DNA from: a virus
Taxonomy: Duplodnaviria > Heunggongvirae > Uroviricota > Caudoviricetes
Reading direction: 5' to 3' (one strand)
IMG/VR virus record: IMGVR_UViG_2850784384_000009
Coordinates: 1-16,376 of that record
Length of the DNA: 16,376 nucleotides
Shown: positions 1-16,376 of the stretch, piece by piece
Position numbering within the stretch: the first letter of the stretch is position 1
Layout of the letters: each line of letters opens with the position of its first letter
Notes under the pieces: generated by a model
The model's database searches: none
The model's input: only the letters and a program-made list of their open reading frames with translations
Told to the model about the DNA's origin: nothing
Made by a program: the position numbers and the translations under genes

Positions 1-819
1 ATGTGTCAGGTATTTGGTGTATCCAGGAGCGGTTATTACAACTGGGTACAGCATGAACCCTCAGACAGAAAACAAAGTGATGAGCGGCTAAAACCGGAGA
101 TTAAGGTGGCACATATCCGCACTCGCGAAACATATGGAACCCGGCGGCTCCAGACGGAGCTGGCAGAGAATGGCATCATCGTTGGTCGTGACCGACTGGC
201 ACGTCTTCGTAAGGAGCTGAGGCTACGCTGTAAGCAGAAACGCAAGTTCAGAGCGACTACGAACCCGAACCACAATCTGCCAGTTGCGCCAAATCTGCTG
301 AACCAGACGTTCGCTCCTACAGCACCAAATCAGGTCTGGGTGGCGGACCTGACGTATGTTGCCACACAGGAGGGATGGTTGTACCTCGCTGGCATCAAAG
401 ATGTTTATACGTGCGAAATTGTCGGCTACGCCATGGGAGAGCGCATGACAAAAGAGCTGACAGGTAAAGCCCTGTTTATGGCGCTCAGGAGCCAGCGCCC
501 ACCTGCCGGGCTAATCCACCACTCTGATCGAGGTTCACAGTACTGCGCATACGATTACCGGGTCATACAGGAGCAGTTTGGTCTGAAAACATCAATGTCG
601 CGTAAAGGTAACTGTTACGACAACGCTCCGATGGAAAGCTTCTGGGGAACGCTGAAAAATGAGAGCCTGAGCCACTATCGTTTTAATAACCGGGATGAAG
701 CCATCTCAGTAATACGGGAATACATTGAGATTTTCTACAATCGTCAGCGTCGTCACTCTCGTCTGGGGAATATCTCCCCGGCAGCCTTCAGGGAAAAATA
801 TCATCAGATGGCTGCTTAA
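1..819 (+). CDS. IS3-family transposase OrfB (DDE integrase-type catalytic domain), IS600 ORF2
   Basis: 272-aa ORF beginning MCQVFGVSRSGYYNW; the same protein recurs on the minus strand at 4529..5230. Normally expressed as an OrfAB fusion by -1 frameshifting. Confidence 0.9.
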   Translation: MCQVFGVSRSGYYNWVQHEPSDRKQSDERLKPEIKVAHIRTRETYGTRRLQTELAENGIIVGRDRLARLRKELRLRCKQKRKFRATTNPNHNLPVAPNLLNQTFAPTAPNQVWVADLTYVATQEGWLYLAGIKDVYTCEIVGYAMGERMTKELTGKALFMALRSQRPPAGLIHHSDRGSQYCAYDYRVIQEQFGLKTSMSRKGNCYDNAPMESFWGTLKNESLSHYRFNNRDEAISVIREYIEIFYNRQRRHSRLGNISPAAFREKYHQMAA

Positions 820-861
820 AAAAGAACAAATGGTAGTGTCCGCTATTGCCAGTACACCTCA
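1..861 (+). mobile_element. IS600 (IS3 family) partial copy A: OrfB through the right inverted repeat; OrfA and left end lie upstream of the window
   Basis: OrfB protein matches the IS600 ORF2 sequence as I recall it. The element end ...gccagtacacctca at 861 is the inverse complement of the left-end motif tgaggt... seen at 15912 and at 5632 (minus). The window starts at the OrfB ATG. Confidence 0.8.
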
Positions 862-945
862 ACTTGTGAAGGAAATGGTACTCAGGGGGATTCCAGTACA
901 GGTGGTGCGCAATTAGCTATAAATGGCCTTAACGGTTCGTGCGCT

Positions 946-1569
946 TTGGTATTAAACAACCCATACTTTGAGGCTAATGCCGGGGGGGCAGACCTTGCTA
1001 TAGATAATACTGGGACGCGCCCTGTAACTGTGGTTATAAACGGTGGAAATTTTCATCGCGTGAGCAGTGCAAGATACACGCACACGAATATTCAAGTAAC
1101 AAGCTCAGGTGGGGGAAAAGTTACAGTCATACTCAACGGCACAACGTTCCAGAGCGCAGGGGATTATCAGCCAAGTGCAGAACGACCATACTGGATAACA
1201 GGAGCTAATTGCGAGGTAGTTGACATTGGGTGTGTTTTTACAGAAACAACCAGTAAGGTAACATCGGCTTCTGCATTGTCAGTCACACGCTCGGGAAAAA
1301 TTAACGCCAATGGTAGTATCGACGTTGCTACTGGTGTTTCATCGGTTAACGTGGTTTCTACAGGTGTGTATGATGTTAGCTTTTCTCATCCGCTCGCAGC
1401 AGTTGCTAGCGGTTATATTGTGCAGATAACACCTATATCTGCGCCTGATTCAGTTAGTTGTGATGTTACTTATATTGGCGTAGATACATTTAGGGTGACC
1501 CTGCGCAATACGCTTAGCGGGGCAGGAATCTCCAGTTCGTTTGCATTTAGCATTACCAGACTAATATAA
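946..1569 (+). CDS. 5'-truncated gene fragment of unknown function; possibly the C-terminal receptor-binding part of a tailspike or tail fibre
   Basis: ORF starts at a TTG, but the frame is open with no stop and no start codon back to the IS600 end at 862, so the native 5' part was removed by the IS. It occupies the tailspike position of Sf6/P22 gene order (tailspike, O-antigen modification gene, attP, int). The protein is Gly/Ser/Thr/Val-rich, which fits a beta-rich fold; no motif recognised. Confidence 0.35.
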   Translation: MVLNNPYFEANAGGADLAIDNTGTRPVTVVINGGNFHRVSSARYTHTNIQVTSSGGGKVTVILNGTTFQSAGDYQPSAERPYWITGANCEVVDIGCVFTETTSKVTSASALSVTRSGKINANGSIDVATGVSSVNVVSTGVYDVSFSHPLAAVASGYIVQITPISAPDSVSCDVTYIGVDTFRVTLRNTLSGAGISSSFAFSITRLI

Positions 1570-1577
1570 ATACATTC

Positions 1578-1609
1578 GCCGCCCCATTTGGACATATATG
1601 TAGGGCGGC
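1578..1609. terminator. Putative bidirectional stem-loop terminator between convergent genes
   Basis: gccgccc (1578..1584) and gggcggc (1603..1609) are perfect inverse complements. The 18-nt loop contains the palindrome acatatatgt. T-rich sequence follows on the plus strand. The long loop makes this uncertain. Confidence 0.3.
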
Positions 1610-1622
1610 TTATGTTTATTGT

Positions 1623-2795
1623 TTATTGATTGTTGTTTGTTAATGTGGGTATTAATTCTTTTACTAAAGTTGTGGTTTGTTTTGTTAATTTGATGAATGG
1701 CGTCTCTATTAATTTAAAAGTTAGGCATGATGTGAACGTAATAAGAAATGCAGTTGTGCTTACCAGTATGATAAATGTATTTTCAGTGTAATTATTAGGA
1801 ATAATCCACGTCATTAGGCAATAAAGGAATATCCCATGCAGAAGGTAAACGCTGTAGGTAGTTTCTCCTAGCTTTCTGGTTATATTTAATCTTAATATTC
1901 CATACAAATCACAACCTGATGCGATAATGATAAATGTTATTCCACAAAGAATCAGTGGTAGCGGTGCGTAAGTTGTTTTGAAATACGTCATTTCAAAAAC
2001 CATTATCGCAGTTATTATAATTGGTGTTACTTTTGCTTTGGCAATTCCATTGACTATCTTTGATTTATTTAGCAAAAATGCCAGGAGCCCAAAAAGAAAT
2101 GATGCTATGTGTATTTTACTGAAAAATAAAATGAAAACAAATAGCGATATTGCGCTAATCATAACCATGTAAATACTGACTTTTCTTTTTATGAGCGCGG
2201 AAATTACCGGAAGAGAAAAATAAAAGAACCATTCATATACAAGTGTCCATGTTACAGCGGCATTGATAGTAAATGAATCTTTTACGTCATTAATGTTCGG
2301 CATACCTAGCGCAGTGAATGGCAACCACTTCATTATTGACACAAAAAGCTCTTCTGTGGATACCTGCATTCTCCATCCAGACTTAAAACCTACAATGATA
2401 AAAATGAGACATAGGCTAACTATGAACATTGGGGTTAATCGTAGTAATCTTGATACATAAAGCCTTGTCCAGTCCTGATCTCCAGAGATAATCTTTGAAA
2501 AGAACAGATAACCAGTAATCATAAAAAAGAATGACACACCAACTTGGCCTAAATTTGCTAACAGATTTGATGAAGGTGCTTCCCATACTCCAGATGACAA
2601 GTATCCATTCCAAATTGCTGCGTGATGAATAAGCACGAAAATTGCTAAGAACCCCCGCATTCCATCTATTTGATTATTCCTGCCGTGCTCAACAAGATTT
2701 ATTGGGGAAATTTTATCAAATAACCCCACAGCTAATAACGACATCAATATCACGGATGTTATTAATAATAAACTGTTAATTTCAATCATATGCAT
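1623..2795 (-). CDS. Acyltransferase family 3 integral membrane protein; putative O-antigen O-acetyltransferase (Oac/OafA-like serotype-conversion protein)
   Basis: 390-aa ORF, strongly hydrophobic throughout (multiple predicted TM segments). N-terminal DGMRGFLAIFVLIHHA resembles the acyltransferase-3 signature (conserved R...H). Markedly AT-rich compared with neighbouring phage genes. Sits immediately next to the att core, as oac does in Sf6 and gtr does in P22. Confidence 0.75.
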   Translation of the reverse strand: MHMIEINSLLLITSVILMSLLAVGLFDKISPINLVEHGRNNQIDGMRGFLAIFVLIHHAAIWNGYLSSGVWEAPSSNLLANLGQVGVSFFFMITGYLFFSKIISGDQDWTRLYVSRLLRLTPMFIVSLCLIFIIVGFKSGWRMQVSTEELFVSIMKWLPFTALGMPNINDVKDSFTINAAVTWTLVYEWFFYFSLPVISALIKRKVSIYMVMISAISLFVFILFFSKIHIASFLFGLLAFLLNKSKIVNGIAKAKVTPIIITAIMVFEMTYFKTTYAPLPLILCGITFIIIASGCDLYGILRLNITRKLGETTYSVYLLHGIFLYCLMTWIIPNNYTENTFIILVSTTAFLITFTSCLTFKLIETPFIKLTKQTTTLVKELIPTLTNNNQ

Positions 2796-3083
2796 GCTCT
2801 ATTACGCAATTAAAATTTCTCCAAGTATACTGACTTTTAGTTAATGATCATATAGTTATGTGTAACTGATGAAACAAAACGGAGACACACCAAGCTTTGC
2901 ACTGGATTGCAAGGCTTTGTGCTCTTCTGTGAATGTGTGGCTATATGTTTGAAGATCGTTGTGCCGTATTTGTGACATATATATGGCAACATCATGCATC
3001 AACTTTCTGTTTGTGTCATCAACTATAGCTTAGTGAATGCGGTTAATGCTTGCTAAAACAGATAGTTATGATTGGTGCTACAG

Positions 3084-3129
3084 ATTCGTAATGCGAAGGT
3101 CGTAGGTTCGACTGCTATTATCGGCACCA
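3084..3129 (+). other. Phage attachment core: 3' 46 nt of a tRNA-Thr gene (thrW-type), attP-like
   Basis: attcgtaatgcgaaggtcgtaggttcgact(g)ctattatcggcacca matches the anticodon-loop-to-CCA end of tRNA-Thr(CGU) as recalled. Upstream sequence is not the tRNA 5' half, so no complete tRNA is present. One apparent T-stem mismatch relative to my recollection of thrW. Confidence 0.75.
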
Positions 3130-3143
3130 TTTAAATCAATAAG

Positions 3144-3592
3144 TTACACATCATTAGTACCTTCCTTATTTCTTGACTGGGACAAATTTGGGACCGATGG
3201 GTTCAGAATCAAGTCTATTTGCCGTGCGTGTTCGGTAAGGTGATTAGGTGCGAGGTGAGCATATCGACGAACCATTTCGATAGACTCCCAGCCTCCCATT
3301 TCCTGTAACACTGATAACGGGACTCCGGCTTGAACCAGCCAACTTGCCCAGGTGTGTCTCAAGTCGTGAAATCTGAAATCATCAATACCAGCCCGTCTCA
3401 GCGCCGCTTTCCAGGCTGTGTTTGCGTCATACCGCATCTTCCTTACTGTTGGCGCTTTCGTTCCGTCTGGTTTGGTACAGCTTTCCTTGTACACAAATAC
3501 CCAACGGTGATGATTTCCGATTTGTTTTTTCAATACGCGACATGCAGTATCATTCAGCGCAACGCCAATTGCGCGGTTTGATTTACTCTCTT
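3144..3592 (-). pseudogene. int: Tyrosine integrase, C-terminal catalytic fragment (P22-type Int), separated from its N-terminal part by IS600
   Basis: Contains [15 protein letters not shown] and VRRYAHL (the H-x-x-R and Y of the catalytic tetrad). The first 5 codons of the track ORF 3144..3608 come from the IS600 end. Reads on directly from the N-terminal fragment at 5633..6350. Confidence 0.85.
3590..3592. repeat. 3-bp target-site duplication (ctt) of IS600 copy B, left copy; right copy at 5633..5635
   Basis: ctt immediately flanks both ends of the element (3590..3592 and 5633..5635). Confidence 0.8.
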
Positions 3593-3775
3593 TGAGGTGT
3601 ACTGGCAATAGCGGACACTACCATTTGTTCTTTTTTAAGCAGCCATCTGATGATATTTTTCCCTGAAGGCTGCCGGGGAGATATTCCCCAGACGAGAGTG
3701 ACGACGCTGACGATTGTAGAAAATCTCAATGTATTCCCGTATTACTGAGATGGCTTCATCGGTAATGACTCCAAC

Positions 3776-4279
3776 TTACTGATAGTGTTTTATGTTCAGA
3801 TAATGCCCGATGACCTTGTCATGCAGCTCCACCGATTTTGAGAACGACAGTGACTTCCGTCCCAGCCTTGCCAGATGTTGTCTCAGATTCAGATTATGTC
3901 GCTCAATGCGCTGAGTGTAACGCTTGCTGATAACGTGCAGCTTTCCCTTCAGGCGTGATTCATACAGCGGTCAGCCATCCGTCATCCATACCACGACCTC
4001 AAAGGCCGACAGCAGGCTCAGAAGACGCTCCAGTGTGGCCAGAGTGCGTTCCCCGAAGACGTGCGCCACAACCGTCCTCCGTATCCTGTCATACGCGTAA
4101 AACAGCCAGCGCTGACGTGATTTAGCACCGACGTAGCCCCAATGTTCGTCCATTTCAGCGCAGACAATCACATCACTGCCCGGTTGTATGCGCGAGGTTA
4201 CCGACTGCGGCCTGAGTTTTTTAAGTGACGTAAAACCGTGTTGAGGCCAACGCCCATAATGCGTGCGCTGGCGCGACAT
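3776..4279 (-). pseudogene. insB: IS1 insB reading frame interrupted by an in-frame TGA
   Basis: Frame reads ...VVVWMTDG then TGA (minus-strand codon at 3971..3973) where canonical InsB has Trp (TGG). The frame then continues [27 protein letters not shown]... to the normal end. Confidence 0.75.
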
Positions 4280-4473
4280 CCGACGCCATTCATGGCCATA
4301 TCAATGATTTTCTGGTGCGTACCGGGCTGAGAGGCGGTGTAAGTGAACTGTAGTTGCCATGTTTTACGGCAATGAGAGCAGAGATAGCGCTGATGTCCGG
4401 CAGTGCTTTTGCCGTTACGCACCACGCCTTCAGTAGCGGAGCAGGAAGGACATCTGATGGAAATGGAAGCCAC
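4198..4473 (-). CDS. insA: IS1 InsA (transposition inhibitor / N-terminal part of InsAB')
   Basis: 91-aa [46 protein letters not shown]..., close to canonical InsA with a few substitutions. Confidence 0.9.
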
Positions 4474-4528
4474 GCAAGCACCTTAAAATCACCATCATAC
4501 ACTAAATCAGTAAGTTGGCAGCATTACC

Positions 4529-5230
4529 GGCTTCATCCCGGTTATTAAAACGATAGTGGCTCAGGCTCTCATTTTTCAGCGTTCCCCAGAAGCTTTCCAT
4601 CGGAGCGTTGTCGTAACAGTTACCTTTACGCGACATTGATGTTTTCAGACCAAACTGCTCCTGTATGACCCGGTAATCGTATGCGCAGTACTGTGAACCT
4701 CGATCAGAGTGGTGGATTAGCCCGGCAGGTGGGCGCTGGCTCCTGAGCGCCATAAACAGGGCTTTACCTGTCAGCTCTTTTGTCATGCGCTCTCCCATGG
4801 CGTAGCCGACAATTTCACACGTATAAACATCTTTGATGCCAGCGAGGTACAACCATCCCTCCTGTGTGGCAACATACGTCAGGTCCGCCACCCAGACCTG
4901 ATTTGGTGCTGTAGGAGCGAACGTCTGGTTCAGCAGATTTGGCGCAACTGGCAGATTGTGGTTCGGGTTCGTAGTCGCTCTGAACTTGCGTTTCTGCTTA
5001 CAGCGTAGCCTTAGCTCCTTACGAAGACGTGCCAGTCGGTCACGACCAACGATGATGCCATTCTCTGCCAGCTCCGTCTGGAGCCGCCGGGTTCCATATG
5101 TTTCGCGAGTGCGGATATGTGCCACCTTAATCTCCAGTTTTAGTCGCTCATCACTTTGTTTTCTGTCTGAGGGTTCATGCTGTACCCAGTTGTAATAACC
5201 GCTCCTGGATACACCAAATACCTGACACAT
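4529..5230 (-). pseudogene. IS600 OrfB transposase, 5' part, disrupted by the IS1 insertion (3' remainder at about 3635..3760)
   Basis: Identical to the plus-strand OrfB up to ...FNNRDEA, then the sequence runs into the IS1 end. The last residues of the track ORF 4502..5230 are IS1-derived. Confidence 0.85.
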
Positions 5231-5265
5231 CGCTTCAATGGGAAATTGTTGTCGCCATTGTTCGA

Positions 5266-5568
5266 TTAACGCGTATTTTTCAGCGACTCCTGTGCAAAAT
5301 ACGCTGTTGCTTTTTTTAATATATCTCGCTCAAGGCGAGCTTCATTTAACGCCTTACGCAGTTGCAGAATTTCAGATTCCAGTTCAGCCACCGTGCGGGA
5401 ACCAGGAGTACCGAGCCCTTTTCTGGCGGCGGTAACCCATTGTCCTAAAGTGCCTTCAGGAAGGAATAATCGGGAAGCGTCTTCACTGATCGAAAGTTGA
5501 TTTTCAAGAACCGTTCTGACAGCTTCGGCTTTGAACTCTTTAGAGTAACGTCGGGTTTTTCTGCTCAT
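5266..5568 (-). CDS. IS600 OrfA (helix-turn-helix / leucine-zipper transposase N-terminal protein)
   Basis: 100-aa ORF MSRKTRRYSKEFKAEAVRTVLENQLSISE..., matching IS600 ORF1 as recalled. Confidence 0.9.
   Translation of the reverse strand: MSRKTRRYSKEFKAEAVRTVLENQLSISEDASRLFLPEGTLGQWVTAARKGLGTPGSRTVAELESEILQLRKALNEARLERDILKKATAYFAQESLKNTR
5311..5317 (-). promoter_or_regulatory. Probable programmed -1 ribosomal frameshift slippery site (A7) for the IS600 OrfAB fusion
   Basis: ttttttt on the plus strand is A AAA AAA on the coding strand, near the 3' end of OrfA where the OrfB frame overlaps. This is the standard IS3-family arrangement. Confidence 0.5.
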
Positions 5569-5632
5569 TATTAGCTCCTTCTGATGCCATTCTATTTCAG
5601 GAAGGAGTGTCCGTTAAACTCAGGCTACCTCA

Positions 5633-6350
5633 CTTCCGGGTTTATCCATGCCACCCGGCGCTGCATATCTATTTGTTGCCATTCAAGGTTGATGATGTTC
5701 GAGCGTCTTAAGCCTGTTGCCAGTGCAAATTCAACAACAGACTTTAATGGCTCCGGACATTCATCAATCAGCCTTTGTGCTTCATGGGGCTCCAGCCAGC
5801 GGATCCGTTTATTCTTTGGTTGAGGCACTTTAATAATTGGTGCCTTATCCAGCATTTTCCATTCACGCTCTGCGGCTCTTAGTAGGGCCTTTATAAATGA
5901 AAGATGCGTAGCCTTCGTTGCAACGGACGCTGGTTTTGGCGTGTATTCTGGAACAGGTTTCCCTTTTTTTCTGCATGATTCTGCCCTGAGTTTCCAGTTT
6001 TCCTCATGACGCCGGTTCGTCATTTTCTGCATTGCTGAATAAATTTTTGATTCAGTAATGTCTCTTAGTTGTATTCCTGCGAAATGTTGAAGCCAGAATC
6101 CGATCCGGCTTTTGTCATCGTCCAGTGATTTTTTATGTGCTTTCTCTTCAAGCCACCTGACACACGCTTCCTCGAACGTTATATCAGGTATTTCACCAAG
6201 TTTGCTGACCCGCCATGCTTCAGCCTTTAGCTTGTCATGGAGTTCTGTCGCCTGCCTTTTGTCCTTTGTTCCAAGAGACTGTTTAAATCTTTTACCGTTC
6301 GGCAATGTGAAACTGGCGTACCATATTTCACCTCTGCGGAAGAGTGACAT
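5633..6350 (-). pseudogene. int: Tyrosine integrase, N-terminal fragment (P22-type Int), interrupted by IS600
   Basis: [46 protein letters not shown]... matches the P22 Int N-terminus as recalled. Contains TGLRRSNI (the first catalytic Arg). The last 3 codons of the track ORF plus the stop are IS-derived. Confidence 0.85.
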
Positions 6351-6428
6351 TTTCTTTCCTCTGTTATGCCATCACCCGCGCTCACCTGGACAGTATGCAG
6401 CGGAGACTGAAGAGCCGCAATGAAGTGG

Positions 6429-7597
<1,169 letters not shown>

Positions 7598-7669
7598 TGG
7601 AGCACCTGTGTTGTTCTGAGGTGAGCATATCACCTCTGTTCAGGTGGCCAAATTCAGTGTGCCACTTCA

Positions 7670-8824
7670 TGGATGCCTGTTGAGCAGGAAGCGCCAACCC
7701 AGACTGGCTGGGATTTAACTGGCAACGCAACCGGGATTCTGGAACTCTCCGTGAAGTGCAACATGGGCGATCCGGATAACGATTTCTTCGAGCTTCGTGC
7801 AGATGACCTGCGTGATGAGCGTTCTTACCGTCGCCGCATCCAGGCATCCGCCAAAAAACTGGCGAATAACATTGAGTCAGCGATTGCCAAACAGGCAACT
7901 GAAATGGGCTCGCTTGTTGTTCACGATACCCGCGCAATTGGTCCATCGACTGGCCTGCCTGGCTGGGATTTTGTGTCTGATGCAGAGCGACTGATGTTCT
8001 CCCGTGAGCTAAACCGCGACATGGGCATCAGTTACTTCCTGAACCCTGACGATTACCGCAAAGCAGGCCGCAACCTGGTAGATGGTGACATCTTCGGGCG
8101 CGTTCCTGAAGAAGCATATCGAAACGGTACTATTCAGCGTCAGATTGCTGGCTTTGATGAAATTCTTCGCTCACCGAAACTTCCGGCAGTTACCAAGTCA
8201 ACCGCGACTGGTGTAACTGTTTCTGGTGCGCAGAAGTTTAAGCCGCAGGCATACACCCTTGATACCGATGGTAACAAAGAGAACGTCGACAACCGTGTTG
8301 CAACGGTGACCGTATCCTCCACCACCGGATTTAAGCGCGGCGACAAAATCAGCTTCATTGGTGTGAAGTTCCTGTCTCAGATGGCGAAGAATGTGCTGAC
8401 TGATGACGCGACTTTCTCAATCACCCGTGTGATCGATGGTACTCACATCGAAATCACGCCGAAGCCGATTGCGCTGGATGACGCGTCACTGACAAAAGAA
8501 GAGAAGGCTTACGCTAACGTAAACACCTCTCTTGCTGATACCACTCCGGTAAACGTTCTGAACGTGGCAACAACCACCGCTAACGTGTTCTGGGCTGATG
8601 ACTCAATCCGCCTGCTGTCTCAGCCGATCCCGGTAACCCATGAACTGTTTGCTGGCATGAAAACGTCTTCCTTCAGCATTCCAGGTATTGGTGTTAACGG
8701 CATCTTCGCAACGCAGGGTGATATCAACACTCTGTCTGGTAAGTGCCGTATTGCTGTGTGGTATTCAGCATGTGCTGTACGACCAGAGGCAATTGGTGTT
8801 GGTCTGCCTAACCAGACCGCGTGA
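7670..8824 (+). pseudogene. P22-type major capsid (coat) protein gene, 5'-truncated at the IS911 boundary
   Basis: Reading frame from 7670 gives [18 protein letters not shown]... ending GVGLPNQTA, which aligns with P22 gp5 from about residue 46 to its C-terminus as recalled. No native start or ribosome-binding site; IS911 directly abuts. Confidence 0.85.
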
Positions 8825-8868
8825 TAACCAGAGGGAGCTTCGGCTCCCGTTTTTATCTGGAGACAAGC

Positions 8869-9093
8869 ATGACACACATGATCTTTCGTCATGGCGACAT
8901 GAAGAAGTGGAAAGGCGTTGGCTACGACTTTGAAATCGTGAAAGCCGAAGAGCTTCAGGAATATCTGGATGCTGGCTGGTTTTCACATCCTGATGACCTT
9001 TTGAAGGATGTTGCAGAGCCAGAAGAAAAACAGTGTAAAAAGCCTGGTCGAAAACCTAAGGCGGCAGCAGATGAACCTGACAACGAAGGGTGA
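8869..9093 (+). CDS. Small hypothetical protein between the coat and gp4-like genes
   Basis: ATG at 8869 preceded by ggaga. 74 aa with an acidic, Lys/Pro-rich C-terminus. Overlaps the gp4-like start by 23 bp. The track ORF start at 8821 overlaps the coat stop and is unlikely. Confidence 0.4.
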
Positions 9094-9571
9094 TTTAGTT
9101 CTTGCGGCATTACGTAAGCTCGGTGTTGCATCAAATGCCACGTTAACCGATGTCGAACCGCAGTCTATGGAAGACGGCGTCAACGACCTTGAAATGATGA
9201 TGGCTGAATGGCTTGGCGGTGATGCGTCACCTGGTATCAACGTTGGCTACATTTTTGCTGATGCAGATGTTGCTCCGGATCCGGGCGATGAGCACGGTTT
9301 ATCAAATAACGCTATCAATGCCGTCATTTTCAACCTTGCCTGCCGAATTGCTCCAGATTATGCGCTGGAAGCGTCTGCAAAACTTATAACCACTGCCAGA
9401 TACGGGAAAGAGCGACTCGTCAAACTGTCTGCAATGGACAGGGCAAAAGCAGCTAAATGTAAGTCCGGTTATCCAAACCGTATGCCTGTTGGTAGTGGTA
9501 ACCAGTTGGCGAAGTGGAATGGTTGGAATTACTTCCACCGAAAGGAACCTTGCGATAACGGGAGCGAATAA
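9071..9571 (+). CDS. P22 gp4-like head completion / portal-closure protein
   Basis: From the internal Met: [33 protein letters not shown]... is 166 aa and resembles P22 gp4 as recalled. The upstream 21 codons of the track ORF are probably not translated. Confidence 0.75.
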
Positions 9572-10989
9572 TGCCTATTCAGCAACTTCCGCTTATGAAA
9601 GGTGTCGGCAAAGACTTCCGAAACGCCGACTATATCGACTATCTGCCAGTGAATATGCTGGCTACACCCAAAGAAATCCTGAACAGCAGCGGATATCTTC
9701 GCTCATTCCCGGGCATTGCCAAACGTTCTGACGTGAACGGTGTATCTCGCGGCGTCGAGTACAACATGGCGCAGAATGCTGTTTATCGCGTGTGTGGCGG
9801 CAAGCTGTACAAAGGAGAAAGTGAAGTCGGTGATGTTGCCGGAAGTGGTCGTGTATCAATGGCGCATGGTCGGACATCACAGGCGGTAGGCGTTAATGGT
9901 CAACTGGTCGAGTATCGCTATGATGGCACGGTCAAAACCGTCTCAAACTGGCCTACAGACAGTGGATTCACTCAGTATGAGTTAGGTTCAGTTCGCGACA
10001 TTACGCGCTTACGTGGGCGTTATGCGTGGTCAAAAGACGGAACTGATTCATGGTTTATCACTGACCTTGAAGACGAATCTCATCCTGACCGTTACAGCGC
10101 ACAATATCGTGCCGAGTCTCAGCCTGACGGCATCATCGGTATCGGGACATGGCGAGACTTCATCGTCTGCTTTGGTTCATCGACTATTGAATATTTCTCC
10201 CTGACTGGCGCAACCACCGTTGGTGCCGCTTTGTATGTTGCACAACCATCGCTGATGGTGCAGAAAGGCATTGCCGGAACTTACTGCAAAACGCCATTCG
10301 CTGATTCGTATGCGTTTATCAGCAATCCGGCAACGGGTGCGCCGTCTGTGTATATCATCGACTCCGGTCAGGTGTCACCAATTGCCAGCGCGAGCATTGA
10401 GAAAATCCTCCGCTCCTACACTGCTGATGAACTGGCTGATGGTGTGATGGAATCGCTGCGATTTGATGCTCATGAGTTGCTGATTATCCACCTTCCGCGT
10501 CACGTCCTCGTGTACGACGCATCTTCAAGCGCCAATGGCCCACAATGGTGTGTGCTGAAAACAGGTCTGTATGACGATGTGTACCGCGCTATCGACTTCG
10601 TTTACGAAGGCAATCAGATAACGTGCGGCGATAAGCTGGAATCTGTTACCGGGAAACTGCAATTCGATATCAGCAGCCAGTACGACAAGCAACAGGAACA
10701 CCTGCTGTTTACTCCACTCTTCAAAGCGGATAACGCCAGAGTGTTCGACCTTGAGGTTGAATCGTCAACTGGCGTTGCGCAGTACGCCGACCGCCTTTTT
10801 CTCTCTGCAACCACTGACTGCATCAATTACGGGCGTGAGCAGATGATTGAGCAGAATGAACCGTTCGTTTACGACAAGCGTGTTTTGTGGAAGCGAGTAG
10901 GGCGCATCAGGAAAAATGTCGGCTTCAAATTGCGCGTTATCACGAAGTCACCTGTCACTCTGTCTGGCGCTCAGATAAGGATTGAGTAA
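9571..10989 (+). CDS. P22 gp10-like head completion / tail hub protein
   Basis: 472 aa starting [49 protein letters not shown], near-identical to P22 gp10 as recalled. Start overlaps the upstream stop (taATG). Confidence 0.85.
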
Positions 10990-11786
10990 TGGCTGATTCG
11001 AATCTCAATGTGCCGGTAATCATCCAAGCTACGCGGCTCGATACATCAGTCCTTCCACGCAATATCTTCTCGCAGTCGTATCTGCTTTACGTTATCGCAC
11101 AGGGCACTGATGTTGGTAACGTGGCTAACAAAGCCAACGAGGCCGGACAGGGCGCTTATGATGCACAGGTCAGGAACGATGAGCAGGATGTGATTCTCGC
11201 TGACCATGAGCAGCGAATTTCTGCTGCGGAAGCAACGCTTGTTAATCATGAGGAGCGAATCAGACAGGCAGAATCAACTCTTCAGGACCATGAAACACGA
11301 ATAGCTCAGAATGAAAGCGATATTTCGTCGCTTGACACAAGAGTTCAGTCGCTGGAGTCGCAGGTTTCAGACCATGAAACGCGCATCGATGCTCTGGAGT
11401 ATGCAACCACACGCAAGAAGTCAGAGGTTGTTTACTCTGGTGTATCTGTAACCATCCCGACAGCGCCGACCAACCTTGTTAGCCTGCTGAAAACGCTCAC
11501 ACCGTCATCCGGCTCGTTGGCACCATTCTTCGACACCGTTAACAACAAGATGGTTGTGTTCAACGAGAACAAAACCCTGCTCTTCAAGTTGTCGATTGTC
11601 GGCACGTGGCCCAGCGGAACCGCCAACAGGTCAATGCAGCTAACCTTTTCCGGCTCTGTTCCTGACACACTGGTCAGCAGTCGTAATGCGGCGACAACAA
11701 CCGACAACATCCTGTTAGCTACGTTCTTCAGCGTGGATAAAGACGGCTTTCTTGCCACAACCATCAAGATAATCGCGGAGCAGTGA
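10989..11786 (+). CDS. P22 gp26-like tail needle (cell-envelope penetrating plug) with an extended C-terminal domain
   Basis: Conserved N-terminus [41 protein letters not shown]. Central 14-residue periodic repeat (DHExRI...) typical of the trimeric coiled-coil core. About 125 aa of C-terminal domain beyond the helical core. Confidence 0.8.
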
Positions 11787-12241
11787 TGATTACATTCAAA
11801 CCAACGCGAAACATCGACCTGATAGAAGCAGTCGGAAATCACCCTGACATTATCGCCGGGAGCAACAACGGTGATGGATACGACTACAAACCTGAATGCC
11901 GTTACTTTGAGGTGAACGTGCACGGTCAGTTTGGCGGCATTGTTTACTATCAGGAGATTCAGCCGCTGACATTAGATTGCCACGCCATGTACCTGCCAGA
12001 GATTCGCGGCTTCAGCAAGGAAATTGGGCTGGCGTTCTGGCGATACATTCTGACTAACACCACCGTTCAGTGCGTAACATCGTTCGCTGCACGCAAATTC
12101 CGACACGGTCAGATGTACTGCGCAATGATTGGCCTTAAGCGTGTAGGAACCATCAAGAAATACTTCAAAGGCGTGGATGACGTGACTTTTTACAGCGCCA
12201 CACGCGAAGAACTAATCGACTTCCTGAATCACGGGAGATAG
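11783..12241 (+). CDS. gp14-position virion assembly/ejection-associated protein
   Basis: Intact 152-aa ORF immediately after the needle gene with an ATGA start/stop overlap. Assigned by synteny with P22 (26, 14, 7, 20, 16). Confidence 0.55.
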
Positions 12242-12243
12242 CC

Positions 12244-12852
12244 ATGTTATATGCATTTAAGCTGGGCAGAAAACTGTGCGGCGAGGAACCTTATTGCCCT
12301 GAAAAAGGCGGGAAAGGTGGCAGTTCTGATAAAAGCGCAAAGTATGCAGCAGAAGCCCAGAAGTATGCTGCAGACCTGCAAAATCAGCAGTGGCAGACGA
12401 TCATGAAAAACCTTGCTCCGTTCACGCCTCTTGCGGAGCAGTATGTTAACCAGCTTCAGAACCTTTCCAGTTTAGAAGGTCAGGGGCAGGCACTTAATCA
12501 GTATTACAACTCTAAGCAGTATAAAGACCTTGCAGGGCAGGCGCGTTACCAGAGTCTTGCTGCTGCGGAGGCGACGGGTGGACTTGGTTCGACAGCCACA
12601 AGCAATCAACTGGCTACGATCGCGCCGACACTCGGTCAGTCTTGGTTATCAAATCAGATGAGCAATTACAACAATCTGGCAAACGTTGGGCTTGGTGCGC
12701 TGCAAGGTCAGGCAAACGCCGGGCAGACGTACGCCAACAACATGAGCAGCATTGCACAGCAAAGCGCAGCTCTTGCCAGCCTTTTGGGAACATCAACGCC
12801 TTGGGGCGCTGGTATTGGTGCTGGTATCGGATTGCTTGGCTCGTTGTTTTAA
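12244..12852 (+). CDS. gp7-like ejection (internal virion) protein
   Basis: 202-aa ORF MLYAFKLGRKLCGEEPYCPEKGGKGGSS... with a Gly-rich hydrophobic C-terminus. Assigned by synteny and N-terminal resemblance. Confidence 0.6.
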   Translation: MLYAFKLGRKLCGEEPYCPEKGGKGGSSDKSAKYAAEAQKYAADLQNQQWQTIMKNLAPFTPLAEQYVNQLQNLSSLEGQGQALNQYYNSKQYKDLAGQARYQSLAAAEATGGLGSTATSNQLATIAPTLGQSWLSNQMSNYNNLANVGLGALQGQANAGQTYANNMSSIAQQSAALASLLGTSTPWGAGIGAGIGLLGSLF

Positions 12853-12861
12853 GGGGTAATC

Positions 12862-14193
12862 ATGGCTACTTGGCAAGGAACAAACGGCGGATTGTTGGCT
12901 GGTATCGGCGGCGTCAACTCAAACGCTCCGAGCGTAAATGACATCGGCAATACGCTTCAGCTTATCAGGCAGAACAATGATATTGAGCGTTCAGGCGCTA
13001 ACAATGTTGGGCTGACTGCTTTGCAAGGTCTTTCAGGTATTGCGGGTGTTTTTCAGCAGGAAAAGCAGGCTCAGCGGCAGAAAGAATTTCAGCAGGCGTA
13101 CGCTAATGCTTATGCGTCTGGTGATCGCGGTGCTTTGCGTCAGTTGGCTACTCAATATCCAGACCAGATTGAATCCGTTCGTAAAGGCATGGGATTCATT
13201 GATGAAGAGCAGCGTAATTCTATCGGCACCTTAGCGGCTGGCGCACGCCTTGCGTCATCGTCTCCAGAAGCAATGCAATCATGGCTGCAAAACAACGCCG
13301 GTGAGTTAGCTCGTGTTGGCGTTAATCCTCATGACGTCGCTCAGATGTACCAACAGAACCCGCGGCAGTTCGGCGAATTTGTCGATCACCTGGGGATGAA
13401 CAGTCTCGGGCCCGAAAAATACTTTGACCTACAGGATAAAATGCAGGGTCGCCAGGTTACCATGCGCGGTCAGGATCTGGATTCGCAAACCGCCGCTCGG
13501 AATCAGGCAATCACAATGCGCGGACAAGATATCCAGGCGAATTTAGGTCAGCAGCGCATTAATCTGGACGCAGAAACAAACCGCATTAACAACGAAAATA
13601 AGCGCCTTGACCGGATGCTATCAGCAGAAACTAACGACCTGAAGCGCCAGGAAATACAGAGCCGCATAGCAGCCAACAACCAGCAGTTGCAGCAGAAGCA
13701 GCAAGCGCTAAATGATGGCTACAAAGACGGCATCAACACCCTCACAACCAGCATGTTCACTCTGAACGATATCGTTAGTTCTCCTTCACTTAAGAGCATT
13801 ACAGGCTTACGTGGAGTAATCCCCAACGTTCCAGGCTCACAGGCTGCAGACACTCAGGCACGACTTGATACCTTTAAATCACAAGCATACCTGACAGCGG
13901 TTCAGGCCATGCGAGGCATGGGCGCACTTTCTGATGCCGAGGGCAAAAAGCTCGACCAGGCTGTTGGTTCGCTGCAGAACTCGCAGAGCGAGGAGTCCTT
14001 TCGTCGCAACGCTGGCGTCATCCTGAACACGCTCAACCAGAAGCGTAATGAGGCGGTTGGTAAGTACGTTCAGCAAAACGGTATCAAGCGAGTGGAAGCG
14101 CCTCAGGCTTCTATAGATTACCTGAAGCAGCACCCCGAGCTGTCAATCGACTTCATTAATCGCTACGGATATCTTCCATCTTTGGGGCAGTAA
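12862..14193 (+). CDS. gp20-like ejection (internal virion) protein
   Basis: 443-aa ORF, Gln/Asn-rich with internal TMRGQD repeats. Assigned by synteny. Confidence 0.6.
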   Translation: MATWQGTNGGLLAGIGGVNSNAPSVNDIGNTLQLIRQNNDIERSGANNVGLTALQGLSGIAGVFQQEKQAQRQKEFQQAYANAYASGDRGALRQLATQYPDQIESVRKGMGFIDEEQRNSIGTLAAGARLASSSPEAMQSWLQNNAGELARVGVNPHDVAQMYQQNPRQFGEFVDHLGMNSLGPEKYFDLQDKMQGRQVTMRGQDLDSQTAARNQAITMRGQDIQANLGQQRINLDAETNRINNENKRLDRMLSAETNDLKRQEIQSRIAANNQQLQQKQQALNDGYKDGINTLTTSMFTLNDIVSSPSLKSITGLRGVIPNVPGSQAADTQARLDTFKSQAYLTAVQAMRGMGALSDAEGKKLDQAVGSLQNSQSEESFRRNAGVILNTLNQKRNEAVGKYVQQNGIKRVEAPQASIDYLKQHPELSIDFINRYGYLPSLGQ

Positions 14194-15924
14194 ATGGCTA
14201 ATTACCGTGATTTGTTAGAGCAGGCTGGCGCACGTTACGGTGTGCCAGAAGGGTTGATGACTGCACTGGGTGCCAAGGAGTCTTCTTACAACCCTGCCGC
14301 AGTAAGCTCCGCCGGGGCTGTAGGATTGACTCAGGTCATGCCTGGGACATGGCGTGATATGGGTTATACCGATGAGCAAATGCAAAACCCCGAATATCAG
14401 GCTGACGCTGGCGCGCGCTATCTGGCAAAGATGTACCAGCAGTTTGGTAACTGGCGTGACGCTCTTCAGGCTTATCACGACGGTCCCGGCAACGTTATGA
14501 AGGCAAAGCGTGGTGAATATACGCCAGGACCTGAAGGCCGCGGTTACGTTGATGATCGCTTTGCTCAATGGGCTGGTGACCCGGTGACAGACTCAACAGT
14601 CGAACAGCGCGCCACCTCTGCAAAGGTACATCCTCAGCAAGACCCTAACAACCCGTTTGCACAACTGGAAGTACAGTCATCCGAACAAGTATCGGCATCA
14701 GGTGTGCAGTCAGACCCAAATAATCCATTTGCTCAGATTGAGCAGCAGGCAGCCAGTCAGCAGCCACCTCAACCCGTAAGTTCTGTCGCACCGAAACCTG
14801 TTCAGCAACAAACAGTTAATCAGGCCAATAATGCACCAACACGGGAAGAACCATCATTGATGCAACAAGCTGGCGATTGGCTCACTGGTGGTCAAAGTGC
14901 AGGGCAAATTGCAGAACAGGCTGGTCGTGGTCTGGTAAACATACCATTTGACGTATTGCAGGGTGGCGCAAGTCTGATTAATGCAATCAGTCAGGGGCTT
15001 GGGGGGCCAAAAGTATTGGATGATGTTTATCGTCCAGTAGACAGACCGACAGACCCCTACGCGCAAGCTGGAGAGTCAATAGGCGGTTATCTTGTTCCTG
15101 GAGCAGGTGTAGCTGGAAACATGGTCATTGGTTCTCTCGCTGACGCGGCGAATCAACGGGGTGATTTTGCCGAAAATGCCGCTATTAATGCCGGACTTAG
15201 CATTGCTACGCATGGCCTGATAAATGGCGTTACCCGTGGTGTTCGTGGTGCATCAAATATAATTAGTGGCAATAAAACATCTGCACAGAGAGCGACCACT
15301 GCGCCAACAGAAACATCACCATTCTCCGGTGATGCCGCTGCAGCAACAAATCCTGCGGTTCATGCCGCAGAGGCAAGAGTAGCACAAGGTGTACCAATGA
15401 CGCCTGCGACGAAGAACCCAGAGGAAGTCGTTCGCACAGTAGCAGCACAAAAAAGGCCAAATCTCGCTTCATCGCTTGATGAACTAGATATCAATCCTCA
15501 GGCTGAAGTTCTGGAGTCTGCTGAAAGGCTTAATGTTGATTCATTACTCCCTTCACACTTTTCCGGGAACGAGCAATACAAGGCAGTTGAGCAAGCAATC
15601 AAGTCCCGTGCGGGTTCTGCTCTACAGGTGCAGGAAAATGAAGCAATCAGGCAGCTAGCACAGGGCGCGGGTGAGATAATTGATCGCGTTTCCGGTGCAA
15701 AAGATGCTCTTGGTATGAGCGACAAGTTTATTGATACGGTCAATGGAAGAATGTCTGCGCTGATGAAACGAAGCGACCAGCTTTATCGCAATGTTGAAAA
15801 GGCGATGCCTGCAGGTGCAAAAATTGATGCGCCATCAACAAGGTCAATGCTCAAACAGGTGGCAGAAGATCTTGGCGGGATGAAAAACCTTGACCCTATT
15901 GAAAAGAGAGTTGAGGTAGCCTGA
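14194..15924 (+). CDS. gp16-position ejection protein with N-terminal lytic transglycosylase (SLT) domain; 3' end replaced by the IS600 terminus
   Basis: N-terminal [28 protein letters not shown] plus AYHDGPGNV are SLT-family motifs including the catalytic Glu-Ser. The last 4 codons (VEVA) and the stop lie inside the IS600 left end, which starts at 15912. Confidence 0.7.
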
Positions 15925-15995
15925 GTTTAACGGACACTCCTTCCTGAAATAGAATGGCATCAGAAGGAGCTAATAATGAGCAGAAAAACCCAACG
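15912..15995 (+). mobile_element. IS600 left-end fragment (inverted repeat plus first 7 codons of OrfA), interrupted by IS629
   Basis: tgaggtagcctgagtttaacggacactccttcctgaaatagaatggcatcagaaggagctaataatgagcagaaaaaccc is identical to the inverse complement of 5553..5632. It diverges at 15996 where IS629 begins. Confidence 0.85.
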
Positions 15996-16376
15996 TGAAC
16001 CGCCCCGGGAATCCTGGAGACTAAACTTCCTGAGAAAGAGGTAAACAGGATGACTAAAAATACTCGTTTTTCCCCCGAAGTCCGTCAACGGGCAGTCCGT
16101 ATGGTTCTGGAAAGTCAGGGCGAATATGACTCACAATGGGCGACAATTTGTTCCATTGCCCCAAAGATTGGCTGTACGCCGGAGACTCTGCGTGTCTGGG
16201 TTCGCCAGCATGAGCGGGATACCGGGGGCGGTGATGGAGGGCTCACCACCGCTGAACGTCAGCGTCTGAAAGAGCTGGAGCGTGAAAATCGTGAACTGCG
16301 CCGCAGTAACGATATCCTTCGCCAGGCTTCCGCTTATTTTGCGAAGGCGGAGTTCGACCGCCTCTGGAAAAAATGA
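15996..16376 (+). mobile_element. IS629 (IS3 family), left end and OrfA; continues beyond the window
   Basis: Starts tgaaccgccccgggaatcctggagac, the IS629 terminus as recalled, followed by OrfA. Confidence 0.8.
16050..16376 (+). CDS. IS629 OrfA
   Basis: 108-aa [53 protein letters not shown]...AEFDRLWKK. The window ends at its stop codon. Confidence 0.85.

Follow-up and report, generated by a model that had tools for sequence, protein, structure and literature searches.

The stretch of DNA analysed here (16,376 nucleotides; hereafter, the window) carries an intact oacB gene, the 3' fragment of a tRNA-Thr gene, and phage genes broken by insertion sequences, in the following order:

1 to 861, plus strand: 3' two-thirds of an IS600 that runs off the left end of the window (inverted repeat with 3592-5632)
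862 to 1569, plus strand: the C-terminal 235 codons that IS600 has left of a P22-like tailspike gene (match to Sf101)
1623 to 2795, minus strand: oacB, intact O-antigen 3/4-O-acetyltransferase gene, 390 aa (Pfam and exact protein match)
2796 to 2873, no strand: oacB upstream region, common to Sf101 (comparison with Sf101)
2874 to 3083, plus strand: P arm of a thrW-type attP ('H type'), assigned to the P22-like oacB phage
3084 to 3129, plus strand: att core, the 3' 46 nt of thrW (pattern search and alignment)
3130 to 3591, minus strand: P' arm and 3' part of int (149 codons), SfII-family ('S type')
3592 to 5632, minus strand: IS600 within int, with a nested IS1 (begins 3592/3593; 3-bp duplication CTT)
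5633 to 6350, minus strand: 5' part of int, N-terminal ~238 codons (Pfam Phage_integrase profile positions 1-58)
6227 to 6420, minus strand: 3' part of xis of an Sf-family prophage, cut by IS911 (collinearity with SfII)
6421 to 7669, minus strand: IS911, flanked by ...CAA and TGG...
7670 to 15911, plus strand: late genes of the P22-like prophage (coat, gp4, gp10, gp26 needle, gp14, gp7, gp20, gp16)
15912 to 15995, plus strand: nt 1-84 of IS600, the other piece of the left-end IS600
15996 to 16376, plus strand: 5' end of IS629 (IRL and orfA), 98.9% identical to annotated IS629

The att core at 3084-3129 corresponds to the last 46 nt of tRNA-Thr (thrW), with 45/46 nt identical and G for C at 3114. 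A direct pattern search with the thrW 3' 46-mer, ATTCGTAATGCGAAGGTCGTAGGTTCGACTCCTATTATCGGCACCA, returned this single match in the window, on the plus strand and with 1 mismatch, and none of 200 shuffles used as control matched. The C>G change at 3114 is lineage-specific, the core being 46/46 nt in most related strains. ARAGORN found no tRNA gene in the window, and an Rfam scan of 2950-3250 returned nothing, with no partial tRNA match even at E<=1. When the proA-thrW region of K-12 is aligned, its identity to the window begins exactly at 3084; upstream of this position the window tracks the attP arm of HK542/HK446 and not the 5' half of the tRNA. A reading made from the letters alone (the sequence-only reading) had reported a 46-bp tRNA-Thr 3' fragment flanked on either side by phage DNA, in an attP-like topology where tailspike, conversion gene, core and int follow one another. 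Both observations are real, and neither of the two findings that it named as refuting its interpretation was made: to the left, the core is preceded by the P arm of a phage instead of thrW-flanking chromosome, and the 5' half of the tRNA is absent from the K-12 alignment. The region that it delimited, 862-3608, starts at the first base after IS600 but ends inside the second, inverted IS600. A promoter and terminator scan of 1500-3200 gave a result no better than shuffles.

The product of 862-1569 matches residues 346-580 of the 580-aa tail protein of Sf101 (77% aa identity, E=2e-126; 91.5% nt identity). The oacB product contains the Pfam domain Acyl_transf_3 (PF01757, E=2.8e-32), and the protein is identical to OacB of S. 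flexneri 2457T, whose oacB has been functionally characterised (PMC8973906); exact copies also occur in many other chromosomes. Domain content and identity to the characterised protein identify 1623-2795 as an AT3 O-antigen acetyltransferase gene, oacB. Its homologue in Sf101 is annotated 'O-acyltransferase B', and window positions 2796-2927 are 98.5% identical to Sf101 17635-17766. In chromosome CP026871 (locus L011), portal-gp16, IS600::IS629, the tailspike C-terminus, oacB and the P arm follow one another without a break, in natural P22 order. The left flank of the core is the right end of a P22-like prophage, continuous in L011 with its late operon, as one member of a stacked pair would be.

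Sf101 (KJ832078), itself a P22-like carrier of oacB, has the tailspike C-terminus, oacB and upstream region in the same order, at 91.5-98.5% nt identity, but differs in having an unrelated int. Its attP is a 13-bp site for sbcB (PMC4159516), and its homology to the window ends at 2927, before the thrW-type P arm. Consequently, the published proposal that mobilisation from an sbcB-resident Sf101 gave rise to the adrA copy is not supported. A 'transposon-like structure' with oacB upstream of adrA in S. flexneri was described by Wang et al. 2014 (J Bacteriol 196:1525), as relayed in passages of PMC4159516, PMC4206707 and PMC8973906. As far as these passages describe it, the window is this published serotype-conversion locus, already known and ordinary. 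Both have an identical OacB, and IS600, tailspike fragment, oacB, thrW core and int lie by IS600/IS629 and adrA in 2457T. The window differs from the structure so relayed in that an IS600::IS1 insertion also splits int, the two flanking copies of IS600 have opposite orientations, the P22-like late genes are found 4 kb off via IS911, and psiF lies on the far side. The same passages make no mention of a two-phage hybrid at the junction.

The two arms of the att site differ in their closest relatives. Over 2874-3083, the P arm shares 97-98% identity with its counterpart in the attP of HK542, ECP1 and mEp213, and it is 93-98% identical to the DNA directly left of the annotated attP core in seven virion-sequenced lambdoid phages (HK542, ECP1, mEp213, mEp043, HK75, HK446 and mEpX2). 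It is also 95% identical to SfX and, again at 95%, to the canonical attR of an E. coli P22-like prophage (locus L021). The P' arm and int 3' part are 97.6-98.6% identical to SfII, SfV, SfI, SfIV and phi458, and the matches to SfII, SfV, SfI and SfIV all start exactly at the core (3084). Across core, P' arm, int and xis, the attP-int-xis module of these four phages is collinear with the window at 98% identity, against ~77% for HK542/HK446; however, the four have a P arm of their own, of different sequence and situated after gtrA. The thrW-type attP of HK542, HK446, mEp213, ECP1 and SfX, in turn, has a similar P arm (93-98%) and an identical core, but over its P' arm and int the identity to the window is no more than about 77%. 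None of the phage records compared with the window has both arms at high identity. The site does not present the attP of a single genome, in which both arms come from one phage and are cognate with the adjacent int; on these comparisons, the P and P' arms have different owners. A reciprocal hybrid junction is found in 2457T and in CP026871 (L011), with the order gtrA-P(SfII)-core-P'(H type)-int fragment. The part of int beside gtrA, of HK542 type in 2457T, is 98.6-98.8% identical to the int of SfX/HK542.

The 3' part of int (3144-3591, minus strand) encodes the portion of a tyrosine integrase that matches positions 61-171 of the Pfam Phage_integrase profile. With the insertion sequences removed, int is collinear with SfII int at 98.1%, the value also obtained from core to xis, and the xis side remains collinear up to about position 26128 of the SfII record. 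The gene is uninterrupted in loci L001-L003 and L006-L009. On this alignment, int is split by IS600::IS1 and not truncated; a truncated int bounded by a composite transposon had been considered and was dropped, the N-terminus having been located at 5633-6350. Note that the 154-aa open reading frame at 3144-3608 takes its start from the inserted IS600. In L011, Sf-type DNA runs on across a simple IS911 insertion into SfII_32/33 (98.8%). This SfII_32/33 segment has 98.9-99.5% identity only to SfIV, SfV, SfII and VIT_AJPSC (an SfIV-identical record); the next-best records reach at most 95%, and none of them is named as a P22-like phage. Furthermore, in L001 and L003, which are of 2a type, int is the left end of an internally deleted but collinear SfII prophage with the structure (SfII 24072->16968)-IS600-(26193->24835). 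The right flank of the core is the int end of an Sf-family prophage, collinear with its genome, as expected of the other member of a stacked pair.

The late genes give matches to the Pfam families P22_CoatProtein, P22_Tail-4, Phage_stabilise, Phage_tail_NK, Inj_translocase and SLT, and are 94-97% identical to those of E. coli P22-like prophages. The coat gene is without about 48 N-terminal codons, and the 3' end of gp16 is cut by IS600. A look-up of gp4 returned mostly E. coli prophages and one S. flexneri locus (L038), in which the left part is already cut by IS911; every fetched S. flexneri locus either lacks the left part of the P22-like prophage or has it interrupted by IS911. A scan of IMG/VR for the gp16-IS600 joint matched only contigs of 4-10 kb. 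One E. coli match that seemed to extend over the whole window (H49) is a P22-like prophage at the sbcB/dacD site and is irrelevant to the att question.

The left-end element is annotated as IS600 in E. coli matches, and in related chromosomes it is broken near its 5' end by an IS629 that abuts adrA (its left flank was viewed in loci L001-L010, including L005). In L011, the two IS600 pieces flank one nested IS629 with the duplication ACG/ACG, un-recombined. At the other end of the window, 16050-16376 had been taken for a tailspike N-terminus; the region is IS629 orfA, and in related chromosomes this IS629 is followed to the right of the window by ATC and psiF. The 44 bp that separate IS600 from IS629 in L004 gave no informative match. 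The IS600 in int has its own 3-bp duplication and is therefore an independent insertion; the IS1 nested in it, at 3761-4528, has the 9-bp duplication GGCTTCATC. IS911 has no target duplication; it therefore marks a joint formed by recombination, with xis' on one side and the coat gene on the other.

The window matches S. flexneri chromosomes, with 12.2 kb 100% identical to the complete chromosome CP034060. Near-identical chromosomes extend beyond it, to adrA-proC in one direction and to psiF-phoA-ampH in the other. Their flanks read adrA, ATC, IS629, ACG and IS600 at one end, and IS600, ACG, IS629, ATC and psiF at the other. At least 80% of the empty site, reconstructed with one ATC, is covered in 5423 of 5426 E. 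coli genomes, and the site is present at full length and 100% identity in the best-matching ones. The swapped 3-bp duplications show recombination between IS629 copies, which would have set the block between adrA and psiF, off thrW, and to which we attribute its present location. In this adrA-psiF arrangement the block is not a stacked array located at attB between an attL with intact tRNA and a distal attR. The fetched loci showed neither a distal attR nor an intact thrW leading into the int of the P22-like phage itself.

Tandem lysogens of the lambda/P22 type have the order attL-prophage-attP-prophage-attR, with an internal junction whose core is flanked by phage DNA to the left and to the right. 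Integration of a second phage at an occupied core gives an internal junction that is attP-like but hybrid. We consider it probable that the oacB-core-int junction is such a seam, between two different prophages that share the thrW core and lay side by side (heterologous tandem lysogeny). To the left of the seam would be the attR-side end of a P22-like, Sf101-related phage, with its late genes, tailspike, oacB and own P arm; to the right would be the attL-side end of a gtr phage of SfII/SfV/SfIV type, with its P' arm, int, xis and early-left genes. The second phage would have entered the occupied core, giving the junction P arm(phage A)-core-P' arm(phage B). We infer this stacking step from the lambda/P22 integration paradigm; the ownership of the arms can be read from the sequence itself. 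The window differs from the paradigm in that two different prophages would meet in a hybrid junction, in an array broken and moved off attB by IS recombination. Among the three options of the sequence-only reading, a tandem double lysogen came closest, but the lysogeny would be heterologous, of a P22-like oacB phage and an Sf-family gtr phage, and a twofold read depth is therefore not expected.

Both prophages then decayed through IS events that are visible in the sequence. One IS600 took the place of the stretch from the gp16 3' end to mid-tailspike, and IS629 inserted into it; a second IS600 entered int, followed by IS1 within that copy, and IS911 linked xis' to the coat gene. Homologous recombination of the phage-borne IS629 with an IS629 in the psiF-adrA spacer moved the junction beside adrA, as the swapped 3-bp duplications show. 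An IS629-mediated inversion, part of the most economical path, may have produced the arrangement of 2a strains, and an IS911-mediated inversion may then have brought the late genes beside int in the lineage of the window, a history built by comparing loci of different genomes. The oacB gene, which is intact, is the selected cargo; because int is disrupted and the core mutated, the junction itself probably has no current function here.

A different route would pass through an excised circle. Int/Xis would have excised the P22-like prophage, either by itself or joined with the Sf-family phage in a double circle, regenerating an attP-type site, and the circle, unable to make tailspike, would have been rescued by recombination of its IS629 with the chromosomal IS629 in the psiF-adrA spacer. 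In the lineage of the window, the whole remnant does fall within the adrA-psiF interval, with a direct copy of IS629 at either end and the duplications of these copies swapped, and its order is that of the phage, circularly permuted and opened at the IS; a double circle would also account for both reciprocal hybrid junctions. We nevertheless regard this route as unlikely. L011 has the same junction with its IS600::IS629 nest intact and the late genes upstream, for which extra excision and reintegration steps would be needed, and NCTC1-type loci have late genes and then psiF-phoA-ampH in the relative order and orientation of the window. The coordinates of the NCTC1-type record (about 240-260 kb, against about 327-332 kb for oacB-adrA in 2457T) suggest that in 2a strains the psiF-phoA-ampH segment is inverted and separates the two prophage halves, as a simple inversion through IS629 of a stack residing at thrW would give. 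Circle capture would further require, in this lineage, a single large IS911 deletion, which would have removed the gtr cluster. IS-mediated capture, as the sequence-only reading had it, accounts for the present site of the block and its cut genes; it is not needed for the junction.

The same reading had put first a tandem double lysogen; in a homologous form, this would have left the true attP of one mosaic phage with the circular or vegetative P22/Sf6-type order. The gene order agrees with the vegetative P22/Sf6 map, and P22-like late genes occur both upstream (L011) and downstream (window) of the junction, as in attL-phage-attP-phage-attR. However, the arms come from different phages by their nearest relatives, the int side is collinear for >2 kb with Sf-family gtr phages and, in the 2a strains, with the remainder of the SfII prophage, and the downstream late genes reach xis' only through the rearrangement joint at IS911, which makes a single-phage attP highly improbable. 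Lambdoid phages are mosaic, so that one phage might, strictly, carry the oacB-side P arm together with the S-type P' arm and int natively. Barely credible is the literal form of the 'transposon-like' structure of the literature (PMC4159516, PMC8973906), in which an IS600 composite transposon, as one unit, brought oacB, core and int to their place beside adrA. Copies of IS600 do flank 862-3591, but they are inverted; the right copy is a simple insertion with its own CTT duplication, beyond which int resumes, and the left copy is continuous with the gp16-side piece through the nested IS629. Moreover, no duplication brackets the unit, which has identical neighbours in 20/20 related loci and not different target sites. 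Finally, nothing except the attP-like order favours a phage genome that is episomal or replicating, or an artefact of assembly, and these are effectively excluded already: near-identical complete chromosomes carry the sequence in one piece with adrA and psiF-phoA, 12.2 kb of the window match CP034060 exactly, and the phage remnant has no early, replication, lysis or packaging genes and has broken tailspike, coat and int genes.

Under the seam of two stacked prophages, the adrA-linked oacB would derive from a P22-like phage that integrated at thrW and was stacked against a gtr phage of the Sf family; it would neither come from an sbcB-resident Sf101 nor have moved as a transposon. The origin of this gene is of interest in that oacB determines O-factor 9 of the S. 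flexneri O-antigen, which bears on the choice of vaccine antigens and on resistance to phage Sf6. More generally, a chromosomal site that looks like attP can be a hybrid seam between prophages, and swapped IS target duplications show how such a seam moved; the junction implies no new biology. We think it quite unlikely that the two reciprocal hybrid junctions form a standing docking site, or that a double prophage was rescued as an IS629-recombined excised circle. At such a docking site, Sf-family gtr phages might excise and re-integrate between constant outer arms. This would explain the identical junctions of strains with different gtr type genes, and the locus would be a site of serotype-cassette exchange.

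The window is Shigella flexneri chromosomal DNA. Record CP034060.1 is 100% identical to positions 4194-16376 and CP130061.1 is 99.9% identical to positions 1-7669, while exact OacB and gp16 proteins were found in many complete S. flexneri chromosomes, including those of 2457T (AE014073) and NCTC1 (LM651928). The following features were mapped (P and P' arms are phage DNA left and right of the thrW core; primes after gene names mark incomplete genes):

1-861: IS600, partial
862-1569: tailspike residues 346-580
1623-2795, minus strand: oacB
2796-3083: oacB upstream region and phage P arm
3084-3129: thrW core
3130-3591, minus strand: P' arm and 3' part of int
3592-5632: IS600, inverted, with nested IS1 at 3761-4528
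5633-6350, minus strand: 5' part of int
6227-6420, minus strand: 3' part of xis
6421-7669: IS911
7670-15911, plus strand: P22-like coat', gp4, gp10, gp26, gp14, gp7, gp20 and gp16'
15912-15995: IS600 nt 1-84
15996-16376: 5' end of IS629

The 46-nt 3' segment of thrW occupies exactly 3084-3129 with one mismatch (pattern search; 0/200 shuffles matched), and no tRNA was called by ARAGORN in the window or by Rfam in 2950-3250. In an alignment with K-12 proA-thrW, identity starts at 3084, and upstream of this point the window tracks not the 5' half of the tRNA but the attP arm found in HK542 and HK446. The sequence-only reading had set the core between an acyltransferase gene and the 3' end of an integrase gene, with a tailspike fragment beyond; all of these neighbours are as it described, and its observation is confirmed. 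Its end coordinate, 3608, falls within an IS600. The integrase 3' end does lie by the core, but the gene is split, not truncated, since a 3-bp duplication (CTT) flanks this IS600 independently and int continues from 5633. The IS1 within this IS600 has a 9-bp duplication (GGCTTCATC) and completes a three-level nest; in CP026871 this IS600 likewise sits in int but lacks the IS1, and int is intact in most strains. The core itself carries a C>G change at 3114, a T-stem position of thrW, which among the fetched loci is confined to the window and CP130061. One 2a strain (L010) has another single change, and the other fetched strains have the canonical core.

Sequence comparisons identify the DNA left of the core as the right end of a P22-like oacB phage. 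Positions 2874-3083 share 93-98% identity with the sequence that directly adjoins the annotated attP on its left in seven lambdoid phages sequenced from virions (HK542, ECP1, mEp213, mEp043, HK75, HK446 and mEpX2), and 95% with SfX. Identity is again 95% with the P arm of a canonical attR, that of an E. coli P22-like prophage, where the order is tailspike...P arm-core-bacterial DNA. The P22-like oacB phage Sf101 matches 2796-2927 and everything leftward. Finally, portal...gp16, IS600::IS629, the tailspike C-terminus, oacB and the P arm are contiguous in that order in CP026871. An element of about 60 bp (2865-2927) is common to Sf101 and to P arms of the HK542 (H) type. It recurs at 81% in SfII, whose annotation gives it as a putative rho-independent terminator, and adjoins conversion genes in the genomes of several unrelated coliphages and Salmonella phages. 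A simple terminator scan made no call in this element, which may be a conserved insulator separating int from the conversion gene.

By the same kind of comparison, the DNA right of the core is identified as the int-bearing end of an Sf-family gtr prophage, on the basis of SfII collinearity, the SfII_32/33 segment and the SfII remnant of 2a-type strains. All high-identity phage matches on this side (SfII, SfV, SfI, SfIV and phi458; 97.6-98.6%) start exactly at 3084. Once the IS is taken out, window and SfII align collinearly at 98.1% identity across the core and int and on into xis, against no more than 77% on the int side for HK542 and HK446. In CP026871 the collinearity runs on past a simple IS911 insertion into SfII_32/33, a segment with 98.9-99.5% identity only to SfII, SfV and SfIV (with VIT_AJPSC, a record identical to SfIV). 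The records that rank after these are at <=95%, and no P22-like phage is named among them. In the 2a-type loci L001 and L003 the same int forms the left end of an SfII prophage that is collinear but internally deleted: [SfII 24072->16968 = gtrB-gtrII-tnp-oacD-TAP-fibre']-IS600-[SfII 26193->24835 = xis'-int-core]. The SfII remnant of 2a strains (L001-L003 and L006-L010, positions 1-7103; fibre'-TAP-oacD-transposase-gtrII-gtrB-gtrA) is 99.7% identical to phage SfII, with one IS600 standing in for everything from the tail fibre round to xis; the block is inverted in 2457T relative to other 2a strains.

In lambda or P22 integration, a phage entering an occupied core generates an internal junction P(A)-core-P'(B), which serves A as attR and B as attL. 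The window seam has exactly this composition. The earlier description of an attP-type junction thus holds for topology, and so does its suggestion of tandem lysogeny, but not for a single phage, since two different phages are involved. The arms establish this ownership by sequence, and we infer a history of heterologous tandem lysogeny, the junction being a hybrid seam of two stacked prophages. No phage record fetched combines an H-type P arm with an int of the SfII/SfV/SfI/SfIV type. The reciprocal junction is found in 2457T and CP026871, as gtrA-P arm (SfII type)-core-P' arm (H type)-97-codon int fragment, this fragment matching SfX/HK542 int at 98.6-98.8% identity and SfII at 73%. It lies at about 6650-7103 in the 2457T locus and about 2075-2526 in L004, a related locus, and its int fragment is cut by IS600. 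L004 has the same junction with another type-specific gtr gene, which hints at a possible cassette exchange between constant outer arms.

IS recombination accounts for the position of the block and for its truncations. In CP026871 (locus positions 11719-14291) gp16 and the tailspike fragment are separated by an IS600 that an IS629 interrupts at nt 84, its target duplicated as ACG|IS629|ACG. In most strains, the window's lineage and all 2a-type loci included, these flanks are swapped with those of a second IS629 that has the duplication ATC: one copy reads adrA...ATC|IS629|ACG-IS600-tailspike' and the other gp16-IS600(1-84)-ACG|IS629|ATC...psiF. The empty site, rebuilt by joining both outer flanks with a single ATC, is at least 80% covered in 5423/5426 E. 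coli genomes; the best-matching of these have it at the psiF 3' end, full-length and at 100% identity. Swapped flanks and empty site are direct evidence that the IS629 carried by the phage recombined homologously with one that lay in the psiF-adrA spacer of the chromosome. The IS629-in-IS600 arrangement was followed in the window (15912-16376 and 1-861), CP026871 and two further loci, L005 and L015.

The remnant of the window's lineage sits between adrA and psiF with a direct IS629 copy at each end, and NCTC1-type loci have psiF-phoA-ampH after the late genes, with the relative order and orientation of the window. Comparison across different genomes suggests that in 2a strains the psiF-phoA-ampH segment lies inverted between the prophage halves, because NCTC1-type coordinates are about 240-260 kb and those of oacB-adrA in 2457T about 327-332 kb. 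The most economical history, offered provisionally, is that two prophages would have stacked at thrW, an IS629 inversion would have given the 2a arrangement and, in the window's lineage, an IS911 inversion would have joined xis' to the coat gene; the window IS911 is without a target duplication. Excision of a circle followed by IS629-mediated rescue would give the window the same final topology, yet we provisionally rank it second because it requires extra steps for CP026871 and the NCTC1-type arrangement.

The oacB locus is already published, and the mechanisms are classical. The block upstream of adrA was described as a 'transposon-like structure' with integrase and IS elements on its flanks (PMC4159516, PMC4206707, PMC8973906). 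However, the window's two IS600 copies are inverted relative to each other, one being an independent insertion in int and the other half of a nested IS600::IS629. No duplication brackets the IS600-bounded unit in the window, and across related loci the unit always has the same neighbours. The block is a prophage seam eroded by IS elements rather than a demonstrated unit of transposition. The proposal that oacB came here from an sbcB-resident Sf101 (PMC4159516) is not supported, because the arm on the oacB side is a thrW-type P arm.

IS911 meets the late operon at strain-specific points: terminase', portal', coat', the gp26 start and the gp26 3' end. The window has its joint at 7669/7670, and the other joints compared are those of L013, of L012, L014 and L016, of CP026871, and of L038; the far side of IS911 is also strain-dependent (xis', a T6SS island or other). 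As the same IS911 end faces the late genes in most of these strains, the joints suggest that a single ancestral IS911 gave rise to nested adjacent deletions. In L038 an IS911-type transposase is called on the opposite strand, and therefore at least one further rearrangement took place there. The coat gene is without about 48 N-terminal codons, and gp16 stops within IS600 at 576 aa, compared with 612-707 aa in the fetched E. coli prophages. The gp26 needle (10989-11786) and gp7 (12244-12852) have 265 and 202 aa, respectively, against 282 and 230 in other S. flexneri copies, owing to in-frame deletions flanked by short direct repeats (overlapping alignment ends).

Follow-up and report, generated by a model that had tools for sequence, protein, structure and literature searches.

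Positions 862-1569 of the window, by which we mean the whole 16,376-nt stretch of DNA analysed here, very probably represent a non-functional 3′ remnant (235 of ~570 codons, ~40%) of the P22 gene 9-equivalent tailspike gene of a Shigella flexneri serotype-converting prophage. The window as a whole is a P22-like serotype-converting prophage, heavily riddled with IS elements, in which the following features were delineated:

1..861, plus strand: IS600 portion (bases ~403-1264 of the element), 99.7% identical to the full IS600 copy from L016
1-819, plus strand: IS600 orfB, inside the IS600 portion 1..861, the right inverted repeat of which ends …ACACCTCA at 861
862..1569, plus strand: tailspike gene remnant with its stop codon; codons equivalent to 336-570 of an intact 570-aa gene and to 346-580 of Sf101 gp15
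946..1569, plus strand: 207-aa ORF with a TTG start, present in the ORF list and reported by gene callers
1572..1615, no strand assigned: GC-rich hairpin (core 1578-1609) from RNA folding
1623..2795, minus strand: oacB, intact, 390 aa, PF01757 Acyl_transf_3
3083..3129, plus strand: att core, located between oacB and the stop codon of the integrase gene and made up of the 3′ part of a thrW-like tRNA-Thr sequence
3144..6350, minus strand: SfIV-type integrase gene, split, Pfam Phage_integrase on both pieces
3144-3592 and 5633-6350, minus strand: C-terminal and N-terminal part of the integrase, respectively (Pfam Phage_integrase)
3593-3760 and 4529-5632: IS600 pieces within the integrase gene, with an IS1 fragment between them
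14194..15911, plus strand: P22 gp16-like ejection protein gene, 3′-truncated, 576 aa versus 797-911 aa when intact
15912..15996, plus strand: IS600 bases 1-85 (left inverted repeat), abutting the truncated gp16
15997-16376: another IS3-family element, interrupting the IS600 stub

The junction between the insertion sequence and the remnant is exact to the base. The right terminus of IS600 at window base 861 reads …GGTAGTGTCCGCTATTGCCAGTACACCTCA and is followed by ACTTGTGAAGG. All IS600 ends that could be extracted from the window and related loci were uniform, the right ends being …ACACCTCA and the left ends TGAGGTAGCC…, and the second copy in the window has the same right terminus at 3593. In E. 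coli genomes, the element at 1..861 is annotated as IS3-like element IS600 family transposase. A four-way DNA alignment placed the onset of homology to intact tailspike genes exactly at base 862. The preliminary description had proposed a frame free of stop codons from 1569 back to the IS600 end, and 862 is indeed the first base past IS600; the frame nonetheless continues open to 820, such that frame 1 runs without a stop from there to the TAA at 1567-1569 (249 open codons), while 15 and 21 stops interrupt the other two forward frames in this interval. Upstream, the frame is closed by the TAA at 817-819, the stop codon of IS600 orfB, which by chance lies in the frame of the remnant. The composition-based probability of an open run of this length is ~3e-7. 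In 20,000 shuffles, the longest open run was 232 codons (mean 70), short of the 235 codons of the remnant.

Transposase and tailspike remnant thus share one frame with a single stop codon between them (window 817-862). In one related locus, L008 (CP130061.1), an extra A in the A-run past the IS600 orfB stop joins an alternative IS600 frame to the remnant, yielding a 281-aa ORF; we rejected this ORF as an altered form of the remnant, as its cause, the one additional A, lies outside the latter. As for initiation codons, TTG 946 had been described as the sole in-frame start. It is the earliest one, but seven further GTG or TTG codons follow downstream (1030, 1060, 1276, 1351, 1366, 1420 and 1495), and the frame of the remnant contains no ATG. 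The 207-aa ORF beginning at TTG 946 is an artefact of the longest-ORF rule.

That the retained sequence is the C-terminal, receptor-binding part of a tailspike, as surmised from position and composition in the preliminary description, was borne out by several searches. BLASTP aligned the remnant with residues 346-580 of Sf101 gp15 without a gap (77% identity, E 2e-126), a sequence search of the PDB returned residues 351-585 of Sf11 gp13 (9occ_G, E 5e-117), and the profile of PHROG 17420 (‘tail protein’) was matched at positions 344-567 of 568. In a megablast search against phage genomes, window positions 922-2900 corresponded to the Sf101 genes for a “tail protein” and an O-acetyltransferase. 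The closest relatives are intact prophage genes: residues 336-570 of the E. coli orthologue in L015 (570 aa) share 97% protein identity with the remnant, and the S. flexneri alleles of P0015 (570 aa) and L017-L020 are 98.4% identical to it at the DNA level over the retained region. Homology in this receptor-binding C-terminal region accordingly extends gapless across all 235 residues at 77-97% identity. PF09008 (Head_binding) was detected at residues 1-113 of Sf101 gp15, and the intact orthologues of 570-580 aa in related prophages, for which a search had been suggested, carry this N-terminal domain as well. The remnant has lost PF09008 together with about the first half of the central domain and is a remnant of a member of the tailspike family, not a functional member. 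Two 207-aa “proteins” (P0002 and P0006) that had been considered as independent truncations at the same site were dismissed, since they lie inside intact 570/580-aa genes. In intact homologues the gene order is gp16, arc/mnt, tailspike, O-antigen modification gene, att and int; the window keeps the downstream order (oacB, att, int), and the upstream side is replaced by IS600.

Structure prediction is compatible with this assignment. The AlphaFold model of the remnant (pLDDT 70) displays about four three-stranded rungs with a period of ~30 residues (residues 16-122), followed by a beta-sandwich at 143-233; in the model of a longer homologue (pLDDT 62) the rungs are extended. Both models were built on a shallow alignment of 7 sequences and deserve moderate confidence at most. 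The top Foldseek matches against the PDB were all phage tailspikes, namely phi297 gp61, AP22 gp54, Sf6 and HK620, at TM scores not above 0.32, and for the model of the longer homologue, itself of low confidence, the Sf6 tailspike ranked first with a TM of 0.26. The predicted fold would thus be consistent with, but not decisive for, a tailspike. According to the model, the truncation point appears to lie inside the beta-helix and not at a domain boundary. The earlier idea of a C-terminal receptor-binding domain can therefore be retained with regard to the C-terminal location, but the fragment is not a clean domain, since the predicted beta-helix is cut midway. The full-length protein would be anchored to the virion by its N-terminal head-binding domain and would bind, and probably cleave, O-antigen by means of a trimeric beta-helix that is followed by a C-terminal beta-sandwich. 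In the P22 tailspike, C-terminal parts drive trimerisation.

Turning to the loss of the 5′ part, a tblastn search with full-length gp15 matched residues 346-580 only; nothing corresponding to tailspike residues 1-345 was found in the window or in ten S. flexneri loci covered to 10 kb on either side. The IS600 beside the remnant consists of bases 80-1264 in every locus and is preceded by the same inserted IS3-family element. In CP026871.1 (L007, 11935-14506), IS600 bases 1-85, the inserted IS and IS600 bases 80-1264 form one contiguous stretch between the truncated gp16 gene (gp16′) and the remnant, which indicates that a single IS600 formerly linked gp16′ straight to the remnant. A 3-bp target-site duplication is absent at this IS600: its flanks are GTT on the gp16 side and ACT on the tailspike side, arguing for deletion or recombination rather than simple insertion. 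The proposal that the IS removed the 5′ portion was thus correct in that the loss occurred at IS600, but the event is better described as an IS600-bounded deletion or recombination than as a simple insertion. Such a deletion would have spanned the 3′ end of gp16, arc/mnt and ~1005 bp at the start of the tailspike gene (codons 1-335), amounting to ~2.3-2.7 kb as estimated from gene lengths, and would have left IS600 at tailspike codon 335/336. Its route may have been recombination of a pair of IS600 copies or an IS-adjacent deletion, and the order of the rearrangement events is one that we infer. In the window, the IS600 stub (bases 1-85) is found at the far right, and the two IS600 pieces lie ~16 kb apart here and in L008, in contrast to their contiguity in L007, from which it follows that these lineages differ by recombination across IS copies.

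Three other readings of the locus have to be weighed against that of a tailspike remnant generated by an IS600-bounded deletion. The gene might have been interrupted instead of truncated, i.e. by simple insertion of IS600, with its 5′ half located beyond the IS outside the window. The window begins within IS600, which renders the far side of the element unreadable here, and CP026810.1 (L016) does retain the 5′ half (333 codons) of a tailspike allele that matches, positioned after arc and joined to the left end of a like-oriented IS600. Yet all 20 of the 20 remnant loci, among them L008, which matches the window at 99.9-100%, show another IS and then adrA or gp16′ beyond IS600 and never the 5′ half. 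Moreover, the L016 junction (…ATCAAT/TGAGG) lies 9 bp upstream of the site expected for the partner of a 3-bp duplication, and on its other side the L016 IS600 borders on a fragment of an integrase. We thus consider an interruption very unlikely; the 9-bp offset in L016 may stem from another insertion or from a small deletion that came later. Still less credible, to a degree that makes it practically negligible, is the reading that the open frame arose by chance or encodes a small protein that is complete and has nothing to do with tails, the latter being an outcome that the preliminary description had named as speaking against its own view. In favour of this reading, no Pfam domain was found in the remnant. 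It is refuted, however, by the close match of the whole remnant to the C-terminal 40% of tailspikes of 570-585 aa, and the open frame far exceeds those of all 20,000 shuffles.

The third reading grants the sequence a tailspike origin and assumes that the 207-aa ORF starting at TTG 946 is expressed and has been co-opted, either as a free O-antigen-binding protein or as a subunit that poisons the tailspike trimers of superinfecting phages. The ORF is intact in all copies seen, and its distribution in S. flexneri is extremely wide; identical 207-aa ORFs were counted on at least 1000 contigs of this species, annotated as “Tail spike protein [Shigella flexneri 2a]”, “phage tail protein” or UniProt A0A0H2UXD7. 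It also keeps the complete predicted C-terminal beta-sandwich along with the last beta-helix rungs, and it is situated downstream of IS600 orfB in the same orientation, making read-through transcription conceivable. On the other hand, besides the lack of an ATG, no Shine-Dalgarno sequence was found in the 20 nt before TTG 946 or before any of the later GTG/TTG codons, and a promoter scan revealed no promoter-like site on the plus strand between 600 and 946. The product would start midway through the predicted beta-helix and would be missing most of the central domain as well as an N-terminal cap. The 708-bp remnant DNA is identical in 19 of 20 S. flexneri loci, with one SNP in the remaining locus, making intactness of the ORF uninformative with respect to selection, and linkage to oacB explains its spread. 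Polarised against three intact alleles, the remnant branch carries 3 changes, two of them synonymous and one a Leu to Ile exchange in the last codon; with three branch-specific substitutions, the selection analysis is uninformative. As the copies are clonal and have accumulated just these 3 changes, the intact ORF reflects youth and not selection. None of the copies examined carries a stop or a frameshift in the remnant ORF, so that decay is not directly visible. On balance, we regard co-option as very improbable.

A specific version of co-option may nevertheless be spelled out. A read-through transcript from IS600 is possible and could be stabilised by the downstream hairpin, and a truncated product could in principle partly fold. 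If a stub with a trimerising C-terminus were translated from TTG 946 or a later GTG on such a transcript, it would interfere with superinfecting phages through formation of mixed, head-binding-deficient tailspike trimers or through masking of O-antigen. We rate the prospects of this scenario as very slim; if it were true, the locus would harbour a domesticated ‘tailspike stub’ defence linked to oacB. Returning to the non-functional remnant, we infer that it is neither expressed nor functional. It would be a young neutral relic that hitch-hikes with oacB, the serotype determinant under selection, and it would persist solely through its position between the IS600 end and this selected gene.

The neighbouring gene is oacB, encoding an intact protein identical to Sf101 OacB at 388 of 390 positions (99.5%) and exactly identical to a protein of S. 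flexneri 2a strain 2457T; it is likewise found in thousands of assemblies. OacB carries out 3/4-O-acetylation of rhamnose III (PMC4159516, PMC8952252). The preliminary description had envisaged that tailspike and acyltransferase constitute a receptor/serotype module, and this view held: the acyltransferase gene is oacB, arranged convergently to the tailspike as in Sf101. In Sf101 and in E. coli prophages alike, the tailspike gene is followed by a convergent acyltransferase gene and then by att and int. Between the convergent remnant and oacB, the hairpin at 1572-1615 folds with -19.2 kcal/mol (z = -2.5 versus shuffles) and is followed by a T-rich run on the plus strand. It is probably a late-operon or shared terminator. 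A simple terminator scan did not call the hairpin at 1572-1615, as its loop is too long. The remnant may incidentally supply the terminator region that it has in common with the convergent oacB.

An oacB ‘transposon-like structure’ upstream of adrA has been described (Wang et al. 2014, as cited by PMC4159516 and PMC4206707) for S. flexneri 1a, 1b, 2a, 5a and Y. As far as these citing papers portray it, the window locus matches the published structure: in related chromosomes, the block near adrA has the order IS600 - int - att - oacB - tailspike remnant - IS600, and IS600 copies likewise flank int-oacB-remnant in L012 and L022. The adrA gene (MASE2 + GGDEF) is located outside the window, beyond the IS in L005-L013 and L022-L030 and on the far side of the IS in 2457T-type strains. 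The remnant would thus travel within an IS-flanked int-att-oacB block beside adrA. Compared with the transposon-like structure, a longer part of the P22-like prophage (coat′ to gp16′) survives in the lineage of the window, and its int contains additional IS insertions.

The att core at 3083-3129 was recognised with what we take to be the 3′ end of thrW, which matched at 24 of 25 bases, against 0 matches in 200 shuffles. In the region 2796-3143, phage DNA is present on both sides of this core, the left arm deriving from the oacB phage and the right arm from SfIV-type int/xis. A complete tRNA was not detected in the whole window by ARAGORN, nor did Rfam report anything in the whole window at gathering thresholds. 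Identity of int/xis to phage SfIV begins at 3084 and amounts to 99.1%. The att junction is phage-form or hybrid and not a prophage-chromosome attR, a configuration suggestive of tandem lysogens at thrW or of a circularly permuted prophage that became fixed by IS600 recombination. The integrase gene is inactivated by an IS600 copy with an inferred 3-bp target duplication (3590-3592 / 5633-5635); this IS600 is in turn broken between its bases 1096 and 1104 by ~770 bp holding an IS1 transposase fragment (3971-4279), the DDE domain of IS1 being detected in the insert by Pfam. An IS911 (6421-7669; 99.1% identity to annotated IS911) directly adjoins a coat gene of the P22 type whose first ~50 codons are gone (window 6421-8824). 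Nothing is left of the early region or of the head-assembly genes that would precede coat. After the 5′-truncated coat gene follow gp4, gp10, gp26, gp14, gp7, gp20 and the 3′-truncated gp16, whose identical 576-aa product in L007/L008 gave Pfam matches to SLT and Phage_P22_gp16; the intact gp16 lengths of 797-911 aa were taken from L014, L015 and L018.

Sf101 (Lederbergvirus) encodes a 580-aa tailspike, gp15 (YP_009153089), which resembles the remnant C-terminally and has the same order of a tailspike gene convergent with oacB (gp16 in Sf101). Relative to gp15, the copy in the window is devoid of residues 1-345 including the head-binding domain, and its remaining part represents a diverged receptor-binding allele (77%), although oacB is nearly identical; the combination of a diverged tailspike allele with a near-identical oacB indicates that the region is mosaic. 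Sf101 integrates at sbcB (PMC4159516). It has a different integrase, whereas the window carries a thrW-like att core and an SfIV-type integrase. The siphophage Sf11 depends on S. flexneri O-antigen as receptor through its gp13 tailspike (PMC12724387). Residues 351-585 of this protein (PDB 9OCC) match the remnant end to end, but gp13 differs in having a helical N-terminal adaptor for the siphophage tail. The 9OCC structure models gp13 residues 4-59 only, such that the part retained in the window lacks an experimental structure (PMC12724387). The Sf6 and P22 tailspikes, beta-helix endorhamnosidases, belong to the same architecture class with a head-binding domain, a beta-helix and a C-terminal domain, but sequence similarity to them is not detectable beyond the head-binding domain.

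The alleles of E. coli L015 and of S. flexneri P0015 and L017-L020 occupy the same position after gp16 and arc as the ancestor of the remnant would have done, and they differ in being full length with PF09008. In L017-L020, the intact S. flexneri allele is followed by a cluster of gtrA, gtrB and a 421-aa glucosyltransferase-type gene and not by oacB, meaning that one receptor-binding allele has been paired with different O-antigen modification modules. The E. coli L015 copy is followed by a gene for a 397-aa acyltransferase and adjoins ybhB-bioA. Recombination has taken place within and beside the receptor-binding region.

Much of this locus was already known, including the locus itself, the gene family, the IS and the mechanism, and the remnant is an ordinary annotated prophage relic that leaves the current understanding of serotype conversion unchanged. 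What we add is the breakpoint at codon 335/336 of a 570-codon gene, the predicted mid-helix start of the fragment, the discovery of intact alleles nearly identical to it and a reconstruction of the IS600-bounded deletion. In terms of annotation, the recurrent 207-aa “phage tail protein” CDS, present in thousands of assemblies, should read 5′-truncated tailspike pseudogene. As a molecular fossil, the remnant traces the ancestry of the chromosomal oacB locus to a P22-like phage, which carried a tailspike allele of the Sf101/Sf11 family in conjunction with a thrW-type att/int module. IS600 events, and not Int-mediated excision, shaped the present block.

Two minor observations concern fine detail of the sequence. 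The 9 bp absent at the L016 junction are AGCCTGACT (L016 10990-11010 versus window 855-875 and L017 8550-8575), and the heptamer AGCCTGA within them is identical to IS600 left-end bases 7-13; it may be a targeting microhomology or a chance match, for which a rough estimate gives a probability of ~0.1. Within the remnant, codons 1-92 resemble the S. flexneri L017 allele and codons 104-171 the E. coli L015 allele.

Follow-up and report, generated by a model that had tools for sequence, protein, structure and literature searches.

An intact oacB gene of the SF0315 type, encoding an acyltransferase-3 O-antigen acetyltransferase, in a decayed prophage

Analysis of a 16,376-nt stretch of viral DNA, hereafter the window, identified the minus-strand open reading frame (ORF) at 1623-2795 (390 aa, ATG start, one stop) as oacB. 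We put the probability at about 95% that it is the SF0315-type allele of this acyltransferase-3 (AT3) O-antigen acetyltransferase gene, carried on a moron cassette that stayed intact while the prophage around it decayed. Identity, intactness, motifs, composition and context were all computed here, and no feature within the window contradicts the oacB reading.

The window protein is identical to OacB of phage Sf101 at 388 of 390 residues, and the function of Sf101 OacB was confirmed by NMR after cloning (PMC4159516). The two proteins differ at A231 and V266, and the genes differ by 3 nt at gene positions 486, 692 and 796. The same two amino acid and three nucleotide differences were published for Sf101-oacB versus SF0315 of S. 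flexneri 2a 301 (PMC4159516), and this exact match indicates that the window carries the chromosomal reference allele; its protein should thus not differ from that of SF0315. The exact window protein is listed in 2935 collection blocks and occurs, named as a Shigella acyltransferase, on at least 1000 contigs.

The original prediction of an acyltransferase-3 enzyme was borne out by a Pfam search, in which PF01757 (Acyl_transf_3) matched well above its cut-off (E 2.8e-32, 112.5 bits, cut-off 31) over residues 41-353 and profile positions 2-321 of 326. PHROG 3333, 'O-acetyltransferase', also matched the protein (E 2.3e-71). PF01757 was the sole Pfam family in the 390 aa and there is no SGNH domain, making this a standalone AT3 protein. 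The R...H signature that had been noted at the N-terminus is DGMRGFLAIFVLIHH at residues 44-58, which contains the DxxR motif of TMH1 (D44-G-M-R47) followed by H57-H58, and the RxxR motif of TMH3 is present as S115-R116-L-L-R119. Alanine mutagenesis of OacB showed that R47, H58, W71, F98, R116, R119 and S146 are each essential (PMC8952252), and all seven residues are found in the window protein, along with four conserved motifs (DGxRGxLAxxVxxHH, FFxITGYLFxxK, WxLxYEWxFY and YSxYLxHG). Hydrophobicity was likewise as described (GRAVY +0.82; 8 Kyte-Doolittle peaks reach 1.6 or more); OacB was previously predicted to have 11 TM helices (PMC8952252). A single-sequence AlphaFold2 model was all-helical (13 helices), with a mean pLDDT of 43.7 and pTM of 0.26 that were too poor for a fold search. 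A PDB sequence search with OacB returned no solved relative at E up to 1, and neither OacB nor the neighbouring tail fragment has a model in NCBIfam.

Base composition sets the gene apart, as its reported AT richness implied: the ORF is 33.9% GC (GC3 32.2%) versus 50.2% for the rest of the window and 50.8% for the structural genes, a composition foreign to the flanking phage genes. The interval originally singled out, 1570-3083 (34.8% GC), is the gap from the tailspike stop codon (1569) to the att core (3084). The start codon is ambiguous, as AGAG lies 1 nt upstream of M1 and 7 nt upstream of M3, and 388-aa versions of OacB are present in databases.

Convergent with oacB is the 3' remnant of a P22-like tailspike gene (862-1569, plus strand, open frame 865-1569), which matches PHROG 17420, 'tail protein', at profile positions 372-567 of 568. 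The remnant is 76-84% identical in amino acids to the C-termini of the tailspikes of Sf101, E. coli G3/10 and a related viral contig (L017), showed no similarity to the Sf6 tailspike, and is 100% identical across eight S. flexneri-type loci (L003-L010). Between the two convergent stop codons lies a GC-rich hairpin (1572-1615) with a 9-bp G+C stem (dG -20.3 kcal/mol, z = -3.95, 0 of 200 shuffles folding as well), which is probably a bidirectional terminator; the annotated oac terminator of Sf6 is at the equivalent place. A terminator consensus scan missed this hairpin because its loop is 14 nt, and folding recovered it. No Rfam family matched anywhere in the window.

On the other side of oacB, the 5' UTR and presumed promoter region (2796-2927, minus strand) form an upstream part that is conserved wherever oacB occurs, and Sf101 and the E. 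coli G3/10 prophage both cease to be homologous to the window at 2927, even though the att/int context of each is different. A sigma-70 consensus scan upstream of the oacB ATG gave 11 matches versus 8.8 expected and nothing recognisable as a promoter, and the minus-strand candidate that scored best (3019-2991) is not in the conserved cassette but in the attP arm. Given no recognisable promoter, we infer expression of oacB only from identity with other loci.

The gene had been assigned to the position of serotype-converting cargo, and its surroundings agree: it converges on the tailspike 3' end and lies 288 bp from a thrW-type att core that is followed by int, the tailspike/att slot that oac holds in Sf6. 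An HK542/SfX-like thrW-type attP phage arm (2874-3083) overlaps the cassette end at 2874-2927, and positions 2874-3147 are 97.8% identical to the stretch of phage HK542 leading into its annotated attP. The core itself (3084-3129, plus strand) is a 46-nt 3' part of tRNA-Thr (thrW) that coincides with the annotated attP of HK542 and SfII, and it matches the thrW tRNA sequence at 45 of 46 positions. ARAGORN detected no complete tRNA in the window, the thrW piece being the 46-nt core only. Next to the core is a C-terminal fragment of a thrW-type, SfII/SfX-like integrase (3144-3592, minus strand; Pfam Phage_integrase profile positions 57-171) that is 97.6% identical to SfII int, and the N-terminal part follows at 5633-6350 on the same strand (profile positions 1-58 at residues 184-236). 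The int halves are contiguous in six related loci (L003-L005 and L008-L010), giving an intact 387-aa gene.

Much of the remaining sequence is IS elements. The 3' part of an IS600 (1-861, plus strand; orfB 1-819, Pfam rve/HTH_21) removes the 5' two thirds of the tailspike gene, and its terminal sequence ...TATTGCCAGTACACCTCA ends at 861. It is ~99% identical to the IS600 that splits int (3593-5632, minus strand, 3-bp duplication CTT), annotated in RefSeq as 'IS3-like element IS600', and an IS1 (3761-4528) with a 9-bp duplication GGCTTCATC sits inside that second copy. The same IS600 is present in another related locus (L006) without the IS1. An annotated IS911 (6421-7669, minus strand, 99.1% identity), whose flanking bases (CAA / TGG) are not a target duplication, connects the int upstream region to a coat gene truncated at its 5' end. 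This begins a block of P22-like virion genes (7670-15911, plus strand, from Pfam matches) that comprises the N-terminally truncated coat gene, gp4, gp10, the gp26 needle, a gp14-like DUF2824 gene, gp7, gp20 and a 3'-truncated gp16, and is 96.9% identical to phage APC_JM3.2 and 94.7% to Sf101. The block ends at an 84-bp IS600 5' fragment (15912-15995, plus strand) with a terminal repeat, TGAGGTAGCCTGAGTTTA, that does not differ from the IS600 end at 5632. Beyond it, an element annotated 'IS3 family transposase' (plus strand, HTH_Tnp_1 orfA) extends to 16376 and runs off the window; judging by its inverted repeat, it may be IS629-like. The claim that every neighbour had been hit by IS elements therefore holds for the tailspike, int, coat and gp16 genes, which are truncated or split by IS600, IS1 and IS911, but not for the six genes from gp4 to gp20 (9008-14193), which are free of IS elements and of which two carry in-frame deletions. 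The companion claim that oacB itself is undisrupted stands, as the gene is full length and retains all essential residues inside a decayed prophage.

Comparison with related loci placed this arrangement in its genomic setting. Positions 862-3113, covering the tail remnant, terminator, oacB and 318 bp upstream, show 0 differences from five gtrII-type (serotype-2a-like) loci (L003, L004, L005, L008 and L010), and a further locus (L007) is 99.9% identical to the window, with adrA 1.3 kb past the left IS600. These six loci place the oacB block beside adrA (MASE2+GGDEF) and proC, as published (PMC4206707). The setting typical of oacB is thus visible as the tailspike remnant, att core and int in the window, and adrA, which lies outside it, is seen in L007.

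In our reading, a low-GC moron cassette, consisting of the tailspike 3' end, the terminator hairpin, oacB and 132 bp upstream, occupies the tailspike/attP slot of P22-like phages and survives intact here in a proA-adrA prophage remnant cut by IS600, IS1, IS911 and the presumed IS629-like element. An earlier proposal was that Sf101 oacB DNA moved from sbcB to adrA by means of flanking IS elements (PMC4159516). We give even odds to a different route, in which a distinct P22-like oacB phage that integrates at thrW lysogenised the host as a tandem neighbour of the gtr prophage and later decayed, the oacB block being its att-proximal end. The junction beside oacB points this way: oacB is joined, with no intervening IS, to a complete attP-like site in which the 46-nt thrW core has a phage arm on either side. 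The junction resembles an unrecombined attP, and this suggests a P22-like prophage that integrated at thrW and has decayed, not Sf101 DNA mobilised by IS elements. The window and the gtrII-type loci agree perfectly as far as the core; from 3114, inside the core, identity drops to ~97.5% in int, the outcome expected of site-specific exchange at the core. Consistent with a phage of this kind, the order att - oacB - tailspike' - gp16' ... gp4 of a P22 prophage is preserved in L006, and an intact int (thrW-type) - att core - oacB - tailspike - gp16 - gp20 series is found in L017, a viral contig of 37.5 kb. Parts of the separate-phage proposal may have been stated already in Wang et al. 2014. The amino acid identity of only 76% between the tailspike remnant and that of Sf101 also sits well with a separate phage.

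OacB acetylates O-3 (major) or O-4 (minor) of O-antigen rhamnose III (RhaIII), producing group O-factor 9 (PMC4159516, PMC4206707, PMC8973906). The original prediction had cautioned that the substrate could not be assumed; this published acetylation supersedes that caution, and its point that the enzyme is not that of Sf6 was correct. The account of Teh et al. 2020 given in PMC8973906 describes loss of O-factor 9 and sensitivity to Sf6 when oacB was deleted in 2457T. The O-antigen backbone genes lie outside the window, and we infer enzymatic activity and phenotype in the source strain from the literature. As a standalone AT3 protein of the inner membrane, OacB would receive acetyl-CoA from the cytoplasmic face into a pore predicted to be lined by R47 and H58 of TMH1 and by the TMH3 RxxR (R116, R119), with the roles of R47 and RxxR taken from comparison with TmAT (PMC12423673). 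The acetyl group would then cross the membrane to the periplasmic face and be transferred there to O-3, or less often O-4, of rhamnose III in the O-antigen repeat. Since OacB has no SGNH domain, the final sugar transfer must fall to the AT3 domain itself, possibly to periplasmic loop 5, which is long and contains the essential S146. The published consequences are group O-factor 9, altered antibody recognition and a block to phage Sf6 infection. Among S. flexneri serotypes, the most prevalent ones have an O-factor 9 defined by RhaIII 3/4-O-acetylation. The modification protects the cell from Sf6 (PMC8973906) and, according to published abstracts, alters the O-antigen at which vaccines are aimed.

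Could OacB act mainly on another acceptor, such as GlcNAc O-6 or a different glycan? The abstract and Table 1 of PMC8952252 do put GlcNAc 6-O-acetylation under OacB, and the AT3 family acts on many acceptors (PMC12423673), but GlcNAc 6-O-acetylation (O-factor 10) has been assigned to oacD on SfII, and single and double deletions in 2457T separate the oacB and oacD activities (PMC8973906). OacD is encoded in the same loci (L003, 4216-5262) and has no significant similarity to OacB. OacC, at a reported 72% identity, is interchangeable with OacB for RhaIII 3/4-O-acetylation (PMC4206707). NMR of O-polysaccharide modified by oacB only has already been reported, with RhaIII acetylated at O-3/O-4 and GlcNAc O-6 not acetylated, and we therefore consider a main acceptor other than RhaIII very improbable.

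The decay around oacB raises two other possibilities. With four nearby phage genes truncated or split by IS elements, the ORF might be a decaying pseudogene, or even a chance reading frame, but this explanation is refuted by the strong PF01757 match, by the 388/390 identity, by full length and identity to a widely conserved protein with all essential residues present, and by the probability of a stop-free run of 390 codons at the local base composition (P ~4e-13); the other five frames contain 14-48 stops. A gene that is intact yet silent in the source strain, because IS elements removed a distal promoter or activator or because no rhamnose III is accessible, is improbable but less remote than either of the preceding explanations. 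The promoter scan without a clear promoter would fit silence, as would the splitting of the upstream int by IS600::IS1 and the rearrangement of the region beyond it relative to L006. However, over the 318 bp upstream, as far as the att core, the window does not differ from loci whose int is intact, and the cassette is functional when cloned on a plasmid and also in Sf101, where the upstream contexts are quite different (PMC4159516). Maintenance of an open reading frame in 34% GC DNA amid heavy decay also argues for selection.

Papers that appeared between 2014 and 2022 already describe the gene, the activity of its product, the essential residues and the location among IS elements, so the window adds no new oacB biology. 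Its increment is descriptive only, a proA-adrA variant with a nested IS600::IS1 in int and a relocated virion block, and its att junction hints at the route by which oacB arrived.

Several known systems resemble this one. Phage Sf101 (KJ832078, orf16) encodes OacB of the same 390 aa length in the same convergent order of tailspike, terminator and oacB; it differs in the tailspike C-terminus (76% amino acid identity) and upstream of position 2927, where the window has a thrW-type attP/int and Sf101 has orf17 and an sbcB-type int. OacC of S. flexneri serotype 6 belongs to the same AT3 family and uses the same acceptor (PMC4206707); it is 72% identical to OacB and carried on an SfII-like prophage (PMC4206707). 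The window protein is an OacB allele and OacC is a separate gene; 72%-identical relatives are also carried by two viral contigs (L019 and L020). Sf6 Oac (OacA) shares the Pfam family, the N-terminal R...H and RxxR motifs, and its placement in a P22-like genome, where the gene is flanked by the tailspike and int/attP and a terminator follows the convergent tailspike gene, but it acetylates O-2 of rhamnose I (group 6) rather than rhamnose III (PMC4206707). Orthology to the Sf6-type enzyme was rejected, as identity is 26% over 184 residues (E 3e-6) and the lengths differ, 333 aa for Sf6 Oac versus 390 aa here, as had been pointed out; OacD was rejected as an identity as well. OafA and OafB of Salmonella and OatA of Staphylococcus, in which the TMH1 Arg and TMH3 RxxR handle acetyl-CoA as features common to OacB (PMC12423673), are AT3-SGNH fusions, unlike OacB (PMC8952252). 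Gene order is shared with the "transposon-like structure" of the proA-adrA region from 2014, which descriptions in PMC4206707 and PMC8973906 give as int, att, oacB, tail remnant and IS600 in the same order as the window. The window differs in that int is also interrupted by IS600::IS1 and in that the 8.2-kb P22-like virion block, absent from the gtrII-type loci, lies beyond IS911 on the int side, whereas in L006 it is on the tailspike side and colinear with Sf101.

The interval 1570-3083, where the original prediction placed an AT-rich acyltransferase-3 cargo gene amid decayed phage genes, is exactly the gap between the stop of an upstream plus-strand ORF (1569) and the start of a tRNA-derived att core (3084). 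As predicted, it holds a single long minus-strand ORF of 390 aa with an ATG start (1623..2795). Random sequence with the base frequencies found here (A 0.33, T 0.33, G 0.17, C 0.18) would meet a stop once in 14 codons on average, so a 390-codon open run would arise by chance with P ~4e-13, and the other five frames carry 14-48 stops across the same span. The proposed AT-richness also held, with 33.9% GC in the ORF (GC3 32.2%) compared to 50.8% in the P22-like structural genes, and 34.8% in the interval compared to 50.2% in the rest of the window. Which ATG starts the gene is a little uncertain (2787-2800): the sole purine-rich, Shine-Dalgarno-like stretch, AGAG at 2800-2797, lies 1 nt from the annotated ATG (M1) and 7 nt from the second (M3), and databases contain 388-aa as well as 390-aa versions of the product.

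By sequence, this gene is oacB, encoding O-antigen O-acetyltransferase B. Searching phage-collection DNA found Enterobacteria phage Sf101 with 98.7% identity across window 1412-2927, a region annotated in Sf101 as 'O-acyltransferase B' and 'bifunctional tail protein'. Both proteins are 390 aa, and 388/390 residues are identical, the differences being A231V and V266I. Within the gene, the window differs from Sf101 at 2310, 2104 and 2000, which are gene positions 486, 692 and 796. Base substitutions at these same positions, with the protein changes A231 to V and V266 to I, were published for Sf101-oacB versus oacB (SF0315) of S. flexneri 2a strain 301 (PMC4159516), and therefore the window carries the chromosomal reference allele. 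In the assembly collection, 2935 indexed blocks list precisely this 390-aa protein, which is seen on at least 1000 contigs and goes by the source name 'MULTISPECIES: acyltransferase [Shigella]'. When 5,426 complete E. coli genomes were searched, the oacB part of the query was matched, among the matches listed, in one record only, strain G3/10 (L002, NZ_CP060075.1, 3372979-3374151), which carries the Sf101 allele; the other listed matches were confined to the integrase part. Strain G3/10 was isolated from the faeces of a healthy person.

The acyltransferase-3 (AT3) assignment is borne out by a Pfam PF01757 (Acyl_transf_3) match over residues 41-353 (E 2.8e-32, 112.5 bits, cut-off 31) and by a match to PHROG 3333 'O-acetyltransferase' (E 2.3e-71). 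The R...H signature picked out in the original prediction corresponds to DGMRGFLAIFVLIHH, residues 44-58, and the protein is strongly hydrophobic (GRAVY +0.82), as had been claimed. OacB counts as a standalone AT3 protein. All seven residues that alanine mutagenesis found essential in OacB (R47, H58, W71, F98, R116, R119 and S146; PMC8952252) are found in the window protein, as are all four motifs reported as conserved among OacB homologues.

In published work, the S. flexneri O-antigen gains group O-factor 9 when OacB acetylates its rhamnose III, mainly at O-3 and to a minor extent at O-4 (PMC4159516, PMC4206707). According to the account of Teh et al. 2020 in PMC8973906, strain 2457T turns from serotype 2a2 into 2a1 when oacB is deleted, and becomes sensitive to phage Sf6. 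A comparison across TmAT proteins places two elements in the acetyl-CoA site, the Arg of TMH1 (R47 in OacB) and the RxxR motif of TMH3; the site lies in a pore, from which the acyl group is presented to the extracytoplasmic face (PMC12423673). A Pfam search of the protein found no SGNH domain, in agreement with PMC8952252, so the final transfer step must fall to the AT3 domain itself; we propose that the long periplasmic loop 5, which bears the essential S146, may take part in this last step. The original interpretation is supported in substance, and the gene was known before, down to the allele, as were its function, critical residues and context.

Window 862-3113, which spans the tailspike remnant, an intergenic hairpin, oacB and 318 bp upstream of oacB, has zero differences from five loci carrying gtrII and oacD (L003, L004, L005, L008 and L010), which is a serotype-2a-type arrangement. 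A sigma-70 consensus scan upstream of the oacB ATG found no convincing promoter (11 matches versus 8.8 expected). From the identity to these gtrII-type loci and the finding that cloned oacB is functional (PMC4159516), we infer that oacB is expressed. The G+C-rich hairpin (1572-1615; 9-bp stem, dG -20.3 kcal/mol, z = -3.95) lies between the convergent stop codons, and Sf6 has an annotated oac terminator at the matching place.

The view that IS elements disrupt all neighbours proved too strong, as tailspike, int, coat and gp16 are hit and gp4 through gp20 are not. The window opens with the 3' part of an IS600 (1-861) and the tailspike 3' remnant (862-1569); beyond oacB come the upstream part of the cassette (2796-2927), an HK542-like attP arm (2874-3083), the thrW att core (3084-3129) and the C-terminal part of int (3144-3592). 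An IS600 (3593-5632, 3-bp duplication CTT) separates this from the N-terminal part of int (5633-6350), and itself contains an IS1 (3761-4528, 9-bp duplication GGCTTCATC). Since the matching S. flexneri-type locus L006 has the int IS600 without the IS1, the IS600 inserted before the IS1. IS911 (6421-7669), with no target duplication (CAA / TGG), links the region upstream of int to a coat gene that has lost its 5' end, the first of the block coat', gp4, gp10, gp26, gp14-like, gp7, gp20 and gp16' (7670-15911), and gp16' abuts an 84-bp IS600 5' fragment (15912-15995) cut by an IS629-like element (15996 onward).

Locus L006 has the virion-gene block on the opposite side of oacB, colinear with Sf101, and IS911 inverted, so an IS-mediated inversion or transposition of ~8 kb has taken place in the window lineage. 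Another locus, L007 (CP130061.1), is 99.9% identical to the window, except that 7670-11388 is absent from it, and its left-hand IS600 is followed by adrA and proC; this match and these neighbours identify the window as the published 'transposon-like structure upstream of adrA'. Compared to L006 and G3/10, there are in-frame deletions in the gp26 needle (51 bp, 17 aa; ~11744-11760, between 17-bp direct repeats) and gp7 (84 bp, 28 aa; 12766-12777, between 12-bp direct repeats), both shared with L007.

The chromosomal copy was proposed in PMC4159516 to have arisen by IS-mediated transfer of oacB from an Sf101 prophage at sbcB. The cassette is highly identical in the window, Sf101 and the G3/10 prophage, beginning in the tailspike 3' end at ~1412 and ending at one base, 2927, against Sf101 and G3/10 alike, but the attachment contexts differ: Sf101 has an sbcB-type int, the G3/10 carrier, which looks like a complete P22-like prophage, has its end adjoining ybhB-bioA, and the window has a thrW-type attP. 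No IS lies between oacB and the window's attP-like site, and phage arms flank the core on both sides. This site (2874-3129) is attP-like, not attR-like, with a 46-nt thrW core flanked by int and, at its other end, by a 210-bp phage arm of HK542 type. Against the gtrII-type loci the window is 100% identical up to 3113, breaks at 3114 inside the core, and has 12 differences between 3114 and 3516, through int, suggesting that the core was the point of exchange by site-specific recombination. The order in L006 is that of a canonical P22 prophage (att - oacB - tailspike' - gp16' ... gp4), and in IMG/VR contig L017 the series thrW-type int - core - oacB - tailspike (586 aa) - gp16 - gp20 is intact. 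Taken together, these observations suggest, at about even odds, that the chromosomal oacB descends from a thrW-integrating P22-like oacB phage in tandem with the gtr prophage, as an alternative to the IS-mediated transfer. This origin may already be partly stated in Wang et al. 2014, and is a minor point, a small addition to a known gene.

A ~54-bp boundary segment (2866-2927) lies upstream of oacB in Sf101 and G3/10, and also occurs in the HK542 attP arm and, at 81% identity, in SfII between attP and the gtrA-like ORF2 (L013 2372-2424). Such a segment may mark a junction between modules or be a regulatory element shared by lysogenic-conversion cargo.

Relatives of OacB on viral contigs are 72% (L019, L020), 50% (L021, L022) and 32% (L023) identical to the window protein. 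The L022 gene (5989-7131, on a metagenomic viral contig) is 36% GC and lies convergent to a tail gene of the phage (Phage_tail_C_2), on which side the phage DNA is 52-58% GC, so the pattern of a low-GC moron beside the tail gene extends beyond oacB. A GNAT acetyltransferase lies ~1.2 kb upstream of this relative. In L017 (3367-4560; IMGVR_UViG_2713896773_000006), a 14-bp insertion in a T/G-rich repeat just before the stop (window position 1629) replaces the last OacB residues and lengthens the protein to 397 aa. No significant similarity was found between OacB and the OacD of L003. Sf6 Oac, given in the original prediction as about 333 aa, is indeed 333 aa and so shorter than OacB, to which it is 26% identical across 184 residues. 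The identity of L019 and L020 is at the level published for OacC versus OacB (PMC4206707).

Follow-up and report, generated by a model that had tools for sequence, protein, structure and literature searches.

The integrase gene (int) of an oacB-carrying prophage remnant in Shigella flexneri is interrupted by one IS element that is itself interrupted by another, and this raises the questions of how the nest was formed, in which order the elements arrived, and whether the loss of the integrase is the reason why the remnant does not excise. The window, i.e., the whole stretch of 16,376 nucleotides analysed here, matched S. flexneri FDAARGOS_535 (CP034060.1), the predicted serotype of which is 1b, with 100% identity. 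The remnant lies between psiF and adrA and is bounded by two direct copies of an element with outer ATC and inner ACG repeats. From its sequence we take this element to be IS629 (the database label gives IS3 family transposase only). Of 5426 E. coli genomes, 5420 had an empty psiF-adrA site. Wang et al. (2014, J Bacteriol 196:1525; cited in PMC4159516 and PMC4206707) reported an oacB "transposon-like structure" that lies upstream of adrA in S. flexneri of serotypes 1a, 1b, 2a, 5a, and Y. As far as it is described in the citing papers, the locus in the window, with oacB next to IS elements and upstream of adrA, is this published structure. The features of the window are listed in Table 1.

Table 1. 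Features of the analysed window (position 1 is its first nucleotide)
Feature	Position	Strand	Remarks
IS600 copy A	1..861	+	Part of the 3' 1182-nt piece of an IS600 split by IS629; window begins inside it
oacB O-acyltransferase gene	1623..2795	-	Intact, 390 aa; serotype-modifying cargo
att core, 46 nt	3084..3129	+	Equals the thrW 3' end with one C-to-G change at 3114 (45/46)
Integrase gene, 3' part	3144..3592	-	Codons 239-387 and stop
CTT target duplication of IS600	3590-3592 (left), 5633-5635 (right)	.	Abuts both ends
IS600 copy B, whole	3593..5632	-	TGAGGT...ACCTCA ends; 1263 bp without IS1 and one repeat
IS600 copy B, 3' segment	3593..3760	-	orfB end and right terminal repeat; contains left IS1 target copy
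GGCTTCATC, 9-bp target duplication of IS1	3752-3760 (left), 4529-4537 (right)	.	
IS1	3761..4528	-	768 bp; Zn_ribbon_InsA, HTH_Tnp_IS1, and DDE_Tnp_IS1 domains
IS600 copy B, 5' segment	4538..5632	-	Left terminal repeat, orfA, and orfB codons 1 to ~231
Integrase gene, 5' part	5636..6350	-	Codons 1-238 and first base of codon 239
xis remnant	6227..6420	-	3' 194 nt only; N-terminal part lost at IS911 junction
IS911	6421..7669	-	No target duplication; 100% identical to annotated IS911
P22/Sf101-like virion genes	7670..15911	+	From 5'-truncated coat gene to gp16-like gene truncated at 15911
IS600 copy C	15912..15996	+	Initial 85 nt of the IS600 to which copy A belongs; ends in ACG, the IS629 target
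IS629 left end and orfA	15997..16376	+	Right-hand boundary copy; runs off the window

IS600 belongs to the IS3 family, the members of which transpose by a copy-out, paste-in route and generate a 3-bp duplication. It is typically about 1264 bp long, has TG...CA ends with imperfect terminal inverted repeats, and links orfA to the overlapping orfB through a -1 frameshift. IS600 copy B was 99.4% identical to annotated IS600, with match boundaries at exactly 3593 and 5632, and its 3' segment was 100% complementary to positions 694-862 of copy A. Its orfA was intact (5266-5568, 100 aa). After in silico removal of IS1, the element encoded a 100-aa OrfA (HTH_Tnp_1) and a 272-aa OrfB (HTH_21, rve, rve_3, and rve_2); the two genes overlap at an A-rich slippery stretch, and orfB is interrupted by IS1 in situ. 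IS1 lies at codons 232-234 of the 272 codons of orfB, and GGCTTCATC is perfectly repeated on both sides of it, immediately outside its ends (a 9-bp match is expected by chance at about 4e-6). The placement of both elements and their target duplications in the initial annotation was therefore correct to the base, and the exact ends and intact duplications agree with its reading of each element as a simple insertion. However, a CTT match by itself has a chance probability of 1/64, so that a reconstruction of the interrupted gene was needed.

Elements of the IS1 family measure about 768 bp, have imperfect inverted repeats of about 23 bp that start with GGTAATG/GGTGATG, encode InsA and, in the -1 frame, InsB (InsAB' transposase), and usually duplicate 9 bp of target. 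The IS1 copy has imperfect terminal inverted repeats (GGTAATG...), in which 20 of the first 23 positions agree between the two ends, and it was 99.3-99.6% identical to other IS1 copies. insA was intact (4198-4473). The insB frame matched DDE_Tnp_IS1 and contained a premature TGA at plus-strand positions 3971-3973, where other copies have TGG; this stop was private to the window genome. Judged by its sequence, the element is IS1, and it has probably lost the ability to move on its own. We found nothing that contradicted a nested insertion.

Removal of both IS elements and one copy of each repeat restored a continuous integrase gene. Positions 3144-3592 joined to 5636-6350 formed a 1164-nt ORF of 387 aa with no frameshift at the junctions. 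The reconstructed gene aligned with SfIV int without gaps and with 9 mismatches, and the 50 nt around the junction were identical to those of SfIV, including one copy of AAG (CTT on the opposite strand); uninterrupted int alleles likewise had the trinucleotide only once. Over all 387 aa, the reconstructed Int was 99.0% identical to SfIV Int and 98.5% identical to SfII Int, and it was 89% identical to P22 Int with no gaps over the 381 residues compared. PF00589 was detected at residues 184-355 (E = 6.5e-48). The insertion point at codon 239 thus falls within the catalytic domain, and not between the N-terminal and catalytic halves of the protein as had been proposed. According to a reading of the motifs, R215 would be encoded by the 5' fragment and K242, H314, R317, W340, and Y349 by the 3' fragment. 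The split gene is therefore best regarded as a pseudogene of the P22/SfII-type (thrW-specific) tyrosine integrase family, with the predicted catalytic residues no longer on one polypeptide; the earlier statement that the integrase is inactivated agrees with this prediction. The 5' part reads into IS600 to give a 241-aa chimeric ORF (5625-6350), and exactly this protein occurred on at least 20 public contigs. At the position of the 3' part, a 154-aa PF00589 fragment was called in one complete chromosome (L013).

The initial annotation further held that, with the integrase inactivated, the element cannot excise by its own site-specific recombination. This would make the disruption of int the step that immobilised a prophage able to excise until then. 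The gene is certainly broken, and excision of SfII-type phages requires both Int and Xis, but several features of the element make this explanation very unlikely. The att core, 14 bp from the int stop codon, and the phage P arm (approximately 2874-3083) form an intact attP, which is flanked by phage DNA to the left and to the right, the same continuity that is seen in HK542 and mEp213. This was the only core in the whole element, and no second core was found between adrA and psiF. ARAGORN detected no tRNA gene in the window (it called thrW in two other loci, L005 and L006), and an attL beside a tRNA gene was ruled out, the thrW-like stretch being the 46-nt core alone. In an integrated prophage, attL and attR form the flanks, and int lies at the end opposite to that of the conversion gene (PMC3630932). 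In the window, oacB and int are adjacent across the intact attP, and the element terminates within the psiF-adrA spacer in IS629 copies instead of in attL and attR; with its single core, the element does not fit an integrated, excisable prophage.

Furthermore, xis, which overlaps int in SfIV and HK542 and is intact in two other loci (L002 and L023), is truncated here. IS911, the left boundary of which can be placed only to within 1-3 nt (6420-6422), links the xis remnant to the 5'-truncated coat gene, and approximately 24 kb of phage DNA has been deleted at this point. An IS911 also lies in xis of CP026871 (L003); we considered it as the origin of this junction and rejected it, because the two sites are about 105 bp apart and the elements are in opposite orientation. 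Finally, 2457T and similar strains carry an intact 387-aa int at the same junction in the same fixed remnant. The single intact attP, truncated xis, large IS-associated deletions, and IS629 ends indicate that site-specific excision would be impossible even if Int were functional. The broken integrase is one of many lesions in the remnant, and its loss does not account for the absence of excision.

The int::IS600 allele was found beside thrW in some strains and beside attP-oacB in others. A tentative scenario is that the remnant does not occupy the integration site of the phage: a prophage bearing IS600::IS629 may have excised from thrW, which regenerated attP, and may have been captured between psiF and adrA through IS629 recombination or cointegration. 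Its attP might still recombine with the att site at thrW, with Int supplied by a co-resident SfII-type prophage. We regard this scenario as possible rather than probable; if it is true, attP x thrW recombination would explain the strain-dependent position of int::IS600. Instead of excision followed by IS629 capture, an equivalent pair of inversions could have led to the same arrangement. We also considered that the attP-like junction is the hybrid site of a tandem lysogen and not a regenerated attP. This is conceivable for the species as a whole, but in this genome the single core and the IS629 boundaries stand against it.

The order proposed in the initial annotation, IS600 first and IS1 later, held, although the nesting from which it had been deduced is insufficient proof, because an IS600::IS1 composite could move as a unit. 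IS1 would then have entered IS600 elsewhere, and the 2040-bp composite would have moved into int with transposase from other copies. The geometry by itself is compatible with this course of events, as are the intact IS600 ends and the many other IS600 copies that could serve as a transposase source. However, six genomes (L002, L003, L005, L006, L022, and L023; all S. flexneri-type chromosomes, one of them filed as E. coli) contained identical int::IS600 junctions, but their IS600 was uninterrupted and had the 9-bp target only once, which shows that IS600 arrived first. The target was also single in copy A of the window (694-702), which served as an empty-site control. In addition, the derived C-to-G change in the core was exclusive to the IS1-bearing loci in which a core is present (L004, L028, and L013, the last of which includes the window; n = 4 counting the window); the IS1-bearing genomes form a derived group marked by this change. 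Insertion of a preformed composite is thus highly improbable.

2457T and six other chromosomes (L024-L026, L029, L030, and L033) carried an uninterrupted int at this attP-oacB junction. The 2457T-type gene is a slightly different allele (8-15 SNPs), and it is best considered an empty-site homologue, which may or may not be the immediate ancestor. Orthologous IS1 copies differed from each other at 2-5 positions, whereas their flanks were nearly identical. These differences would have to stem from gene conversion or from separate insertions of IS1 at one site. We consider the former more likely, because the orthologous copies share their site, orientation, and duplication as well as the linked SNP in the core.

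The nested junctions recurred in three complete chromosomes (L004, L013, and L028), a draft genome (L014), and a Logan read assembly (L019). Shigella carries IS1 and IS600 in high copy number, and drafts often break at them (many of the contigs were short), but a collapse or mis-joining of multi-copy IS elements can be practically dismissed, since the same junctions recur in independent assemblies and mis-joins would not yield perfect duplications and exact restoration of the ORF. The int/IS600 junction was found at two loci in species-representative genomes, both without IS1, and an exact scan of metagenome contigs did not detect the IS1/IS600 junction. A look-up of the chimeric OrfB'::IS1 protein returned one short contig, which is no measure of its distribution because gene callers are inconsistent in how they fuse orfA with orfB.

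We are therefore highly confident that the nest resulted from two successive simple transpositions into int of a defective P22/Sf101-like oacB prophage remnant of S. flexneri. In the first step, IS600 interrupted the gene of an SfII/P22-type tyrosine integrase of 387 aa at codon 239, in its catalytic domain, with duplication of CTT. In the second step, later and in one sublineage, IS1 entered codons 232-234 of orfB of that IS600, with duplication of GGCTTCATC. The residues required for catalysis would consequently be separated on two integrase fragments. The transposase of IS600 copy B lacks its last ~40 residues, while both IS600 ends remain intact, and neither Int nor the transposase is predicted to be active.

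The integrase module of the remnant resembles those of the thrW-integrating phages SfIV, SfII, SfI, SfV, SfX, HK542, and P22, which have a 387-aa Int and the 46-nt thrW core; Int identity to that of the remnant was 97-99% for the Sf phages and 89% for P22. The P22 layout of tailspike, conversion gene(s), attP, int, and xis is also that of the remnant. In contrast to these modules, int of the remnant is split by IS600::IS1, xis is truncated, and the core carries the C-to-G change; the conversion cargo is oacB instead of gtrABC. Compared with Sf101 (KJ832078), an oacB-carrying P22-like phage of S. flexneri 7a, the tailspike C-terminus and oacB were 91% identical and the virion genes were 90-98% identical and in the same order. 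However, whereas int of the remnant is of the SfII/P22 type and its attP of the thrW type, the integrase of Sf101 is unrelated and the phage integrates at sbcB. The window strain keeps approximately 8 kb of virion genes that are missing from many other strains with the oacB structure.

S. flexneri carries IS1, IS600, IS629, and IS911, of which IS1 is the most abundant, and inversions as well as deletions around the serotype-conversion region have been attributed to IS elements (PMC1550401). The nest is ordinary, routine IS damage of a kind that has already been sequenced, and it does not differ categorically from the IS-in-IS nesting and IS-driven prophage decay known in Shigella. It is one well-preserved case with the full set of intermediates, which run stepwise from intact int through int::IS600 to int::IS600::IS1, with a further IS911 in one strain; this series could act as a marker of S. 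flexneri lineages. For annotation, the locus indicates that att sites and the real boundaries of an element should be checked before a broken integrase is blamed for immobility. While the surrounding phage has been dismantled, the serotype-modifying gene oacB has stayed intact, and exactly this OacB protein was listed in 2935 blocks of the collection.

Both insertion sequences in the integrase gene (int) are bounded by intact direct repeats. The 9-bp sequence GGCTTCATC directly abuts both ends of IS1 (3752-3760 and 4529-4537), reproducing the exact coordinates of the initial annotation, which placed IS1 within OrfB of the interrupted IS600 (copy B) with a perfect target duplication. The ctt reported on both sides of IS600 copy B also directly abuts the element (3590-3592 and 5633-5635). 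A flanking match arises by chance at about 4e-6 for 9 bp and at 1/64 for 3 bp, and therefore the CTT pair required an independent test. Joining 3144-3592 to 5636-6350 gave the expected continuous minus-strand ORF (1164 nt, 387 aa), uninterrupted by any frameshift or stop. The reconstructed gene aligned with phage SfIV int without gaps, 9 positions being mismatched; a 50-nt stretch spanning the junction was identical to SfIV and contained just one AAG, the reverse complement of CTT. Over all 387 residues, the reconstructed Int showed 99.0%, 98.5% and 97.4% identity to the Int proteins of SfIV, SfII and SfV, respectively, and the proposed comparison with P22 Int gave 89% identity with zero gaps over 381 residues.

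Coordinates of the features in the window
Feature	Position	Size	Remarks
IS1	3761-4528	768 bp	terminal inverted repeats imperfect, 20 of the first 23 positions matching
IS600 copy B	3593-5632		starts TGAGGT, finishes ACCTCA
IS911	6421-7669		100% identical to annotated IS911
Split IS600, head	15912-15996	85 nt	head and tail at opposite element ends
Split IS600, tail	ending at 861	1182 nt	
Second nest, with IS629	15912-16376 and 1-861		702-2007 and 18324-19628 in L013, the source of the window
att core	3084-3129	46 nt	equals the thrW 3' end
oacB	1623-2795		intact; 390-aa product

Searched against complete E. coli genomes, 3593-5632 matched exactly, at 99.4%, to features annotated as "IS3-like element IS600 family transposase" and "IS1 family transposase". 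Once IS1 and a single 9-bp repeat are taken out, IS600 copy B measures 1263 bp and encodes an OrfA of 100 aa (HTH_Tnp_1) and an OrfB of 272 aa (HTH_21, rve, rve_3, rve_2). The IS1 target corresponds to IS600 nt 1096-1104, that is, OrfB residues 232-234, downstream of the rve core (107-205); thus, the copy B transposase lacks about 40 C-terminal residues, while both element ends are kept. IS1 carries an intact InsA (91 aa) and a DDE_Tnp_IS1 frame. The nested insB frame has a TGA stop at 3971-3973, where other IS1 copies, including the orthologous ones of loci L004, L014 and L028, have TGG; the stop is either a private change of this genome or a sequencing error. Compared with 3761-4528, the same-site IS1 copies showed 5 differences in L004 and 2 in L028. 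Across window 1-5094, L004 showed only about six differences, five of them within IS1, which points to gene conversion between the numerous IS1 copies and not to ordinary divergence.

The initial annotation regarded the order of insertion, IS600 first and IS1 later, as fixed by the nesting. Nesting by itself is insufficient, as the entry of a ready-made IS600::IS1 composite into int is conceivable. Comparison settled the order: six loci (L002, L003, L005, L006, L022 and L023) have int::IS600 junctions identical to those of the window, carry no IS1 and contain the 9-bp target once. The window also holds an empty-site control, copy A of IS600 (1-861), which is uninterrupted and has the target once, at 694-702. 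Furthermore, a chimeric 241-aa ORF, reading from int into IS600, was found on at least 20 public contigs. Four loci (L004, L013, L014 and L028) and a fragment from a read assembly (L019) carry IS1 at the same site. At position 3114, in the att core, a C-to-G change was confined to L004, L013 and L028, the three IS1-bearing loci whose sequence extends over the core; thrW itself, the remaining genomes and the phages examined all have C there, and the change is a marker of the IS1-bearing lineage. The IS1-free int::IS600 loci and the confinement of the core change to IS1-bearing loci indicate a single arrival of IS1, in a sublineage whose int already contained IS600. This series of intermediates makes the nested insertion a tidy worked example.

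In L004 (UGYU01000001.1, 11258-12508), the same IS600 copy also carries an IS911 at the equivalent of 5092-5094, where the flanking alignments overlap by 3 bp, and its integrase thus contains IS600, IS1 and IS911. In the draft contig L007 (JAJHBX010000137.1), int::IS600 continues into virulence-plasmid-type genes (PAP2 phosphatase, omptin, NleE-like), probably through an assembly join across the IS600 repeat.

IS600 was described as separating the N-terminal and catalytic halves of the integrase, but the insertion, in codon 239, falls inside the Phage_integrase catalytic domain (Pfam, Int residues 184-355). From the conserved motifs, Arg215 would lie on the 5' fragment and Lys242, His314, Arg317, Trp340 and Tyr349 on the 3' fragment. 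Wherever the cut falls relative to the domain, the integrase can safely be considered inactivated.

Integrase loss was also proposed as the reason that the element cannot excise, and this explanation did not hold. The genes are arranged as tailspike fragment, oacB, att, int and xis, which matches the vegetative gene order of P22, with oacB in place of gtrABC; in an integrated phage, the conversion gene and int are at opposite ends (PMC3630932). The 210 bp left of the att core are not tRNA but a phage arm, which in HK542 and mEp213 runs unbroken through the annotated attP; the nearest 45 nt are identical to HK542. The site is therefore an intact attP (2874-3143), not attL or attR. No second att core was found in the whole 21-kb adrA-to-psiF locus, xis is cut by IS911 to its last 194 nt, and about 24 kb are missing. 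Moreover, many other S. flexneri chromosomes, including 2457T (AE014073.1), have an uninterrupted 387-aa int at the same attP-oacB junction and retain the fixed remnant too.

The int of 2457T-type strains is a slightly different, SfII/SfIV-like allele, and its 8-15 SNPs are all on the int side of the core, with zero on the oacB side. We compared allele positions in L006, L022 and L023 with those in the window, L002-L005 and L028, and also in L024-L033. Depending on the genome, the int::IS600 allele adjoins either a complete thrW (true attL) or attP-oacB, and the position left over is always taken by an SfII-like allele. In CP178302.1, int::IS600 is in an attL-type context, assigned from homology starting at the core, and the int at oacB is intact; CP026768.1 has the two the other way round. 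An exchange of arms appears to have taken place at the att core or close to it.

IS911 in the window (region 6420-7672) has no target duplication and lies between the xis remnant and a 5'-truncated coat gene; its left boundary is ambiguous through a 1-3 nt overlap (ATG). Compared with Sf101, about 24 kb (early, lysis, terminase, portal and scaffold genes) are absent, implying an IS-associated deletion of roughly that size. In L028, the equivalent deletion extends further, to a gp14-like gene. A second stretch present in Sf101, about 2.45 kb between 861/862 and 15911/15912, is absent at another IS600, whose flanks at these points differ (ACT vs AGT); the missing DNA covers the end of the gp16-like gene, one small ORF and the tailspike gene up to about nt 1035. 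IS629 splits this IS600 and has duplicated ACG; the two IS600 pieces together give 1264 bp, and each adjoins one full IS629. The outer flanks of both IS629 copies share ATC and, joined with one ATC, form the contiguous psiF-adrA sequence of 5420 of 5426 complete E. coli genomes, in which the spacer is empty; it is into this spacer that the 18.9-kb unit as a whole has been inserted. The arrangement ATC-IS629-ACG ... ACG-IS629-ATC matches the product of an IS629-bearing circle recombining with, or cointegrating into, the spacer; two successive inversions would lead to the same product.

The locus is the oacB "transposon-like structure" upstream of adrA published by Wang et al. (2014), as cited in PMC4159516 and PMC4206707. 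Sequence identity between the window and CP034060.1 (S. flexneri FDAARGOS_535, serotype 1b by prediction; PMC9455713) is 100%. As this genome is public and the element types, duplications and IS-in-IS nesting are standard, the finding is already known. In S. flexneri, IS-mediated inversions are documented around the serotype-conversion region, and among the IS elements IS1 is the most numerous (PMC1550401). The exact OacB product appears in 2935 blocks of the public collection, consistent with the O-antigen acetylase having been kept by selection during phage decay.

Follow-up and report, generated by a model that had tools for sequence, protein, structure and literature searches.

P22 gp16 (609 aa) and Sf6 gp13 (665 aa) occupy the same operon position as the gene described here, and both are E proteins that complete a channel at the cytoplasmic membrane. 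P22 gp16 has been assigned to the cytoplasmic-membrane part of this channel, on the gp20 "club foot" (bioRxiv 10.64898/2026.09.03.749273), and its C-terminal region is the site of SieA-escape changes (PMC10461980). It has been stated in a review that P22-like phages have no transglycosylase on gp16 (PMC8954989). The N-terminal region of T7 gp16 consists of a transglycosylase (residues 1-156) and a "molecular tape" (157-228) that binds gp15 (PMC8954989). The closest described protein is gp13 of phage Sf101. Together with E. coli prophage proteins of the identical type, it has an SLT domain, a doubled DPNNPFAQ motif, an upstream gp20 and the same gene order as the locus studied here.

In this study, an ORF was analyzed near the right end of a 16,376-nt stretch of viral DNA (hereafter the window). 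We explain it as an IS600-cut pseudogene that holds the 5' 63% of the gene for a third ejection (E) protein, within the remnant of an Sf101-like, P22-type temperate podophage in the Shigella flexneri chromosome, and with a motif pair that was selected at the peptide level. The probability of this joint reading is put at about 0.9. The gene family, its domain architecture and the very same cut allele are already known from databases. The relevant features are as follows.

12862..14193, plus strand: gp20-type ejection protein, 443 aa (PF16928, E=1.1e-67), C-terminal tail ...INRYGYLPSLGQ
14194..15924, plus strand: chimeric, cut-short ORF, 576 codons followed by TGA (573 native, 3 from IS600)
14212..14523, plus strand: SLT (GH23-type) lytic transglycosylase domain, residues 7-110 (Pfam PF01464, E=1.9e-25)
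14278-14280, plus strand: putative catalytic Glu29 in "AKESSY", placed at Slt70 residue 478 by alignment offsets alone
14554..14838, plus strand: Gln/Pro/Ser-rich linker from the SLT domain to the gp16 core, ~residues 121-215, a variable cassette in the alignment
14641..14664, plus strand: DPNNPFAQ copy 1, residues 150-157, GACCCTAACAACCCGTTTGCACAA
14713..14736, plus strand: DPNNPFAQ copy 2, residues 174-181, GACCCAAATAATCCATTTGCTCAG
14839..15911, plus strand: retained P22 gp16-type body with the conserved core, residues ~216-573 (from PHROG 770 and identity to P22 gp16)
15912..15996, plus strand: IS600 left end, inverted repeat TGAGGTAGCC... and first 7 orfA codons (ATG at 15976), 85/85 identity
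15996..16376, plus strand: IS3-family element inside IS600, TGAACCGCCCCGGG... (TGAACCGCC...), orfA at 16050-16376 running off the window

Domains and family of the ORF

The N-terminus of the ORF was matched by PF01464 with 89.2 bits over residues 7-110 (Pfam gathering score, 21.3), which confirms the lytic transglycosylase domain proposed in a first-pass annotation made from the letters of the sequence. PHROG 342 also matched this region (E=1.8e-24). The domain contains the motifs KE29SS, GLTQ44-47 and AYHDGPG93-99, as read from the sequence. The catalytic domain of E. coli Slt70 could be aligned (query 4-102 to chain 453-560); residue 478 of that enzyme is the catalytic Glu, and the matching Glu of T7 gp16 is likewise catalytic. 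Alignment with the N-terminus of T7 gp16 gave 28% identity over 130 aa (BLASTP, E=2e-10, residues 2-119 to T7 10-139), with the T7 sequence "TESRF" falling on the E-S motif region. The two domains are colinear and homologous with the ES motif kept, and in T7 too the largest ejection protein has the domain at its very N-terminus. Each protein continues with an extended, non-globular segment; however, past the SLT domain T7 gp16 has no sequence similarity to the ORF, and the remainder is unrelated in size and sequence. The Sf101 subgroup (Lederbergvirus-type) does have an SLT domain at the gp16 N-terminus, homologous to that of T7 gp16. From its sequence and by homology with the N-terminal part of T7 gp16, the domain would be expected to open the peptidoglycan by local cutting when present in an intact phage protein.

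Beyond the linker the ORF belongs to the P22 gp16 family, PF26808 / PHROG 770. PHROG 770 ("DNA transfer protein") matched residues 108-566 with E=8.8e-107, from position 3 to position 349 of its 668 positions, which leaves the rest of the profile, and with it the C-terminal third of the protein, uncovered. PF26808 (Phage_P22_gp16) is precomputed, together with PF01464, for the identical database protein. The alignment with the P22 and Sf6 proteins that had been proposed as a check was informative for part of the ORF. The conserved core common to the ORF and P22 gp16 is seen at 81% identity between ORF residues 221-353 and P22 gp16 53-189, whereas the N-terminus has no counterpart: the P22 and Sf6 proteins begin with other modules (MKVTANGKTF... 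and MAKAWKDV..., respectively) and lack both the SLT domain and DPxNPF. Their bodies beyond the core are unrelated to the ORF at the BLAST level. Upstream, Pfam matches were found in the order P22 coat, gp4, gp10, needle knob, DUF2824 (gp14), P22_gp7 and Inj_translocase, the tail needle being of the Sf6 type, and the ORF is the last gene of a P22-order block gp14-gp7-gp20-gp16. The SLT match, PHROG 770, PF26808 and this gene order agree in identifying an ejection protein, as had been claimed. By homology, the intact 911-aa protein would be carried inside the head and ejected on infection, and its body, like that of P22 gp16, would complete the trans-envelope channel at the cytoplasmic membrane, below the dodecameric periplasmic tube of gp20.

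The IS600 junction and the missing C-terminus

Sf101 gp13 (YP_009153087.1; 911 aa) is an intact orthologue, which matches the ORF at 567 of 573 residues (99% identity over residues 1-573). A second intact 911-aa ORF was found in a prophage of E. coli strain F1005 (NZ_OY754353.1, 1880022-1882757; L002, 4395..7130). The first-pass annotation held that the native 3' end is missing and suggested measuring the loss against orthologues; both 911-aa proteins bear this out, and with Sf101 gp13 as reference the loss is 338 of 911 residues (37%). In the window copy, residues 574-911 are absent and the last three residues are encoded by IS600. Lost with them are a Gly/Ala-rich, moderately hydrophobic segment (~800-825) and the tail that is conserved at the C-terminus; the native coding sequence of the missing part, from codon 574 onward, is ...TTTCGGGCAGTTAATCC.

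Identity to the intact orthologues stops at base 15911, where the native sequence reads ...AAGAGAGTC TTT CGG and the window reads ...AAGAGAGT|TGAGGTAGCCTGAG. At the codon level, native GTC TTT CGG is replaced by GT|T GAG GTA GCC TGA. IS600 thus supplies the third base of Val573 (still Val), the residues Glu-Val-Ala, and the TGA at 15922-15924. The earlier proposal that the C-terminus is read from the IS600 inverted repeat is therefore correct from 15912 on, but the contribution is three whole codons and one base, not four codons. From 15912, all 85 bases are identical to the left end of an element annotated as "IS3-like element IS600 family transposase"; the closest known counterparts are the IS600 insertions of Shigella genomes. 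Two other IS600 segments are present in the window, and a second copy of the left end (5548-5632, minus strand) matches the 85 bp at 98.8%. At the gp16 gene only an 85-bp stump of IS600 is visible, with an IS629-like element of the IS3 family inside it; base 15996 is common to the stump and the next element and hence ambiguous. We take the element at 15996..16376 to be IS629, from its end sequence and OrfA; the tools give only "IS3 family transposase". The window ends inside this second IS. Reverse nesting, with IS600 inside an IS629-like element, was observed on pO157-like E. coli plasmids (L003).

The order of events is most likely as follows. IS600 inserted after base 15911, in codon 573, and took the 338 C-terminal residues out of the reading frame, so that translation runs 3 codons into the inverted repeat and ends at the TGA; the second IS then inserted 85 bp into IS600. 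No homology to Sf101 13249-14266, the missing 3' third, was found anywhere in the window. This third of the gene could still lie downstream of the IS elements (simple insertion), or it could have been deleted.

It might be argued that the protein ends naturally near residue 573 and that the IS merely lies downstream of a short isoform, since shorter family members exist, e.g., 569-aa E. coli proteins (P0047 and P0082). These carry a different body, of the 797/813-aa kind, and orthologues with the Sf101-type body all run on through ...IEKRV-FRAVNPGK... to 911 aa. In addition, DNA identity stops at the first IS600 base and the last residues, EVA, are IS-encoded. A natural end, the objection foreseen in the first-pass annotation, is refuted, and we give it practically no weight. 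The interruption by IS600 stands as the explanation of the short frame. The 569-aa SLT-gp16 form itself, with its 797/813-type body, was seen in E. coli prophages (P0047, P0082 and L006), with P0082 on 66 contigs, and may represent either a naturally short version or a further case of repeated truncation.

The DPNNPFAQ pair and the gp20 tail

The linker contains DPNNPFAQ twice, 24 residues apart, with 6 synonymous differences between the copies, exactly as first noticed. The copies lie 72 nt apart and are identical at 18 of 24 bases, with all six differences at third positions, and the full repeat unit is Q-x-DPNNPFAQ-[LI]-E-x-Q with a 24-residue period. An exact 8-residue repeat occurred in none of 2000 shuffles of the protein (the longest repeat was 7, in 3 shuffles). 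Among 120 homologues, SLT proteins of the MANY... type have the pair at ~150 and ~174, with four exceptions in which one copy is mutated, and they have it independently of the body that follows (569, 790, 797, 813, 836, 875, 911 or 934 aa). IMG/VR was also scanned with degenerate DNA encoding the octapeptide, which returned 48 loci; in 45 of them, all from the Sf101-gp13-type family, there are two copies at a spacing of exactly 72 nt.

A short exact repeat at a fixed spacing of 72 nt could also reflect a recent DNA duplication, gene conversion or a DNA-level signal without peptide meaning. Six of the eight codons, however, differ synonymously between the copies, and the copy-specific spelling is kept in 40 of the 45 viral contigs, the rare variants being again synonymous. 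Homologues from Cronobacter, Klebsiella and Shimwellia have DP[NDS]NPFAQ at both sites despite a changed 16-residue spacer, with the longer form DP[NDS]NPFAQ[IL]E in Klebsiella, Shimwellia and other diverged members, and a similar DPxNPFA occurs in an unrelated protein family (P0123 and P0124, see below). An origin at the DNA level is therefore highly improbable, and the peptide-level conservation inferred in the first-pass annotation is upheld by the diverged homologues and the codon spelling. Judged from these sequences, the motif pair is an old feature of the linker between SLT domain and body, kept by selection on the peptide.

The linker as such has a narrow distribution. When residues 112-200 were compared exhaustively (phmmer) with 1.84 billion representatives, only 4 proteins were found, all of the Sf101-gp13-type family, which indicates that the linker is no widespread module. 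A word-indexed protein search with the linker alone gave two fragments and nothing further. A tblastn search of 50,697 phage records with the motif region yielded only 10 records of this ejection-protein family, which represent 7 named phages. A full-text literature search for DPNNPF or NPFAQ gave nothing relevant. In an AlphaFold2 model of the 576-aa protein (mean pLDDT, 48) the SLT domain alone was confident, mostly 70-86 but ~45-49 at residues 31-50, and the linker had no confident fold (~30-57).

One outlier was recovered, an 800-aa protein (P0123) on a 41.7-kb viral contig (L042, IMGVR_UViG_3300012942_000020), which has DPNNPFAQI at residues 43-51 and no SLT domain. PHROG 342 ("internal virion protein") matches its family, but weakly. 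In a homologue with 42% identity (P0124), DPTNPFAL occupies the corresponding N-terminal position between different flanking residues, so that DPxNPFA is conserved in a tail that otherwise is not. These two sequences hint that DPxNPFA may be a short linear motif and not a family-specific relic. A relaxed DNA scan gave one additional match (L056), which lies within an unrelated ORF of 651 aa, at residue 531, and was set aside as probable chance. The TolB-binding epitope of colicin E9 (..ENNPW..) was considered as a relative of the motif and rejected, with only ~4 residues in common.

The N-terminal module of gp16 was found to go together with the C-terminal tail of gp20. The module with SLT and two DPNNPFAQ copies pairs with the gp20 tail ...INRYGYLPSLGQ in the window, in Sf101 and in ~50 loci. 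The MKVTANGKTF module pairs with ...SGI[QK]FTVE (P22 and L057), the MAKAWKDV module with ...NFSSLWGD (Sf6 and L059), and a second SLT type with QPWAQ pairs with ...GYTFLGGDPS..NWRK (L064 and L066). The C-tail of gp20 and the N-module of gp16 are thus swapped as one cassette, with four pairs that are one-to-one in all loci examined (L005-L066). Between the gp20 of the window and Sf6 gp12 there is 65% identity over residues 1-394 and no relationship in the last ~45, which shows that co-inheritance can involve only a short stretch of gp20. Free recombination is observed for the gp16 body and for the N-terminal half of gp20 (L005-L066; window 13900..14838).

This pairing is suggestive, by analogy, of docking of the gp16 N-module on the C-terminal end of gp20, and our best guess is that the motif pair would dock gp16 onto the gp20 tail that matches it, or act there as a "tape". 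In its full form the idea is that large podophage ejection proteins have DPxNPFA in their N-terminal tails as a short linear motif for docking, and that the Sf101-type copies clamp the gp20 C-tail ("club foot" end) as an analogue of the T7 gp16 "molecular tape". Such docking, if true, would explain why the gp20 C-tail and gp16 N-module are exchanged jointly. A single variable cassette between conserved recombination sites would produce the pairing equally well. The linker has no sequence similarity to the T7 tape, and no DPxNPF motif was found in T7 gp14, gp15 or gp16. We regard the clamp as a tentative and rather unlikely proposal. The gp16-gp20 interface was left unresolved by the 2026 in-situ structure of P22 (bioRxiv 10.64898/2026.09.03.749273), and the double motif, with the strict pairing of gp16 N-module and gp20 C-tail, offers a testable handle on it. 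In the literature that could be searched, neither the conserved DPxNPFA pair nor its link with one type of gp20 tail is described; this is a modest lead, not a discovery.

The prophage remnant and the spread of the cut allele

The window as a whole is what remains of an Sf101-like prophage riddled with IS elements. Upstream of the virion gene block the following features were found.

1-862: right part of an IS600, which cuts the tailspike gene
~922-1569: tailspike gene without its 5' end
1623-2795, minus strand: oacB-like acyltransferase (O-acetyltransferase) gene, intact
3144-6350: integrase gene split by an IS600 that carries IS1
6420-7669: IS911, which cuts the coat gene; 100% identical to S. 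flexneri pINV copies
from 7670: coat gene without its 5' end, then virion genes to the cut gp16

The segment with the oacB-like gene has 91% DNA identity to the tailspike-3'/oacB region of Sf101; the integrase gave no DNA match to Sf101. No terminase, portal or scaffold genes were found within the window. The order tailspike-oac-int followed by coat...gp16 (922..7670 and 7670..15911) is odd for a single prophage integrated via its own attP, and it suggests a tandem lysogen or an IS-mediated rearrangement.

The same cut allele, with 2 nt different, was found in a Logan contig (L004, ERR3134011) behind intact portal, scaffold and coat genes; the end of a terminase gene precedes the portal and runs off the locus. 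The IS600 insertion is therefore older than much of the decay in the window. Three contigs from IMG/VR and one from Logan have an identical nested IS600/IS junction. The allele occurs in hundreds of S. flexneri assemblies, where it is annotated as partial, and the partial proteins carry S. flexneri names. From the identical junction and these names we conclude that the allele is inherited clonally. The identical 576-aa database protein (P0001) has 227 member sequences.

The prophage is unable to make virions: IS911 cuts the coat gene, IS600 the tailspike gene and IS600::IS1 the integrase gene, and terminase, portal and scaffold are missing from the window. The cut product consequently has no ejection role. 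A domesticated function, in which S. flexneri would keep the 576-aa protein as a working lytic transglycosylase, has some points in its favor: the SLT motifs and Glu29 survive intact in an open frame, the allele is found in hundreds of assemblies, and dN/dS against intact alleles is low (0.09-0.11). The prevalence is explained by clonal descent, however, with the identical nested junction in every copy examined. The low dN/dS is mostly pre-insertion history, since it indicates divergence older than the inactivation with little further decay since then, and the two cut copies compared differ by only 2 nt. Neighboring genes have deletions and IS cuts, and the window showed neither a late-operon promoter nor regulator genes. 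The N-terminus does not resemble a signal peptide by eye and hence offers no visible route to the periplasm, which together with the inability of the prophage to assemble particles makes a retained function unlikely; domestication in particular we consider very improbable. The ORF is best read as a pseudogene on the strength of the cut and its context, its 573 native codons being internally undamaged. The gene itself matters little, as it is one more IS-inactivated Shigella prophage gene that is already databased as a "partial" lytic-transglycosylase protein.

The allele apparently contaminates annotation resources. Sf101 gp13 is labeled "transglycosylase" in GenBank and "lytic tail fiber protein" in RefSeq, and "tail fiber" is a misleading name for an ejection protein. 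PHROG 21143, also named "lytic tail fiber protein", has exactly 576 positions and matched the ORF end to end with 1364.8 bits, the IS-encoded tail included; it seems to have been built on the cut Shigella allele. The 911-aa orthologue of E. coli F1005 is called "incomplete; missing C-terminus" by RefSeq/PGAP, with the annotated end placed exactly where the IS600 junction lies in Shigella, although the ORF is intact. This label is probably an annotation artefact passed on from the cut Shigella reference protein.

Small deletions were also seen in two genes of the remnant when compared with the Logan contig. The gp7 homologue (12244..12852) has an in-frame deletion of 84 nt (28 aa) and the tail-needle gene (10989..11786) one of 51 nt (17 aa), both apparently between short direct repeats (12- and 17-nt overlaps of adjacent BLAST segments).

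Follow-up and report, generated by a model that had tools for sequence, protein, structure and literature searches.

An oacB-carrying, circularly permuted prophage remnant of Shigella flexneri with an IS600 split between direct copies of IS629

Gene content of the oacB phage remnant

The window analysed here is a stretch of 16,376 nucleotides (IMG/VR record IMGVR_UViG_2850784384_000009). It is an exact substring of the CP034060.1 chromosome (2329-18704 of the locus that we examined), which belongs to S. flexneri FDAARGOS_535, a strain of in silico serotype 1b (PMC9455713). Because the window lies exactly within this chromosome, both of its flanks can be read.

IS600 and IS629 were placed on the locus by BLAST with reference copies. 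For IS600 we used the copy of E. coli 720632, annotated in RefSeq as 'IS3-like element IS600 family transposase', a 1264-bp element that begins with TGAGGTAGCC, ends in CACCTCA and is flanked by a CTG target duplication. For IS629 we used the 1310-bp copy of E. coli MB06102, 1310 bp being also the length of IS629 in ISfinder. The features found are listed below by position in the window.

1-861, plus strand: right part of IS600, from about base 403 (the orfB ATG) to the right end at base 1264 (99.3-99.5% identity)
862-1569, plus strand: tailspike gene, C-terminal fragment comprising roughly the final 236 codons, with the in-frame start TCEGNGTQ... (nucleotides 91% identical to Sf101 15761-16408; the protein aligns with the tail protein of Sf101)
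1623-2795, minus strand: oacB, an intact O-antigen 3/4-O-acetyltransferase gene of 390 aa (Pfam Acyl_transf_3, E = 2.8e-32; aligns to Sf101 'O-acyltransferase B')
3086-3129, plus strand: attP core, uncut, which matches the thrW tRNA-Thr gene at its 3' end in all but one position
3144-3592, minus strand: C-terminal part of the integrase gene (Pfam Phage_integrase)
3593-5632, minus strand: second IS600, within int (BLAST matches to bases 1-1104 and 1096-1264)
3761-4528: IS1 of 768 bp within the second IS600, with the 9-bp duplication GGCTTCATC
5633-6350, minus strand: N-terminal part of the integrase gene
6421-7669, minus strand: IS911-like element of 1249 bp (matches over RefSeq 'IS3-like element IS911 family transposase')
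7670-15911, plus strand: P22/Sf6-like late genes (Pfam, gene calls, and alignments to Sf101 and APC_JM3.2)
15912-15995, plus strand: IS600 stub, bases 1-84, comprising the left inverted repeat and orfA up to its seventh codon (100% identity)
15996-16376, continuing to 17300, plus strand: IS629-B, of which bases 1-381 fall within the window, beginning at the left inverted repeat and ending with the stop codon of orfA (BLAST and junction reading)

The integrase gene is interrupted by the second IS600, which is flanked by a 3-bp CTT duplication (the second CTT copy is 5633-5635). When the insertions are removed and the two parts of int are rejoined (3144-3592 and 5636-6350), an uninterrupted ORF of 387 aa is obtained. 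The IS911-like element directly connects the region upstream of int with a truncated coat gene. Reading of its junctions revealed no target duplication at 6421-7669, with CAA on one side and TGG on the other. The coat gene is without approximately 48 N-terminal codons (Pfam P22_CoatProtein, profile positions 50-422) and is followed by homologues of gp4, gp10, gp26, gp14, gp7 and gp20 and by a transglycosylase gene in the gp16 position (14194-15924), which is cut at approximately codon 573 of 911. The gp4 homologue is widespread among P22-like prophages of E. coli, and a look-up with it gave one further Shigella-type locus, CP085202.1, and not that of CP026871.1.

The IS600 pieces at the ends of the window

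Both ends of the window contain part of an IS600 element. BLAST matched bases 1-85 of the reference at 15912-15996 and bases 80/82-1264 at -322 to 861, where negative numbers denote positions to the left of the window. The match at 15912-15996 is identical at 85 of 85 positions. Base 85 of IS600 is a T, and so is base 1 of IS629, hence the unambiguous stub is 84 bp long. The orfA start codon in the stub lies at 15976, and after 7 codons the frame is interrupted by IS629-B, whose left end reads TGAACCGCCCCGGG... from 15996; the stop codon of the gp16 ORF (15922-15924) falls within the stub. The right terminus of IS600 reads ...GTACACCTCA and ends at 861. Judged by their sequence, such near-identical IS600 and IS629 matches, of 84 to 1300 bp, cannot be chance.

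These alignments bear out the original prediction, made from the letters of the window, that an intact 84-bp left end of IS600 at 15912 runs into an IS629 terminus and that 1-861 holds IS600 OrfB through its right end in the same orientation. Its statement that the 3-bp flanks are unequal is also correct, as read directly: AGT precedes 15912 (...gagAGT/IS600, with slashes marking element boundaries here and below) and ACT follows 861 (...cctca/ACTtgtg). There is consequently no 3-bp target duplication around the split IS600. AGT and ACT both belong to the phage itself and have the orientation seen in the intact phage Sf101 (KJ832078), in which the gp16 breakpoint corresponds to position 13248 and the tailspike breakpoint to approximately 15701, with about 2.45 kb between them gone from the remnant. 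The unequal triplets and the missing phage DNA indicate that the split IS600 is not a simple insertion, but marks a deletion, which agrees with the earlier suggestion that both flanking genes were truncated by an IS-associated deletion. We also considered an inversion between two IS600 copies, AGT and ACT being reverse complements of each other. This was rejected, as both triplets are native in the Sf101 orientation and the pattern is unlike that of an inversion.

Two IS629 copies and the chromosomal flanks

To the right of the window in CP034060.1, IS629-B is complete (15996-17300) and is followed by ATCAGGTATCAGG... and by psiF, phoA, iraP and ddlA. To the left, IS600 extends back only to base 82, at window position -320; before it lies another IS629 in the same orientation (copy A, -1626 to -321), upstream of which we read ...GTTAGCACTATC and then adrA and proC. 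The locus is therefore laid out as adrA, ATC, IS629-A, ACG with IS600(82-1264), tailspike fragment, oacB, attP and int in its first half, and continues up to coat to gp16 fragment, IS600(1-84, ending in ACG), IS629-B, ATC and psiF in its second. Shigella-type chromosomes were found via exact-protein look-ups with the truncated gp16, oacB and the truncated coat. The left junction is identical in seven independent assemblies, including that of 2457T (AE014073.1), and the right junction in nine, including LM651928.1 and G1663. An assembly artefact is ruled out because these junctions recur, without change, in many independent complete genomes.

The two IS629 copies measure 1305 and 1306 bp and share one orientation, and three positions distinguish one from the other. 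They are 99% identical to 1310-bp E. coli copies, and IS629 of this locus matches the 'insertion sequence:IS629' of Stx2 phage 1717 (NC_011357) at 95.4% identity over 100% of its length. The copies are assigned to IS629 by these values, taking as its marks a length of 1310 bp, the termini TGAACCGCCCC...GGGGCGGTTCA and an identity of 95% or more to a copy annotated as IS629. A 4-bp deletion that disrupts orfB is common to all S. flexneri IS629 copies examined, and the copies are now probably defective.

The sequence at the inner boundaries of the two copies shows how the IS600 pieces are related. The stub ends ...CCCAACG/TGAACC at IS629-B, and IS629-A passes into IS600 at base 82 as GGTTCA/ACGTTACTCT, so that the IS600 remainder, 320 bp to the left of window position 1, begins with ACGTTACTC... 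directly after IS629. ACG represents bases 82-84 of IS600. The ACG closing the stub (15993-15995) is one copy of the IS629 target duplication, and the insertion point of IS629 lies after base 84. Since ACG occurs once at each side, there was a single IS629 insertion into a single IS600, and the IS600 pieces at the two ends of the window are halves of one element split by IS629. Rejoined with one ACG removed, stub and remainder give an IS600 of 1263 bp, which has TG...CA termini and is nearly identical to the E. coli copy over approximately 1264 bp, with five substitutions and one indel.

The undivided arrangement is present in one genome, CP026871.1, where the order is gp16 fragment, IS600(1-84), ACG/IS629/ACG, IS600(82-1264), tailspike fragment and oacB. 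The 3-bp ACG duplication is thus found around one IS629 in CP026871.1 and is shared between copies A and B in CP034060.1, in which ATC is outermost. The unit of CP026871.1 lies between two inverted IS911 copies, with an IS911 to the left of a truncated portal gene, and adjoins a gtr prophage remnant. Its unsplit form could be ancestral, or it could have resulted from excision by IS629-IS629 recombination followed by re-insertion.

The entire unit of 18,927 bp in CP034060.1 is bracketed by ATC (ATC/IS629-A ... IS629-B/ATC), the outer junctions reading cactATC/IS629-A/ACGttactc and caACG/IS629-B/ATCaggtatc. The target ATC is located 5 bp beyond the psiF stop codon, within a 101-bp spacer upstream of adrA. 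We joined both chromosomal flanks with a single ATC and used the resulting sequence as an empty-site query; of 5426 complete E. coli genomes, 5421 aligned with the whole of it without a break. In E. coli CP53, for example, the empty site reads GTTAGCACTATCAGGTATCAGG (core ...gttagcactATCaggtatcagg...). The presence of ATC on both sides of the unit therefore indicates a chromosomal insertion, and the unit has the composition of an IS-bounded fusion, namely the same IS directly repeated at its ends, an outer target duplication and an empty site in relatives. The chromosome junctions of the oacB unit are at the adrA-psiF site in every assembly returned. A scan of species-representative genomes gave no match to the IS629/ATC-psiF junction and one match, CP178302.1, to the adrA-ATC/IS629 junction.

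These flanks bear on the present state of the phage DNA. It had been proposed that the two terminal IS600 pieces are one element and that the phage map continues in a circle from one window end to the other, in keeping with a tandem or episomal arrangement, and that the sequence beyond both ends should be inspected. This inspection gave a divided answer, as each IS600 piece has its own IS629 neighbour, which speaks against a tandem, and the two share one ACG duplication, which speaks for one element. The single-element reading is upheld by this duplication, by the rejoined sequence of 1263 bp and by the unsplit form in CP026871.1, and the latter also supports circular contiguity as a matter of history. 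That the remnant is now tandem or episomal, with the right end of the window running into its left end, is very improbable and is contradicted for CP034060.1 by these flanks. The contiguous gp16 fragment, stub, IS629, IS600 remainder and tailspike fragment of CP026871.1 would suit such an arrangement, as would a map that is a perfect circular permutation, but in CP034060.1 psiF-phoA-iraP-ddlA lies beyond IS629-B, the left IS600 piece adjoins IS629-A and adrA, a single place was returned for the gp16 fragment, and the ATC duplication is that of a chromosomal insertion. The circularity is the historical footprint of a single-copy chromosomal insertion and not a current state.

Position of attP and permutation of the phage map

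The attP core has oacB on one arm and int on the other. A 25-nt probe from the thrW sequence matched with one mismatch, where no match is expected by chance. The match to the int-attP region of SfI, SfII, SfIV and SfV starts exactly at the core, with 98% identity, and an alignment with the free phage HK446 spans the attP annotated in that phage. On the 5' side of the core, the sequence does not correspond to the 5' half of thrW. An uncut attP with non-thrW sequence 5' of its core indicates that the phage DNA did not enter the chromosome by Int acting at attP. Accordingly, the unit does not have the structure of a site-specific prophage, which would be bounded by attL and attR, with int at one end and the conversion gene at the other. 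Integration at attP would have separated oacB from int in this manner, but here the two flank attP and the late genes are found to the right of int.

The order tailspike, oacB, attP, int, ..., coat and gp16 corresponds to the P22/Sf6-type map in circularly permuted form, with the opening at IS629. Together, the uncut attP and this permutation indicate that the phage DNA was circular or concatemeric when it became fused to the chromosome via IS629. The adjacency of oacB, attP and int could in principle be a hybrid att site between tandem thrW prophages, and the 98% identity of int to the integrases of SfI, SfII, SfIV and SfV would be in keeping with this, but such a site would leave the late genes to the right of int unexplained.

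Proposed history of the locus

Taken as a whole, the data are best explained if the IS600 stub with its IS629 is one end of the oacB cryptic prophage remnant of S. flexneri and if this remnant is circular or multimeric phage DNA joined to the chromosome through IS629, which we regard as very probable. The junctions, the uncut attP, both target duplications and the flanking chromosome were read directly; from them we infer in what order the events occurred and how the fusion came about. A Sf101/Sf6-like podovirus with a thrW-type integrase would first have gained an IS600 between its gp16-position and tailspike genes, with the loss of approximately 2.45 kb. IS629 would then have entered this IS600 after base 84 and duplicated ACG. 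In a third step the phage DNA, either circular or multimerised head to tail, would have joined the chromosome through IS629 at ATC in the adrA-psiF spacer. The insertion of an IS600 (carrying IS1) into int and an IS911-associated deletion of the early region up to the coat gene would be later events.

It may be asked whether the two IS629 copies and both IS600 pieces were inserted independently, with triplets that match by coincidence. Shigella genomes contain many copies of both elements, and in E. coli MB06102 an IS629 has separately hit the left end of an IS600, at base 115. However, the chance of finding both ACG/ACG and ATC/ATC is approximately (1/64)^2, a stub ending at base 84 and a second piece starting at base 82 fit exactly to one duplication, all four pieces have one orientation, and the unsplit form is present in CP026871.1; independent insertions are therefore very improbable.

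Within the preferred explanation, in which phage DNA was fused to the chromosome through IS629, recombination, cointegrate formation and composite transposition yield an identical product, and structure alone does not tell these routes apart. One route is transposition of IS629, with a cointegrate formed from a circle, or with an IS629-genome-IS629 composite arising from a concatemer or tandem dilysogen. The product has the form expected of it, with two direct IS629 copies, an outer ATC duplication and inner ACG flanks from the donor, and the published description of the locus is that of a 'transposon-like structure'. On the other hand, the 4-bp deletion breaks orfB in all IS629 copies seen, so that this route would need transposase supplied in trans or an older intact copy, and recombination with a resident IS629 yields the same product. 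Members of the IS3 family move by copy-out-paste-in of a single IS circle, and cointegrates and very long composites are rare among them. We therefore consider transposition of IS629 possible but doubtful. RecA-dependent recombination of a phage-borne IS629 with a resident IS629 at ATC is somewhat more likely and is favoured here because IS3-family elements normally move as single IS circles and because of the deletion in orfB. A comparison of 20 IS629 copies for hybrid SNP patterns revealed few differences, and the copies look homogenised.

The IS629-bounded unit of 17.6 kb might also still be translocatable, by means of a circle formed by IS629 x IS629 recombination that would contain the rejoined IS600::IS629 and re-enter at other IS copies. 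We consider this improbable. If true, it would explain the unsplit form in CP026871.1, and O-factor 9, an O-antigen acetylation factor, could be lost, regained or moved in S. flexneri without the help of a phage.

Relation to known systems

An oacB 'transposon-like structure' upstream of adrA has been described for S. flexneri serotypes 1a, 1b, 2a, 5a and Y (Wang et al. 2014, J Bacteriol 196:1525, as relayed in PMC4159516, PMC4206707 and PMC8973906), and oacB confers O-factor 9 and resistance to phage Sf6 in this species (PMC8973906). The window is this published and already known locus, in strain FDAARGOS_535. As far as it is relayed in those articles, the published structure is alike in oacB (390 aa), in the site upstream of adrA and in the flanking integrase and insertion sequences, with no difference in kind. 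In the literature searched, apart from the original article of Wang et al. 2014, we did not find IS629 or IS600 tied to oacB in this way; the junction-level reading, with its ACG and ATC triplets and the duplication of IS629, may or may not already be in print.

What the present reading adds is that oacB is anchored in a circularly permuted phage remnant between direct IS629 copies upstream of adrA. The practical value of this is small. Anchoring by direct IS629 copies explains why short-read assemblies break at the oacB locus, and it also explains strain differences there as the result of IS-mediated deletions and inversions. Loss of oacB through IS629-IS629 recombination should be easy.

The closest intact relative is the oacB-carrying P22/Sf6-like phage Sf101, in which the genes from the tail accessory genes to the gp16 position, the tailspike C-terminus and oacB are 90-98% identical to those of the remnant and have the same order. 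The integrase of Sf101 is a different one, encoded on the opposite strand, and its integration site is sbcB (PMC4159516), whereas the remnant has a thrW-type int and attP like those of SfI, SfII and SfV, has lost 2.45 kb between gp16 and tailspike, and occupies the adrA-psiF site via IS629. With IS-bounded replicon fusions, such as cointegrates and composite transposons, the locus shares a direct IS pair around formerly circular DNA, an outer target duplication and inner donor flanks; it differs from them in that a phage genome and not a plasmid was captured, and in that the IS629 copies are probably defective. The locus is an instance of ordinary nested IS activity and IS-mediated rearrangement in Shigella, and it involves no new biological principle. 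Nested elements of Shigella and EHEC, such as those of E. coli MB06102 and the pO145 plasmids, likewise have IS629 near the left end of IS600, but there the insertion is at base 115 and here it is after base 84, which indicates independent events.

Insertions in the integrase gene and probable deletions in tail genes

The integrase gene of the remnant carries a second stack of nested insertion sequences, an IS600 that is itself split by an IS1, and removal of both elements regains an uninterrupted reading frame of 387 aa. The gene is intact in genomes of the 2457T type, in contrast to its interrupted state in the window. The features of this region, together with two deletion points in the tail genes, are as follows (window coordinates).

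3086-3129, thrW-type attP core, uncut, flanked by oacB and int and differing from the 3' end of the tRNA at a single position
3593-5632, second nested stack, IS600 in the integrase gene, flanked by a CTT duplication
3761-4528, IS1 splitting the int-borne IS600, with the 9-bp duplication GGCTTCATC
11744-11760, deletion point in the gp26 homologue
12766-12777, deletion point in the gp7 homologue

The homologues of gp26 (tail needle) and gp7 are shorter in the window (265 and 202 aa) than in other S. flexneri strains (282 and 230 aa, respectively). Because the neighbouring BLAST pieces overlap at the two deletion points, by 17 bp in gp26 and by 12 bp in gp7, the sequences suggest that both genes were shortened by in-frame deletions between short direct repeats.

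Related loci in other genomes

The same phage remnant is present in CP026871.1, where the junction of IS600 and IS629 is unsplit, the coat gene is full-length and the portal gene is truncated. Two inverted copies of IS911 flank this remnant, and a gtrA-gtrB remnant adjoins it. The sister strain CP130061.1 has the same structure without the stretch from coat to gp26 (window 7670-11388), and here IS911 directly abuts the 3' end of the gp26 homologue, immediately upstream of gp14. This shows that IS911-adjacent deletion is ongoing. CP178302.1, titled 'Escherichia coli strain ECMA0423' and one of the species representatives of the genome collection, has a gtr, oacB and adrA locus of S. flexneri type and short-fragment calls for many chromosomal genes. 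The record probably represents a genome of Shigella type in which frameshifts were left uncorrected.

IS629 copies and their target

All S. flexneri IS629 copies examined, among them IS629-A (L023 702-2007 in CP034060.1), IS629-B (window 15996-17300) and one unrelated to the oacB locus, have a 4-bp deletion relative to the E. coli copies (alignment columns 579-582), and IS629-B has a further 1-bp deletion. As orfB is called in fragments in the S. flexneri copies examined, these are probably not autonomous. IS629 also lies within the IS600 left end in E. coli, at base 115 rather than 84 (strain MB06102, L001 3001-4425; pO145 plasmid matches H1-H6), and in MB06102 an integrase fragment follows IS629 in place of the remainder of IS600. 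The IS600 left end may be a preferred target of IS629.

Comparison with known phages

The int and attP core of the remnant share 98% identity with their counterparts in SfI, SfII, SfIV and SfV. Its late genes resemble those of Sf101 and Sf6, which makes the phage ancestral to the remnant a mosaic.
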